In this document: positions 1-64,000 of the stretch, one piece after another
Layout: each line of letters opens with the position of its first letter
How positions within the stretch are numbered: position 1 is the stretch's first letter
Source: an uncultured SAR86 cluster bacterium
GTDB taxonomy: Bacteria; Pseudomonadota; Gammaproteobacteria; Magnimaribacterales; D2472
Assembly: GCA_902628925.1 (NCBI GenBank)
Contig: CACOPA010000001.1
Span: 253,517-317,516 of the forward strand
Direction: 5' to 3'
DNA: 64,000 bases
Notes under the pieces: generated by a model
The model's database searches: none
Told to the model about the DNA's origin: nothing
Seen by the model: the letters and a program-made list of their open reading frames with translations, nothing else
Position numbers and translations under genes: made by a program

Positions 1-402
1 TTCACATCCAACCAATGGCTCAAACGGGGTTTTATCTTTTGCACTTTCTAAAAGAAGAACCGTGCCTATTGCAAAGAGAAAAAGAGTACCAAAGATCATA
101 AATTTTTTGAAATGATCTAACGCAATTGTTTTGGCCCAATCACTAAAAAATAAAAATAATAAGCCCCTGAAAATACTCAAAATGCCAATTAAAATAATGA
201 TGTAATTCCATGGTTGGTAATAAATAGGACTTTCAGGAATTCCAAAATATAAGAAAATCCCGCCAATAATGACACCAAAAAGACCAAGCATCTTCAGATA
301 ATTTGAGGCAAGGGTTCGAATCACGGCCTTACGCCAAAACTTATAAAACAAAGGAAGGCTAACGCCAAGTGCAATTAGTAATACACCAAAAATTAATTCC
401 AT
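1..402 (-). CDS. multi-pass membrane protein, 5' part only (runs off left edge)
   Basis: Not in the ORF track because it has no stop inside the window. Reverse-strand ATG at 402 opens a frame uninterrupted to position 1 (134 codons: MELIFGVLLIALGVSLPLFYKFW...). The product is hydrophobic and helix-rich. It overlaps the stop of the next gene by 10 nt. Confidence 0.45.
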   Translation of the reverse strand, partial: MELIFGVLLIALGVSLPLFYKFWRKAVIRTLASNYLKMLGLFGVIIGGIFLYFGIPESPIYYQPWNYIIILIGILSIFRGLLFLFFSDWAKTIALDHFKKFMIFGTLFLFAIGTVLLLESAKDKTPFEPLVGCE

Positions 403-1331
403 TTTTTTAATTCCATATTAATTAATTCCGCAAGCTCAAGAGGCTTATCTACCAATACGTGATGAGCCGCATCTTTTATAACTTTAAATTCCATTATTTC
501 ACTGAATGCACTTTGCATATATTTCATTATCTTTGATCCTAAAAGCAAACTGTCGCTTCCAGAAATAAATAATGCTGGACAGGAAAATGAAAACCCATAT
601 CCATCCAGTCGTTTTAATGATCTAAATAATCTGTCATCAAATTTCCATCGCCATCCATCGCTTGTTTCTTTGATTGAAAATTCAGCAATAAATCTTAAAT
701 ACCAATCATTTTTACATTCTTGGGGTGGCATTAGCCTAAAACGAGAAAGAATTTCTCTTTTAGATGAGTAATATTTTATGGGTCTTAATGGACCGCTACT
801 TATGTGCTTATCGTAATCATAGTCAGGAGGTCTTATTGGACTGTCGATGATGATTAAACCACTAACAAGTTCTGGCATTTCAGATGCAATGTATGCAGCT
901 AGATGCCCTCCAAGAGAATGACCAACTAAAAAAATTTTTCGTTTTAACATTCCTTCGTTATCAATAACGCCAAGAACGGCATCTTTAAATAACTCAAAGT
1001 CATATTTATCAAAATGACTGGTATCTCCCATGCCCGGAAGTTCTGGGGCAATAATCGTGCCTTTTGATTCGAGCAATGGTGCAATAGGATCCCACCATTT
1101 ACTATGTGCGCCGGTCCCATGAATTAAAACAGTTAGCTGTTCTTCATCATCAATATCCCATTTCTGATAGGCAACCTCATGACCATTAAAAGCATATTTT
1201 TTTTGTTCTAATTTTGCCTCAATTGCTTGATGAAACCAGTTCGGAGCATCTGCAATGTCTTCCTTAAGCGAGTCGGATATTTTCATTAGATGCATTCTAA
1301 TAGATAATGGCTGACTAAACGAATTATGCAA
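393..1331 (-). CDS. alpha/beta-fold hydrolase
   Basis: 312-aa ORF with the nucleophile elbow GHSLGG and an HGTGAHS oxyanion-hole region. Candidate ATGs lie at 1331, 1295 and 1286, so the exact start is uncertain. Confidence 0.8.
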   Translation of the reverse strand: MHNSFSQPLSIRMHLMKISDSLKEDIADAPNWFHQAIEAKLEQKKYAFNGHEVAYQKWDIDDEEQLTVLIHGTGAHSKWWDPIAPLLESKGTIIAPELPGMGDTSHFDKYDFELFKDAVLGVIDNEGMLKRKIFLVGHSLGGHLAAYIASEMPELVSGLIIIDSPIRPPDYDYDKHISSGPLRPIKYYSSKREILSRFRLMPPQECKNDWYLRFIAEFSIKETSDGWRWKFDDRLFRSLKRLDGYGFSFSCPALFISGSDSLLLGSKIMKYMQSAFSEIMEFKVIKDAAHHVLVDKPLELAELINMELKKWN

Positions 1332-2093
1332 TTGATCAGACCAGCGGCAACCATAGTCTTAGCAAGGGATTCATTAAAGGGCCCTGAGGTATTGATGGTT
1401 AAAAGAAGTACAAACTCAGCATTTGGTGATTTGCATGTATTTCCAGGAGGCACTCTTGATCCAGAGGATTATTCGTCAGAAATTTATCAAATGAGCGATG
1501 ATCTTGATGACCAATCAGCTTCATCAATGTTAAAAGTTGAAAAAGATGGACTTGCTTATATGATTGCTGTTGTTAGAGAGTGTTTTGAAGAGGTTGGTAT
1601 ATTGATGTCTAAATCATTGCCGGCATTCCTTGATCCAAAGGCACTAAAAAACATTCGGGATCAGATCAATAATAAAAAATTAACGTTTTATGATTTTTGT
1701 CTTAGTAACGATATCCATTTTGACTTCACTAATATCGTTCCAATCTCACACTGGATAACACCTGAGGTAGAGAAGAAAAGATTTGATACTCGTTTCTTTT
1801 TTACAAAAACAGATGAGTCACAACAAAATGATCATGATGGCTGGGAGCTAACCGAAAGTGTATGGATAAAACCTAGTGATGCACTTAAAGCAAACAGCGA
1901 AGGCACTTTTAATATGATTATGCCTACAATCAAAAACCTTTCTCTGTTACTGCCCTATAAAACAGTAGCTGATGCTTTCGCTGGTCTGAAAGATGAGGTT
2001 GATAATATTCAATCTATTCTGCCAAAGTTTTTCAAGAGAGATGGAAACTGGATCGGTTTATTACCTGATGATGAAGGATATGAAGATGCATAG
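1326..2093 (+). CDS. NUDIX-family hydrolase
   Basis: 255-aa ORF with a Nudix box-like segment (GGTLDPED...AVVRECFEEVGIL). It is divergent from the hydrolase gene. Confidence 0.8.
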   Translation: MQLIRPAATIVLARDSLKGPEVLMVKRSTNSAFGDLHVFPGGTLDPEDYSSEIYQMSDDLDDQSASSMLKVEKDGLAYMIAVVRECFEEVGILMSKSLPAFLDPKALKNIRDQINNKKLTFYDFCLSNDIHFDFTNIVPISHWITPEVEKKRFDTRFFFTKTDESQQNDHDGWELTESVWIKPSDALKANSEGTFNMIMPTIKNLSLLLPYKTVADAFAGLKDEVDNIQSILPKFFKRDGNWIGLLPDDEGYEDA

Positions 2094-2895
2094 TAAATTA
2101 ATTCAAAAGATTACAGCACCCAATGCAAGTATGTTTACGGGCGGTGGTACAAATACTTATCTGATAGGTAAAGAAGAGATAACTATTGTTGATCCAGGCC
2201 CAAACATTGAGACACACATTAATGAAATTGCTAATGCAGTAGGGGAAAAAGCAACAAGGATTTTGGTTACTCATACTCATAGGGACCATTCACCAGGAGT
2301 GAGACCATTAAAAGATATATTAAATATTCCCTCCTATGGATTAATGGTGGAGCAAGATGATGGACATCAAGACAAAACCTATACTCCAGATAAAGTCTTA
2401 GGTCATGGCGATGTGATTGACTGCGAAGAATATAAAATTGAGGTCATTCATACGCCTGGCCATGCATCAAATCATCTTTGTTATTTAGTTCATGATGCAT
2501 CAACGTTAATTACCGGTGATCATATTATGAACGGTTCAACAGTAGTGATTGCTCCGCCTGATGGGAACATGAAGCAATACCTGTCTTCATTAAAACTTCT
2601 CAAAGACTATGCATTTGATTACATTGCGCCTGGTCATGGAGATTACCTTGAAGATCCAGTCGCTGTGGTTGATTGGATTATCAATCATCGACTTCAAAGA
2701 GAATCTAAGGTTCATGAGTGCCTAAAAAAAATATCTCCATGTGATGTCAATGATTTGGTCAAGCTTGTTTATGATGACGTTGACCCAAAATTACATCCGA
2801 TTGCACTGTGGAGCCTCACAGCACATTTAGAAAAATTAGAAGAGGATGGCATAGCTGTTTTGAGTGAAGATAAAAAAATCTGGTCACTCAATTAG
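2080..2895 (+). CDS. MBL-fold metallo-hydrolase
   Basis: Carries the THTHRDHSPG (HxHxDH) motif, later HTPGH, and GDH. The track ORF begins at 1993 inside the NUDIX gene. ATGs at 2080/2086, next to the NUDIX stop (2091-2093), give a normal-length N-terminus (..APNASMFTGGGTNTYLIG). Confidence 0.8.
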   Translation: MKMHSKLIQKITAPNASMFTGGGTNTYLIGKEEITIVDPGPNIETHINEIANAVGEKATRILVTHTHRDHSPGVRPLKDILNIPSYGLMVEQDDGHQDKTYTPDKVLGHGDVIDCEEYKIEVIHTPGHASNHLCYLVHDASTLITGDHIMNGSTVVIAPPDGNMKQYLSSLKLLKDYAFDYIAPGHGDYLEDPVAVVDWIINHRLQRESKVHECLKKISPCDVNDLVKLVYDDVDPKLHPIALWSLTAHLEKLEEDGIAVLSEDKKIWSLN

Positions 2896-2897
2896 CC

Positions 2898-3260
2898 ATG
2901 TTTGGATTCATTTTAGGCTGCTTGTACTTACTAAGCGCCTTAACTTTTCTTTGGCTTAATAATAGTAAATTTGATCTCGTTGGATTCTTTTTTAATAAAG
3001 CGAATCATAAATTCTATGTTGGTTATGAACTTAGTTTCTTGGTCCTTTGTATGCTTGCATTGCTGGAATCAATGAGTTGGGTTTTCTTTATTTTGCTAGC
3101 AATCCATTTCATGGGTTTTTATATATTGGCTTTCAATACTGAAAAATTTTATTCAATGAGAAATGAAATTGACGCACTAGGTCAAAACTCAATGATAAAT
3201 TTTTCTGTAATCTTTTATCTGCTCGGAGGAGTTTTTTCTTTATTCACTGTTTTGATTTAA
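2898..3260 (+). CDS. small hydrophobic membrane protein, unknown function
   Basis: 120-aa ORF with 3-4 predicted TM helices. It starts 3 nt after the MBL gene, and its 3' end overlaps the acs 3' end by 21 nt. Confidence 0.4.
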
Positions 3261-5186
3261 AGAGAGTTTATTCTCAACTAAATTCTTAACAACTTCTGGT
3301 TCAGCTAAGGTAGAAGTATCTCCCAGATCATGAGTTTCACCTGCTGCAATTTTTCTTAAAATCCTTCTCATTATTTTTCCTGAACGCGTTTTAGGCAAAC
3401 TGGGTGACCATTGAATTAGATCAGGTTTAGCAATGGGACTGATTTCATTGGCAACAAATTTTGAAAGTTCTTTGGCAAGATCATCGTCTGAATTTTGCCC
3501 AACCATCAGGGTTACAAATGCATAGATTCCTTGCCCTTTGATGGGGTGCTCAAATCCAACAACTGCAGCCTCGGCAACAACCGGATGAAGCACGAGGGCG
3601 CTTTCAATTTCAGCTGTCCCGAGCCTATGACCTGAAACATTCAAGACATCATCTACCCTTCCTGTTATCCAGTAATAACCATCTTCATCCCTCTTGGCAC
3701 CATCTCCGGTAAAGTAGATATCCTCATACTCAGAAAAATACGTATCAATCATTCTTTGATGATCCCCATAAACAGTTCTTATTTGGCTTGGCCAAGAATT
3801 TTGTATCACAAGATTTCCTGAGCCTTCACCCTCAATTAAATTACTTTCATCATCCATTAAGCCTGGGTTAACTCCAAAAAAAGGGAATGTTGCTGAACCT
3901 GGTTTTACAGGTGTAATTCCGGCAATGGGTGAGATCAATACAGAGCCAGTCTCTGTCTGCCACCAGGTATCAATAATTTGACAACGCGATTCTCCAACAA
4001 TTTTATAATACCAATCCCAAGCCTCAGGATTGATGGGCTCACCTACAGTACCAAGCAATTTTAAAGATTTTCTAGATGTATCCTTTACAGGTTTATCACC
4101 TTGAGCCATTAATGCTCGAATCGCAGTTGGTGCAGTATAAAAAATATTTACTTGATGCTTATCACATATCTCCCAACATCTTGAGGATGAAGGATAAGTA
4201 GGCACGCCTTCGAAAATAACACTGGTTGCACAATTACTTAGCGGTCCATAAACAATATAAGTATGCCCAGTTATCCAGCCAACATCTGCGGTACACCAAT
4301 AAATATCATCTTGTTGATAACCAAATATAAATTTAAAACTCAGGTGTGCTCCCAGCAGATATCCCCCAACACTATGCATGACTCCTTTAGGTTTCCCTGT
4401 AGATCCAGATGTATAGAGAATAAAAAGAGGATCCTCCGAATTAGTTGCCACACATTCGCAAGTCTGATCATATTGAGCAATCTTTTCTGTGTAGTAATGA
4501 TCCCTGCCTGCAACCATTTCAATACCTTCACCTGTCCTTTGAACAACAATACAATTTTTAACTCCAGGACAAGAATCTAATGCAGTATCTACATTTTTTT
4601 TGAGATTAGTTTTCTTTCCTCCCCTAACTGATTGGTCAGCAGTGATGAGTAATGAGCAGTCAGCATCTAGAATCCTGTCCTTAAGAGATTCAGCAGAAAA
4701 CCCTCCAAATACCACAGAATGAACTGCGCCTATCCGAGCGCAAGCCAGCATTGAATAAACTGCTTCAGGAATCATGGGTAAGTATATGCAGACTCTATCG
4801 CCCTTGTTTACTCCAAGATCTTTCATAAAATTAGCCAATCGACATACATGGTCATGTAATTCTTGATAAGAAATATTCTTGCTTTCAGCAGGATCATCGC
4901 CTTCCCAAATAAAAGCAGTTTTATTTTGATGATGCTCTAGATGTCTATCAATGCAGTTATAAGCAATGTTTAACTCACCATCCTCAAACCATTTCGCATT
5001 TTTGAATTGATTATTAAAAGTAGTTGTAAACGGCTTACACCACACCAAATTTTCTTTTGCGGCATTTTGAAAAAAAGTAACAGGGTCATTGATGGACTGT
5101 TCATACAGTTTTTTATACTCTTCTAGTGAGCTTAAATGCGGGTTTGTGAAACCTCTTTCAGGTGAGATGACTTTTGTATCAGTCAT
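3240..5186 (-). CDS. acs: acetyl-CoA synthetase (AMP-forming)
   Basis: 648 aa with full-length resemblance to Acs. Contains the AMP-binding signature [11 protein letters not shown] and the C-terminal SGKIMRR with the catalytic Lys. Confidence 0.97.
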
Positions 5187-5854
5187 TAAAGGATTGTTGG
5201 ATGAGGATTTATAAAGTTTTTACCCTTTGGATTTGTGGTAATAGTTTCTAAGAGCATCTCATAATCGTTACCATCTTCCTCAAGATTAATGTCTGCAGCA
5301 TTTACTATGAGGAGCGGGGCACTTTCATAGTATAAAAAGAATTTTGAATATGCTTCATTAAGTCTTTCAAGGTACTCACCAGTTAAATACCTCTCATTAG
5401 GATTTCCTCTTTTATTAATTCTATCGAGTAAAACCTCAACAGGAGCTTGAAGGTATATCACCAAGTCTGGAGATGGAGCGTCAATTGTGGTGTGCTCATA
5501 AACTTTGTCGTACAGTGCTAGCTCTTCATCAGATAAAGTTACCTCAGCAAAAAGCCTATCTTTTTCTATTAGAAAATCAGCAACTCGAACAGGCTCAAAC
5601 AAACTTTGTTGCTTAAGATCCTCAATTTGTTGCATCCGCTGAAATAAAAAGAAAAGTTGTGCAGCTAGTGCAGATTGACTAGGATTTTTATAAAAACTGT
5701 TCAAGAAAGGATTTTCTGCAGGTTTTTCCAGAAATACATCATAATTAAATGATTGCGCTATTTTATGAGCAAGGGTTGTCTTTCCAACACCAATAGGTCC
5801 TTCAACTGCTATGAACTTTGGTATGGGAGCTTCCTGAATTGCTAAATCCATCAA
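5186..5854 (-). CDS. deoxynucleoside kinase family protein
   Basis: 222 aa with P-loop GPIGVGKTT and a dNK-type layout (ERS/DR-like region, RINKRG lid). Its stop overlaps the acs start by 1 nt. Confidence 0.75.
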
Positions 5855-5878
5855 TGTAAAAAAATTATCTTATAAAGA

Positions 5879-7144
5879 TTATCCCAACTCTCCAGATAAG
5901 CCAAATTTTTTAGAGTCTGATGAGTTCTCTTGATGCCTTTTAATCATCTCAAGTTTTGTTTGTCGGTTGCTCGATTGAAATTTTGTCCACCAATCACCAA
6001 TTTCGCTCCCAGAATTAGAGGCCTCAATTCTTAATAATATCAAATCATATGCAGCTCTAAATCTTGGATGTTGAAGTACTTTAAAGGGTTGATTTTTGAT
6101 CCTACTTTGAAGCCTCAACTGCAATGACCAAATATCTTTTATGTAAGTATAAAATCTCCTTGGTACAGCAGTTAAGATTTGCTGGTCTCTTAAAATTTTG
6201 TCCATGTTAGGAAAAAATCTTCTTGTGCTAATCGAATCTTCAACAGTTGCTAGTTCAATCAACTTTGGCCATAAAATAGCCGCTAAAAGAAATCCAGGAG
6301 TTACTGATTTACCCTCATGAACTCTGTTATCAGTATTAATAAGCGCTAACATCTGCAATCGATAACCATAGCTATTAGACTGCCCTACATAACTCACCAA
6401 ATGTTTTAACAAGTCGAAAGTTTCCAGTTTTTCAAAGTTATGCTGGGCTTTGCCGTGCATAAATATTTTATTAAATTCATCAAACCTTCTGGCATTGGAT
6501 ATGCTGCTCAAAAGATATCCTTTTTCATAAATTGCATCTTTTATTTGTTTATCAATTTTAAAGTTTAGCTTCGTTGCAAATCTTACAGCTCTTAAACTTC
6601 TGACAGGATCTTCTTCGAAGCGCAGCATGGGGTCGCCGATAGAAACAATTTTACGCTTAAAAGAATCGTTCACCCCTTGATGTCTATCGAATAATTTTTT
6701 TTGAATAGGGTCAAAGTAAAGAGAATTAATTGTAAAGTCTCTTCTTTCACAATCCTCCTCAATTGTCCCCCAGACGTTATCCCTTAGAATTTTACCTAGC
6801 TGGTCCTTAACAATTTTTTCTTGATTCGATTTTGCTCCGGATGCTCTGAAAGTAGAAACTTCTATAACTTGGCTGCCCTTATAAACATGAACTAACTTAA
6901 ATCTTTTTCCAATAATTCGTGAGGCTTTAAATATCTTTCTAATTTGCTCTGGTGTTGCATTGGTCGCTACATCAAAATCTTTAGCTGGAATATCTATTAA
7001 CTGATCTCTGATGCATCCCCCAACAAGGTAGGCATCATGACCATTTTTTTGTAATTGCTTGATGATCTCCTCAGCAAATTTATTAAATTTATTCTGGAGA
7101 AGTTTTTTTGGTGGACTTATAAATGAATTATTTGGGTTACTCAA
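5879..7144 (-). CDS. pcnB: poly(A) polymerase I
   Basis: 421 aa with the nucleotidyltransferase core LVGGCIRDQLIDIPAKDFDVAT and RDFTINSLYFD. It lies downstream of dksA, as in E. coli and Pseudomonas. Confidence 0.9.
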   Translation of the reverse strand: MSNPNNSFISPPKKLLQNKFNKFAEEIIKQLQKNGHDAYLVGGCIRDQLIDIPAKDFDVATNATPEQIRKIFKASRIIGKRFKLVHVYKGSQVIEVSTFRASGAKSNQEKIVKDQLGKILRDNVWGTIEEDCERRDFTINSLYFDPIQKKLFDRHQGVNDSFKRKIVSIGDPMLRFEEDPVRSLRAVRFATKLNFKIDKQIKDAIYEKGYLLSSISNARRFDEFNKIFMHGKAQHNFEKLETFDLLKHLVSYVGQSNSYGYRLQMLALINTDNRVHEGKSVTPGFLLAAILWPKLIELATVEDSISTRRFFPNMDKILRDQQILTAVPRRFYTYIKDIWSLQLRLQSRIKNQPFKVLQHPRFRAAYDLILLRIEASNSGSEIGDWWTKFQSSNRQTKLEMIKRHQENSSDSKKFGLSGELG

Positions 7145-7164
7145 ATTAAAATTTTGGAGATTGA

Positions 7165-7791
7165 TTATCCACCTAGTTGTTTTTCTTTTATCTCATCTAG
7201 AGTCTTGCAATCAATGCAATGCGTGGCAGTGGGTCTTGCTTCTAGTCTTTTTAAGCCAATCTCAATTCCACATGAATAACAGTATCCATAGTCATCTTGT
7301 TTAATTTGCTCTAAAGAGCTCACAATCTTTTTGATAAGTTTTCTTTCCCTGTCCCTAGTTCTTAATTCAAAGGCAAACTCTTCTTCTTGTGAAGCACGAT
7401 CAACAGGATCTGCAAAAGTTTCACCTTTATTTTTAAGGTGATCAAAAGTTTTTTGCATTTCTTCTTTAAGGTGCTCTCTCCAATTAAGTAAAACTTTATT
7501 AAAGTGACGCTTCATAGCAGCACTCATATATTTCTCATTCTTTTTGGGCTTGTAGGACGAGATTTGGGGTTCTTTCTTCTTAGCGACTCTTTTCTTTTTT
7601 GCAACAGATAATTTTGCTACTTTCTTTTTCAGAGTCTTAGACTTAGCTGCAGTATTCTTTTTAGTTATTTTCTTTGGCGCTGCAGTTTTTTTCTTGGGAG
7701 CAGCTTTCACTTTTTTATTGACTGTCTTGGTTGATGCTTTTTTATTTGAGGTTTTCTTTGCTGTTGTTTTTTTACTTTTTTTAGTTGGCAT
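7165..7791 (-). CDS. dksA: RNA polymerase-binding transcription factor DksA with lysine-rich N-terminal extension
   Basis: The C-terminal ~130 aa align by eye with E. coli DksA: [29 protein letters not shown] plus a CxxC-N17-CxxC zinc finger (CYSCG...CIDC). The track start at 7821 is TTG and the first ATG is at 7791. A ~73-aa K/A/T-rich segment precedes the core. Confidence 0.85.
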
Positions 7792-7872
7792 TTTAGTTTT
7801 TAAGTTATTGAAATTAATCAAATTATTTAAGGGCGAAGAAAATAGCAGAAATGAACCTAATAAGCTAGTTTT

Positions 7873-8871
7873 TTATAATTTTTTTAGAACCTCATGATAG
7901 CCAGATTCTGTTAATCTTGGACCAAAAGTCTCAACAATTTTAGAAGCCCCATAATTAGCAAATTTTCCACATTCATTCAGAGAATTGCCCTGAGAGAGCG
8001 CATATAAAAAACAACCTGCAAACATATCGCCGGCTCCATTTGTATCTACCGCATTAATGCTTTCAGCTTTTACTTGAATTAATTCATCTTTATTAACAAT
8101 TGAGCATCCCTTCGAGCCTCTTGTAACAATACTAATAAAATCTTTTTTTGTAAGATCATCAAGTGCCGAATCAGTAGATTCAGTTGATGTAAAAGACATT
8201 GCTTCTTCATCGTTACAAAAAATGTAATCAACTCCAAAACTTTCTAGTTCAGTAAATCTGTCTCTAAATCCCATTACAATGCCAGGATCTGAAAGTGATA
8301 GAGCAATTTTTACATTTTTTTCAGACGCTCTTTTTAAGAGCTTAAGGGTTACAGAATAGTTTTCATCACTCGTGACCATATAGCCTTCAACGTAAAGAAT
8401 GTCTGTATCAAGCATTGCTACAAAATCAATATCATCCTCTCGCATAAGCGCACTTACATTGAGGGCTGTCGACATAGTTCTTTTTGCATCTGCTGTAACC
8501 AAGATTAAGCATTTACCTGTTGGGACTTCATCAGCATCCCGCATTTTTAAATTATGGTTAACACCTATATTTTTAAGGTTTGCAAGGTAGCTATGACCAT
8601 CTTCATCATCAGCAACCACGCAAGTATGAAAACATTTAGCACCAAAATGAGTTGCAGCTACCAATGTATTTGTTGCTGAGCCTCCACAATCAGAAACGGA
8701 TTCTGCATTCTCTTTTTTTAACTTATCAATAATTGGAGCATGCTCCTCAGCACTTGATAGATTCATTTGATCAATTTCTAGGCCAACTTCTGCGATGAAT
8801 TCATGTGATACTTTAAATTGAGTATCAACCAATGCATTTCCAATCGCAGTTATGTCATATTTCATCTTCAT
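7873..8871 (-). CDS. PfkB-family carbohydrate/nucleoside kinase (adenosine-kinase-like)
   Basis: 332 aa with the PfkB signature DTNGAGDMFAG near the C-terminus and an N-terminal GNALVD motif. Confidence 0.8.
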   Translation of the reverse strand: MKMKYDITAIGNALVDTQFKVSHEFIAEVGLEIDQMNLSSAEEHAPIIDKLKKENAESVSDCGGSATNTLVAATHFGAKCFHTCVVADDEDGHSYLANLKNIGVNHNLKMRDADEVPTGKCLILVTADAKRTMSTALNVSALMREDDIDFVAMLDTDILYVEGYMVTSDENYSVTLKLLKRASEKNVKIALSLSDPGIVMGFRDRFTELESFGVDYIFCNDEEAMSFTSTESTDSALDDLTKKDFISIVTRGSKGCSIVNKDELIQVKAESINAVDTNGAGDMFAGCFLYALSQGNSLNECGKFANYGASKIVETFGPRLTESGYHEVLKKL

Positions 8872-10151
8872 AATTCCTCTATTGCATCTAAGACTTTTTG
8901 GTATGCAGATTGCATTACTTCGTCTATATGCGTGGTTGATAAAAATCCAGCTTCAAATTTTGAAGGCGCAAAGTAAATGCCTTTACTCAAAGATTTGATA
9001 AAGAATTTTTGGAAAACTTTTGAATCTGTTGCACATACATCTTCAAAGTTTTTAGGAAGTTCTCTTGAGAAAAAGAAACCAAACATTCCGCCGGAAGCAT
9101 TATAAGCAAAATCAATATTCTTAGCTTCTAAGCTTTCTGAGATGGCGTTTAAGAATTTTTTAATAATTAATTCTAATTTTTCGTATGGGTTAATTTTTTG
9201 TAGTTCAGAAATTAGAGCTATGCCTGCTGACATTGCAAGTGGATTACCTGAAAGTGTACCTGCCTGGTAAACAGGGCCTTCAGGAGCAAGGCATTTCATA
9301 ATATCTGCATTACCACCAAAAGCCCCAACAGGAAGACCTCCACCAATAATTTTACCAAGTGCAGTCAAGTCAGGTTGAATGTTATATATTGATTGCGCAC
9401 CACCAAGATTGACCCTAAACCCTGACATTACTTCGTCAAAAATTAGAACCGTATTATTTTGACGAGTTTTTTCTTTTAGAACATTTAAGAATTCAACATG
9501 TCCCTTGATGAAACCCATGTTGCCAGCTATTGGTTCAACAATTACTGCAGCAAGATCATCTTTAACTTCATCAAAGGTCTTAATAAATGCTTTGGTATCA
9601 TTGTATGGAATAGAAATAGTGAATTTAGCAAGCTCTTCGGGGATTCCGGGGGAGTCAGGTAAGCCAAAAGTGGATACACCTGAGCCTGCTTTAACGAGCA
9701 ATGAGTCAACATGCCCATGGTAACAACCATCAAATTTGATAATGGTATTTCTGTTCGTATATCCTCTTGCTAACCTTATGCAACTCATTGTTGCCTCGGT
9801 ACCAGAATTAACCATTCTGATTCTCTCAATAGAGCCGATGCTTTCTTTTATCAGAGAGGCCATGTGGTTCTCTAGTTTTGTTGGTGCTCCAAAGCTTGTC
9901 CCTTTTTTTAGCTGCTCGTTTATGGCCTTTACGATAATAGGATTACTGTGACCTAATATCATTGGCCCCCAGGAGCCAATAAAATCTATGTATTGATTTT
10001 CATCTTCATCAATTAAATATGCGCCATTGGCACTCTTAAAAAAAACAGGTTTTGAGTTAACATTTTTGAAAGCTCTGACAGGGGAATTAACTCCTCCGGG
10101 CATCAGCAACTGCGCCTCTTTAAAAAGAGCATCTGATTTATTGCGATTCAT
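8868..10151 (-). CDS. hemL: glutamate-1-semialdehyde 2,1-aminomutase
   Basis: 427 aa, class-III aminotransferase. Contains GGVNSPVRAF, DEVMSGFR and the PLP-Lys region ALGKIIGGGLP. Confidence 0.95.
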   Translation of the reverse strand: MNRNKSDALFKEAQLLMPGGVNSPVRAFKNVNSKPVFFKSANGAYLIDEDENQYIDFIGSWGPMILGHSNPIIVKAINEQLKKGTSFGAPTKLENHMASLIKESIGSIERIRMVNSGTEATMSCIRLARGYTNRNTIIKFDGCYHGHVDSLLVKAGSGVSTFGLPDSPGIPEELAKFTISIPYNDTKAFIKTFDEVKDDLAAVIVEPIAGNMGFIKGHVEFLNVLKEKTRQNNTVLIFDEVMSGFRVNLGGAQSIYNIQPDLTALGKIIGGGLPVGAFGGNADIMKCLAPEGPVYQAGTLSGNPLAMSAGIALISELQKINPYEKLELIIKKFLNAISESLEAKNIDFAYNASGGMFGFFFSRELPKNFEDVCATDSKVFQKFFIKSLSKGIYFAPSKFEAGFLSTTHIDEVMQSAYQKVLDAIEEL

Positions 10152-10765
10152 GATTTATTTAACATATTTAAGAATGAGGGCAAATCTTCTGAAGAAAAGA
10201 TACCATCTGACATAGCAATCATATCAAAATTGTTACTGATATTTGACTCATAAGTATTTAAATTAATTCCGCCAATTATGGCTTTTGGTTTTCTATTGAA
10301 TTTAATTATATTTTGAAGTTCAGCTTCAGATATCTTGCGTGCATTTTTTTTAGTTGGAGATTTGTATATGGCTCCAAAAGAAACATAATCAATGTAGTCT
10401 AAATACTGATTTGCAAGCGATGAACTGTTATAACAACTTAAGCCAACAATCTTGTCTTTATAGACATGCTTTACAAAAATTGGCGAGATATCTGATTGAC
10501 CTAAATGAATGCCATCAAAATTAAATTCTTCAATGTGGGTAATATGATCATTGACTAAGACAAGCCCCGAATGATTGTGAATTTTTTCTATTAGACTTTT
10601 TAATTTTGGTTCATGCTCAAAAAAGATACTTTCGTTTTTAAATCTTATTTGAAATAACTTAATCTTATTTTCCAAGCAAACTTTAATAGTTTGATCAAAA
10701 CTATCATGCAAAAAGTTTGCTTCACCGATAATGCAATATAATCCCTTTAATTTATTGCTAAACAT
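10148..10765 (-). CDS. thiE: thiamine-phosphate synthase
   Basis: 205 aa, TMP-TENI-type (FQIRFKN, GIHLGQSD, FGAIYKSPTK). The thiE-hemL adjacency is the same as in Pseudomonas. It overlaps hemL by 4 nt. Confidence 0.75.
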   Translation of the reverse strand: MFSNKLKGLYCIIGEANFLHDSFDQTIKVCLENKIKLFQIRFKNESIFFEHEPKLKSLIEKIHNHSGLVLVNDHITHIEEFNFDGIHLGQSDISPIFVKHVYKDKIVGLSCYNSSSLANQYLDYIDYVSFGAIYKSPTKKNARKISEAELQNIIKFNRKPKAIIGGINLNTYESNISNNFDMIAMSDGIFSSEDLPSFLNMLNKS

Positions 10766-10800
10766 TTTGATTTATTCGTTATTATTGTATCGTTATTAAG

Positions 10801-11328
10801 ATGAGTAAAATCCTTTTTTTATATTCATCCACAGATGGTCATACTGAAAGAATAAGTAGGCTTATGATGCAGCAATTTTCTTTGACTAATAACAAGGTTG
10901 ACTTAATTGATTGCAATCTAATGCCCAAAATAAACTTTTCTGATTATGATAAGTTTTTACTGGGCGCCAGCATAAGATATGGTAATTATAATAAAAACAT
11001 TCCTAAATTCATAAATCATAATTTAGCCGAAATACAAAAACTTAAGAATGGTTTCTTTACTGTAAATGCAGTCGCGAGAAAACCTGAGAAACAAACACCT
11101 GATTCCAATCCTTATGTAAGCAAGTTTTTAAGGCTTTCATCTTGGCAACCCAATAAAATAGGGGTATTTTCAGGCAAGATTGATTATCCAAAATACCGAT
11201 TCTTTGATAAACATATCATTAAATTCATTATGTATATAACAGGTGGACCAACAGATACTTCAAAGTCATATGAATTCACTGATTGGGATGCCGTCAAAAA
11301 ATTTACAGAGGACTTTGATTTGTTATAA
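10801..11328 (+). CDS. hemG: menaquinone-dependent protoporphyrinogen IX dehydrogenase (flavodoxin-like)
   Basis: 175 aa, colinear by eye with E. coli HemG (LFLYSSTDGHTERI, GASIRYGNYNKN, VARKPEKQTPDSNPY). Confidence 0.9.
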   Translation: MSKILFLYSSTDGHTERISRLMMQQFSLTNNKVDLIDCNLMPKINFSDYDKFLLGASIRYGNYNKNIPKFINHNLAEIQKLKNGFFTVNAVARKPEKQTPDSNPYVSKFLRLSSWQPNKIGVFSGKIDYPKYRFFDKHIIKFIMYITGGPTDTSKSYEFTDWDAVKKFTEDFDLL

Positions 11329-11352
11329 CTATGAATATAATATTCTATTTCA

Positions 11353-11682
11353 ATGTCAACACAATCAATAATTGTTACTGAATCTGCTAAAACTAGGATC
11401 TTAAATCTTGTTGAAACATCGGATTCAAATAAATTCAGAGTTTACGTTACTGGTGGAGGTTGTTCGGGTTTTCAATATGGTTTTAAATTTGACCAAGAAA
11501 TAGCGTTCGATGACGATGAAATTAATTTTATTGATTTTAGCGTTGTTTTAGACTCACTTTCATACCCATATCTTTACGGATCAACACTTGATTTTGTTGA
11601 AGATCTATCAGGTTCCCGCTTCATCATTCAAAATCCTAATGCTAAAACTACATGTGGATGTGGCGAATCTTTTTCTATCTGA
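11353..11682 (+). CDS. erpA: A-type iron-sulfur cluster insertion protein
   Basis: 109 aa with GGGCSGFQYGF and the C-terminal CGCGESFSI motif of the IscA/ErpA family. Confidence 0.85.
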   Translation: MSTQSIIVTESAKTRILNLVETSDSNKFRVYVTGGGCSGFQYGFKFDQEIAFDDDEINFIDFSVVLDSLSYPYLYGSTLDFVEDLSGSRFIIQNPNAKTTCGCGESFSI

Positions 11683-12766
11683 TTTTTGTAATAGATCCAA
11701 GCAACCCTTTAGAACCTTTGCCTTTATTTAATACTTGAAGAGTTTCATGATCGAGCCTTTTCTTTGCAAGCCATCCAAAAGCAGCTGACTCAACCAGCAT
11801 TGGATTTAGACCAATCTCTTTTGAAGATTTGATTTTTATTTTGAAAAGACTTTCAAGGTTGCTTAAAAGGATTTGATTTTTGATTCCGCCTCCGCAGACG
11901 TAAATTTCATCAATGGCTTTTTTAAGCTTTTGAGTTTGTTCGAAGATCATTTTTGCCGAAAAGAAATTTAGAGTTGCAAGTACATCCTCTTTAGGTTTTT
12001 TTAATAATTTTTTTGGTATGAAATTTAAATTAAAGATCTCTTTACCAGTAGACTTTGGTAATTTTTTTTGGAAAAAAGAATGCTTGCTCATCTCATTGAC
12101 CGATGATGCATGAATATCTCCCTTTGCTGCAATTAAGCCGCCTTTATCAAATTTTTTCTTTAAGACTTTTTGGCAATATGTATCCATGAGTGCATTTGCA
12201 GGCCCAGCATCAGAGCCTAAAACAAAAGATTTTCTTATGAAAGTGAAATTTGCAATGCCCCCAAGATTTATGATGAGCCTTGATTTCTGAGACTTAAATA
12301 TTTCATGATGAAAATAAGTTGTTAGGGGAGCGCCTTCACCCCCTAGGGCAATATGAGAATTCCTAAAATCAGATACAACTGGCACACCCAATGCATGAGA
12401 AATATAATTTGGATCGCCAAGCTGTATTGAGAAGGGGTGTTTGAATTTTGGTGCATGCCATACTGTTTGCCCTGATAAGCCAATACCTTTTACTCTTGAG
12501 TGCTTGATAGAATTTTTTCTTATGAGCCCTTTAATACTCTTTAAAAAATAACGCGTACATAATTGATTAATTTCACCAAATTCTTGCGCAGTAGTAATCT
12601 TACCGGACGCGAGGTTAATAATTTTGGTCTGATCATTTGAAGTAATTTTGGTGCTGTATGAACCGATGATTGATACAGATTTATTATCAATATTCAAAGC
12701 GCATGATTCCACAGCATCCGCGCTGGTTCCGCTCATGGTCCCTATGTATATATCTTTAGTTGGCAT
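11675..12766 (-). CDS. anmK: anhydro-N-acetylmuramic acid kinase
   Basis: 363 aa with N-terminal GTMSGTSADAVE and the internal NLGGIAN typical of AnmK. It sits next to erpA and the M23 peptidase, as in Pseudomonas. Confidence 0.9.
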   Translation of the reverse strand: MPTKDIYIGTMSGTSADAVESCALNIDNKSVSIIGSYSTKITSNDQTKIINLASGKITTAQEFGEINQLCTRYFLKSIKGLIRKNSIKHSRVKGIGLSGQTVWHAPKFKHPFSIQLGDPNYISHALGVPVVSDFRNSHIALGGEGAPLTTYFHHEIFKSQKSRLIINLGGIANFTFIRKSFVLGSDAGPANALMDTYCQKVLKKKFDKGGLIAAKGDIHASSVNEMSKHSFFQKKLPKSTGKEIFNLNFIPKKLLKKPKEDVLATLNFFSAKMIFEQTQKLKKAIDEIYVCGGGIKNQILLSNLESLFKIKIKSSKEIGLNPMLVESAAFGWLAKKRLDHETLQVLNKGKGSKGLLGSITKIR

Positions 12767-14006
12767 CAGCTATCATTATAGATAGCTTTTTAGTTAAGTC
12801 TAAAATCTGCGATTTTGTTTGATTAAACTTAGGTAGCTCCATTTTATCTATCGGTTTATCATCTGGCAGCCTAACTTTTAAAGGGTCTGTTCTTTTATCA
12901 CCGACCTTGAATTCATAATGTAGGTGAGGAGCGGTAGCAAGACCAGAGTCACCCACATAACCAATAACGGTACCTTGATTAACTTTAGATCCTTCACTCA
13001 GCTTTTTATTATATGACTCTAAATGTGCATACAGGGTGGTAATTTCACCTCCATGCCGTATCTGAATAGTTCTTCCATATCCACTTTTCCAGCCTTGATG
13101 AATAATTACTCCATCTCCAGTTGATCTTATAGGAGTATTTCTCTTTGCAGCATAATCTACCCCGTTATGCGCCCTGATTTTATTTAATATTGGATGTTTT
13201 CTTCGTGGATTGAAATGAGAGCTGACATAAGCAAAATCCAATGGCGCTCTTAAAAAAGCTTTCTTTAGACTGTTGCCGTCTTTATCGAAATAAAATTTTT
13301 CTCCAGATCCATCAAAGAATCTAATGGCTGTATACTCCTGCTCTTGATTGATGAACTCTGCATAAAGGATATCGCCATTATCTATCTTAGCTCCCTTAAC
13401 GTATGGCGTTTCATATAGAACTTTAAAACTATCCCCTTCTCTAATATCAAAAATAAAATCAATGTCCCAGCCAAAAAGATAAGCAAGATCCATTATCACA
13501 CTATCAGGAATTCCACTCTCAAGAGCTGCCTCATAAAAGCTTGAAATTATTTTGCCTGACTTAAACTCTCTGATAACTTCAGGCTCTATGTTAATTAGCT
13601 CATATTCAGGCTCATTTGAATTTGTAACTGATAAGGAAAAGAGAGACCCTTTTCTAAGCTCAATCCTAAGCAACTCATTATCTAAAAAATGAAATTCAAA
13701 TTCATTACCAGGCATTAAGTTTGCGAAATCATTCTTGTGGGGACCTCTCAAGATTCTATAGGTTAAATTTAGGGGCACTTTGTTTTCTTCGAAAACGACA
13801 CTCATACTGTCACCATCTTCAACAGTATAAAAACTCGAATGTTTATTCTTTTCTATCGAGACCTCAAGATTTATTGAGCTCTGCTCTATGGAGAGTTCAG
13901 GAATTTCTTCATCTTCTTGCGCTGCAAAGAAAACAATTAACACCGCCAAAAAAGCGGGAATAATTAGATAGATATTTTTTAGCTTAAGCTCCTTGAGAAT
14001 TGCCAT
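12756..14006 (-). CDS. M23-family murein endopeptidase (MepM/YebA-like)
   Basis: 416 aa with an N-terminal membrane anchor. M23 zinc motifs are present: HNGVDYAA ... LYAHL ... APHLHYEF. Confidence 0.85.
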   Translation of the reverse strand: MAILKELKLKNIYLIIPAFLAVLIVFFAAQEDEEIPELSIEQSSINLEVSIEKNKHSSFYTVEDGDSMSVVFEENKVPLNLTYRILRGPHKNDFANLMPGNEFEFHFLDNELLRIELRKGSLFSLSVTNSNEPEYELINIEPEVIREFKSGKIISSFYEAALESGIPDSVIMDLAYLFGWDIDFIFDIREGDSFKVLYETPYVKGAKIDNGDILYAEFINQEQEYTAIRFFDGSGEKFYFDKDGNSLKKAFLRAPLDFAYVSSHFNPRRKHPILNKIRAHNGVDYAAKRNTPIRSTGDGVIIHQGWKSGYGRTIQIRHGGEITTLYAHLESYNKKLSEGSKVNQGTVIGYVGDSGLATAPHLHYEFKVGDKRTDPLKVRLPDDKPIDKMELPKFNQTKSQILDLTKKLSIMIADAN

Positions 14007-14007
14007 T

Positions 14008-17000
14008 TTAAGTTTCTAGATTAAGTAGCTCTGCGTTTCCTCCAATGGCCACGGTATTAATCGACACTAATTTTTCATTCACAAATTGGATTAAATAATT
14101 TGGACCACCAGCTTTATGACCAGTTCCAGACAAGCCAGAGCCACCAAATGGCTGAGTCCCAACAACAGCTCCAATCATATCTCGATTAATATAACTATTA
14201 CCCGAGCTTACCAACTTACTTATCTTTGTCGCTTTACTCTCAATTCTAGAATGAATTCCAAATGTTAATCCAAAACCCTTAGATTTCAATTCTTGTAAGA
14301 CAATTTCTAGATTTTTTTCTTGAAATGAAACTAGGTGTAATACAGGCCCAAAGATTTCTTCATTGATATCTGAAAGCGATGACATCTCAATAAATGTAGG
14401 TTGAATAAACTGATCAGTATGATAATGGTTTTCATTCGCACAAAATATTTTGAATCCCTCAGACCTCTTTATATCAACATAAGCTTTAATCTTATTTGCT
14501 GCATCAACACTTATTATTGGTCCTACGTCTGTTCGAGTCTCTCTTGGATTACCAACTACAAGATCATCCATTGCTCCAGCAAGCATAGTTTTAAAATCTT
14601 GATAAACATCTTCATGAATCAATGCAATTCTTAATGCTGAGCATCTTTGACCTGCAGACATAAAAGCCGATCTAATCACATCATCGCAAGCTTGTTCCAA
14701 TAGTGCCGATGAGTCGATAACCATTGCATTCAGGCCGCCTGTCTCAGCAACTAGGGATACAATTTGTCCTGATTTTTGTGCAAGATTTTGATGAATGTTT
14801 TTTGCAGTCTGAAGTGAGCCGGTAAAACAGACTAGGTCCAAGGGTTGTGATTTAATAATACGCTCACCTACTTTCCCATCACCAAGAACAAGATTTATTG
14901 CATCATCAGGAACCCCTTTTGTCAGCAGCAATTTAATAAACTCATATGCAATGATTGTTGTGTGCTCCGATGGTTTTGCAATGACTGTATTACCGGTCAC
15001 CAAGGCTGCAATAATTTGTCCCGCAGTAATAGCAAGAGGAAAATTCCATGGGCTAATACAAAGCACTACTCCTTTTGGTACGTGCTGAAGAAAGTTTTTT
15101 TCACCGGTTGGCCCAGCCATCTCTTTGTTTTCAAATAGATCTTCAGCTTGCTCAACGTAATATCTGATAAGATCAATTGCCTCCCTTATTTCATCTACTG
15201 AGTCTTGATAAGTTTTGCCTGATTCATTTACAAGGAGGCTTAAGAATTTTGTTGGGTTGGATTCAATGTGATCGGCAACTCCAAGTAGCACTTTAGCTTT
15301 GTCATCAAATGATTTTTCAGCCCAGTGTTTTGACTGCTGGAATATTATGTCTTGCTCTGCATTAAAACTTGAATAGGTACCAAGAATCTTTCCATCAATA
15401 GGGCTAGAAATTTTAATTTTATCAGTTGAATTTATTTCAGCTGAGGATAAGTTAGTAACATTAAAGGCGTTTTCAGCAAGAGTATTAATTGAGTTCTTTA
15501 ATTCATTTAAAGATTCTTTTTCAGATAGATCTGTTCCTAATGAATTTTTTCTGTTTCCGTACATATTAGGTGGAATTTTGATCGGTTTTATTTTATTGCA
15601 AAGAAGCTTTTCTTTCACAACCCTTTGAGGTGATTGAGCTACTTTTTCTGCAGGGATATTTTCATCAAATAATTGATTAACAAATGATGCATTAGCACCG
15701 TTTTCAAGTAACCTTCTGACTAAATAGGGCAGCAGTTCTTTATGTTCACCAATAGGACAATAAACATTTGTTTTAAAATCCTGATCAAATATTTTTTCGC
15801 AACCCTGGTATAAGAGCTCACCCATTCCATAGAGCCTCTGAAAAGAAACATCCTTACCATCTGCAAGATGCATGATGCTAGAAATTGTATTGGCATTATG
15901 GGTAGCAAAACAAGGCAGGATTGAACTCGAATCAATCATCGCTTTGGCACAATATAGATAGTTTAGATCAGTTAAACTTTTGGCAGTGAATACAGAATAA
16001 TCTGGGTATCCATTTTTTTGAGCATTCTTTATCTCATAATCCCAATAAGCACCCTTAACTAACCTGACCCCGATCTTTTCACGCTCTTTGCCAAGCTGGC
16101 CTATATGATTGATTAAATCAAAAGCTCTTTTACCATAAGCTTGAACCGCAACACCTATCTTTTCCCAATCCCTGATATCTTTTTCAAGCAAGATTTTTTC
16201 AATCAAATCCAGACTCACTGTTAACCTATCTTGCTCTTCTGCATCGATCGTAAGCGGAACATCTTTTTCTAAAGCCAATAAGGCTAGATCTCTGAATCTT
16301 GGCAGCAGCTTTTCATTAACATCATTTTGATGAAGTAAATCATACTTTGAGTAAAGTGCAGAAAGCTTAATTGAGACACCATGATCATTGCCTGTTTGCT
16401 GATTAAATTTACCTACAACATGAATAGATTCCTTGTAAGCACCCAGAAATTCTGAGGCCTGAACTTCATTCCTTGCAGCTTCTCCCAGCATATCAAATGA
16501 ACAATTTTCATTTTTAACAATTGTGGAATGCTCAAGATCTGAAATATTTCTAGCACATACAAACTCATCACCCAAAATACTCATAGCCATCCTTACGGCT
16601 TCTCGGATGGGAGCCTCACCAATTTTGTTTGATAGATTTTTTAACCAGTGCGATTCAAGACCAATAGGCTTGAGGAATGTTTGAGCAATGATCAATCCCC
16701 AGGTAGCGGAGTTTACTAACAAGCTATCAGCTTGATTAAGGTGTTCAATCCATTTGGCAGAAGTAATTTTTTCTTTAATTAAATCATCTCGTGTTTTTTT
16801 ATCAGGAATCCTTAGAAGTGATTCGGCTAAGCACATTAGTGCTATCCCTTCATTATTAGAAAGACCATACTCTTCCATAAAAGCATCAAGGCGGGTTCTT
16901 TTTGATTTATTTTCTCTGCAAAAATTTACTAAACGAATAGCATTTTCTTCAATTTCACTTGAATCAAGAAATTTAGAGTTTTGCAAAATTGAATGTGCAA

Positions 17001-17037
17001 TCTCAACATCTGATCTAAATTTTGAACCGGTTTTCAC
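14008..17037 (-). CDS. putA: bifunctional proline dehydrogenase / L-glutamate gamma-semialdehyde dehydrogenase (short form, no RHH DNA-binding domain)
   Basis: 1009 aa with an N-terminal PRODH barrel (LSNNEGIALMCLAESLLRIPD) and a C-terminal ALDH domain (FTGS, ETGGLNAM, GQRCSA). Confidence 0.95.
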   Translation of the reverse strand: MKTGSKFRSDVEIAHSILQNSKFLDSSEIEENAIRLVNFCRENKSKRTRLDAFMEEYGLSNNEGIALMCLAESLLRIPDKKTRDDLIKEKITSAKWIEHLNQADSLLVNSATWGLIIAQTFLKPIGLESHWLKNLSNKIGEAPIREAVRMAMSILGDEFVCARNISDLEHSTIVKNENCSFDMLGEAARNEVQASEFLGAYKESIHVVGKFNQQTGNDHGVSIKLSALYSKYDLLHQNDVNEKLLPRFRDLALLALEKDVPLTIDAEEQDRLTVSLDLIEKILLEKDIRDWEKIGVAVQAYGKRAFDLINHIGQLGKEREKIGVRLVKGAYWDYEIKNAQKNGYPDYSVFTAKSLTDLNYLYCAKAMIDSSSILPCFATHNANTISSIMHLADGKDVSFQRLYGMGELLYQGCEKIFDQDFKTNVYCPIGEHKELLPYLVRRLLENGANASFVNQLFDENIPAEKVAQSPQRVVKEKLLCNKIKPIKIPPNMYGNRKNSLGTDLSEKESLNELKNSINTLAENAFNVTNLSSAEINSTDKIKISSPIDGKILGTYSSFNAEQDIIFQQSKHWAEKSFDDKAKVLLGVADHIESNPTKFLSLLVNESGKTYQDSVDEIREAIDLIRYYVEQAEDLFENKEMAGPTGEKNFLQHVPKGVVLCISPWNFPLAITAGQIIAALVTGNTVIAKPSEHTTIIAYEFIKLLLTKGVPDDAINLVLGDGKVGERIIKSQPLDLVCFTGSLQTAKNIHQNLAQKSGQIVSLVAETGGLNAMVIDSSALLEQACDDVIRSAFMSAGQRCSALRIALIHEDVYQDFKTMLAGAMDDLVVGNPRETRTDVGPIISVDAANKIKAYVDIKRSEGFKIFCANENHYHTDQFIQPTFIEMSSLSDINEEIFGPVLHLVSFQEKNLEIVLQELKSKGFGLTFGIHSRIESKATKISKLVSSGNSYINRDMIGAVVGTQPFGGSGLSGTGHKAGGPNYLIQFVNEKLVSINTVAIGGNAELLNLET

Positions 17038-17061
17038 AAAGATAAGCTTATTATTCTTTAG

Positions 17062-17757
17062 TTATTCAAAGTTAAGTTTTAAAGCACCCACTTCATCAAT
17101 CGATGCCTCCAATATGTCTCCTTTTTCAATGTTTCCAACTCCAGCTGGAGTGCCAGTAAATAAAATATCACCTGGTTTAAGGATTACTTTTTGAGACAAA
17201 ATGCTTATTAATTCCTTTATTCCCCAAACCATCGTATTGATTGAAGTGCTTTGTTTTTCTTCTCCATTAATTGATAGCGAAATATTATTATTCTTTAATA
17301 CCACTTCCTCATACTTTTTTATTTCTGAAATAGGCCCAGATTGATCAAATGATTTAGCGCTCTCCCAGGGATGGCCCTTATCCTTGGAGTTTTTTTGAAT
17401 ATCTCTTTTAGTTAGATCCACTCCTACTGCATATCCAAAAATACATTGATGCGCTGCATCAACATCAATATTCATACCACCTTTTTTTAAGCAAACGACT
17501 AATTCAACCTCGTGGTGAAGATTGGCTGTATCTTCAGGTATCAAGATTTTATCAAGTTGAGTAACTGACTCAGGGACTTTTGAAAAAAAGAAGGGCTCTT
17601 TTTTTTCAACCTGAGAACCCATTTCTTTTGCGTGTTCAGCATAATTTTTACCAACACAAAAAACCCTATGAATCGGAAATAAAGTATTAGATTCTGCAAT
17701 CCTCATGCCTCTAACAATTGGATTGAATTCAAAGCTTAGTTTATTTTCTGTACTCAT
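17062..17757 (-). CDS. fumarylacetoacetate hydrolase family protein
   Basis: 231 aa, FAH-fold (CVGKNYAEHAKEMG, HHEVELVV, GDILFTGTPAGVG). Confidence 0.85.
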   Translation of the reverse strand: MSTENKLSFEFNPIVRGMRIAESNTLFPIHRVFCVGKNYAEHAKEMGSQVEKKEPFFFSKVPESVTQLDKILIPEDTANLHHEVELVVCLKKGGMNIDVDAAHQCIFGYAVGVDLTKRDIQKNSKDKGHPWESAKSFDQSGPISEIKKYEEVVLKNNNISLSINGEEKQSTSINTMVWGIKELISILSQKVILKPGDILFTGTPAGVGNIEKGDILEASIDEVGALKLNFE

Positions 17758-17800
17758 TTAGTTAATACCTCTCTATCTAATACTATAATAAGCCAATATC

Positions 17801-18991
17801 ATGAAAGAAGAATTAAAATTAATTCATCGGGGTTCTGATGAGCTAATTAATGAGAAAGAACTTGTAGAAAAACTAAAAGAAGGCTCACCCCTTAATGTAA
17901 AAGTAGGTTTTGACCCAACTGCACCTGATCTTCACCTAGGTCATACTGTGCTAATAAATAAAATGAAGCACTATGAAGATTTAGGCCACAAGATCATTTT
18001 CGTCATTGGCGACTTTACTGGAATGATTGGTGATCCATCAGGTAAAAATAAAACAAGACCTCCGTTAACTAAAGAGGAGGTTTTAAAAAATGCGGAGACT
18101 TATAAGAAGCAAGTCTTCAAAATATTAGATCCAAAGAAAACCGAGATTAGATTTAACTCTGAATGGTGCTCAGCTTTGGGAGCAGAAGGTTTTATTGAGC
18201 TTGCATCTCAATACAATCTAGCAAGGATGCTTGAAAGGGACGACTTTAATAAACGATACAAATCAAACCAAAGTATCTCCATTCATGAACTGCTTTACCC
18301 TTTAGTGCAAGCCTACGATTCTGTTTACTTAAAAGCTGACGTTGAGTTGGGTGGTACGGATCAGAAATTTAATCTTTTAGTCGGCAGAGAAATTCAAAAA
18401 TCTTACGGAATTGATCCACAGGTAATTCAAACTGTCCCCATTTTAGAGGGTTTAGATGGAGTAAAAAAAATGTCTAAATCGCTGGATAACTATATCGGCA
18501 TAGATGAAGAGCCCAATGATATGTTTGGTAAAGTGATGTCAATTTCGGATGAGTTAATGTGGCGTTGGTTTGATTTATTGAGCTTTAAATCCGATAAAGA
18601 AATCAAACAATTAAAAACATCACAAGAAAAGGGTGCAAACCCTAGAGATATAAAAATAGAACTAGCCAAAGAAATCATTGCTCGGTTTCATGATGGGGTT
18701 GCCGCTGATTCTGCGCACTCGAATTTTGTGAATCAATTTCAAAAAAAACAAACACCTGATGATATTGAAGAGGTCAAACTCACTATCGCATCATCCTCAA
18801 TAGCTTTACCAAACTTACTTAAGGATAGTGGTATGTTAAAAAGTACTTCTGAAGCCATGAGGCTCATCAAGCAAGGAGCAGTAAAAATTGATGAGCAAAA
18901 AATTGAAGATCCAAAGTTCCAAGTTGAAAAAGGTACCAATCAAACCTACCAAGTTGGTAAAAGAAATTTTAAGAAAATTAACGTCACCTGA
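17801..18991 (+). CDS. tyrS: tyrosine--tRNA ligase (type 2)
   Basis: 396 aa with class-I HIGH (DLHLGHTV) and KMSKS motifs and a C-terminal S4-like domain. Confidence 0.95.
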
Positions 18992-19024
18992 TAAAATACA
19001 GACACTTAAGTTAAAAACCACCCA

Positions 19025-19714
19025 ATGAATCAGTTCTTTTACACACTCTCATTTTGCCTGAAGCACTTTTCATATTTGTTTGTACTGGCGCTGCCGCTTA
19101 TAACATTGGAATTTGCAGTTAGTTATTTAGTTTTACAACTCGATCTCAATGAGAATATGTCTAATGACTTGATTATTGAATCCATCCAACCAGTCGCAAT
19201 ACAATTGGCTGTCCTAGGAATTGTTTCAATGGTTCTATCGATAGCTTTTTATGGAGCAATGATGGTCGCCTTTGAAGCTCTTACATCCAATCAAGATTTG
19301 AGTATAAATCAAGCATACCTCATGGGCTTGAGAAAATTTTTCCCATTACTTTGGAGTTCTATCGCTGCATCAATTGTATATGGGCTCGGGCTATTACTGC
19401 TTGTGTTGCCAGGATTTTACCTATTTGCAAGACTAGGAATGTATCCAGCATACATCATGTTTCAAAATAAAAGGGCATTCGAATCGCTGGGCCTAGCATG
19501 GAATGATTCGGATAAAGAGGGCACCAAGCTCTTTTTAATCACGAGTGTATTTATTGGACTTCAATTAGTCATAGGTTTAATTTTTGGCCTGCTAGCCATT
19601 GATACCAACATGGTTACAATATTGGTCTTGGCTTTGGTCAAATACTTCACACTCATACCACTTTTTTATCTTTTTTATAGCCTTTATAAATCACTGCATC
19701 CAAACAATATCTGA
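19025..19714 (+). CDS. integral membrane protein, unknown function
   Basis: 229-aa ORF with about 6 hydrophobic helices. I recognise no catalytic motif. Confidence 0.5.
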   Translation: MNQFFYTLSFCLKHFSYLFVLALPLITLEFAVSYLVLQLDLNENMSNDLIIESIQPVAIQLAVLGIVSMVLSIAFYGAMMVAFEALTSNQDLSINQAYLMGLRKFFPLLWSSIAASIVYGLGLLLLVLPGFYLFARLGMYPAYIMFQNKRAFESLGLAWNDSDKEGTKLFLITSVFIGLQLVIGLIFGLLAIDTNMVTILVLALVKYFTLIPLFYLFYSLYKSLHPNNI

Positions 19715-19743
19715 TTGTCACTCAGACGAATGAGTTGTAGAAT
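19715..19743 (+). promoter_or_regulatory. sigma70-type promoter for tRNA-Ile
   Basis: TTGTCA (19715-19720), an exact 17-nt spacer, then TAGAAT (19738-19743). A GC-rich discriminator (gcacc) follows. The tRNA starts at 19761. Confidence 0.55.
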
Positions 19744-19760
19744 GCACCTTCCAATTTTTT

Positions 19761-19816
<56 letters not shown>

Positions 19817-19838
<22 letters not shown>

Positions 19839-20305
19839 AGTTTTAACATACTTGTTAATAAGCACATTCCCATACAGATTAAAAAAAGAAAGTACTTTAT
19901 AAGAGTAATTTTATTTTTATAACTAACTATCATCATTTCTGTTGTTTCAGCTTTTAACAGCTGAATCTGAAAAATTCCTTCGGTAAGGTCGGCTGCAATT
20001 AATATTAAAGGTAGTAAAGCTAAAAACCTCCATTGGCCTTCAAGATTATCTATCAGGATCCCAAAAAATAAAAATCCATAAGCAAGTGGGAAAATAACAT
20101 CCAGCGTCATTGTTACCCATAGATGAATACTTGCCTGCAAAGTACTCATATTGTCAAGAATAAAAAGAACCCTTTGATCAAGGTATTCTTGATCTAAATA
20201 ATTAATTTCAAACTTGTTTCCAACAAATAGAAAAGCACATATGCAGACAAAAGATAAAATTAAGCATCCAAATTGAAATCTCTTATTTTTTACTACTTCA
20301 AACAT
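19817..20305 (-). CDS. membrane protein, unknown function
   Basis: 162-aa ORF with 4-5 hydrophobic helices. Its last ~7 codons are the complement of the tRNA-Ile 3' end. Confidence 0.45.
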
Positions 20306-20324
20306 TGTTTAATAGGTATTTTAA

Positions 20325-20351
20325 TTCAGACAGATACTATTTTTGTCTGAA
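20325..20351. promoter_or_regulatory. perfect 8-bp inverted repeat with 11-nt spacer (candidate operator) in a divergent promoter region
   Basis: ttcagaca (20325-20332), N11, tgtctgaa (20344-20351), lying between the 19817-20305(-) and 20372(+) genes. Confidence 0.3.
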
Positions 20352-20371
20352 ACAATGCAAAATTAATATCT

Positions 20372-21277
20372 ATGCAATATTTAATTGCCCCAATTCTTGC
20401 TTGTATAACTATTTACCTTGGCAGTCCGGTAGTAGGGCTATTATTAGGGATTGGATTCTCTATTGTTTTTTTAACTGATAATGAGTTTATAACCAGAAAG
20501 TACGCCACTAGATTATTACAAACCGGAATCATTCTTTTGGGTTTTTCGATTGATTTTAGTGTTGCTCAAGAAACCAGTTCAAGCTATTTGTTACCAATAT
20601 CTTTGTTTGTTGTTTTTGTTTTTTTATTAACTTTAATTTTAGGAAAGCTACTGAAATTAAAGCAATCATACATATATTTAATTGCATCTGGTTCATCAAT
20701 TTGTGGTGGAACAGCAATGGCCGCAGTAGCTCCAGTTATAAAATCAAAACCTCAAGAGTTGTCGATAGCCATTGCCATAATCTTTTTATTAAATGCAATC
20801 GGCATATTATTTTTTCCACTGATTGCTGAACAGATTAATCTCTCCCAATCGGAATTTGGTCTATGGGCGGCGACAGCGATTCATGATACCAGTGCAGTAA
20901 TTGGAGCTGCGATGATTTATGGAGCCGAATCCCTTGAGGTTGCTGCAACATTAAAGCTTGGTCGAACATTATGGATTATTCCATTAGTTATCATTCTTTC
21001 ATTAATGAATAGGACAGACAGCAGACCAAAATTACCATTGTTTGTAATTGGTTTTATCTTAGCTATTTTTATAGGCTCCTCATTTCAACTGCCAATTGAT
21101 TCTTCTCAATTTAAACAATTAAGTTCAGTTTTCTTACTGTTAGGTCTTTTTTGTGTAGGTACACAAATTAGTAAAAATGCTTTTGTGGGAGTTGATAAAA
21201 GCTTATTTATCTTTCCGGTTTTAATTTGGCTTATTGTTATCCCAGCTTCATTGTTTTTGACCTTTCAAATAGCTTAA
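20372..21277 (+). CDS. YeiH/UPF0324-family membrane protein (putative sulfate-exporter family)
   Basis: 301 aa, polytopic. Motifs are typical of the YeiH family (SSICGGTAMAAVAPV, TAIHDTSAVIGAA). Confidence 0.7.
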   Translation: MQYLIAPILACITIYLGSPVVGLLLGIGFSIVFLTDNEFITRKYATRLLQTGIILLGFSIDFSVAQETSSSYLLPISLFVVFVFLLTLILGKLLKLKQSYIYLIASGSSICGGTAMAAVAPVIKSKPQELSIAIAIIFLLNAIGILFFPLIAEQINLSQSEFGLWAATAIHDTSAVIGAAMIYGAESLEVAATLKLGRTLWIIPLVIILSLMNRTDSRPKLPLFVIGFILAIFIGSSFQLPIDSSQFKQLSSVFLLLGLFCVGTQISKNAFVGVDKSLFIFPVLIWLIVIPASLFLTFQIA

Positions 21278-21287
21278 TAGTTAATTT

Positions 21288-22238
21288 ATGATCAAAAAAC
21301 TTTTTTTATTTGTTCTTCTGTTACCAATAGCTAATCTTGAGTCGCATGAATTTAATCCAGCTCACTTGATCATTAATCAAAATAATAATGAGGGAACTTA
21401 TGATGCTACCTGGATGTATCCAGTTAAAAATGTTGGGAAAAAAGCTGAAGTCATATTTCCTGATGTATGCATCTCAGAAGGCTTGGATCCTTATGTGCAG
21501 GGTAAATATTATATTGAAAAAATTGTTCTTAATTGCAGTGAATCGATCAAAGGAAAATCCTTAGAAATAATTGATTTAGGGGTCTTAACAGATGCCCTGG
21601 TAACCATAAATTTTCAAAATGATACTTTTGAGGGATTAGTGAATTCTCAGAGAAATAAATTAGATATTCCAATCACAGAACAATATTACCCAACCACATA
21701 TCTTTACCTTGGCATCGACCACTTATTTGATGGCCTTGATCACATATTATTTATTTTTGGTCTTATATTTTGTATTAGTGGATTGGGAAATATTATTAAA
21801 ACCATCACTGCCTTTACTGTTGCTCATAGCATTACACTTGGACTTTCTATCTATGATTTAATTTACTTACCGCTAGGGACAGTAGAGGCGCTAATTGCTT
21901 TAACAATTATCTATTTAGCCTTGGAAATTAATGAATCTGATAGGCAATTCAAAACTCCCTGGCTGATGGCATTTAGCTTTGGTCTGTTGCATGGGTTAGG
22001 ATTCGCCGGAGCTTTAAGTGACATAGGGATTGCTAACAATCAAATGCTACTTTCTTTATTATTTTTTAATGTAGGCATTGAGATTGCGCAAATTGCTTTG
22101 ATACCTATACCACTGCTGATTATTTATTTATCTACAAAAATAAATATTCAAAATTACTCTCAAATAGCTGCAAGCTTAGTTATTGGTAGTATGGGAGCCT
22201 ATTGGTTTATTGATCGAGTCATCGGCGTCATTCAATAA
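21288..22238 (+). CDS. HupE/UreJ-family membrane protein with extra N-terminal periplasmic domain
   Basis: 316 aa with a signal peptide. The C-terminal half has DHILFIFGL...FTVAHSITLG...GLLHGLGFAG, as in HupE/UreJ_2 proteins. Confidence 0.65.
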   Translation: MIKKLFLFVLLLPIANLESHEFNPAHLIINQNNNEGTYDATWMYPVKNVGKKAEVIFPDVCISEGLDPYVQGKYYIEKIVLNCSESIKGKSLEIIDLGVLTDALVTINFQNDTFEGLVNSQRNKLDIPITEQYYPTTYLYLGIDHLFDGLDHILFIFGLIFCISGLGNIIKTITAFTVAHSITLGLSIYDLIYLPLGTVEALIALTIIYLALEINESDRQFKTPWLMAFSFGLLHGLGFAGALSDIGIANNQMLLSLLFFNVGIEIAQIALIPIPLLIIYLSTKINIQNYSQIAASLVIGSMGAYWFIDRVIGVIQ

Positions 22239-23148
22239 TCATTCCATCCTCGGCAATGATGATATCGCCTGTAAATGTTGATCTGACCTCTTCCATAATA
22301 TCTTTTGGTGTTGATCCCCAAAACAAGATGTGTGAGAGCACTAACTTTTTTGGCTTAGCAAGGCTAGCAATCTCTCCTACTTCAATTGTTGAGGTGTGAT
22401 GTTCTGAATGATATTTCTGCCAGTCCTTTGTTTTCTTTTTAAAACCTTCAAGCGAGTAAACCTCATGAACTAAGATATCAGCATTTTTTGCTAATTCAGC
22501 AATCTTAAGCGATTTTCCAGTATCGCCTGAAAATACAATAACCTTATCTGCAGTTGTAAATCTAAAACCATAGGCATCCTCAAAGTCTCCATGTGGAACT
22601 TTAAAAGCTTCAACTTCTATTTCCTCATTTTCGAAGACAATGCCTTCATTCAGTTCTTTAAATATAAATTTATATCCAGTCTTATTTGCTGGCTGAGTTC
22701 CATTAATTCTGTAATCAATATCAATTTTATTTGCCTTTAGGGTATTTGCTGCAAGCTGATCAAGGCCCTTTGGTCCATATAAATTTAATGGCTTGCTTCT
22801 TCCCATCACCCATGGTGTTAGCAAAAGATCAGCAATGCCCATCGTATGATCTGAATGAAGATGAGTTAGAAATGCATGTTCAAAATTTGCAACATTCATT
22901 TGAGGAATTTTTCCACCCCAATTTTGAGACAACTGAGCAGCATTTCTTATGATTCCTGGACCAAAATCAATCAAATAGACTGCCTGGTCTGTGATCACCG
23001 CATAACCTGAGCCCATTCTGTCCGGATCTGGATTTGGCGTTCCTGATCCCAGAATTGCTAGTTTTGTATCGCCAAACAAAAGACTCGGGATGAGTATTAG
23101 AAATAAAATGATATGAGAAATTTTCAAAAGCCAAGAAAGGCCCCTCAT
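22228..23148 (-). CDS. secreted MBL-fold metallo-hydrolase (RNase Z/ElaC-like fold)
   Basis: 306 aa with an N-terminal signal-like hydrophobic segment, the HLHSDH motif, and later HGD and HH residues. Confidence 0.8.
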   Translation of the reverse strand: MRGLSWLLKISHIILFLILIPSLLFGDTKLAILGSGTPNPDPDRMGSGYAVITDQAVYLIDFGPGIIRNAAQLSQNWGGKIPQMNVANFEHAFLTHLHSDHTMGIADLLLTPWVMGRSKPLNLYGPKGLDQLAANTLKANKIDIDYRINGTQPANKTGYKFIFKELNEGIVFENEEIEVEAFKVPHGDFEDAYGFRFTTADKVIVFSGDTGKSLKIAELAKNADILVHEVYSLEGFKKKTKDWQKYHSEHHTSTIEVGEIASLAKPKKLVLSHILFWGSTPKDIMEEVRSTFTGDIIIAEDGMIIE

Positions 23149-23166
23149 TAAAGAGGGGCAAATAAT

Positions 23167-23862
23167 TTATTTACTTAATTTGTAACCGTTTTGCTGAGCA
23201 ATAAGTAAATCCTCATTAATGTCACCGTGATGAACAATTTGCCCACTATCATTAAAGATGAATCTTTCTACTGTCCACCATCTGACTTCATTTCCATCTT
23301 CATTAGTGTCCTTGCTTTCAAAAGAAGCATAGACTTCATTGCCTTCAGCTACGACAGGATTCCTTTGGATAACCTTTGACCTATCTTTCCAATCTTCTTC
23401 ATTAAAGGTTGATAACCAGCCAAGCATTCTTTCTTTATCGCCTCTATTTGTTTGAAGAGCTCTATTCATTTTTACAGTCATTTTTTTTCCATCTCGCTCC
23501 AGCTTTACTTTGACCTCTCCACCAAGCGGTCCTTGGAATGGAAGTTCATTGCCTTCTTTTGCTTTGATGCCATTAACTGAAAGAATTTTATCGCCAGGTT
23601 TTAGATGATCCTTTGCAGGTGAGTTGACTACTTCTGCAACTGTCATTTCGTCATCATTCATCCTGAAACCAAGGCCTACATATCTACCTAACCATCTGTC
23701 ATAGTCCTCAGCAACTAAAGATGCGTATGTGTCTGCAAATTCCCTAGCCGTGCCATACTCATATAGATCATATAGTTTCTCTACTGTAGCCTTGTTTGAA
23801 GCAGCATCTGCTTGAACAAATAATGCGAAGCAAGCAACAGTAAGTGTTATAAACTTATTCAT
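23167..23862 (-). CDS. secreted PDZ-domain protein embedded in an NTF2/SnoaL-like frame
   Basis: 231 aa with signal peptide MNKFITLTVACFALFVQADA. The central PDZ-like stretch is LKPGDKILSVNGIKA...GGEVKVKLERDGK. The termini resemble the halves of a SnoaL-like fold. Confidence 0.6.
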   Translation of the reverse strand: MNKFITLTVACFALFVQADAASNKATVEKLYDLYEYGTAREFADTYASLVAEDYDRWLGRYVGLGFRMNDDEMTVAEVVNSPAKDHLKPGDKILSVNGIKAKEGNELPFQGPLGGEVKVKLERDGKKMTVKMNRALQTNRGDKERMLGWLSTFNEEDWKDRSKVIQRNPVVAEGNEVYASFESKDTNEDGNEVRWWTVERFIFNDSGQIVHHGDINEDLLIAQQNGYKLSK

Positions 23863-23978
23863 GATTTTCTCCTCTGAAAATATAAGTTAACTATAAAGTA
23901 AAAAAGTTTATTGTTTCTACCTTTGAGTAAAATTTTTTCATGTATTTTTCTAGCACAAAGTGACATAGAATTAGCCTT

Positions 23979-24389
23979 ATGAAAATTCTTGTTATGGGTT
24001 TGCCAGGAAGTGGTAAGACATACCTTACTGAGAGACTTGTTCCTTTACTTGAGGCTGCTTGGTATAACGCTGATAAAGTTAGAACTATGGCAAATGATTG
24101 GGACTTTTCTGAATCTGGCAGGCTGAGGCAGAGTATGAGAATGAAAACCTTTGCTGATTTTGAAAAGGCTAATGGTCGATTCGTTGTCTGTGATTTTGTT
24201 TGTCCTACCAAAGAAACAAGAGAGAATTTTGAACCCGATATTGTTATATGGCTGGATACAATTTCATCCGGACGGTTTGAAGATACCAATAAGATTTTTC
24301 AAAAACCTGAATCGGTTGATTTTCAAGTTACTGAATGGAATGAGACCAACCATATAGAAATAGCAGAAAAGATTTTAAAGAATGTTTGA
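23979..24389 (+). CDS. small P-loop kinase, adenylylsulfate-kinase-like
   Basis: 136 aa with Walker A GLPGSGKT. NADKVRTMANDWDFSESGRLRQSMR echoes the APS-kinase DGDxxR...FS..R pattern. Confidence 0.6.
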   Translation: MKILVMGLPGSGKTYLTERLVPLLEAAWYNADKVRTMANDWDFSESGRLRQSMRMKTFADFEKANGRFVVCDFVCPTKETRENFEPDIVIWLDTISSGRFEDTNKIFQKPESVDFQVTEWNETNHIEIAEKILKNV

Positions 24390-24771
24390 TCCAAAAAAAC
24401 CCACTGTTCAAATGTTAGGCAGATGGCAGCCTTGGCACGATGGCCATCAAGAGCTTTTTAAGCGGTGTGTGGCTAAAACCGGACAGGTAATCATTCAAGT
24501 CAGAGACGTTCAAGGTTCATCTGGAGGTGAGGATCAAGATGACAATCCTTTTGATTGGGACACAGTATGCAAAAATATTGAGGAAGGTTTGTCTAAGGAT
24601 AATTTTACTAGAGGTATTGAATACGAAATCATGCTAGTTCCTAACGTAGTTAATATTACTTACGGACGCGGTGTAGGTTATGTTTTCGAGGAAGAGGTTT
24701 TTGATAAGTCAATAACTGATATTAGTGCAACTAAAATTAGAATGAAAATGAGAGAAGAGGGAGATCTTTAG
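24382..24771 (+). CDS. small cytidylyltransferase-like nucleotidyltransferase (NMN adenylyltransferase/NadM-like)
   Basis: 129 aa. GRWQPWHDGH matches the (T/H)xGH motif context GRFQPxHxGH, and the C-terminal ISATKIR matches the ISxTxxR motif. It overlaps the kinase gene by 8 nt. Confidence 0.6.
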   Translation: MFDPKKPTVQMLGRWQPWHDGHQELFKRCVAKTGQVIIQVRDVQGSSGGEDQDDNPFDWDTVCKNIEEGLSKDNFTRGIEYEIMLVPNVVNITYGRGVGYVFEEEVFDKSITDISATKIRMKMREEGDL

Positions 24772-24938
24772 CTTTTTAAATTTTTTACTTCTGCTTCAAG
24801 TTTTTCAATTCTAGCTTCTAATTTTCAGAGCTCAGCTTTTTTCACAAATCCAGATTCCTTTAAAAACTTTTCAAGCGCAGGCTTTAGCATTTTTTCCATG
24901 CCCTTAATGTCTCCTGCCATTTTTAATGGATTAAACAT
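24768..24938 (-). pseudogene. UbiK/YqiC (BMFP)-like mini-ORF with one in-frame TGA
   Basis: Reverse-strand ATG at 24938 gives MFNPLKMAGDIKGMEKMLKPALEKFLKESGFVKKAEL, then TGA (24825-24827). The same frame continues KLEARIEKLEAEVKNLKS to TAA (24768-24770). The N-terminus MxxPxK and the C-terminal LEARIxxLE coiled coil resemble E. coli YqiC/UbiK. Confidence 0.4.
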
Positions 24939-25007
24939 AAATTCCCTTTGGCCATTAATTAGCGTAATATTTTATTAGCTAGCAACCAATTTTCAAAGAG
25001 AGGATAT

Positions 25008-25424
25008 ATGAGCATTTCAGCATATTTAGACAATGTCGCAAAACCATTTATGAACCTTAGCCCATGGCTATTAAGGCTTTCACTTGGAACATCTTTTATT
25101 CTTCATGGATTAGGTAAATTCCCAATGCCAGCCGATGGCATGGTTAAATTATTTGAGAGTAAAGGAATCCTTTTTCCTGAGTTAACTGCTAGCCTCGTAG
25201 CGCTAGGAGAGGTTGGTGCTGGTGCAGCAGTGATAATCGGTGGATTTCTTGGAGCAACTGGTCATCTTGTCACTCGATTGGGTGGTGGCGCAGTTGCTGT
25301 AATTATGATTGGAGCTCTACTAATTGCTCATCCTGACTGGTTGATTACTAAAAAATTATTCATGAGTGAACAAATTTTCTTATTGGCTTTGGGAACCTAT
25401 TTCGCTATAAGAGGAAATAACTAA
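25008..25424 (+). CDS. DoxX-family membrane protein
   Basis: 138 aa with 4 TM helices and the N-terminal LRLSLGTSFILHGLGKF typical of DoxX. Confidence 0.75.
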   Translation: MSISAYLDNVAKPFMNLSPWLLRLSLGTSFILHGLGKFPMPADGMVKLFESKGILFPELTASLVALGEVGAGAAVIIGGFLGATGHLVTRLGGGAVAVIMIGALLIAHPDWLITKKLFMSEQIFLLALGTYFAIRGNN

Positions 25425-25446
25425 CAAAGTTGTTGCAAATCTAAAT

Positions 25447-25471
25447 GAGAATGATTATCATTATCATTCTC
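25447..25471. promoter_or_regulatory. Fur box
   Basis: GAGAATGATTATCATTATC (25447-25465) matches the 19-bp Fur consensus GATAATGATAATCATTATC at 17/19 positions. The site is embedded in a 25-bp near-palindrome about 45 nt upstream of the TonB-dependent receptor start. Confidence 0.8.
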
Positions 25472-25516
25472 AAAGGATAGGTTTTCTTATTCTTTGATTT
25501 TTAATTGGAGAATAAA

Positions 25517-27634
25517 ATGGAAATTTCAAATCATTCAAAACCAAAATTCTGGGTGAGCCAAGCTATCAGCTTGCCGTCACTAATAGTTTATTTAACTATT
25601 TGCTTAACCTTACTTATATCACCTCTAGCTTTTGCTCAAGTAGATGAGATTGAGGAAGTAATTGTTAAGGGCAATGTTTTATATTCTGATCAAGTAAACG
25701 CCTTAAAAACCCCAGTTGAGGTTATTGATGTACCGCAAACAGTCTCAATAATTACTGATGAAGATATTAGGAAGCAAGGCTTCAGGCAAATTGGTGACAT
25801 TATTAGGTACACACCAGGTGTAAATACTTCCCAAGGAGAGGGCCATAGGGATGCAGTTGTATTTAGAGGCGTTAGGTCTACAGCAGACTTCTATCAGGAT
25901 GGTGTTAGGGACGATGTTCAATATTACAGATCACTATATAACATAGATCAGGTTGAAATCCTTAGGGGACCAAACGCATTATTATTTGGCCGTGGAGGAA
26001 CTGGAGGTATTCTAAATAGAGTTACTAAGAAAGCTAAGGTTGGAGAGAATTTTGGTTCTTTTGACTTTGGAATCGATAGCTTTGGAGGAAGTGATCTTGC
26101 TGCTGATTATAACGTTGAGACTGGAACAAATACTGCGCTTCGATTCAATATTCACAGTGATGCTTTAGAAAATCATAGAGATCATTACGATGGCGATCGA
26201 CTTGGTTTTAATCCAACAATGAGAGTTGAGCTCAGTTCTGCAACAACACTAGATTTATCATATGAATATGCAGATCATGAAAGATTTATAGATAGAGGTG
26301 TGCCAACAATGAATGGAGAGCCTGTTGAAGCTTTCGAAAAAGTAACATTTGGCGATCCAAAAATTAACACCACAACCCTTGAGGCAGATATATTTAGAGG
26401 TTCCTTAAATCACGACTTTTCTGATACCAGTAAAGGCGTTATTTCCATTACTTCCAGTGAATTTGAAAAAATGTACAGGAACCTCTATGCCTCCGGATAT
26501 GATGGCACACTCGTGACCATGGATGGTTACGAAGACCCTACAGAGAGAGAAAACTTCATTTTATCTGCAAATCTCATTAATGAATTAACATTTGGTTCAA
26601 CAAAACATACCTTATTAGTAGGTACTGAAATGATCGATACTGAAAATGCAAATCTAAGATATGATACTTACTGGTCAACTACTCAAAAAGATAAAGAATC
26701 ATTCAAGATCACCAGGCCAATGGATTTCTCAGTAAATTCTGATGGAGTTGCCACAAGTGTTGACTTTACAACAAAGCTTAAAAGCAAAACAGAATCTGAT
26801 ATAGAAGTAACCTCATTCTATATTCAAGATCAAATTGATGTTAACGAAAACTTGAAGCTAATGCTTGGCGCAAGAGTAGATACGTTTGATATAACTGTTA
26901 AAGATATTAAGTCAGGAACATCACAATCAAGAGAAGACGATGAAGTATCTCCAAGAGCAGGAGTAATTTTTAAACCTGCTGATAATGTATCTTGGTATGT
27001 TAGTTATAGCGAAAGTTTCTTGCCAAGATCTGGTGAGCAATTTAAAAAGCTTACTGCTGACGCCGCAAGACTAGATCCAGACGTATTTGAGAATACAGAG
27101 TTTGGAGTGAAGTGGAGCATTACGCCTAGCTTATACTTTACAGCAGCATACTTTGACAGTGAGCAAACACAAGCTGTAAGAGATAGTGAGACAGGTGAGA
27201 ATTCAGAAATTGTTGGCTTGCAAGTTGATGGATTTGAGCTTGAGTTAAAGGGTGATGTTAACGAAAAGCTATCAATTGCTGTGGGTGTAACAAGTATGGA
27301 TGGAGAAACTAGCTCTGGTGGTGAGCCAAGAGAAATCCCAGATACACAAGCTTCTTTATGGGCAACCTATCAAGTTAATGACAGATTTGGTTTGGGTTTT
27401 GGTTTTACACACCAAGGAGAATCTAATATCAGCAATAATAAGCCAGGCTTAGTATTGCCTGACTATACAAGAGTTGATTTAGCTGCATACTATATGATCT
27501 CAGATGAGTGGAGCATGCAGTTCAACGTAGAGAACCTTACTGATGAACTCTATTTCCCGCATTCTCATAGCACACACCAAGCATCAGTTGGCGAACCAAT
27601 GAATGCAAGAATTTCAATTAGGAGGAATTTCTAA
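25517..27634 (+). CDS. TonB-dependent (siderophore-type) outer-membrane receptor
   Basis: About 705 aa with a signal peptide and plug domain (VIDVPQTVSIITDEDI..., RGVRSTADFYQDGVRD, EILRGPNALLFGRG). It has a beta-barrel and a terminal aromatic (..RISIRRNF). The ATG at 25517 is preceded by GGAG (25507-25510); the track start at 25505 is TTG. Confidence 0.9.
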   Translation: MEISNHSKPKFWVSQAISLPSLIVYLTICLTLLISPLAFAQVDEIEEVIVKGNVLYSDQVNALKTPVEVIDVPQTVSIITDEDIRKQGFRQIGDIIRYTPGVNTSQGEGHRDAVVFRGVRSTADFYQDGVRDDVQYYRSLYNIDQVEILRGPNALLFGRGGTGGILNRVTKKAKVGENFGSFDFGIDSFGGSDLAADYNVETGTNTALRFNIHSDALENHRDHYDGDRLGFNPTMRVELSSATTLDLSYEYADHERFIDRGVPTMNGEPVEAFEKVTFGDPKINTTTLEADIFRGSLNHDFSDTSKGVISITSSEFEKMYRNLYASGYDGTLVTMDGYEDPTERENFILSANLINELTFGSTKHTLLVGTEMIDTENANLRYDTYWSTTQKDKESFKITRPMDFSVNSDGVATSVDFTTKLKSKTESDIEVTSFYIQDQIDVNENLKLMLGARVDTFDITVKDIKSGTSQSREDDEVSPRAGVIFKPADNVSWYVSYSESFLPRSGEQFKKLTADAARLDPDVFENTEFGVKWSITPSLYFTAAYFDSEQTQAVRDSETGENSEIVGLQVDGFELELKGDVNEKLSIAVGVTSMDGETSSGGEPREIPDTQASLWATYQVNDRFGLGFGFTHQGESNISNNKPGLVLPDYTRVDLAAYYMISDEWSMQFNVENLTDELYFPHSHSTHQASVGEPMNARISIRRNF

Positions 27635-27648
27635 TTTAGTTTTGGGAC

Positions 27649-27700
27649 GGCTGCTTAGTCATGATGATCCTTGTGCTTCCATACGGTGATCTAAGCAGCC
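27649..27700. repeat. GC-rich perfect 10-bp inverted repeat with 32-nt spacer
   Basis: ggctgcttag (27649-27658) and ctaagcagcc (27691-27700), 15 nt after the receptor stop. No U-tract follows, so this is not a canonical intrinsic terminator. Confidence 0.5.
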
Positions 27701-27871
27701 AATTCACCAGTTTGGGTAGATAATCAATGAACTTAGTTACATTCCCCTAAGTGTTAGTTTCACATAACTCATATAGATTTTCTACCCAACCATTTTTAAA
27801 GTAAAGAACTTTTATAACATCTCATAATATATTTTTTTAGAAATTAATCTTGTACAATAGCTCTCCAATGT

Positions 27872-27947
27872 GGGGCTATAGCTCAGCTGGGAGAGCACCT
27901 GCTTTGCAAGCAGGGGGTCCGCGGTTCGATCCCGCGTAGCTCCACCA
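27872..27947 (+). tRNA. tRNA-Ala (anticodon UGC)
   Basis: ggggcta acceptor with the G3:U70 identity pair context, anticodon loop cuUGCaa, T-arm ccgcggttcgatcccgcg, encoded CCA. Confidence 0.95.
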
Positions 27948-27955
27948 ATTTTCAG

Positions 27956-28462
27956 ATGATCAAATTTCCTTCAACAATTTCTTTAATCGGTATGGCAGGC
28001 GCTGGAAAGACTTCTGTTGGCAAAGCTCTAGCAGAGAAATTAAATTATAAATTTATAGATACAGATAAAGTTATTGAGGATACGCATAAAAGCTCTTTGC
28101 AAGAATTGCTAGAAAGATATGGATACTTAAAACTAAGAGAAATCGAAGAAAAGGAAGTTCTAAGCCTATCAATTGATGGAAGCATAATTTCAACAGGCGG
28201 AAGTATTGTCTATGGAGCCGATGCAATGAATTTTTTAAATGAAAATTCAACCATTGTTTATCTTGAGATGAGTTTAGAGCAAATCTACAAAAGAAAAATT
28301 AATTTTTCAAATAGAGGCTTTGCAAAGCATCCCGACCAATCCATTGAAGAAGTATTTGCTGAACGCACAGAACTTTATAAAAAGTATGCAAGACTTACTG
28401 TTTCAAATAATGCTGAAATTGACGATTGTGTGAATCTAATTATTGATAGGCTTAATCAATAA
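27956..28462 (+). CDS. shikimate-kinase-like P-loop kinase (divergent paralogue)
   Basis: 168 aa with Walker A GMAGAGKTS and a DTD motif, in the AroK/AroL layout. The shikimate-binding GGG is STGGS here. It starts 8 nt after tRNA-Ala. Confidence 0.6.
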   Translation: MIKFPSTISLIGMAGAGKTSVGKALAEKLNYKFIDTDKVIEDTHKSSLQELLERYGYLKLREIEEKEVLSLSIDGSIISTGGSIVYGADAMNFLNENSTIVYLEMSLEQIYKRKINFSNRGFAKHPDQSIEEVFAERTELYKKYARLTVSNNAEIDDCVNLIIDRLNQ

Positions 28463-29683
28463 TCGTCTTTGATACCTAAATAATATTCCAAAACTTACGA
28501 TAATATTTATTAACGCATGCAAAGTCATGACAATGCTTGGTAGCAAGGTTTCATCAGCAAAACCAAATAGATAAATTAGTATTATCACCCCGAGTGCTCT
28601 AAAAATTTCAACATAAAGAACTGAAAAATTATTGTTCAGAGTAATGCCTATGATGCTGGATGAAATTAATATTGATCCTCCAAAGAAAGCAGTTTCAGTA
28701 TATGTTTGCTGACTGACAGTCAGAAAAACTATCATTGCGAAAACTGGCATAATGAAGATCTGAGTAAATAAAAATGGTTTCAGTGCTGAATCAAGCTTTG
28801 GATCAAATTTTTCTTCAAACTTTATATCCTTAGGAGGGAATCTTTCGATCATGTCCGCTGGCCTCCATTTGGTCGAAGAAAACCAAACTTTAATTTTATC
28901 TTTCCAGTGCTTTGTGTAGAAAGAATCTCTTACCATTCCAGAAAAGACCTCCACATTAGCCCAAAGCGGATTCCAGCTTCTCAATGGCTTAACCGTTCCA
29001 TAGATTGGCTTAATTTCATCTTTTTCTTCGATGTATGTACCGAAGAACCTATCCCAAAGTATAAAAACACCACCGTAATTAGCATCAATATACTCAGGAT
29101 TTTTTGCGTGGTGAATTCTATGATTAGACGGGGTAATAAAAATTTTCTCATACCAACCAAGCTTTCCAATGTGTTCAGTATGAACCCAATATTGATAGAT
29201 GAGATTTAAGCCGCCTACTGCAACAAAGATCAATGGTGGGACCCCTAAAATTACCATTGGTAAATAAAAAATCCATTTCCAAAGAAAACCAGTGCTCGTC
29301 TGACGCATCGCAGTTGATAAATTGAATTCTTCACCATGATGATGAACCACATGAGTTCCCCATAGTAGCTTATTCTCGTGATGTAAACGGTGCATCCAGT
29401 AATACAGAAAATCATACAAGACAAAAGCAAATACCCATGTAAAGATTGAATTTTCAGGCAGAATATTTAAGCTTAAATATGATGCAACATAAGCATAAAC
29501 CAGGCCCTGAAGTCCTAAATTTAAAATAGTAGGAAATCTGCTCAGTAATCCAATATTAATGCTAGTAATGGTATCGTTTAGTCGGTAATTATTTTTACCT
29601 TTTAATTTGCCATAGCTATATTCAATCAAAATCATGATAAAAAATATTGGAATAGCTAAAAATATTAGAAATGATTTATCCAT
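28436..29683 (-). CDS. fatty-acid hydroxylase/sterol desaturase superfamily membrane protein with C-terminal multi-TM extension (alkylglycerol-monooxygenase-like)
   Basis: 415 aa with histidine boxes HRLHHENKLLWGTHVVHHHGEEFNLSTAMRQ and HRIHH, plus NYGGVFILWDRFFGT. About 130 extra hydrophobic residues lie at the C-terminus. Confidence 0.7.
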   Translation of the reverse strand: MDKSFLIFLAIPIFFIMILIEYSYGKLKGKNNYRLNDTITSINIGLLSRFPTILNLGLQGLVYAYVASYLSLNILPENSIFTWVFAFVLYDFLYYWMHRLHHENKLLWGTHVVHHHGEEFNLSTAMRQTSTGFLWKWIFYLPMVILGVPPLIFVAVGGLNLIYQYWVHTEHIGKLGWYEKIFITPSNHRIHHAKNPEYIDANYGGVFILWDRFFGTYIEEKDEIKPIYGTVKPLRSWNPLWANVEVFSGMVRDSFYTKHWKDKIKVWFSSTKWRPADMIERFPPKDIKFEEKFDPKLDSALKPFLFTQIFIMPVFAMIVFLTVSQQTYTETAFFGGSILISSSIIGITLNNNFSVLYVEIFRALGVIILIYLFGFADETLLPSIVMTLHALINIIVSFGILFRYQRRLLIKPINN

Positions 29684-29735
29684 GATGTAATCTCAGATGG
29701 AACATTTTATCCTATTTTAAAGGTAAAATTGAACT

Positions 29736-30509
29736 ATGAAGATTTCTGTCGCAAGCGGAGGATTTGATCCGCTGCATTCTGGCCACATTCAATACCTTAA
29801 AGCCTCTGCAAACATAGGGGATCATTTGGTTGTAGCGCTTAATAGCGATGACTGGTTGATAGCTAAAAAAGGTAAAAATTTTCTTCCTTTTACTGAGAGA
29901 AAGTTGATTTTAGAACATATGGAGATGGTGGATGAAGTCATTGAGTTTGATGATGATGAACTTGGGAGCTGTAAAAATGCGCTTTATAAAATTAAAGAGA
30001 AGTATCCGAGTGATGAAATAATATTTTGTAATGGAGGAGACAGAGACCAAGATAATATCCCAGAGTTAGAAGTCGAAAATGTAATATTTAAATTTGGTGT
30101 AGGTGGAGAAAGTAAAGCTAACTCATCGAGCTGGATCTTAAAAAATTGGCATTATGGAGATGAAGATAGGATTTGGGGCAGCTATAAGAATTTACTTAAG
30201 GAATCAAATTTAACCGTTAAAGAAATTATGCTTGAACCAGGTAAGGGGATGAGCTTGCAAAAGCATTCCATGCGCAGCGAGGTTTGGTTCGTAAGCAAAG
30301 GAGAGTGTTACGTTAATCATTCTAAAGAGTCACCAGAAAAAACCGAAGAGATTTTCTTGCCAAATGAGTCAGTATTTATGGTCAATCAGGGTCACTGGCA
30401 TCAACTCTTTAATAAGTCAGATCAGCCATGCCACATCATAGAAATTCAGTATGGAGATAAAACTACTGAGGATGACATAGAAAGACACAGCTATTTTAAA
30501 AATAATTAA
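29736..30509 (+). CDS. fusion protein: cytidylyltransferase-like domain (RfaE domain II/heptose-1-P adenylyltransferase-like) + cupin (type II phosphomannose-isomerase-like)
   Basis: 257 aa. The N-terminal GGFDPLHSGHIQYL...ALNSDDW resembles RfaE-II. The C-terminal WGSY..LEPGKGMSLQKHSMRSEVWFVSKGE...HWHQL is a cupin barrel. Confidence 0.7.
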   Translation: MKISVASGGFDPLHSGHIQYLKASANIGDHLVVALNSDDWLIAKKGKNFLPFTERKLILEHMEMVDEVIEFDDDELGSCKNALYKIKEKYPSDEIIFCNGGDRDQDNIPELEVENVIFKFGVGGESKANSSSWILKNWHYGDEDRIWGSYKNLLKESNLTVKEIMLEPGKGMSLQKHSMRSEVWFVSKGECYVNHSKESPEKTEEIFLPNESVFMVNQGHWHQLFNKSDQPCHIIEIQYGDKTTEDDIERHSYFKNN

Positions 30510-30513
30510 CTAG

Positions 30514-31305
30514 CTAATTTTCAATACAACCAAGAGCATTTGCATACTCACAATTTTCTGCATACTCACCTTGTATGCCTGCAAGTTGCAGTCGTTCGCT
30601 GATTCCAGCTCGAACATTTTTAAGTAATGCAGTTCTGCCAATAAAGTAAACTTTATCAACCCCTAGCAAAAAGGCATTAAGATATGAAATCGTTCCAATA
30701 ACTTCTCCGACCATATTGCAAAGACTTGCAGCAACATTTTCCATGGTTGCAGATTCTGAGTTAACTGCTTTGCCAAAATTTGCTGCCGTGATTTCAGGAG
30801 ACAAATTACCGATCTGATTGACCACGTCGCCTATCAGAAAGTCAATTTTAGATTTATCTCCTTTTTCTGCAAATTCATCAATTTCCAATGCATCACCATT
30901 TTTAAAAAGCAGATTACCTAATCCACACAACATTCCACCCCCAACAGCAATGCCTCCCATGTGATTGCCATTCACACCATCAAAGTGCACACAAGCAGTT
31001 CCTGTGCCAGTGCTAACAATTAATGCACTTTCTTTTAGATCATAAAGTTGTTTAGCACCAAGTGCAATTGAATCAATTTCATTCTTATGACTCACAGGCA
31101 AACCATTGAATGTTTGAGGTAAGTCGCTTGATTTACCTCCAGTTACAAATATTTTTTTTATATTTTGTGGATCCTGAATGGAATCAAATACACATTTGAG
31201 GTCTTGATTTATTTTTAAAGATTTAAATGTTTGAAATTTAGTTCCTTGATCGTCAGTAATAGCAACATCTGTATTAGTAATGCCAAAATCAATTCCAATT
31301 TTCAT
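30514..31305 (-). CDS. type II pantothenate kinase-like ASKHA ATPase
   Basis: 263 aa, colinear by eye with S. aureus CoaW as I recall it: MKIGIDFG, VTGGKS, STGTGTACVHFDG...GGIAVGGGMLCGLGNLL, ITAANFG, VYFIGR. Confidence 0.65.
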   Translation of the reverse strand: MKIGIDFGITNTDVAITDDQGTKFQTFKSLKINQDLKCVFDSIQDPQNIKKIFVTGGKSSDLPQTFNGLPVSHKNEIDSIALGAKQLYDLKESALIVSTGTGTACVHFDGVNGNHMGGIAVGGGMLCGLGNLLFKNGDALEIDEFAEKGDKSKIDFLIGDVVNQIGNLSPEITAANFGKAVNSESATMENVAASLCNMVGEVIGTISYLNAFLLGVDKVYFIGRTALLKNVRAGISERLQLAGIQGEYAENCEYANALGCIEN

Positions 31306-31331
31306 CTTTTTAATAATCCGGATTATGAACC

Positions 31332-31544
31332 TTAATCTTTATTTATTTCTTCTGCTTTGCCTTCAATAATTCGTCCGGATGAACTACCTCTTTTTGAAGA
31401 AGGGTTCTTTTTTCTCCATGGAGGAGTACCCCAATTTATTCGATCATCTCTATTTGTCTGTTTAGCAGAGGCTTTAACTTTACCAAGATTAAAGAATATA
31501 AATAATGAAATCGCAGCTAGCAATCCAAAAATTATGGAGTTCAT
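31332..31544 (-). CDS. small single-pass membrane protein with basic tail
   Basis: 70-aa ORF with an N-terminal TM helix followed by a K/R/S-rich tail. It lies 4 nt downstream of the BI-1 gene on the same strand. Confidence 0.4.
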   Translation of the reverse strand: MNSIIFGLLAAISLFIFFNLGKVKASAKQTNRDDRINWGTPPWRKKNPSSKRGSSSGRIIEGKAEEINKD

Positions 31545-31548
31545 TTGG

Positions 31549-32292
31549 TTACCTGCTTCTAAGCTTAGCTAAGAGTCTAAGGATTTCTAGATAAAGCCAG
31601 ATCAGCGTTACCATCAATGAAAATGCCCCATACCACTCCATATATTTAGGAAGACTATTTTCAGCACCTTGTTCAATAAAATCAAAATCAAGAACCAAGT
31701 TAAGAGCAGCTATGCATACAACAAAAAGCGAGAAACCAATTCCAAAAATTCCATTTGAATGAATAAAACCAATACCCGAGCCAAAAAAGCTCATAACAAA
31801 ACTTACAAGATAAAGAATCATGATTCCAAATGTTGCAGAAAAAATCATTAATCTGAAATTTTCTGTTGGTTTAATTAATCCACTTTTGTAGAAAAATAAT
31901 AATGAGGCGAGCGTCCCGAAAGTTAGGCCAATAGCCTGAATCGCAATACCCGGATATTGCATTTCAAGTACCAATGAAATACCTCCCAAAAACAAACCCT
32001 TTACAAAAGCATAAATTGGGGCAGTAATTCCAGCATTTCTTGGCACAAACGAGGTATATATTGCCAGGCAAAAGCCAACAAGAGCTCCTCCAACCATTAA
32101 AAATGGGTTTGGAATATTCCAGCTGATAATCGCTCCAAAAAAACATAGTCCCAAAAGGACACCTGTTTTATTAACTGTTCCATCAAGGGTCATTCTCTCA
32201 GAACCTACAAAGCCCTGTGACTTATTAAATTTATTTCCGAAGACAGGATTTCCTGATCGACCAAATGTTTCCAAAGCAGCGTGTCTAGCCAT
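31549..32292 (-). CDS. Bax inhibitor-1/YccA-family membrane protein
   Basis: 247 aa with an N-terminal SGNPVF motif followed by 7 hydrophobic helices, as in the BI-1/YccA family. Confidence 0.7.
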   Translation of the reverse strand: MARHAALETFGRSGNPVFGNKFNKSQGFVGSERMTLDGTVNKTGVLLGLCFFGAIISWNIPNPFLMVGGALVGFCLAIYTSFVPRNAGITAPIYAFVKGLFLGGISLVLEMQYPGIAIQAIGLTFGTLASLLFFYKSGLIKPTENFRLMIFSATFGIMILYLVSFVMSFFGSGIGFIHSNGIFGIGFSLFVVCIAALNLVLDFDFIEQGAENSLPKYMEWYGAFSLMVTLIWLYLEILRLLAKLRSR

Positions 32293-32339
32293 AATTCACC
32301 TCTAATATATATTTATGGACATTTAATTAAAAGTAAAGT

Positions 32340-33365
32340 TTATAGTGAGTTAATCCATTCACTAATTACTTCAATCCCTTCAGCATGTTTTAGAGCTCTT
32401 CCAGATTCTGGCATCATGATGCCAGGATCCATCGACTTCATTCTTCTTAACAATATAGACTGGTTGGGTTTTTTTGGAACAATTGAATATTTTAGATTAA
32501 AACTTGCCTTCCCTGCAGCAACTGGCTTTTTATAAAATCCAAGACTCTTTTTATTGGTTTCTTCTAACATTAGATATAGCCCTGTGGTATCTGCTGCTCC
32601 GCCAGGGATATGACAATGAGCACAGTTTATTTCAAGGTAAGCACGTGCACGATCTTCGATGTCTTCATTAAGGCTTAAATAATTGATCATTTTCATAAAA
32701 TCTATATCTTGATCAATCCACCCCAGATCATGCCATTTAGCTAATTGGTTTTGAGATTTATTATCATAGCTTAAAATTAGATCCATATTCCTTGCTTTTG
32801 GCCCAATAGGAGTTAAAGAGGCATTAATCTGATGACACTCTTTACACTGATTTTTATTTGGCGCACTATATCTAACTGATCTGATGTTGCCGTCTTCATC
32901 ACTAAAACTTGTTTGAATAGTTCCCCCAACCAGACTGAGGTATGCTTCAGACTGATCTTCATTCCAAATGTAGCTTACCGCTTTCCATCCTCCTTCGCTG
33001 TGAATTAAGAGTCTCGTTTCTAGTAGCTGAGGAGTAAGTTCGGACATGGTATTTTGATATGAGAAAGTTTTAATCAGCACTGATCCGACTGGAAACATGA
33101 AAACTTTATTTTTTTCATGTCCTACCTTCATTGCGGGTGGAACGTATACAAATCTTTGTTTATAGGTGTAATCAGAAAAAAGCTCACTTTGAAGTTTATA
33201 AGGCAAGACTTCATCTGTTGGAATTTGATTAGTTAAATCCTTAAAGAAACGGTAATCGGAAAGCTTAGAAAAAAACCTACCCTCAATATGAGCCTGTTTA
33301 TCTATTGCCTTTATTGGTATTGATACAAAGCTTATAACTAAGAGAATAGATTTAAAGAACTTCAT
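32340..33365 (-). CDS. secreted di-haem c-type cytochrome-like protein
   Basis: 341 aa with signal peptide MKFFKSILLVISFVSIPIKA and two CxxCH motifs (CKECH, CAHCH). It overlaps the upstream gene by 14 nt. Confidence 0.75.
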   Translation of the reverse strand: MKFFKSILLVISFVSIPIKAIDKQAHIEGRFFSKLSDYRFFKDLTNQIPTDEVLPYKLQSELFSDYTYKQRFVYVPPAMKVGHEKNKVFMFPVGSVLIKTFSYQNTMSELTPQLLETRLLIHSEGGWKAVSYIWNEDQSEAYLSLVGGTIQTSFSDEDGNIRSVRYSAPNKNQCKECHQINASLTPIGPKARNMDLILSYDNKSQNQLAKWHDLGWIDQDIDFMKMINYLSLNEDIEDRARAYLEINCAHCHIPGGAADTTGLYLMLEETNKKSLGFYKKPVAAGKASFNLKYSIVPKKPNQSILLRRMKSMDPGIMMPESGRALKHAEGIEVISEWINSL

Positions 33366-34650
33366 TTAATTTAACTGCTTGTAAGGGCTTTATATTACCT
33401 GAGAATTCATTGATATCTCTTTTTACTGGGTCTAAAAGCGGCAGTATGTATTTAATTGGGTCTAATGTGATAATTGATGGAGAGCCATCTTCATCAATTA
33501 TCATCCTGTCTTCCTGATTTTGTCCAAAAAACATTTGGGAAACTGGAACCACGCCATCCCAAAAGATATCAGGCATCTCTCCATTAGAAAGTTCAAATAA
33601 AAGCCTAGCCAAATCGTTTGATTCAACGTCAGGATTTTTACCATTGTTTATGTATTCATTATTATGAATTTGTATGGAGCGAGGATGTGGATAGTAGCTT
33701 TTATCTTCATAGTCATCAGCATAGGATACTACTGCAATTCCTGTGGTGCCGTTATTTTCAATACGGTTTTCAAAGACTTCTACATGAGTGTTAGCCATCA
33801 CCATAATTCCACTTCCGCTAGGCACTTCTCCAACAATATTTCCCTCAGGTGCAAAATTCGGCGTGTTATTATTAATAACTTTATTATTGAAAACCCTTAC
33901 ATGATGTCCTCCTTGCTGTGGTAGATCCGGTAAATCAAAAACAAGGATTCCTCCTGTATTTTCTTCAGCTAAATTATCGAAGACATCTGCATAAAATGAA
34001 TTCTCTATTTCTATTCCAGCAACGTTATGCTTAACAAAACTATTTTTAACGATGATGTTTTTTGACTGTCCAACATATATGCCCGCATCAGAGGCTCCAA
34101 TTGCAACACAATCATCAATCAGAATGTTCTCAGATTCAACAGGATATAAACCATAGGCACCGTTTGTTGTTTTGGGACCGCCAGTCCATTCTGTTTTAAC
34201 TCTTATGAAGGAAATATTATCAGCACCTTTAGATTTGATCGCATCGCCTTTTGCATTCACAACTGCGAAGTCTTGCAAAGTCACATTATCAGAGGTGACC
34301 AAAAGTCCTTGTGCTCCAGATTTTTGATTGCTAAATTCTAGGATGGAAGCATCCATTCCTTCTCCTTCAATTTTGACACCCGGAACATCCAAAGATAATC
34401 CATCTTCAATAATAAAAGTACCTCCGGTGAGCCTAACAACATCCCCGGGCTCAGCAATAATTAAAGCTTCTTGAATATCTTTATAGGAATTTTCGCTGGG
34501 CTCAACAATAATTAGCGCAGCACTTAAATTAAATGATGCAAGGCCGAATAGTATTGCTAAATTAAGCTGAAGCAGGGATTTCGTTAAACTTCTCAAGCGG
34601 TTTCTCAAGCTCTTTCCAATCACACTCAAAGTCATCAGGAGCATTCTCAT
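33352..34650 (-). CDS. secreted parallel beta-helix repeat protein (NosD/CASH-like)
   Basis: 432 aa with a hydrophobic signal-like segment (LAILFGLASFNLSAA). It contains repeated short turns rich in G/N/V/I (e.g. NSFVKHNVAGIEIENS, NKVINNNTPNF, NRIENNGTTGI). The start is uncertain: ATGs at 34650/34644/34635 all overlap the upstream gene. Confidence 0.7.
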   Translation of the reverse strand: MRMLLMTLSVIGKSLRNRLRSLTKSLLQLNLAILFGLASFNLSAALIIVEPSENSYKDIQEALIIAEPGDVVRLTGGTFIIEDGLSLDVPGVKIEGEGMDASILEFSNQKSGAQGLLVTSDNVTLQDFAVVNAKGDAIKSKGADNISFIRVKTEWTGGPKTTNGAYGLYPVESENILIDDCVAIGASDAGIYVGQSKNIIVKNSFVKHNVAGIEIENSFYADVFDNLAEENTGGILVFDLPDLPQQGGHHVRVFNNKVINNNTPNFAPEGNIVGEVPSGSGIMVMANTHVEVFENRIENNGTTGIAVVSYADDYEDKSYYPHPRSIQIHNNEYINNGKNPDVESNDLARLLFELSNGEMPDIFWDGVVPVSQMFFGQNQEDRMIIDEDGSPSIITLDPIKYILPLLDPVKRDINEFSGNIKPLQAVKLNEVL

Positions 34651-35668
34651 ACTCTAATAAACCTAATGCTTCAAATTTAGGACGCACATTATCAGTTAGC
34701 AGTCCAATTCTAGATAGGTTAGGCATGATTCTTGAAAATAAGAAATTCCTAAAGGTTGAGTTTGCTGAAGTACTGAGCGTAAATTCTCTAGCTTCTTCAG
34801 CTGACATTTTTAGGTACTTCTGCATTGCAACAGTATTGATCAGTCTTTCTCTTGAAATAACACAGGCTTCATATGCAAATTCCGCTCTTTCTTCTACTTC
34901 TTCTGGCGACAATGTTTTCACAAAGTCTTCAAGATAATTAATTCCAAAAGTAACATGGCGAGCCTCATCTCTAATTACATAATGTAGTAACTGTTCTAAA
35001 AGTGGATCTTTGGTTAGACCTTTAAGCATTTGAAATGCTGCTAATGCGAGCCCTTCAATAATAATCTGCATACCTATAAATTTCAGATCCCATCTTTCAT
35101 CTGTAAGAATTTTATCCAACAACATTTTTAAATTTTTATTGATTGGATAGTGGATACCAATTTTATCTTGAAGATATTTGTTGAAGACTTCAACATGTCT
35201 TGCCTCATCAAAAGTTTGGGAGGCTGCATATAATTTTGCATTATAAGTTGGAGCGCAACTTGTGAGCTGAGATGCTACCAATAAAGCTCCTTGTTCACCA
35301 TGAAGAAATTGAGAAAGGAGTTCAGCAGCATCGTGCCTATCAAACTCAATTTTTTCTTCTTCAGTTAGTGCTTCATACGCTGCAAGTGTTTCATGAGGAA
35401 GCTGCTCATCTACTTCTACAAGCTTCTGATCAGCAGGATGAGTATAATCCCAATTTAAATCGATGGATCCATTCCAATTTAGTTGCTTGCCTAATTCATA
35501 GAGCTTCTTTATTCTATTATCCGCAACCGTATAGTCCCAGTTGTAAGCGCCGGTTAGGGGCGTATTAAATATTTCTACAATATCCTCGACATGATCCTTT
35601 GTAAGGTTCATCTCATTGTCAAAATACAGTAAATCGCTTGGTGGGCCGTCTTGTTGTTTTATCTTCAT
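34562..35668 (-). CDS. ferritin-like di-iron carboxylate protein (putative oxygenase)
   Basis: 368 aa with the four-helix-bundle ligand pattern E (HGEQGA) ... DEARH ... E (IIEGLA) ... DEARH. No signal peptide. Confidence 0.7.
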   Translation of the reverse strand: MKIKQQDGPPSDLLYFDNEMNLTKDHVEDIVEIFNTPLTGAYNWDYTVADNRIKKLYELGKQLNWNGSIDLNWDYTHPADQKLVEVDEQLPHETLAAYEALTEEEKIEFDRHDAAELLSQFLHGEQGALLVASQLTSCAPTYNAKLYAASQTFDEARHVEVFNKYLQDKIGIHYPINKNLKMLLDKILTDERWDLKFIGMQIIIEGLALAAFQMLKGLTKDPLLEQLLHYVIRDEARHVTFGINYLEDFVKTLSPEEVEERAEFAYEACVISRERLINTVAMQKYLKMSAEEAREFTLSTSANSTFRNFLFSRIMPNLSRIGLLTDNVRPKFEALGLLEYENAPDDFECDWKELEKPLEKFNEIPASA

Positions 35669-35693
35669 AGTCTTAATGTTAACAGTGTAAACA

Positions 35694-37466
35694 TTAATTA
35701 TAATACTTTTTGGTGTTTGATAAAAGTTCAGTTAACTGATCAAGCAGGACTTCGGCTAATTCTTCAGCACGATGGATGGTCACCGATCTTTGATAATATT
35801 TTGTAACATCGTGTCCAATTCCTATTGCAATTAACTCAGTATCTTCAAGTTTTGAGATTATTGAAATTGAATCATGAAGATGATTCTCTAAAAGATTATT
35901 TTCGTTGGTTGATAGTGTGCTGTCATCTACTGGAGCCCCATCAGAAATTATAATTAGAATTTTTCTTTGTTCAGGCCTAACTCGGAGTCTGCTGGCAGCC
36001 CATAACAGAGCCTCTCCATCAATATTTTCTTTAAGTAATCCATCCCTTAGCATTACTCCAAAATTTTTCCTAGCCCTTCTAAAGTTATTATCAGCAGATT
36101 TAAAAATAATGTGTCTAAGGTCATTAAGGCGACCTGGCAGAGGAACACTTCCTTGGTTCATCCAAAGCTTTCTTGCCTCACCGCCTTTCCAATGTTTGGT
36201 GGTAAAGCCTAATATTTCTGTATTAATGTTGCATCTATCAAGCGTACTTCCAATGATGTCAGCACATATTGCAGCAAGCGTCATTGATCTACCTCTCATT
36301 GAGCCTGAACTATCAATTAATATAGAGACAACTGTATCTTTAAAATTTATTTCTGATTCCTGCTTGAAACTAAGCGCGGAACCCGGCCTAGTAACAATTC
36401 TTGTAAGTCTTGCTGTATCGAGCAATCCTTCTTCAAGATTAAAATTCCAGCTTCGATTTTGCTGGGCTTGTAGAATTCTTTGTAGTCGGTTAGCTAGCTT
36501 ACCGATGGTTTGAATATGGGGTTCCATCAATCTATCTAGCTGTTGTCTTAGCCGTTGGACTTCATCACGAGTTGCTAGATCCTCTGCATTAATGATTTCA
36601 TCAAAATGCGTAGAAAAAATAGAATATTCTTGTTGTCCTAGGGATTCATTATCAGCTCTGCTATTTCTCTCTAAATCAATCTCTTCTTGTATCGATGTAT
36701 CATCAACTGCAACCTGTTCCATTGATTCAGTTTCAAAGAATTCTTCAGACATTTCTCCATCAAGGTCTGTCTCAACCGAAGAATCTTCACTAATTTCATT
36801 TTGCTCTGCATTTTCTTGTGTTTGTTGCTTATCTTGATCCTGTTCAGGCTCATCATACTTTTCATTATTAAGATCATCATCACTTTTAAGAAACTCCTTA
36901 ATTAAATCAATGCTAAGCTTTTGATATCTCTCTTGGTCATTTATTGAATTAATCAATTCAGTAAAACTATTTTCAAACGACGCTAGATAGTCTTTATCTT
37001 CTTGAAGAATTTTCTTTGCTGCATCGCCTAAATCTTTCTTTGCAATCTCGCGCATGAATAAATTAAGTGAGATTGGAAAAAAATCTTTTTCTTTTTTGCT
37101 TGAAACAAGCTCTGCAGATCTTTGCTCAATAAATTTAGCAATATTATTTTCTGAGCCTTTGTAGAGGGAGGTTCCAAGGTATTCAACACGAAATCTTTCA
37201 AGCTCATAAAAAAGCTCAACTTCTGAACTGGACAGCTCTTCTTTTAAATTTTTGTGAAATTTTTTCCAGAATAACTGTGTATCTAGACTTCCCCTCCATT
37301 GATCAAGTTTTCTTTTTGCTCTAGGAGGCAGTGGAATATGAACCTCACTGGAAGGGGAATTATTCCAGTTTCTTTTGGTGATGCTTAAATCTTTCTCTTT
37401 GCTTATTGCCCTAGCTGTTGAGTCAGCTGCAAGCTTTAAGACATCATTTGATAATTGTTCAGGCAT
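35694..37466 (-). CDS. cobT: CobT-like VWA-domain protein (cobaltochelatase CobT family)
   Basis: 590 aa with a CobT-type N-terminus, a long acidic D/E/Q linker, and a C-terminal VWA with MIDAS DSSGS ([11 protein letters not shown]). Confidence 0.85.
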
Positions 37467-38428
37467 TAAGAATCATTTTTTTCTTCAAAACACCTTTGAA
37501 AGTATTCCATTACAATGGGTTTCTCAAGATCATCGCACTTATTCAAAAATGTCAAAGAGAAAGAATCTAACAAGTCATGAAAAATAAGATAGTTTTGTGC
37601 CCAGCTTAGAACTGTTCTCGGAGACATTAATGTTGATATGTCACCATTAATAAAACCTTGTCTAGTGAGCTCTGCTAGCAAAACCATATTTTTTATAATT
37701 TCTTGGTTCTCTTTTCCTTTCAACTCAGGAATCTTTTTTTGAATAATTGCCTCTTCTTGTTTTTTTGGAAGATAATTTAATGTTGAAAGGACATGCCACC
37801 TATCCATTTGTCCTTGATTAATTTGCTGCGTTCCATGATAGAGGCCAGATGTATCACCGAGACCAACTGTATTTGTTGTAGCAAATAATCTAAAGGACTC
37901 ATGTGGGGTAATAACAGTATTTTGATCGAGGAGGGTAAGCTTTCCATCTACTTCTAGGATTCGTTGGATAACAAACATTACATCCGGTCTACCTGCATCA
38001 TATTCATCAAACACCATTGCTACAGGATTTCTGAGTGACCATGGCAGGATGCCTTCTTTAAATTCAGTAATTTGTTTTCCATCCTCAATAACAATGGCAT
38101 CCTTACCCAATAGATCAATCCTGCTTATGTGACTATCAAGGTTTATCCTCACGCATGGCCAATTAAGCCTAGCTGCAACTTGTTCAAGATGAGTTGATTT
38201 CCCAGTTCCGTGATAGCCTTGAATCATAACTCTGCGGTTGAACATAAAGCCAGCAAGTATAGAGCGCGTATTCGATTCATCAAACACATAAGTCTCATCG
38301 ACCATTGGCACCCATTCAGTTTTTTCTTTGAAACTAAAAACATCAAATCCGGCATCGAAACCAAAGACTTTTTTTGTATTAATCTTCACTTCAGGCCTTT
38401 CAGGCAATTCTATTAATTTTTTATCCAT
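37466..38428 (-). CDS. cobS: CobS-like MoxR-type AAA+ ATPase (cobaltochelatase CobS family)
   Basis: 320 aa. [43 protein letters not shown] is near-identical to the CobS core as I recall it. Its stop overlaps the cobT start (TAATG). Confidence 0.9.
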
Positions 38429-38502
38429 TATTTTCTGTGTCGGGGTGCATATCCTACATTTAGAATCCGATTAGTTCTAGTTTTTATGGGATAATTATTT
38501 AT

Positions 38503-39372
38503 ATGAATAAAGCCTTAACAAATACCCTTAAGCTGTTTGAATTGGAAAAAATTGATAGAGATATTTATGCATGGAGTGGTTCAAGTGTTGGATTCGGAAG
38601 GATTTTTGGGGGTCAAGTTATGGCACAAACACTTATGGCAGCATACTCAACTGTAGATAAAAAACGATTTGCGCATTCCTTTCACTCATATTTCTTAAGA
38701 CCAGGCGACATGAATCAAAAAATTATCTTTGATGTGGATAGAATTAGAGATGGAAAGAGCTTTACTACAAGGCGTGTTAGAGCGATTCAAAATGGTGAGG
38801 CAATTTTTAATTGCTCAATATCCTTTAAGATAAGGGAAAAAGGTCTATCTCACCAGACTGAAATGCCTGATATTGTTGGTCCAGATGGACTTGAAAGTGA
38901 TTCAGAGATGCGACATCGAGTTAAACATAAGGTCGATAAAAAATTTCATTCAATTTGGCTGAGAGAAAGAGAGATTGAAATGAGACAGGTCGAGCCAATT
39001 GATTATTTAAATCCGAAGAAAGCACCTCCAATAAGAAATACTTGGATGAAGCCAAATGGATTAATTCCAAAAAACCAAAAAATAAATCAAGCATTATTGT
39101 TATATGTCTCCGACATGGGTTTATTAGGAACAGCAGTAAATCCTCATGGCTTAAATTTCATGTCTAGCAATTTCCAAAGTGCTAGTCTTGATCATGCTAT
39201 GTGGTTTCATAATGATATTGCTTTTAATGATTGGCATTTATACTCAATGGAGAGCCCAATTTCTGGGGGAGCAAGAGGTTTTTCAACAGGATCAATTTAT
39301 ACAAAAAAAGGTAAATTAATTGCATCAACAGCCCAAGAAGGACTGATGCGATTATGGAAAAAAAGCAAATAA
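38503..39372 (+). CDS. tesB: acyl-CoA thioesterase II
   Basis: 289 aa, double hot-dog fold (GGQVMAQTLMAA, HSYFLRPGD, DGKSFTTRRV, HAMWFH). Confidence 0.9.
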   Translation: MNKALTNTLKLFELEKIDRDIYAWSGSSVGFGRIFGGQVMAQTLMAAYSTVDKKRFAHSFHSYFLRPGDMNQKIIFDVDRIRDGKSFTTRRVRAIQNGEAIFNCSISFKIREKGLSHQTEMPDIVGPDGLESDSEMRHRVKHKVDKKFHSIWLREREIEMRQVEPIDYLNPKKAPPIRNTWMKPNGLIPKNQKINQALLLYVSDMGLLGTAVNPHGLNFMSSNFQSASLDHAMWFHNDIAFNDWHLYSMESPISGGARGFSTGSIYTKKGKLIASTAQEGLMRLWKKSK

Positions 39373-40617
39373 ATGAAGATTCTCAATAATCCAATTGCAA
39401 CAAATGATCAGAAGGAGCATGAGATTCTTGCCAATGAAGTTTTTCATGAAAAAGAAGTAATAAACAGAAGAAAAGAAATCCGAGCATATTGGCTTGATCT
39501 AGTTAAACCGTCGGAAACAATGCTTAGCTGTTTTGATGATGCTTTTAATGAAGTTATGTTTGGTGCGGTTATTTGGGGATTAAATCAGGATCCTAGTTAT
39601 CCAAAAGTGATTACTATAAGTAGGGTCGCCCATAAAATAAATAATATTTCTATTCCTGGATCAAGGTGGGGCATAGATAATCCTGATTCAGTTTATCGTG
39701 TTATCCCTATAAGCAATGATCAATCTTATGTAATCAGAGGAAAGCTTGGGAAACAGCAGTTTAATGAGAACCACTTCACTTTGTGGGACGATGATATGAA
39801 AACAATTGGTCTTATATCTGGAAACCAAATTGTAGCTGATCAAAAAGGAAATTTTGAAATAACAGTTGATTCAAAAAATTCATCTAACAGAAAGAATCAT
39901 ATTCAAACTTCAAAGGGAGCAAAAGAATTTTATATAAGAGACACAATCATTGATTGGCAAAATGACAGACCAAACCTTTTGGATGTAAAAAATATAAGTC
40001 AAAACAAGAGTAATAAACCATTTAGCAAAAAGAAGAACATTGAGATTGTTAAGAAATATATGAAAAAATGGGCATTCAATACAACAAGATGGAATCAACA
40101 GGCCTTATCTAAGCCTGAAAATGAATTTAGCTTCAGGATAGATAGAGATACTGACGGCGCTTTGAGAAACCAAGTTTATCTGATGGGACACTTTAACTTA
40201 CCAAGCAGAGACCATTGTATAAATTTAGAAATTTTTTTAGATGGCGCACAATATTTTATTGCCCCAATAACAAACATTTGGGGTACAACAAATGAAATAA
40301 TGAAAAAGAATGGCAGCCTAAATAATCATCAGTCAAAAATAAATGATACAGGAACTTATTCATTCATACTCAGTCAAGATGATCCTGGCATCCATAATTG
40401 GCTAGATCCATCTGGTTTAAATCAAGGAATATTGACTTTAAGATGGTCAGGATTTCCAAATGGATTGGTTGGTAAAGATTTGTATGTAAAATCAGAAGTT
40501 ATGCTTATTGAAGACGCCAAGAAAAATATCTCAAAAGCACAACTCATTCTGCCTGAAGAAAGAGAGGAGCAACTACAAAAAAGAGCTAGAAGCTATTCAT
40601 GGAGAATTGAAGATTAA
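39373..40617 (+). CDS. conserved hypothetical protein (possibly DUF1214-like)
   Basis: 414-aa ORF starting directly after the tesB stop (TAAATG). The C-terminal NWLDPSGLNQGILTLRW resembles the DUF1214 NWLP...G.f.l..R motif. No catalytic motif recognised. Confidence 0.5.
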   Translation: MKILNNPIATNDQKEHEILANEVFHEKEVINRRKEIRAYWLDLVKPSETMLSCFDDAFNEVMFGAVIWGLNQDPSYPKVITISRVAHKINNISIPGSRWGIDNPDSVYRVIPISNDQSYVIRGKLGKQQFNENHFTLWDDDMKTIGLISGNQIVADQKGNFEITVDSKNSSNRKNHIQTSKGAKEFYIRDTIIDWQNDRPNLLDVKNISQNKSNKPFSKKKNIEIVKKYMKKWAFNTTRWNQQALSKPENEFSFRIDRDTDGALRNQVYLMGHFNLPSRDHCINLEIFLDGAQYFIAPITNIWGTTNEIMKKNGSLNNHQSKINDTGTYSFILSQDDPGIHNWLDPSGLNQGILTLRWSGFPNGLVGKDLYVKSEVMLIEDAKKNISKAQLILPEEREEQLQKRARSYSWRIED

Positions 40618-40623
40618 ATTAAA

Positions 40624-41472
40624 ATGACAACTCCACCTTTTGTATGGTTGATATCTGGTTGCTCAACTGGATTTGGTCGAGAGATTGCAATTTCAGCACT
40701 TGAGGCCGGAGATATAGTTGCTGTGACTTCCCGAAATACTGAAGATATAAGGGATATTTGCAATAAATATCCTTCAACTTCCGTTGCATTAAATCTTGAT
40801 GTTACCTGTACAGATCAAATTATAGAATGTGTTAGAAATGTAATATCTAAATTTGGAAGAATTGATGTGCTTGTGAATAATGCGGGTTATGGGTATCTAT
40901 CTGCAATAGAGGAAGGTGAAGGCGAAGAGGTATCAAAACTATTTAATACAAATTTTTTTGGAGCACTTGAATTAACCAAACAGGTTTTACCTGTAATGAG
41001 AAATCAAAAATTTGGTCGTATTATCAATAATTCCTCACAAGCTGGCCTGATGGCAAATCCTGGAACTGGTTACTACAGTGCTTCAAAATTCGCATTGGAG
41101 GGACTTATGGAAGCATTGGATAAAGAAGTCAGACCGCTAAATATATTCGTAACCTCAGTTCAGCCAGGTGCTTTTAGAACTGACTGGTCCGGTCGATCAA
41201 TGAAAAAGTCAAAAATTAACATTACAGATTATGATGAACACGTCAGATCAAGAATAAACATGATAGCTGAAATTGATGGTAAACAGCCTGGTGACCCAAA
41301 AAAGGCTGCAAAGATTATTTTCGATTTAACTAGATATGAGGATCCTCCTAACAAGTTATTATTAGGTGCAGGAGTTTTGTCTGCATATAGGGAAAAGCTA
41401 GATAATATGGAAAATGATCTGGATACCTACGAATCAATAACTTTAAGTGCAGATTTTCAAAATAATGAATAG
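40624..41472 (+). CDS. short-chain dehydrogenase/reductase (classical SDR)
   Basis: 282 aa with cofactor motif SGCSTGFGREIA, NNAG, and the catalytic YSASK. Confidence 0.85.
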   Translation: MTTPPFVWLISGCSTGFGREIAISALEAGDIVAVTSRNTEDIRDICNKYPSTSVALNLDVTCTDQIIECVRNVISKFGRIDVLVNNAGYGYLSAIEEGEGEEVSKLFNTNFFGALELTKQVLPVMRNQKFGRIINNSSQAGLMANPGTGYYSASKFALEGLMEALDKEVRPLNIFVTSVQPGAFRTDWSGRSMKKSKINITDYDEHVRSRINMIAEIDGKQPGDPKKAAKIIFDLTRYEDPPNKLLLGAGVLSAYREKLDNMENDLDTYESITLSADFQNNE

Positions 41473-41484
41473 ACAGATTAAATA

Positions 41485-41927
41485 ATGAATGACATTCAGA
41501 TAATTAAAAATTTGATACATGCATATGCCGAATATCTTGACTTGGGAGACTTAGATGCAGTTGCAAAACTCTTCACAAAAGCTGAGATTTATGCTCCTGC
41601 AACTGATAGTACTATCAAAGGAAAGGAAAATATTCTCAAAATGTATAAAGAATCTTGTCGGATTTATAAAGAAACTGGAACTCCCTGCACAAAGCATATT
41701 ACTACTAATATTATTTTAGATATAGATTTAGAAAATCAATCTGCTGATTCAAGATCCTATTACACAGTCGTGCAGGCAACACCTGAGTTTGATTTACAAA
41801 CCATAATTGCAGGTCGATACCACGACAGTTTTTTTAAATCAGATGGGAAATGGCAATTTAAAAAACGAGTGATGATTGTTGATTTGATGGGGGATTGCAG
41901 TTCGCACTTGCTAATTGATCAGAACTT

Positions 41928-41931
<4 letters not shown>
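41485..41931 (+). CDS. SnoaL-like/NTF2-family protein
   Basis: 148 aa. The N-terminal IKNLIHAYAEYLDLGDLDAVAKLFT and C-terminal GRYHDSFFKSDGKWQFKKR are typical of SnoaL_4-type proteins. Confidence 0.65.
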
Positions 41932-44661
<2,730 letters not shown>

Positions 44662-44678
44662 TTAGTATCTACCTCCCA

Positions 44679-47600
44679 ATGACCATAAACGCTAAAACTT
44701 TATTTGACCCAAGTCTTGAAAAGGACAACTGTGGCTTTGGCTTAATTGCACAAAGAAATGGTAAAAGATCAAGAAAGCTAGTAAAAAAATCTATTTTAGG
44801 ACTTACCAGCATGACCCATCGTGGAGCAATTGGTGCCGATGGAAAAACTGGAGATGGCTGCGGATTATTATTTGATCTAAACCATTCTTTTTTTAAGTTG
44901 AAGGTTGCTGGAGAGCTTGACGTTGAGCTTCCAGATTTTTTTGCTGTTGCTCAATTATTCCACAGGAAAGATTTAGATTTTTATTATAGTTCGATACGTA
45001 AATTTCTTAGTTCCCAAGACTTAGATATTGCGGTCACAAGAAGCGTTCCAGTTAATAATGGAGTCCTTGGGAAAATTGCAAGACAAAACTTACCTAATAT
45101 TTCACAGGTTTTTATAACTTCAAAAAATACAAATCTTAACAAAGAAAGGTTCGAGGCTTGCCTACTTCAAGCGAGAAAGTTTATCGAAGAGAAGTTCGAT
45201 AATGATGAGGAGTTTTATGTTTGTAGTATGTCAACTCAGACGATTGTTTATAAAGGTTTAATGCTTCCAAGTGCAATTGATCAATTTTATTTAGATTTGA
45301 AGGATAAAAAATTTGAAGCAAAGATTTGCTTATTCCATCAACGATTTTCAACAAATACATTGCCTAGATGGCATTTAGCTCAACCATTCAGATTATTGGC
45401 TCACAATGGAGAAATTAATGCGATTAGAGGAAATAGAAATTGGGCTAAAGCAAGAAAATCGAAGTTCTCAACGGCATTAATTCCAGAGATAACATCATTC
45501 AAGAATCTTGTTAATGAAAAAGGATCCGATTCTTCTGCTCTCGATAATATGATCGAAATATTAGTTAAAGGTGGCATCAATACTTTTCGTGCATTGAGAA
45601 TGGTGCTACCGCCTGCTTGGCAAAATATCCATATGATGGATCCCGAAATTAAATCTTTTCATGAATATAATTCCATGCATATGGAGGCATGGGATGGTCC
45701 TGCTGGTATTGTTATGAGTGACGGTAGATGGGCAATATGTTTACTTGATAGAAATGGCTTGAGGCCCGCCAGGTATCAAATTGATAATGAAGGATATGTC
45801 ACAATTGCTTCAGAGATAGGTGTATTCCCCCAAGATGAATCAAACTTCATCACCAAGGGAAGAATTGGGGCAGGGGGAATATTTGCCATTGATACTGAGA
45901 CAGGTGAATTAATTGATCAATCAATAATTGATAGCAATCTCAAAGAAGGCAAACCTTACAGAGCTTGGTTACGATCTAAAGCAAAGTACCTTGAGTCTTC
46001 GCTCTACAACTATGCTGGAAGTGGAATAAAGCTGATTTCTTCTTTTGATCTAAATAAAGCATCAAAGTATTTCATGCTTTATACCGAGGAAAGACAAAGT
46101 GTTATCAAACCCTTAGCCATGGATTCCAGTGAGGGAACAGGTTCGATGGGTGATGATACTGCGTTAGCAGTTGTAAGCTCTATGCCGAGACAGATTTATG
46201 ATTTTTTTAGGCAACAATTCGCGCAGGTAACAAACCCGCCTATTGATTCTCTTAGGGAATCAGCAGTAATGTCCTTGGAAACTTGTTTTGGTCCAGAGCT
46301 TAATATTTTTGAGGAAACCCCAGAGCATGCAAATAGAATAGTTACAAGTTCACCTGTTCTGTCTCATAAAAAATTAAATACTCTTTTAAAAAGTAAGCGA
46401 TTTAAATCTCAAGAATTCAAACTAGTTTTTTCAAAAAGTGAGGCACTTGAAGGCGCACTCATTAAGCTAGGCGATAAGGTTAAAAGTGCTGTTAAAAAAG
46501 GAAATGTTCTTATCCATCTAATTGAAGAAATGCCGGGAGATAATATGCTCAGCATCAACGCATTGCTTGCAACTGGTTATATACATCAGCAGCTTATTAA
46601 TGAAGGGCTTAGAACTGATGCAAACATTATTGTTAGTACAGCTTCTGCTAGAGATACTCACTCTATTGCTTGTTTGATAAGTTATGGTGCGACAGCTGTT
46701 TATCCATGGTTGGCATTTCAATCTATATTAGATCTAACCAATAAGGGAGAGCTAAAAGGGAGCCCAACAGAAAATTGTGCTAAGTACAGAAAGGGAATAA
46801 ATAAAGGACTGCTTAAAATCATCTCAAAAATTGGTATCTCAACCATTTCAAGTTATCGGGGTTCGCAGCTTCATGAAATAGTTGGCCTTGATGATGAGGT
46901 TGTAGATAAATGTTTCACTGGAACAGTTAGCAGGATTGGCGGCAAAAACTTTGGGTCAATAAAACAACAAGAGACAGATTTATTTTCGTATGCAAACTCA
47001 AATTTAACCGACATTAATCCGGGTGGTCTCCTAAAATTTGTTCACGGTGGAGAGTATCACACCTATAACCCCTCAGTTGTAGAAGCACTCCAAAAAGCAG
47101 TTAAGTTATCTTCAAAAGAAGAATTCGATATTTATTCAGGCCTTGTAAACAATCGACCAAAATCAATGCTAAGGGATTTTCTTGAAGTTAAATCAAGCAA
47201 CGAACCAATCCCCCTTTCAAAGGTTGAGGATGAAACTAATATTTTAAAAAGATTTGATTCAGCTGGCATGAGCCTCGGCGCACTTTCACCTGAGGCACAC
47301 GAGACATTGGCTGAAGCAATGAACGAATTGGGTGCCCGCTCAAATTCTGGAGAGGGCGGCGAAGCTCTTGAACGCTATGGAACTAATAAGATGTCAAAAA
47401 TTAAGCAAGTTGCATCAGGTAGGTTTGGTGTTACACCGGCATATTTGGTAAATGCTGAGGTTTTGCAGATTAAAATTGCACAAGGCGCTAAGCCGGGTGA
47501 AGGAGGTCAACTTCCTGGTGGTAAGGTTAATAGTCTTATTGCGAAACTAAGATACTCCACTCCAGGGATTACATTAATCTCGCCACCTCCTCACCATGAT

Positions 47601-49118
47601 ATTTACTCAATCGAGGATCTAGCTCAGTTAATTTTTGATTTAAAACAAGTGAATCCAAAAGCGCTGGTATCTGTAAAACTAGTTTCTGAACCAGGCGTGG
47701 GCACGATAGCGGTTGGTGTTGCAAAAGCCTATGCAGATCTCATCACAATTTCTGGCCACGATGGCGGCACAGGAGCAAGCCCTTTGTCTTCGATTAGACA
47801 TGCAGGATCTCCATGGGAACTTGGTCTAGCTGAAACCCATCAAGCTCTGAGAAATGCTGGGCTTAGAGGCCAAGTCAGGATTCAAGCAGATGGCGGATTA
47901 AAAACCGGATTAGATGTCGTTAAGGCTGCAATCTTAGGTGCTGAGTCTTTTGGTTTTGGTACAGGCCCAATGATATCAATGGGCTGCAAGTATTTAAGAA
48001 TATGCCATTTAAATAATTGCGCTACCGGAGTTGCCACTCAAAGAAAGGACATTATTAGAAATCATTTTGTTGGTGAAAAAGAGAGAGTAAAAAATTATTT
48101 CAGATTTATTGCGCAAGACGTTAGAGATATTTTGGCAGAAATTGGACACGAATCACTTGAGAGCATTGTTGGCAAGACATCATTGTTAAAAGAAATTTCT
48201 GAGGCAAAAGACTTTGGTCTTTCATTAGATCCACTTCTTTACGAGGATAAAAATTTAGATGAACCACATACCTGCATTACTGATCTTAACGATCCTTGGG
48301 ATAAAGCTAATCTCAGTCAGAAAGCTTTAAATGATCTCAAAAAAACAATAACATCCCAGCAAAAAAATGAAGTCAGTTATCAAATCTCGAACCGAGATAG
48401 ATCTTTTGGTGCAAAAATCTCAGGATTTATTGCTATGAAATATGGTGAAAAGGGATGCTTAAAAACCCAGACCATTAGCCTTAAAGGAAATGCAGGACAA
48501 AGCCTAGGCGCATGGAATGCTAATGGATTGAATATTTCTCTTGAAGGAGACGCAAATGATTACGTGGGTAAGGGTATGAATGGCGGCAGAATTATAATTC
48601 ATAACTCTGCAGATTATGCACAAAAGAAAGACCCATCAATATTAATTGGTAATACTGCACTATACGGAGCAACAGGCGGTGAGTTATATGTTGCGGGTAA
48701 GGCGGGAGAAAGATTTGCTGTAAGAAATTCAGGCGCAAGTGCAGTCATAGAAGGTGCTGGTGATCATTGCTGTGAATACATGACTGGCGGGAATATTGTA
48801 GTTCTTGGAGATGTTGGAAATAATTTCGGAGCAGGAATGACAGGCGGCTTTGCTTATGTTTTGGATATGCAACAAACTTTCTTTGACAAGTGCAATCGGT
48901 CACTAATTAACCTTGAGAGGATTGTTGAAGAAGAAATGGAGCCTCATAGGCAATTTCTTAAAACGCAAATTAAAAAACATATCAAATACACAAATAGCTA
49001 TAGATCAAAAGAGATCTTAGAGGACTTTGACAAATTTGAATCTAGGTTTTGGCTAATTTCACCGAAGGCGATTAGTGTAAAAGATTTGCTAAAAGCCACT
49101 ACAGCTTCAGCCGCCTAA
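44679..49118 (+). CDS. gltB: glutamate synthase large subunit
   Basis: 1479 aa with N-terminal Ntn amidotransferase Cys (DNCGFGLIA), the FMN/Fe-S domain (SNSGEGGE, KIAQGAKPGEGGQLPG), and the C-terminal GXGXG beta-helix. Confidence 0.97.
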   Translation: MTINAKTLFDPSLEKDNCGFGLIAQRNGKRSRKLVKKSILGLTSMTHRGAIGADGKTGDGCGLLFDLNHSFFKLKVAGELDVELPDFFAVAQLFHRKDLDFYYSSIRKFLSSQDLDIAVTRSVPVNNGVLGKIARQNLPNISQVFITSKNTNLNKERFEACLLQARKFIEEKFDNDEEFYVCSMSTQTIVYKGLMLPSAIDQFYLDLKDKKFEAKICLFHQRFSTNTLPRWHLAQPFRLLAHNGEINAIRGNRNWAKARKSKFSTALIPEITSFKNLVNEKGSDSSALDNMIEILVKGGINTFRALRMVLPPAWQNIHMMDPEIKSFHEYNSMHMEAWDGPAGIVMSDGRWAICLLDRNGLRPARYQIDNEGYVTIASEIGVFPQDESNFITKGRIGAGGIFAIDTETGELIDQSIIDSNLKEGKPYRAWLRSKAKYLESSLYNYAGSGIKLISSFDLNKASKYFMLYTEERQSVIKPLAMDSSEGTGSMGDDTALAVVSSMPRQIYDFFRQQFAQVTNPPIDSLRESAVMSLETCFGPELNIFEETPEHANRIVTSSPVLSHKKLNTLLKSKRFKSQEFKLVFSKSEALEGALIKLGDKVKSAVKKGNVLIHLIEEMPGDNMLSINALLATGYIHQQLINEGLRTDANIIVSTASARDTHSIACLISYGATAVYPWLAFQSILDLTNKGELKGSPTENCAKYRKGINKGLLKIISKIGISTISSYRGSQLHEIVGLDDEVVDKCFTGTVSRIGGKNFGSIKQQETDLFSYANSNLTDINPGGLLKFVHGGEYHTYNPSVVEALQKAVKLSSKEEFDIYSGLVNNRPKSMLRDFLEVKSSNEPIPLSKVEDETNILKRFDSAGMSLGALSPEAHETLAEAMNELGARSNSGEGGEALERYGTNKMSKIKQVASGRFGVTPAYLVNAEVLQIKIAQGAKPGEGGQLPGGKVNSLIAKLRYSTPGITLISPPPHHDIYSIEDLAQLIFDLKQVNPKALVSVKLVSEPGVGTIAVGVAKAYADLITISGHDGGTGASPLSSIRHAGSPWELGLAETHQALRNAGLRGQVRIQADGGLKTGLDVVKAAILGAESFGFGTGPMISMGCKYLRICHLNNCATGVATQRKDIIRNHFVGEKERVKNYFRFIAQDVRDILAEIGHESLESIVGKTSLLKEISEAKDFGLSLDPLLYEDKNLDEPHTCITDLNDPWDKANLSQKALNDLKKTITSQQKNEVSYQISNRDRSFGAKISGFIAMKYGEKGCLKTQTISLKGNAGQSLGAWNANGLNISLEGDANDYVGKGMNGGRIIIHNSADYAQKKDPSILIGNTALYGATGGELYVAGKAGERFAVRNSGASAVIEGAGDHCCEYMTGGNIVVLGDVGNNFGAGMTGGFAYVLDMQQTFFDKCNRSLINLERIVEEEMEPHRQFLKTQIKKHIKYTNSYRSKEILEDFDKFESRFWLISPKAISVKDLLKATTASAA

Positions 49119-50188
49119 TTAAAAATATTTCTTAAAATTTTCGAACTTACCATATCTTCGATTTTCGCTTTAGAGATTCCATCCAGCAGCACAAACCTTA
49201 ACTTGCCTTTGAGTATTTTTTTGTCTTTTTTTAAGTAGGGCATTAAATCATTCAACTTTAAATTTGGTAAATTACTTTTGATTTTAAGCTTATCGAATAA
49301 CTCCAGAACTGCCTCAAATTCTTTCGATGTAATTAATTTCAGTTCCAGGGAGATTTTGGCAGCACATCTCATACCAATAGCTACTGCTTCACCATGCAAA
49401 TATTTTTTGTATTTGTACTTTGCTTCGAGTGCATGCCCAAAAGTATGACCAAAATTTAAAATTGCTCTTAAGCCTTTCTCTCTTTCATCTTGTTGAACTA
49501 TTTTTGCTTTAGATTTAATCGATTCTGAAATAATAAAGCTTAGAGCCTTGGTGTCTTTATCTAAAATAGACTCATAGTTTTTTTTCAGATAATTAAATAA
49601 CTTCCTGTTATCAATGAGCCCATACTTTATAACTTCAGCTAATCCAGCTTTATATTCTCGTTCTGCTAATGAATTTAGATGAGAGGGATCAATGATTACC
49701 AAAGAAGGGTTATAAAAAGCGCCAAAAAGGTTTTTTCCGTTTTTTGAATTGATAGCTGTTTTTCCACCCACGGATGAATCAACTTGAGCCAAAAGCGTTG
49801 TTGGAATTTGAATGAAATCTATGCCTCTGAGATATGTGCTTGCCACAAAACCACTTATGTCCCCAACAACACCACCTCCAAGAGCAATAATGAGATCATC
49901 ACGCGCAAAATTTTTCTCTGCTAAATGCTCTAATATGTACTGATAGTTCTTAAATGATTTTGATTGCTCTCCATTAGAGATAGTTAAAACTTTGGCACTT
50001 ACACCACATAACCTGATGGTCTTTTTTAGATCATTAATGTATTTTTTTGGAATGCCATAATCGGAAATAATTAAGACATTGTTTCTATAAGCGACGTAAG
50101 GTTTAAGGTTTGATTTATTTACACCTTTATCTTGGATAATCACTGAGTAGGATTTGAACCTACTCTTTATCGATAAATTAATTTTCAT
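49115..50188 (-). CDS. aroB: 3-dehydroquinate synthase
   Basis: 357 aa with GGGVVGDISGF, DSSVGGKTAIN, and the FGHTFGHALE zinc site. Confidence 0.93.
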   Translation of the reverse strand: MKINLSIKSRFKSYSVIIQDKGVNKSNLKPYVAYRNNVLIISDYGIPKKYINDLKKTIRLCGVSAKVLTISNGEQSKSFKNYQYILEHLAEKNFARDDLIIALGGGVVGDISGFVASTYLRGIDFIQIPTTLLAQVDSSVGGKTAINSKNGKNLFGAFYNPSLVIIDPSHLNSLAEREYKAGLAEVIKYGLIDNRKLFNYLKKNYESILDKDTKALSFIISESIKSKAKIVQQDEREKGLRAILNFGHTFGHALEAKYKYKKYLHGEAVAIGMRCAAKISLELKLITSKEFEAVLELFDKLKIKSNLPNLKLNDLMPYLKKDKKILKGKLRFVLLDGISKAKIEDMVSSKILRNIFN

Positions 50189-50684
50189 TCTTACTTTTTA
50201 GTGATCTTAGTATTTGTTGGGTTACTTCGTTCTCATTAAGATTAGAAGTATCAATAACAATATCTGCTAAATCAAGAAAGAAGGGCTCTCTTGCCGCATT
50301 TGTCTTTTCGATTGATCCATCAGAGTTTTTGCTAAATAAGGGTCGATCATCTGAATTAGCCAGTCTTTTAAGTTGCTCCTCAAAATTGATTTTAAGATAT
50401 ATGCAAGTTCCATTTTTCATAATGACCCGATTTTCTTTCATAAGAACGATTCCGCCTCCTGTTGAAATTATAGATTTTGGCTTTACCGACAATTTCTCAA
50501 GCGTTTGTGATTCAATAATCCTAAACCCACTCTCACCTTGTTTATCAAAAATCGATGATATCGACATGCCTATTTTTTTCTTTATTTCCTCATCGGTATC
50601 AAAAAATTGATATTTAAGTCGGCTTGAAAGGATTTTACCTATTGTTGTTTTGCCAGATCCCATTGGGCCTATAAGATAAATCAT
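50178..50684 (-). CDS. aroK: shikimate kinase
   Basis: Canonical GPMGSGKTT, DTD and STGGGIV motifs, upstream of aroB with an 11-nt overlap. The ATG at 50684 (MIYLIGPMGSGKT) is preferred over the track start at 50711. Confidence 0.9.
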   Translation of the reverse strand: MIYLIGPMGSGKTTIGKILSSRLKYQFFDTDEEIKKKIGMSISSIFDKQGESGFRIIESQTLEKLSVKPKSIISTGGGIVLMKENRVIMKNGTCIYLKINFEEQLKRLANSDDRPLFSKNSDGSIEKTNAAREPFFLDLADIVIDTSNLNENEVTQQILRSLKSKNEN

Positions 50685-50763
50685 AATACATACATAAATT
50701 TTCGAATGCATTCTATCATTTAAGTTATTTTTTTCTTATATTAGCCAATAGACTAAGTTAGTA

Positions 50764-53178
50764 ATGCTTCATTTTATTTACAGGTTTTTCCATTTAATTC
50801 TTAACCTTTTAATCGCGGCTACTCTATTATCAATTACAGTAATCCTTACAGGATATTTTTACTTTAAGCCTTCATTGCCCTCCATTGATTTGGTTGATGA
50901 GAATGTTCTTCAGGTTCCCATGAAAATATTTTCTGCTGATGAAAAATTAATCGGTGAGTTTGGCGAGCAAAAAAGAAGGACTCTTTCATTTGATGAGATA
51001 CCTGAAAATGTTAAATATGCTTTTTTAGCTGCGGAAGATGATCAGTTCTTTTCACATACAGGATTTAGGTTGCTTTCATTCACAAGGGCTTTATTACAGA
51101 TTGTTCGATATCGCGAAATTGTGAGCGGTGGAGGTACCATTACAATGCAAGTTGTTAGAGGTTATTTGCTAAGCAGGGATCAAAATGCAATTCGAAAACT
51201 TAAAGAAATCTATTTAGCTTTTGAGCTTGAAAGCAAGGCTACCAAGGAAGAAATTTTTTCTCTTTACGTGAATAGAATTTTTTTAGGAAATAGAGCATAT
51301 GGTGTTGAGTCAGCTGCTGAAGTATATTTTGGAAAGTCAGTTGAAGAGCTTAGCCTCGATGAAGCTGCATTGATTGCTGCCTCAGCACAACTCCCATCAC
51401 GTATTAATCCTATTCGAAATCCTGAGAGATCAAAGATACGACGTAATTGGATTCTTCAGAGAATGCATAAGCTTGGATACATAGGAAAAGGACAATATTT
51501 ATTTAATGCTCGAAAACCAATCAATCTTTTCAATGAAACTGACAGCTTTGAATCAAATGCAGAATATTTTGCAGAGCTAGTCAGGCAGACAATGATTGAG
51601 AGGTATGGACTTGATGCATACAACCTAGGATGGAATATATTCACAACATTAGACACAGAAATGCAAAATCACGCAGAAGACGCCATATTTAAAAATATTG
51701 AGATTTATTCAGAGCGTTATGGGTGGATTGAAAAAAATAATTTTGCTGAAGAACTAGGAGATCAATTCTTTGATCAGATAATTCTTAATGGACCATCAAT
51801 AATTTTTGATGCTGTTGACGAAGCTGATGATTCTGAATCAATTTTTAACAAGCTGGGTGAGATTTTTGAGAGCCATAAAATTCCTGATCGATATTTACGA
51901 GCATTGGTTGCTGATGTCCAAAAAGATCAAGTAACTGTTTTAACAGAGAATTATGATAAAGAAATTTTAATTTGGGATGATCAATACGGTTGGGCTAGAA
52001 AGCGATCAAACAATAAAAAAGGTCCAAAGCCAGATAATTTTTTTGATCTTGTAAGAAAAGGTGATCTGGTTACATTATCTAATAACGAATCCAATCAGCG
52101 AATTATTCAAATTCCACCTGCTGAGGCGGCATTTGTTTCCATGAATCCTAAAAATGGTCACGTTAAAACCTATATTGGCGGTACAAACTTTTTGAAAACC
52201 AAGTTTGATCGAGTTAGGCAATCTTTTCCGCAAACTGGATCAAGCTTCAAACCTTTTATCTATGCAAGTGCTATCTCTAGAGGTTATGACGCATCATCTC
52301 TGATTAATGATGCACCGATCATATTTGAAGACGAAAATCTAGAAGATTATTGGAGACCAGAAAATTACACAAAAAAATTCTATGGTTTAACAAGGTTAAG
52401 AGAGGCACTCGTTCAGTCCATTAATATTGTCTCAATTAAACTTCTCAGAAATATTGGCGTTGAAAATGTAAGAAATGATCTTCAAGCATTTGGTTTTGAA
52501 AAAAGAAGATTGCCAAGTGATCTGTCTTTGGCACTAGGATCATCTAGTTTCTCACCAATTGAAATGACAAGAGCTTTTTCAATCTTAGTTAACGAAGGCA
52601 AGGTTCAAGAGCCTGTGTACATAACAAAGGTAGAGGACAGGAACGGCAACATCATTTATGAACATCAATCTTTTAATGATGACAAGGCAAAGGATAATAT
52701 TAATTTCCCTTGGATTAATAATGAAAAAAACATAAAGCCAATTCAATTAATAAGTGAGGTTGGTTCTGTAGAAGACTTTGATCCAAGGTCGACATATGTA
52801 GTAAAAGACATTTTAAGAGAAGCAATGCAAAGAGGCTCAAACCGCAGAAGGACAGAGTCAATATTGAGAAACGATTTTGGTGGAAAGACAGGAACAACGA
52901 ATGATTCAATTAGCACATGGTTTTCAGGATTTCATGAAGATTTAGTGACAACTGTCTGGATTGGCAATGATGATTTTTCGTCGCTTGGGGAGGACGAGTT
53001 TGGATCCACAATTGCATTACCAATTTGGGTGAGTTTTATGGAGGAGGTGATCCCACAGCTTCCTGAATATAAGGCAAGCATTCCACAAGGAATCTCATTT
53101 GTGAGAGTCAATAAAGAAACAGGTGAAAGATCAGATGACCTTGGTGATGATGCCTATTTTGAATTGTTGCTAGATTAG
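50764..53178 (+). CDS. mrcA: penicillin-binding protein 1A (bifunctional transglycosylase/transpeptidase)
   Basis: 804 aa with an N-terminal anchor, GT51 motifs (EDDQFFSHTGF, GGGTITMQ, RKLKE), and transpeptidase motifs SSFKPF and KTGTTND. Confidence 0.92.
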   Translation: MLHFIYRFFHLILNLLIAATLLSITVILTGYFYFKPSLPSIDLVDENVLQVPMKIFSADEKLIGEFGEQKRRTLSFDEIPENVKYAFLAAEDDQFFSHTGFRLLSFTRALLQIVRYREIVSGGGTITMQVVRGYLLSRDQNAIRKLKEIYLAFELESKATKEEIFSLYVNRIFLGNRAYGVESAAEVYFGKSVEELSLDEAALIAASAQLPSRINPIRNPERSKIRRNWILQRMHKLGYIGKGQYLFNARKPINLFNETDSFESNAEYFAELVRQTMIERYGLDAYNLGWNIFTTLDTEMQNHAEDAIFKNIEIYSERYGWIEKNNFAEELGDQFFDQIILNGPSIIFDAVDEADDSESIFNKLGEIFESHKIPDRYLRALVADVQKDQVTVLTENYDKEILIWDDQYGWARKRSNNKKGPKPDNFFDLVRKGDLVTLSNNESNQRIIQIPPAEAAFVSMNPKNGHVKTYIGGTNFLKTKFDRVRQSFPQTGSSFKPFIYASAISRGYDASSLINDAPIIFEDENLEDYWRPENYTKKFYGLTRLREALVQSINIVSIKLLRNIGVENVRNDLQAFGFEKRRLPSDLSLALGSSSFSPIEMTRAFSILVNEGKVQEPVYITKVEDRNGNIIYEHQSFNDDKAKDNINFPWINNEKNIKPIQLISEVGSVEDFDPRSTYVVKDILREAMQRGSNRRRTESILRNDFGGKTGTTNDSISTWFSGFHEDLVTTVWIGNDDFSSLGEDEFGSTIALPIWVSFMEEVIPQLPEYKASIPQGISFVRVNKETGERSDDLGDDAYFELLLD

Positions 53179-53179
53179 C

Positions 53180-53743
53180 CTATTTCAGAATCGATCTTTC
53201 AAGTATTTGCCAGTAATTATCTAAGTAACTGCTTGGATTTTCTTTAAATTCATTGCGAATAAATCTTGCTACTATTCCTTCAAGGCCAGTGATTACTATT
53301 TGCGCACATAGGCCCGCAGGAGCAACGAGTTTTTTTTCATCAGCAAGTATTTGTTTTACGGATAACTCAAGGCTATTGAAGAATTGGTTAACAGCATCAA
53401 TTACATTTTTTTCAGCTGGCCCCAATGCTTCTCTAGAAAGAATTCTCGCAAAACCTTTATTTTTTTCAACAAACATTACCAAGAAGAAGAAAAGAATTTT
53501 GATTTGTTCTATTGAATTCTTATTTGTTTTTTTTAATTCAGATATTTTCTCTCGAATTGAAACATCACAAAAATTAAATAATTCTAGGTAGATTGTTCGC
53601 TTACTTGGAAAATGACGATATAGTGCAGCTTCAGTAATTCTTGATTCTTTTGCTAAAAGTGCTGTAGTTATTTTGGAAGGATTTCTTTTTTCTAACAGTT
53701 GCGCTAGGGCCTGTAAAATTATTTGTTTCCTTTCATTCTTCAT
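53180..53743 (-). CDS. TetR-family regulator, SlmA-like (nucleoid occlusion factor-like)
   Basis: 187 aa with HTH ITTALLAKESRITEAALYRHFPSK. The C-terminal GLEGIVARFIRNEFKENPSSYLDNYW resembles the E. coli SlmA C-terminus as I recall it. Confidence 0.6.
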   Translation of the reverse strand: MKNERKQIILQALAQLLEKRNPSKITTALLAKESRITEAALYRHFPSKRTIYLELFNFCDVSIREKISELKKTNKNSIEQIKILFFFLVMFVEKNKGFARILSREALGPAEKNVIDAVNQFFNSLELSVKQILADEKKLVAPAGLCAQIVITGLEGIVARFIRNEFKENPSSYLDNYWQILERSILK

Positions 53744-55113
53744 ATTTTATCAATTATCTTATCAAGATTAGGGTGTACTTTTTGAAATTCATCATTAAAT
53801 TTTCTGATTATGCCATCTAAACTTTTTTGACTTGTGCCTTCAAATCTAAGGACTAGTTTAGGTGTTGTATTAGAAGCCCTCAAAAGACCCCATCCATCTC
53901 CAAACTCAACTCTTAGGCCGTCCAACGTACTTACTGATGCGTTTTCAAATGATGCGTTCTTCTTAAACTGATCTACGATTTGAAATTTCTTATCTTCATC
54001 GACATCGAGATTTATTTCAGGTGTGGTAAAGCCGTCTGGAAATTCACCAAGTAGCTCAGAAAGTTCAGATTCATTTTCAATCAATATCTTTATAAGTCTA
54101 AATCCAGAGTAATGAGCATCATCAAAGCCATACCAATCATCGTTAAAGAAAATATGGCCACTCATTTCACCCGCTAGTTGGGCATTAGTTTTTCTCAGCA
54201 TCTTTTTAATGTGAAAATGACCTGTAGGTGACATAATTGGTTCACCTCCATAGCTTAAGATCACATCTTTTAATCTATTAGTGCATTTAACATCAAAAAT
54301 AATTTTTGCTTGTGGTGTGTTTTTAAGAATATCCTTTGCAAGCAACATCAAAAATTTATCTTGTGGAATAATATTGCCTTTATTATCAACAACTCCAAGC
54401 CTGTCTCCATCTCCATCAAAAGCCAAGCCAATATTAGCTTTTTCACTTAAAACTTTATCTGAAAGATCTTTTAAGTTTTCAGGATTGCCTGGATCAGGGT
54501 GATGGTTTGGAAAACTGCCATCAACCTCACTGTAGATTTCAACTACACTAAATCCAAGTGCTGTAAAAAGCTTTGGAGCTATAACGCCTGCAGCGCCATT
54601 GCCACAATCAATAACAACTTTAATTTTGTCTTTTGGCTGAATGCTTTTTGATTTTACTTCCTCAATATAATTATCAATAACATCTTCGTTTACAGAGGCA
54701 GTGCCTTTACTAGTTGCATTATTTGGTGTGCCTATAAGCTCAAATATCTCTTTACCTGATACTGGCTCATCATTGATAATCATTTTAATACCGTTATATT
54801 CTTTTGGGTTATGGCTTCCCGTAACCATAATTCCGCTTTTGGAGCTATGTTTTTTCGCAGCATAGTAAAGCAACGGACTTGTAACAATACCTATATTTTC
54901 AACATTTATTCCATTATTTATTAATGAATTTTCGAGAGCATTCATTAATGATTTTCCAGATAAGCGACCGTCTCTTCCAAGGACAATGCTATCAATACTT
55001 AATTGATTACATTTATAAGCTATCGCATTACCTATTCCAAAATATATATCTTCATTAAGGTCAATAGGATAAATACCTCTGATGTCATATTCTCTGAAAA
55101 TATTTTTGTTCAT
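53740..55113 (-). CDS. phosphomannomutase/phosphoglucomutase (AlgC-type)
   Basis: 457 aa with the phosphoserine loop GIMVTGSHNP, metal loop FDGDGDR, and GEMSGH. Confidence 0.9.
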   Translation of the reverse strand: MNKNIFREYDIRGIYPIDLNEDIYFGIGNAIAYKCNQLSIDSIVLGRDGRLSGKSLMNALENSLINNGINVENIGIVTSPLLYYAAKKHSSKSGIMVTGSHNPKEYNGIKMIINDEPVSGKEIFELIGTPNNATSKGTASVNEDVIDNYIEEVKSKSIQPKDKIKVVIDCGNGAAGVIAPKLFTALGFSVVEIYSEVDGSFPNHHPDPGNPENLKDLSDKVLSEKANIGLAFDGDGDRLGVVDNKGNIIPQDKFLMLLAKDILKNTPQAKIIFDVKCTNRLKDVILSYGGEPIMSPTGHFHIKKMLRKTNAQLAGEMSGHIFFNDDWYGFDDAHYSGFRLIKILIENESELSELLGEFPDGFTTPEINLDVDEDKKFQIVDQFKKNASFENASVSTLDGLRVEFGDGWGLLRASNTTPKLVLRFEGTSQKSLDGIIRKFNDEFQKVHPNLDKIIDKI

Positions 55114-55170
55114 CTAAAAGTCTTTTAGAATTTCATATTTTAACCTTGTTTGTCATAATACAGCGCTTAA

Positions 55171-56088
55171 ATGTTTATAAATACAGATTCAAAATTCATT
55201 TGGATGAACGGAGAGTTTCTTAAATGGGATGAAACTAAGGTTCATGCGCTTACTCATACTCTGCATTATGGTGTAGGTGTCTTTGAGGGGGTAAGAGCTT
55301 ATAAAAATGATTTAGGCGGAGCAATATTTAGATTAGATGATCATACAAGAAGGCTCTTTGATGCAGCTTCAAAGGTAAACATTGTTATTCCTTACTCAAT
55401 AGAAGACTTAAATCAAATTCAAAAAGATACTCTAAAACAAAATAAGTTAGAGGAGGCCTACATTAGACCGATTGTTTTTTTTGGTTCTGAGGAACTAGGA
55501 TTGCGAGCAAGCGATCTCTCAGTTAATGTTGCTGTTGCCTGTTGGGAGTGGCCCTCATACATGGATCCAGAGAAGAAAAAAAATGGGATAAGCATTGTTA
55601 CCTCTCCGTATAAACAATATGAAAACCCACTTTATTCAAATAATAAAATAGTTGGCACCTATGTAAATTCAATAATGGCTCTTCACGATGCCCTAGCAAG
55701 AGGATCGGATGAAGCATTGCTGATGGATATTAAGGGCAATATTTCAGAAGGCAGCGGTGAGAATTTGTTCATTGTAAAAAACGGAGACATTTTTACTCCA
55801 ACTACTGAAAACTGTCTAAATGGTATAACCAGGCAAAGCATAATAAAAATAGCATCAGATCTTAATCTGAAAGTAAAAGAATTAAATCTTAAGTACGAAG
55901 ATTTATTGGATGCCGATGAGGCTTTTTTTACAGGGACCGCTGTCGAGGTAACACCGATTTCCAGGGTGGATGATAGGATTATTGGGTCAGGGAAGATTGG
56001 TTCTATAACTCAAAAACTTCAATCAATATTTGAAGACATAGTTTCTGCAAAAAATGATCAATATAAAAACTGGCTATATCAGATTTAA
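55171..56088 (+). CDS. ilvE: branched-chain amino acid aminotransferase
   Basis: 305 aa, class-IV aminotransferase (GVFEGVRAY, EGSGENLF, GITR, FFTGTAVEVTPI). Confidence 0.92.
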   Translation: MFINTDSKFIWMNGEFLKWDETKVHALTHTLHYGVGVFEGVRAYKNDLGGAIFRLDDHTRRLFDAASKVNIVIPYSIEDLNQIQKDTLKQNKLEEAYIRPIVFFGSEELGLRASDLSVNVAVACWEWPSYMDPEKKKNGISIVTSPYKQYENPLYSNNKIVGTYVNSIMALHDALARGSDEALLMDIKGNISEGSGENLFIVKNGDIFTPTTENCLNGITRQSIIKIASDLNLKVKELNLKYEDLLDADEAFFTGTAVEVTPISRVDDRIIGSGKIGSITQKLQSIFEDIVSAKNDQYKNWLYQI

Positions 56089-56106
56089 TATATAAAAGAT
56101 CTTAGA

Positions 56107-57354
56107 GTGAGAAAATTTAAAATAGCTTTTTTAAGTTATCGAAGTGCACCCTTCAGTGGAGGGCAAGGTATATATGTTTATGAGCTTAGCAGGGCTTTTA
56201 GAGATTTAGGCCATGAAGTAGATATTATCTCTGGCCCCCCTTATCCAAAGTTAGCTGATGGGATTAATCTAATAAAACTGCCTGGCTTAGATCTTTTTAG
56301 CACATTTAATTTTCGTGACAGATTAAATTTATTTTTTAATAAGAAAAATAAAGATTTTGATGATTATTATGAATTTTTTATAGCTTTGATTGGAGGATTT
56401 CCTGAAATGAAAACATTTGGAAATCGAGCAAAAAATTATTTATCAACCAGAAAAGAATACGATTTTGTTATCGATAATCAATCTCTTTCTTATGCAATGA
56501 TTAAAATTCAAGAAGAATTTCCTCTTTTTCAGGTTATCCATCATCCTATCCCAAGGGATAAAGAGTATGAATTAAAGTACGCTAAAGGTATTGTAAAAAA
56601 GATCTTTATACGAAGCTGGTATTCATTTCTAAAAATGCAATCAAAAGTTGCTCCCAAAATGCATAATATTATTTCTCCATCCAAAAGCTCCAAGAATGAC
56701 ATTCAGAAGTACTTTCATATAGATGCAAGTAAAATTCATGTAATTCCAAATGGTATTGATACGGTGATATTTAAACCAAATCCAATGATTTCAAAGAAAC
56801 CATTCAAGTTAATTACAACGGCAAGTGCAGACGTGCCTTTAAAAGGCCTAGATTTCACTCTTAGGGCGATAGCTGTTGCGAAAGAAAGGTACCCATTAAT
56901 TAATTTGGTAGTTATTGGAAAGCCGAGATCTGGAGGACATACTGAAAGATTAATTTCTAAACTAGGTATTGATGAGTTCGTGTCATTTAAAACTAATTTG
57001 ACCAATCAAGAGGTTAGTGATGAATATGCTTCCAGCCAAATTGCAATTGTAAGTTCTTTGTATGAGGGGTTTGGATTTCCAGTTGGAGAAGCTATGGCAT
57101 GTGCTGTTCCTCTTATTGCTACAGATGTTGCTTCAATACCTGAGATTACTGGACCTTACGCTGAGATGATTGCCCCCGAAAGTCATGAAGATATTTTTAA
57201 CTCATTGAATAATATTTTCCAGAACTATGATCACTACATGAAAAAAGCTAATTTAGGACGAGATCACATATTACAAAAGTTTAGTTGGTCAGTTATTGCA
57301 AACAGTTATATAGACCATATCTCTTCAATTTTAACTACGCATGCTGACATTTAA
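56107..57354 (+). CDS. glycosyltransferase family 4 (GT-B, group 1)
   Basis: 415 aa with a GTG start. N-terminal GGQGIYVYELS and C-terminal EGFGFPVGEAMACAVPLIATDV (EX7E region). Confidence 0.85.
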   Translation: MRKFKIAFLSYRSAPFSGGQGIYVYELSRAFRDLGHEVDIISGPPYPKLADGINLIKLPGLDLFSTFNFRDRLNLFFNKKNKDFDDYYEFFIALIGGFPEMKTFGNRAKNYLSTRKEYDFVIDNQSLSYAMIKIQEEFPLFQVIHHPIPRDKEYELKYAKGIVKKIFIRSWYSFLKMQSKVAPKMHNIISPSKSSKNDIQKYFHIDASKIHVIPNGIDTVIFKPNPMISKKPFKLITTASADVPLKGLDFTLRAIAVAKERYPLINLVVIGKPRSGGHTERLISKLGIDEFVSFKTNLTNQEVSDEYASSQIAIVSSLYEGFGFPVGEAMACAVPLIATDVASIPEITGPYAEMIAPESHEDIFNSLNNIFQNYDHYMKKANLGRDHILQKFSWSVIANSYIDHISSILTTHADI

Positions 57355-58045
57355 TTTCTCAAATATTTATTTATCACGTGGGGACAAAATACTGGATGTC
57401 GGGTGCGGAGAGGGTAGACATATTTTTGGAGCAATGGATGCTCAGTCAGGTCTAAATCTTTTTGGAGTTGATATGGATATTCCATCAATAGAAAAGAGCA
57501 ATCAAGGCTTGGATTTTTTTAGAGAGATGGATTTTAACTTAGTAAAATTTTTACAAGGCTCAATCTATAATCTCCCTTTTAAAGATAATGAATTAGACAT
57601 TGTGATTTGCTCTGAAGTCTTGGAGCACTTAGAGGACTACAACAAAGCAATTCAAGAAATCCATAGAGTGCTAAAGCCGGGAGGATATTTTCTTGCAAGC
57701 GTCCCATCATTCTTGCCGGAGAAAATATGCTGGATGCTATCAAAGGAATATCAAAATATGCCAGGCGGCCACGTTAGAATTTTTAAAAAATCAAATATCT
57801 TAAAAGTAATGCAAGACCATAATTTTTCTTTTATTCAATCTGAAAAATATCATGCATTTCATTCTGCCTATTGGTGGCTTAGATGCATCTTTTGGAAAAC
57901 ACAAGAAAATAATTTTTTAGTAAAGGTTTATAAAAAAATACTCGAAAGGCATATCTTAAAAAATACCCCAATCATGGATGTAATAGAAAAATTACTTAAT
58001 CCCATACTTGGAAAGAGTATTAGTTTTTATTTTAAGAAAAATTAA
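57341..58045 (+). CDS. class I SAM-dependent methyltransferase (type 11)
   Basis: 234 aa with motif I ILDVGCGEGRH and a post-I acidic residue. It overlaps the GT4 gene by 14 nt. Confidence 0.8.
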   Translation: MLTFNFSNIYLSRGDKILDVGCGEGRHIFGAMDAQSGLNLFGVDMDIPSIEKSNQGLDFFREMDFNLVKFLQGSIYNLPFKDNELDIVICSEVLEHLEDYNKAIQEIHRVLKPGGYFLASVPSFLPEKICWMLSKEYQNMPGGHVRIFKKSNILKVMQDHNFSFIQSEKYHAFHSAYWWLRCIFWKTQENNFLVKVYKKILERHILKNTPIMDVIEKLLNPILGKSISFYFKKN

Positions 58046-58048
58046 TAT

Positions 58049-59062
58049 ATGGCTATCCATTCTTCGGAAGATTTTATTTATCACCTAGGCAATAAGCTTA
58101 AGGAATATCAAAATTCTGATGGTTCAATAATTTGTAAGGACGATCAAACTCATGATCATTGGGATCATTTAGAAGCATGCATTGGTCTTGGTATTGCAGG
58201 ATTTAAACATGAATTTGAGAGAGGACTAGAATGGTCTCGACTTAATCAAAACATGGATGGAAGTTGGTATGAAGAATACAAAAAATCTAATCCCACAAAG
58301 TTTAATAAACAATCAAATCATGCTGCTTATTTTGCAACAGCACTCGCATTCCATTACATCCTTTTTCAAGATAAAGCCTTTATTAAAAAAAATTGGAACT
58401 GCCTTCTTATGGCAAATGATTTCCTTTTGGATATGCAGTCTGAATCGGGCGCATTTATTTGGAACATTGATGAAGATGGTGAGTACGATATTGACTTTTT
58501 GCTTACCGGTAATAGTTCGATAGTTAAAAGCCTTGAATGCTCAATTTTCCTTGCAGATGAAATGGGAGAATTCTCAAATAAGGATAAATGGTATGAAATT
58601 TATCAAAGTGCAAAAAAATGTATTCAAGCACCAAAAAACAATTTTGATTTAAAAGCTGATAGAAGTAATTTTTCTATGGATGCCTATTATCCAGTTCTAT
58701 CTGGAGCATTATCAGCAGAACAAGAGGATGTGTATTTAGAAAAAACAATGCAGATATTCTATGTTGATGGACTAGGAGTAAAGTGTGTTGCAGAAGAACC
58801 ATGGGTTACTGTGGCCGAGACATGTGAATTTTGTATTGCCCTAGTAAAAGCTGGACAAAGAGAAAGGGCAATTAAAATCTTAGAGGAAGTTAAAACCATT
58901 AGCGATGACGAACAGATTCCATATATGGGATGGCAATTTAATGAAAAAATATTTTGGCCTTTTGAGCAGCCAAGTTGGACCATTGCTGCGTTAATTCTTG
59001 CAGAAGATGCTATATATAATGCATCAAGAGCATCACGAGTCTTTACAACTAATTTAGCTTAA
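58049..59062 (+). CDS. alpha/alpha-toroid protein, prenyltransferase/squalene-oxidase-repeat-like
   Basis: 337 aa with repeated DGS(W/I) aromatic-rich segments (QNSDGSI, QNMDGSWYEEY, SESGAFIWN) reminiscent of terpenoid cyclase/prenyltransferase repeats. It starts 3 nt after the methyltransferase. Confidence 0.5.
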   Translation: MAIHSSEDFIYHLGNKLKEYQNSDGSIICKDDQTHDHWDHLEACIGLGIAGFKHEFERGLEWSRLNQNMDGSWYEEYKKSNPTKFNKQSNHAAYFATALAFHYILFQDKAFIKKNWNCLLMANDFLLDMQSESGAFIWNIDEDGEYDIDFLLTGNSSIVKSLECSIFLADEMGEFSNKDKWYEIYQSAKKCIQAPKNNFDLKADRSNFSMDAYYPVLSGALSAEQEDVYLEKTMQIFYVDGLGVKCVAEEPWVTVAETCEFCIALVKAGQRERAIKILEEVKTISDDEQIPYMGWQFNEKIFWPFEQPSWTIAALILAEDAIYNASRASRVFTTNLA

Positions 59063-59658
59063 TACTTAAGACAAACTGTTGTATCAACTCTATCAAAAAT
59101 CTTAAAACCATCATCGATGGCCTTTTGGAAGACTTTATACGGTGCTTGGCCTCCTTTGCTAGGATCTTCATAGATATCATGAAAGGCCAAGGCACCACGC
59201 TTTTCAATTAAATGTTTCCAGTTTTCATAGTCATTACTTGCTGACTCAAAACTATGACCACCATCTATAAATAACATCCCCAATCTTGTTTGCCATGATT
59301 GTGAAATAGTATTTGCGTCGCCAATTATTGGGATTATGTTTTTAATTTCTTTAACTTCCTCTAGATTTTTTTGGAGTAACGGAACAGTATTTACCCTGTT
59401 AAGGGTCTCATCAAAATTTTCTTGATCAAAATACTCCTCTCCAAGCTGATGCTCTTCAGACCCTCGATGATGATCAATTGTATAAACTATCTGATTATTT
59501 TTTCTTGAGCCATAAGCTAAGAATGCAGCAGACTTCCCTCCAAATGTTCCTATTTCTAAAATAGGACCTACTTTTGAGAATTTTTCCGCCCATTTTGCTA
59601 AAGCCTCTCCCTCATGCAGCGGCATATATCCTTTTAATGAATTGATCTTATTTAGCAT
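59059..59658 (-). CDS. class I SAM-dependent methyltransferase (Methyltransf_24/O-MT-like)
   Basis: 199 aa with ILEIGTFGGKSAAFLA (motif I) and FIDGGHSFESASND. Confidence 0.7.
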   Translation of the reverse strand: MLNKINSLKGYMPLHEGEALAKWAEKFSKVGPILEIGTFGGKSAAFLAYGSRKNNQIVYTIDHHRGSEEHQLGEEYFDQENFDETLNRVNTVPLLQKNLEEVKEIKNIIPIIGDANTISQSWQTRLGMLFIDGGHSFESASNDYENWKHLIEKRGALAFHDIYEDPSKGGQAPYKVFQKAIDDGFKIFDRVDTTVCLKY

Positions 59659-60490
59659 CTTTATAAAACTCTTTTCCTAGAGAACTTTTAAATCTTTTAT
59701 GATGCCAAAGGTACTCACCAGGATTTCTCCTAATCGATGATTCAATTCTTTGACTAATCATTTCAGTTGAAGCAATGTCATTATTTTTAGATATTTCTTC
59801 AAGGTTAATTCGAAGCGCACCTTGTTCAAACCATGAGTCTAAAAAAACAACGTTACAATTTGTTATCTCTTGCAGTCTTTCAGCAGTTGTAATTGTGTAG
59901 GTTGGTATCCCAAAAAAATTTATTTTTTTTGAATGTTTTATTCCATAATCTTGATCAATTGCATACAGAACATTTTTTCCCTTCTTTAACCACTTAATAA
60001 ATCTTAAAGTTTCTTTTTTAGATGCTGTATCTTTAACAGCTCTTTTCCTGCCCGAATTAATAATTTTATGCATATATGGAGAGTTATGCTCTCTACCTAC
60101 ACCATACAGTTCTGCTTGCATCCCTAAAATCCTTGCATCCAGCTCCAAGTGCAAAGAATGTTTAAAGATAATTAAATTTCCTTGTGAACTATTATTTATT
60201 AGCTCCAAGTTAGTTATCTTGCTAGGAAGTTCTTTTTTAATTCTTGCATCGCTCCAAAACCATGCAATTCCCATATCGAAGATTGATAGGGAAGCAGCCT
60301 CAAGGTTCTTCTTGAAAATACCCTTAAGTTCTTGTTGATTCATTTCTTTAAAGCATAGCTTTATATTTTTCTTAGCAACTTTGATTCGATTAAATAAAAA
60401 TATTCTTAATAAGAATGAAAATAGTTTTGCACCATGAAACCTTCGAGGGATTCGAATGATTAATTTCCATAAGAAAATAATGATGCTCAT
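59648..60490 (-). CDS. lipid A biosynthesis (Kdo)2-lipid IVA acyltransferase family (LpxL/HtrB-like)
   Basis: 280 aa with an N-terminal anchor, the lysophospholipid acyltransferase layout, and C-terminal PGEYLWHHKRFK typical of LpxL/M. It is divergent from waaA. Confidence 0.8.
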   Translation of the reverse strand: MSIIIFLWKLIIRIPRRFHGAKLFSFLLRIFLFNRIKVAKKNIKLCFKEMNQQELKGIFKKNLEAASLSIFDMGIAWFWSDARIKKELPSKITNLELINNSSQGNLIIFKHSLHLELDARILGMQAELYGVGREHNSPYMHKIINSGRKRAVKDTASKKETLRFIKWLKKGKNVLYAIDQDYGIKHSKKINFFGIPTYTITTAERLQEITNCNVVFLDSWFEQGALRINLEEISKNNDIASTEMISQRIESSIRRNPGEYLWHHKRFKSSLGKEFYKDAK

Positions 60491-60538
60491 ATTTTTTAAT
60501 AAAACCGTTATTATTACATTTAAAGTATTCTCACATTG

Positions 60539-62118
<1,580 letters not shown>

Positions 62119-62120
62119 AC

Positions 62121-63056
62121 TTGGGTAATCAATCCAAGCCCTCAGCTATATTTCTACTTGGACCTACTGCGTCAGGCAAAACCAGATGGGCAATTGAAAT
62201 TATAGACAAATTTCCAAAAACGTTTGAATTAATATCTGTTGATTCAGTTCAAGTCTATAAGGGTTGTAATGTTGGATCTGGTAAACCTGACCAAGATACG
62301 CTGAAAAAGTATCCACATTATTTGATAGATCACTGTTCTGTAAGCGAAATCTATAATGTAGCTGAGTTCATCAATGATGCCTCAAATCTTGCAAAAAAAA
62401 TTGTTGATGATGGAAAAGTTCCATTATTTGTTGGGGGCACAATGATGTATTTCAAAAGTCTTTTTGAGGGCATTCACTCATTGCCTAATGCCGATTCCGC
62501 ATTGAGAAAAAAGTTAGATGCTGAACTGAAAGAAAATGGGCCAAACAAACTGTTTGATCAATTGATTAAATTAAATCCAACAAAAGCTAGAGAAATTTCA
62601 CCCAATGATAAGCAAAGACTAATTAGGGCAATAGAGATAGAGCTCAGCCAGGATAATCAAGATAAAGACTTAGCTAAATCAGGAATTAGAAATGAATTCA
62701 ATATTATTCAGATAGGAATATTTCCAAATCAAAGGGCTGAATTGCATGAAAGAATTGAAAAAAGGCAACCAAGTCTTGTAAATGACAAATTAATAAATGA
62801 ACTTGATGAATTGATTATGAATAATAATTTGGAAAAAAATCACCCTATATTGAAGGCAGTGAACTACAAGCAAGCGTTTATGGTATTAAATGGTTCGCTA
62901 AAAGAGTCGGAAATGTTAGAAAAATCAATTTTTGGAACACGACAATTAGCAAAAAGACAAATCACATGGATGAGAAGTTGGCAGGATTTAAGTTTTTTTG
63001 ATTTACATGAGCAAGACGCTGCAAGTGAATTCATTAAAAAGGGCTTAAAGTTATAA
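62121..63056 (+). CDS. miaA: tRNA dimethylallyltransferase
   Basis: 311 aa with a TTG start, P-loop GPTASGKT, DSVQVYKG and IDH motifs. Confidence 0.92.
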   Translation: MGNQSKPSAIFLLGPTASGKTRWAIEIIDKFPKTFELISVDSVQVYKGCNVGSGKPDQDTLKKYPHYLIDHCSVSEIYNVAEFINDASNLAKKIVDDGKVPLFVGGTMMYFKSLFEGIHSLPNADSALRKKLDAELKENGPNKLFDQLIKLNPTKAREISPNDKQRLIRAIEIELSQDNQDKDLAKSGIRNEFNIIQIGIFPNQRAELHERIEKRQPSLVNDKLINELDELIMNNNLEKNHPILKAVNYKQAFMVLNGSLKESEMLEKSIFGTRQLAKRQITWMRSWQDLSFFDLHEQDAASEFIKKGLKL

Positions 63057-63123
63057 GTAATTCTTTAATTATTAACTTTCGCCCTTAAATACTAGATATA
63101 ATCTTCATTTTAAAGGCATTAAT

Positions 63124-64000
63124 GTGAACTGGGATAACCAAAACAACCAAGACCCTTGGGGTCGAAACAACAACAATAATGATGGCCCTAATTTTGATGA
63201 TCTAATGAAACAATTTTCTCTACTTTTTGGGGGAAATAAAAATTCTACTAATGGATCAGGGGGTTCTGGCAATAATTTCTCTTTCAAAAGAATCTTTACA
63301 TATGGAATCTTCGGCCTCCTAATCATTTATGCATCAATGTGTGTTTATCAGCTTGAAGCGCCTGAGAGAGCCGTTGTACTAAGATTGGGAACATACTATC
63401 AAGAAACTGATGAGGGTTTGAATTTTATGATCGCTGGTATTGACGAGCGATTTGTTGAGAATGTTGCCCTTACTAGACGTTTTTCTCAAACTGCAAATAT
63501 GCTAACTCAAGACGAAAATTTAGTTGATGTTACGATTTCAATTCAATATCGAATAAAAAACCTTAAGGATTTTGTATTAAACGTTAACGACCCTGAAGCA
63601 AGTCTCCGCCAGGCCACAGAAAGTTCCTTACGTCATGTTGTTGGAGATAACTCACTTGAAGAAACGCTTACTACGGGTAGGCAAACCCTTGCACTGAATG
63701 TGCAGGATCGTCTTCAAAGTTATTTAGATCTTTATGCTACTGGTTTAATAGTTCAACAAGTAAACATAGAAAAGACAGACCCACCAACTGCTGTAAAAGA
63801 AGCCTTTGATGATGTTGTGGCTGCAAGAGAAGATAAGGTTAGACTTCAGAACGAGGCTGAAAGGTATGCTTTATCCATCGTTCCTGAGGCTCGCGGTCAA
63901 GGGGTCGCTAGAGTACAAGCTGCAGAGGCATATCGAGAAGAAGTAATCGCAAATGCAGAAGGTGAGGTTGTTAGATTTGAAAAGCTTCTAGCAGAGTATC
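63124..64000 (+). CDS. hflK: FtsH protease modulator HflK (5' part, runs off right edge)
   Basis: Not in the ORF track because it has no stop in the window. GTG at 63124 opens the frame VNWDNQNNQDPWGRNNN...GGSG..., followed by a TM helix and an SPFH domain (ERAVVLRLGTYYQ..., LRHVVGDNSLEE, DPPTAVKEAFDDV). Confidence 0.85.
   Translation, partial: MNWDNQNNQDPWGRNNNNNDGPNFDDLMKQFSLLFGGNKNSTNGSGGSGNNFSFKRIFTYGIFGLLIIYASMCVYQLEAPERAVVLRLGTYYQETDEGLNFMIAGIDERFVENVALTRRFSQTANMLTQDENLVDVTISIQYRIKNLKDFVLNVNDPEASLRQATESSLRHVVGDNSLEETLTTGRQTLALNVQDRLQSYLDLYATGLIVQQVNIEKTDPPTAVKEAFDDVVAAREDKVRLQNEAERYALSIVPEARGQGVARVQAAEAYREEVIANAEGEVVRFEKLLAEY

What the first reader, a model, noticed from the sequence alone, without database searches (positions are those of the whole stretch)
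7573..7791. DksA carries a histone-H1-like lysine/alanine-rich N-terminal tail
Seen: the DksA core ([12 protein letters not shown]..., CxxC-N17-CxxC) begins about residue 88 of the track ORF. It is preceded, in the same frame and without stops, by about 73 residues from the first ATG (7791). By my count about 31 of these are lysine, arranged in KK(T/A)xAKK-type repeats ([45 protein letters not shown]...).

Established: E. coli and Pseudomonas DksA are about 150 aa with no such tail. Lysine/alanine-rich tails of this kind (eukaryotic H1 C-terminal tail, Pseudomonas AlgP, chlamydial Hc1) bind DNA non-specifically.

Inference: an RNAP secondary-channel factor tethered to DNA or the nucleoid would be an undescribed variation on stringent-response control. 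Alternatively, the tail compensates for lost nucleoid proteins in a streamlined genome.
Basis: partly seen in the sequence, partly recalled or inferred. Interest (0 to 1): 0.55.

Follow-up and report, generated by a model that had tools for sequence, protein, structure and literature searches.

The report
DksA with a lysine-rich disordered tail
This marine SAR86 bacterium's stringent-response factor DksA really does carry a 73-residue, strongly positive, disordered N-terminal tail that is conserved in its relatives, and a similar tail on the Streptomyces protein DdbA has already been shown to bind DNA.

Summary
The ORF at window 7165-7791 (-) encodes a 208-aa protein. Residues 1-73 hold 31 Lys, 1 Arg and no Asp or Glu. 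Residues 77-208 align without gaps to E. coli DksA residues 20-151. The DxxDxA tip, the four zinc cysteines and all six ppGpp site-2 residues are conserved.

Translation cannot start at the internal Met89, because homology to E. coli DksA runs 12 residues upstream of it. ATG 7791 is the start. Relatives begin M-P/A/V-K-K, and one close relative has a TGA just upstream.

The tail is predicted to be disordered. All seven SAR86-type loci examined have one. It varies in length in 5-residue steps, and it keeps its lysines while the spacer residues drift.

Lysine-rich N-terminal tails of 30-280 aa also occur on DksA in at least six other gammaproteobacterial clades, including genomes of 63-70% GC. 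That argues against an AT-rich artefact and against streamlining as a general cause.

The architecture is not new. Streptomyces DdbA (2013) has an H1-like (S/T)(A/T)AKK-repeat N-terminal domain on a DksA-like domain, and that domain binds and condenses DNA. I found no paper describing the tail on gammaproteobacterial DksA.

Most likely function: a non-specific polyanion (DNA) tether on a canonical DksA. This is inferred, not shown.

The parts
7165..7791 (-). dksA coding sequence, 208 aa plus stop (7165-7167), starting at ATG 7791
   Evidence: Pfam DksA_N and zf-dksA_traR both match. NCBIfam TIGR02420 dksA scores 161 bits against a cut-off of 115.5. E. coli DksA 1TJL matches at E 2e-48. Homologue N-termini agree on the start. 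Close relative L082 has an in-frame TGA upstream of the ATG.
7573..7791 (-). Lysine-rich disordered N-terminal tail, residues 1-73 (31 K, 1 R, 0 D/E; net +32; pI 11.9)
   Evidence: Composition. AlphaFold2 gives pLDDT below 50 and no secondary structure for residues 3-72. Lysine columns are at least 90% conserved in 30 homologues. Lysine spacing has a period of 5 in the family.
7522..7572 (-). Residues 74-90: junction and N-terminal strand of the globular domain. [13 protein letters not shown] aligns to E. coli DksA V20-M32. Contains internal Met89 (7525-7527).
   Evidence: The ungapped alignment to 1TJL starts at residue 77 (= E. coli residue 20). The NCBIfam PRK10778 match starts at profile position 20. 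Y80, K84, E86, K87, Y88 and M89 are invariant in alignment A2.
7297..7521 (-). Coiled-coil domain, residues 91-165, which would insert into the RNAP secondary channel
   Evidence: AlphaFold2 predicts helices 91-122 and 129-165. Pfam DksA_N covers 95-163.
7393..7410 (-). Coiled-coil tip motif D128-P-V-D131-R-A133, equivalent to E. coli D71, D74 and A76
   Evidence: Alignment to 1TJL with a constant offset of 57. D128, D131 and A133 are invariant in A2.
7207..7281 (-). C4 zinc finger C171, C174, C192, C195 (= E. coli C114, C117, C135, C138). ppGpp site-2 residues R148, K151, L152, K155, R186 and K196 lie nearby.
   Evidence: Pfam zf-dksA_traR covers 167-197. Residue mapping comes from the 1TJL alignment. 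The site-2 residue list comes from bioRxiv 10.1101/188680.
7819..7821 (-). Upstream in-frame TTG that opens the mechanical ORF; rejected as the start codon
   Evidence: In close relative L082 a TGA lies in frame between this TTG and the ATG. All homologues start at M-P/A/V-K-K.
5879..7144 (-). pcnB (poly(A) polymerase I), immediately downstream; context that supports orthology with the housekeeping dksA locus
   Evidence: Pfam PolyA_pol, PolyA_pol_RNAbd and PolyA_pol_arg_C all match. The same neighbours appear in L081 and L082.

Best explanation
The gene is the housekeeping dksA of a SAR86-clade gammaproteobacterium. Its C-terminal 132 residues form a canonical DksA: a coiled coil with a DxxDxA tip, a C4 zinc globular domain, a C-terminal helix and a complete ppGpp site-2 residue set. 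It should therefore bind the RNA polymerase secondary channel and act with ppGpp as in E. coli.

The extreme N-terminus leaves the globular domain outside the channel. There the protein carries a 73-residue intrinsically disordered polycation (net +32), built from degenerate xxxKK-type five-residue units. Such tails arise and change length by in-frame tandem duplication and deletion. Selection keeps the lysines and excludes acidic residues, while the spacer residues drift.

The most likely function is non-specific electrostatic binding to DNA. This would keep DksA on the nucleoid or on DNA next to RNA polymerase. It could also add some histone-H1-like charge neutralisation or condensation. This is what was shown for the N-terminal domain of Streptomyces DdbA.

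What is shown here: gene identity, start codon, conservation, predicted disorder, phylogenetic spread and mode of evolution. What is inferred: DNA binding and its effect on transcription control.
For: Identity as DksA:
- Pfam and NCBIfam both match.
- The alignment to E. coli DksA is ungapped, at E 2e-48. D71, D74, A76, the four Cys, and R91, K94, L95, K98, R129 and K139 are all conserved.
- pcnB lies immediately downstream.

Start codon and translation of the tail:
- Homology to E. coli DksA runs upstream of Met89.
- Homologues start MP.KK.
- L082 has a TGA upstream of the ATG.
- The only other in-frame start codon in the tail, by my reading of the sequence, is GTG at V28. Starting there would still leave a 46-residue tail.

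Selection on the tail:
- In an alignment of 30 homologues, 18 of the 20 tail columns that are at least 90% conserved (after M1) are lysines; the other two are P2 and T10.
- Against a 97%-identical relative, the tail has 5 synonymous and 7 non-synonymous changes. None of the 7 replaces a lysine (hypergeometric p about 0.017, calculated by hand from the counts). The core has 5 synonymous and 0 non-synonymous changes.
- The tail contains no acidic residue.

Repeat nature:
- Lysine spacing has a period of 5 in the family (mean z 6.9 at lag 5 and 6.2 at lag 10), and tail lengths step by 5 residues.
- L001 has a 42-nt x 2.5 tandem repeat at 95% identity inside its tail.
- 22 of 30 homologues hit Pfam HC2.

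Disorder: residues 3-72 have pLDDT below 50.

Spread:
- All 7 SAR86-type loci carry a tail, and so do at least 6 other clades.
- 74 of 123 nearest 50%-identity cluster representatives carry a K-rich N-terminal extension of 63-316 aa.
- In those representatives whose match runs to the end of the query core, the DksA match ends at or within a few residues of the C-terminus, so I saw no lysine-rich C-terminal tail.

Functional precedent: the DdbA N-terminal domain, with (S/T)(A/T)AKK pentapeptides, shifts and condenses plasmid DNA, and the DksA-like domain alone does not (PMC3643593).
Against: - No experiment exists on this protein or on any gammaproteobacterial tailed DksA.
- A +32 polycation will bind any polyanion in vitro, so DNA is not singled out over RNA or polyphosphate.
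- The window's own tail is degenerate. Period 5 reaches only z 1.9, there is no Pfam HC2 hit, and there is no DNA tandem repeat.
- The exact sequence evolves fast, and near-identical strains differ by in-frame deletions of 11-48 residues. Tail length is therefore not tightly constrained.
- Most gammaproteobacterial DksA proteins work without a tail.
- I could not test whether the N-terminus of RNAP-bound DksA can reach DNA.
Confidence: 0.6

Rival explanations
1. The tail is a polyphosphate-binding module, like the AlgP C-terminal domain or the lysine-repeat 'KPM' targets. During starvation polyP would bind the tail and would sequester, relocate or modulate DksA. That would link polyP directly to stringent control.
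For: - Lysine-rich stretches bind polyP non-covalently. Positive P. aeruginosa targets had about 9 K in 20 residues (PMC12077175). The window tail reaches 10 K in 20 residues.
- The H1-like tail of AlgP localises to polyP granules (PMC9239181).
- E. coli DksA is genetically linked to polyP accumulation. This rests on the title of Gray 2019, seen in the reference lists returned.
Against: - The reported positive KPM targets had four consecutive lysines. This tail has at most three.
- Nothing is known here about polyP metabolism in this organism, and I did not look for ppk in the window.
- DNA is the more abundant polyanion next to RNA polymerase.
- The only tested homologous architecture, DdbA, was shown to bind DNA.
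Confidence: 0.15
2. The tail is a tolerated low-complexity expansion. It would be produced by replication slippage at a short basic N-terminus, with little or no specific function.
For: - Length varies quickly. Near-identical strains have proteins of 208, 197, 191 and 182 aa.
- Recent tandem duplications are present.
- Halieaceae DksA N-termini form a graded series of 12, 15, 16, 21, 22, 30, 38 and 85 residues, all starting MPKAAKK-like.
- The tail has a much higher non-synonymous rate than the core.
Against: - Every SAR86-type locus examined retains a tail of 51-95 residues.
- Lysines are conserved while spacers drift, and there are no acidic residues.
- The tail has arisen or been retained in at least 7 clades across 31-70% GC.
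- In the representatives whose match runs to the end of the query core, the extension is at the N-terminus only.
- It persists in a streamlined genome, where useless coding sequence is not expected to last (general knowledge about SAR86).
Confidence: 0.1
3. The tail binds RNA (nascent transcript, rRNA or ribosomes) rather than DNA. It would resemble the basic extensions of ribosomal proteins, or Hc2, which binds both DNA and RNA.
For: - Hc2-type pentapeptide-repeat proteins are reported to have both DNA- and RNA-binding activity (as summarised in PMC3783465).
- 22 of 30 homologues hit the HC2 profile.
- DksA's best-known targets are rRNA promoters (general knowledge).
Against: - Nothing in the sequence gives RNA specificity.
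- I did not establish where the RNA exit channel lies relative to the DksA globular domain; from memory it is on a different face of the enzyme from the secondary channel.
- The DdbA precedent is DNA binding.
Confidence: 0.08
4. One reading: the tail replaces nucleoid-associated proteins lost from a streamlined SAR86 genome, so that DksA doubles as the main histone-like protein.
For: - The tail is fixed throughout the SAR86 clade, whose loci have 31-38% GC.
- DdbA contributes to nucleoid condensation in Streptomyces.
Against: - Longer tails occur on DksA in non-streamlined lineages: Alloalcanivorax at 63% GC, a 4.3-Mb Ca. Azotimanducaceae chromosome, Haliea and Halioglobus.
- The nucleoid-protein repertoire of SAR86 was not examined here.
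Confidence: 0.07

Closest known systems
Streptomyces coelicolor DdbA (SCO2075), a 'DksA-like DNA-binding protein' (Aldridge et al. 2013, PMC3643593)
   Same: Both have the same two-part architecture: an N-terminal, highly basic, histone-H1/Hc2-like domain made of lysine-rich pentapeptide repeats ((S/T)(A/T)AKK), followed by a DksA-type coiled coil with two tip aspartates and a C4 zinc finger. Tail length varies among orthologues. The DdbA N-terminal domain binds and condenses DNA, and the DksA-like domain alone does not.
   Different: The phylum differs, and the origin is almost certainly independent. DdbA is one of three actinobacterial DksA-like paralogues. It is only weakly similar to E. 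coli DksA (BLAST 8e-11), lies near ftsZ, and was reported only in streptomycetes. The window protein is the gammaproteobacterial housekeeping DksA (E 2e-48 to E. coli DksA; the aligned cores of other gammaproteobacteria are about 49-61% identical). It has all ppGpp site-2 residues and sits next to pcnB. I could not obtain the DdbA sequence, so there was no direct comparison.
Escherichia coli DksA (PDB 1TJL; RNAP complexes 5VSW, 5W1T, 7KHE, 7KHI)
   Same: Residues 77-208 align without gaps to E. coli residues 20-151. The tip DxxDxA, the four zinc cysteines and the ppGpp site-2 residues R91, K94, L95, K98, R129 and K139 are all conserved.
   Different: E. coli DksA is 151 aa. Its first 19 residues are not lysine-rich, and here they are replaced by a 76-residue segment dominated by the polycationic tail.
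Bacterial histone-H1-like lysine/alanine tails: chlamydial Hc2 (Pfam PF07382), Pseudomonas AlgP and PhaF C-terminal domains, Herbaspirillum HC2 homologue (AAAKK/AAPKK pentamers)
   Same: The composition is similar (K, A, T, P; almost no acidic residues). These tails share intrinsic disorder, five-residue periodicity, repeat-number variation between strains, and binding to polyanions (DNA, polyP, PHA-granule tethering). 22 of 30 SAR86-type DksA homologues hit PF07382.
   Different: Those tails are C-terminal or make up the whole protein, and they are attached to other domains (AlgP N-terminal domain, phasin). AlgP uses KPAA units. The window's own tail does not reach any Pfam HC2 score, and its NCBIfam Hc2 match is E 0.36.
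Actinobacterial topoisomerase I C-terminal lysine repeats
   Same: A lysine-repeat tail is appended to a DNA-transaction enzyme and acts as a non-specific DNA tether that raises processivity (abstract of PMC7398561).
   Different: The enzyme differs, the tail is at the C-terminus, and the lineage is actinobacterial. It is relevant only as a mechanistic analogy.

Membership tests
DksA (RNA polymerase secondary-channel factor, ppGpp cofactor) | DksA_N coiled-coil domain plus DksA/TraR C4 zinc-finger domain; equivalog-level HMM match | tested here: met
   PF21157 matches at 2.4e-28 and PF01258 at 2.9e-10. TIGR02420 scores 161.2 bits against a cut-off of 115.5. PRK10778 scores 177.7 bits, below its cut-off of 289. 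1TJL matches at E 2e-48.
DksA (RNA polymerase secondary-channel factor, ppGpp cofactor) | Coiled-coil tip DxxDxA (E. coli D71, D74, A76) | tested here: met
   D128, D131 and A133 in the ungapped alignment. They are invariant in 30 homologues.
DksA (RNA polymerase secondary-channel factor, ppGpp cofactor) | Four zinc-binding cysteines (E. coli C114, C117, C135, C138) | tested here: met
   C171, C174, C192 and C195.
DksA (RNA polymerase secondary-channel factor, ppGpp cofactor) | ppGpp site-2 residues R91, K94, L95, K98, R129, K139 | tested here: met
   R148, K151, L152, K155, R186 and K196 are all identical. The residue list comes from bioRxiv 10.1101/188680.
DksA (RNA polymerase secondary-channel factor, ppGpp cofactor) | DksA three-dimensional fold | tested here: inconclusive
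   The AlphaFold2 secondary structure fits DksA: two long helices, a zinc ribbon and a C-terminal helix. However, mean pLDDT is only 58.5, and Foldseek against the PDB gave no match below E 1.
DksA (RNA polymerase secondary-channel factor, ppGpp cofactor) | Binds RNAP and, with ppGpp, destabilises rRNA promoter open complexes | not testable with these tools
   This needs in vitro transcription or complementation of an E. coli dksA mutant.
DdbA-type bifunctional protein (H1-like N-terminal domain plus DksA-like domain) | N-terminal lysine-rich pentapeptide-repeat domain directly preceding a DksA-like domain | tested here: met
   The tail covers residues 1-73 and the core follows. Period 5 is strong in the family (z 6.9) and weak in the window protein (z 1.9).
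DdbA-type bifunctional protein (H1-like N-terminal domain plus DksA-like domain) | Orthology with SCO2075 (streptomycete-specific, located near ftsZ) | tested here: not met
   The closest loci are SAR86 gammaproteobacteria. The neighbours are pfkB-family kinase, hemL-like aminotransferase and thiE-like synthase upstream and pcnB downstream. The paper reports orthologues only in streptomycetes. No direct sequence comparison was possible because the DdbA sequence is not held.
DdbA-type bifunctional protein (H1-like N-terminal domain plus DksA-like domain) | N-terminal domain binds and condenses DNA | not testable with these tools
   This needs EMSA or AFM on full-length protein against a deletion of residues 1-73.
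Histone H1-like nucleoprotein Hc2 (Pfam PF07382 / NCBIfam NF038052) | Significant profile match | tested here: not met
   The window protein has no PF07382 hit at E<=1, and NF038052 scores E 0.36, 11 bits against a cut-off of 135. By contrast 22 of 30 close homologues do hit PF07382, with a best E of 5.4e-12. The match is compositional and repeat-based and does not show common descent.
AlgP/PhaF-type H1-like tails | C-terminal KPAA-type repeats attached to an AlgP or phasin N-terminal domain | tested here: not met
   The tail here is N-terminal, uses xxxKK-type units with T, A, V or S spacers, and is attached to DksA.

The most novel reading that the evidence does not exclude
In SAR86 and several other marine Gammaproteobacteria, stringent control may use a DksA that is held on a cellular polyanion by its tail. 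That polyanion could be the nucleoid in fed cells and polyphosphate in starved cells. The availability of DksA to RNA polymerase would then be set by competition among DNA, polyP and RNA as well as by ppGpp. This would be an additional input into stringent control that has not been described for the canonical DksA, and the tails would have evolved convergently with Streptomyces DdbA.
Probability: 0.2. Interest if true: 0.7.

Novelty: new member of a known kind. Interest (0 to 1): 0.4.

Why it matters
DksA is the protein partner of ppGpp in proteobacterial growth-rate and starvation control. SAR86 is among the most abundant uncultured bacterioplankton lineages in the surface ocean (general knowledge).

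If the tail tethers DksA to DNA or polyphosphate, stringent control in these organisms has a spatial or polyanion-dependent component that the E. coli model lacks. The idea that a nucleoid protein can be physically coupled to RNA polymerase regulation has so far rested on one Streptomyces protein. Here it would be extended to the canonical DksA and shown to have evolved repeatedly.

Cultured carriers exist (Alloalcanivorax balearicus and A. xenomutans), which makes this directly testable. If the tail proves functionally neutral, it is still a clear example of lysine-repeat expansion under compositional selection.

Tried and rejected
- Start at internal Met89 (7525-7527): rejected. Residues 77-88 align to E. 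coli DksA 20-31 and are invariant in homologues.
- Start at upstream TTG 7821: rejected. Relative L082 has an in-frame TGA between this TTG and the ATG, and all homologues begin M-P/A/V-K-K.
- AT-rich compositional artefact: rejected. This is the only K-rich stop-free segment in the window. Shuffles are open in frame only 0.7% of the time. Tails also occur on DksA in genomes of 49-70% GC.
- Selection against poly(A) slippage through AAG codons: no signal. AAG is 35% of lysine codons in the tail against 28% in the background, Fisher p 0.32.
- DNA tandem repeats in the window's own tail: none found. They are present in relatives.
- Promoter and terminator scans around the gene: nothing above shuffle expectation.
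- Foldseek of the AlphaFold2 model against the PDB: no meaningful match. The model has low confidence and one third of it is disordered.
- The listing of cluster members for taxon names of ten tailed representatives: no organism names returned.
- Supplementary files of the DdbA paper, to obtain its sequence: not held. There was therefore no direct DdbA comparison.
- Six literature searches for a described gammaproteobacterial tailed DksA found none. The held library is incomplete, so this is absence of evidence only.
Full report
**1. The observation**

The minus-strand ORF ending at 7165 is open from a TTG at 7821. The first ATG is at 7791. From that ATG the product is 208 aa. Residues 1-73 (window 7573-7791) contain 31 Lys, 11 Ala, 10 Thr, 1 Arg and no Asp or Glu. 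The net charge is +32 and the pI is 11.9.

This is more than chance would give:
- Only 0.7% of shuffles of the 219-nt segment lack an in-frame stop.
- Lysine makes up 7.7% of the window's long ORFs but 42% of the tail.
- No other stop-free segment of at least 60 codons, in any of the six frames of the 64-kb window, has 12 or more Lys in 40 residues.

**2. The attached domain is a canonical DksA**

Pfam finds DksA_N (residues 95-163) and the DksA/TraR zinc finger (167-197). NCBIfam TIGR02420 (dksA equivalog) scores 161 bits against a cut-off of 115.5. PRK10778 scores 177.7 bits, which is below its cut-off of 289.

Residues 77-208 align without a single gap to residues 20-151 of E. coli DksA (PDB 1TJL, E 2e-48). 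With the constant offset of 57, the following E. coli residues are all conserved:
- Coiled-coil tip: D71, D74, A76 correspond to D128, D131, A133.
- Zinc cysteines: C114, C117, C135, C138 correspond to C171, C174, C192, C195.
- ppGpp site 2, as listed by Molodtsov et al. (bioRxiv 10.1101/188680): R91, K94, L95, K98, R129, K139 correspond to R148, K151, L152, K155, R186, K196.

The next gene downstream is pcnB. The gene upstream is a PfkB-family kinase. The same order appears in two close relatives. From my own knowledge, dksA lies close to pcnB in E. coli too.

**3. Where translation starts**

That start is excluded. Residues 77-88 ([12 protein letters not shown]) align to E. coli V20-Y31. Y80, K84, E86, K87, Y88 and M89 are invariant in 30 homologues.

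The upstream TTG is also excluded. In a 97%-identical relative (L082), a TGA lies in frame between that TTG and the ATG. In six SAR86-type genomes the first ATG of the stop-free frame gives M-P/A/V-K-K..., and the 120 database homologues begin the same way.

By my reading of the sequence, the only other in-frame start codon inside the tail is a GTG at Val28. Starting there would still leave a 46-residue lysine-rich tail.

**4. Nature of the tail**

AlphaFold2, run with a 30-sequence alignment, gives pLDDT below 50 and no secondary structure for residues 3-72. The core forms helices 91-122 and 129-165, a zinc ribbon and a C-terminal helix.

In the family the lysines recur with a period of five. 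The mean z against shuffles is 6.9 at lag 5 and 6.2 at lag 10. Tail lengths cluster at 71/72, 76/77, 81/82 and 86 residues. The window's own tail is a degenerate version, with z of 1.9. It has no DNA tandem repeat and no Pfam HC2 hit. By contrast 22 of 30 homologues hit Pfam HC2, with a best E of 5.4e-12.

Relatives show recent in-frame duplications. L001 has a 42-nt x 2.5 repeat at 95% identity, and Alloalcanivorax has a 15-nt unit. Near-identical strains differ by in-frame deletions, giving proteins of 208, 197, 191 and 182 aa.

Selection acts on composition rather than on exact sequence:
- After M1, 18 of the 20 tail columns that are at least 90% conserved are lysines; the other two are P2 and T10.
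- Against L082, the tail has 5 synonymous and 7 non-synonymous differences. None of the 7 replaces a lysine (hypergeometric p about 0.017, calculated by hand from the counts).
- Over the same comparison the 135-codon core has 5 synonymous and 0 non-synonymous differences.

**5. Who has it**

The nearest genomic loci are SAR86-cluster MAGs and single-cell genomes. All six of them, at 31-38% GC, carry lysine-rich tails of 51-95 residues, as does the window.

Of the 80 best species-representative loci, 19 have a lysine-rich or lysine/alanine-rich N-terminal extension of at least 30 residues (14-40% Lys). These include:
- Alloalcanivorax balearicus and A. xenomutans (225-229 aa, 62-63% GC);
- a Ca. 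Azotimanducaceae MAG with a 4.3-Mb chromosome (217 aa);
- Haliea (85 aa) and Halioglobus (30-38 aa);
- several unnamed Gammaproteobacteria at up to 70% GC.

On a neighbour-joining tree of the cores, these fall into at least seven separate clades interleaved with untailed DksA. Within Halieaceae the N-terminus forms a graded series of 12, 15, 16, 21, 22, 30, 38 and 85 residues, all starting MPKAAKK-like. This suggests tails grow by expansion of a short basic N-terminal peptide.

In an exhaustive phmmer search with the core against 1.84 billion cluster representatives, 123 of the best 150 hits had the core's N-terminal end matched. Of those 123, 74 carry an N-terminal extension of 63-316 residues with at least 20% Lys (medians: 28% K, 14% A, 3% D+E). 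That 60% is inflated, because fast-evolving tails split sequences into many 50%-identity clusters.

In the representatives whose match runs to the end of the query core, the DksA match ends at or within a few residues of the C-terminus, so I saw no lysine-rich C-terminal tail. This fits the structure. The N-terminus belongs to the globular domain outside the secondary channel. [quoted passage not shown]

**6. What is known**

A full-text search found Aldridge et al. 2013 (PMC3643593). Streptomyces coelicolor DdbA (SCO2075) has a 93-residue N-terminal histone-H1-like domain with five (S/T)(A/T)AKK pentapeptides, fused to a DksA-like domain with the two tip aspartates and the zinc finger. The main findings were:
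- Full-length protein and the N-terminal domain retard and condense plasmid DNA. The DksA-like domain alone does not.
- The null mutant is affected in nucleoid condensation and in supercoiling after osmotic stress.
- Overexpression suppresses a relA phenotype.
- The authors found orthologues only in streptomycetes.

The architecture and a tested function therefore have a precedent, and 'undescribed' is too strong.

Six searches found no paper on a tailed gammaproteobacterial or SAR86 DksA. Public annotations simply call these proteins 'RNA polymerase-binding protein DksA' or 'DnaK suppressor protein'.

The tail belongs to the familiar class of bacterial H1/Hc2-like lysine-alanine repeat tails, which includes AlgP, PhaF and the Herbaspirillum HC2 homologue with AAAKK/AAPKK pentamers. 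These bind DNA and, for AlgP, associate with polyphosphate granules.

**7. Mechanism**

Best-supported reading (confidence 0.6): this is a fully canonical, ppGpp-responsive DksA whose exposed N-terminus carries a disordered polycation. The polycation binds DNA non-specifically, keeps the factor on the nucleoid or on DNA next to RNA polymerase, and adds some H1-like charge neutralisation.

The following are shown: identity, start codon, predicted disorder, conservation and evolutionary mode. DNA binding and any effect on transcription are inferred from charge and from DdbA.

Rival readings:
- Polyphosphate binding (0.15). The tail has 10 Lys in its densest 20-residue stretch but runs of only three. 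Reported polyP-binding targets had about 9 in 20 with four consecutive lysines.
- Tolerated slippage product with no specific role (0.10). This is argued against by fixation across SAR86, lysine-specific conservation and repeated origin.
- RNA binding (0.08).
This is argued against as a general cause by the tails in large, GC-rich genomes.

**8. Verdict**

It is moderately interesting, for four reasons:
- It sits on the canonical DksA.
- It is fixed in a very abundant ocean lineage.
- It has arisen repeatedly.
- It occurs in cultivable bacteria where it can be tested.

**Dead ends**
- AAG-versus-AAA codon bias gave no signal.
- Promoter and terminator scans gave nothing above expectation.
- Foldseek on the low-confidence model gave no match.
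- Cluster look-ups returned no taxon names.
- The DdbA sequence could not be obtained for a direct comparison.

Noticed in passing
L083 (ENA scaffold, 1268 nt), compared with window 6650-7915 (-); proteins P0027 and P0039: Two independent short metagenome contigs encode a DksA whose upstream region, tail and first ~88 residues are about 94% identical in DNA to the window. The rest of dksA then drops abruptly to 50-70% identity, and the downstream pcnB is strongly divergent. The breakpoint lies near the conserved NEKYM codons. This is either real recombination that swaps the tail module between SAR86 lineages, or a recurrent assembly chimera.
   Followed up: partly
Proteins P0004 (197 aa), P0005 (191 aa), P0006 (182 aa, 37 member sequences) and P0007 (160 aa), compared with window 7573-7791: Strains whose DksA is otherwise almost identical (97-99% in alignment A2) carry in-frame deletions of 11, 17, 26 and 48 residues. 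Three lie inside the tail; the P0007 deletion runs on into the core N-terminus. This is population-level length polymorphism, reminiscent of the repeat variation reported for algP.
   Followed up: partly
window 19761-19838 (+) and 27872-27947 (+): tRNA-Ile(GAT) and tRNA-Ala(TGC) usually sit together in the 16S-23S spacer. Here they lie 8 kb apart among protein-coding ORFs, and Rfam detects no rRNA anywhere in the window.
   Followed up: no
window 7694-7897 (+): A 67-aa Phe/Leu-rich ORF lies antisense to the tail. It is the mirror image of the AAA/AAG-rich coding strand and is almost certainly a shadow ORF rather than a gene.
   Followed up: no
window 7145-7164: Only about 20 nt separate the dksA stop from the pcnB start (TTG 7144). 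From memory, E. coli has a gluQ gene between the two, so dksA and pcnB may be co-transcribed here. No terminator-like site was found.
   Followed up: no
L014 (NVUL01000073.1, titled 'SAR86 cluster bacterium NORP90'): This locus has 51% GC and an untailed DksA that clusters with Pseudohongiella and OM182 sequences, not with the SAR86 clade. The record's SAR86 label looks unreliable.
   Followed up: no
L052, L053, L058, L023, L033, L042, L039, L060 (Halieaceae dksA loci, N-terminus just upstream of position 3001): There is a graded series of DksA N-termini of 12 to 85 residues, all beginning MPKAAKK-like. It looks like snapshots of a lysine/alanine tail growing from a short basic peptide.
   Followed up: partly
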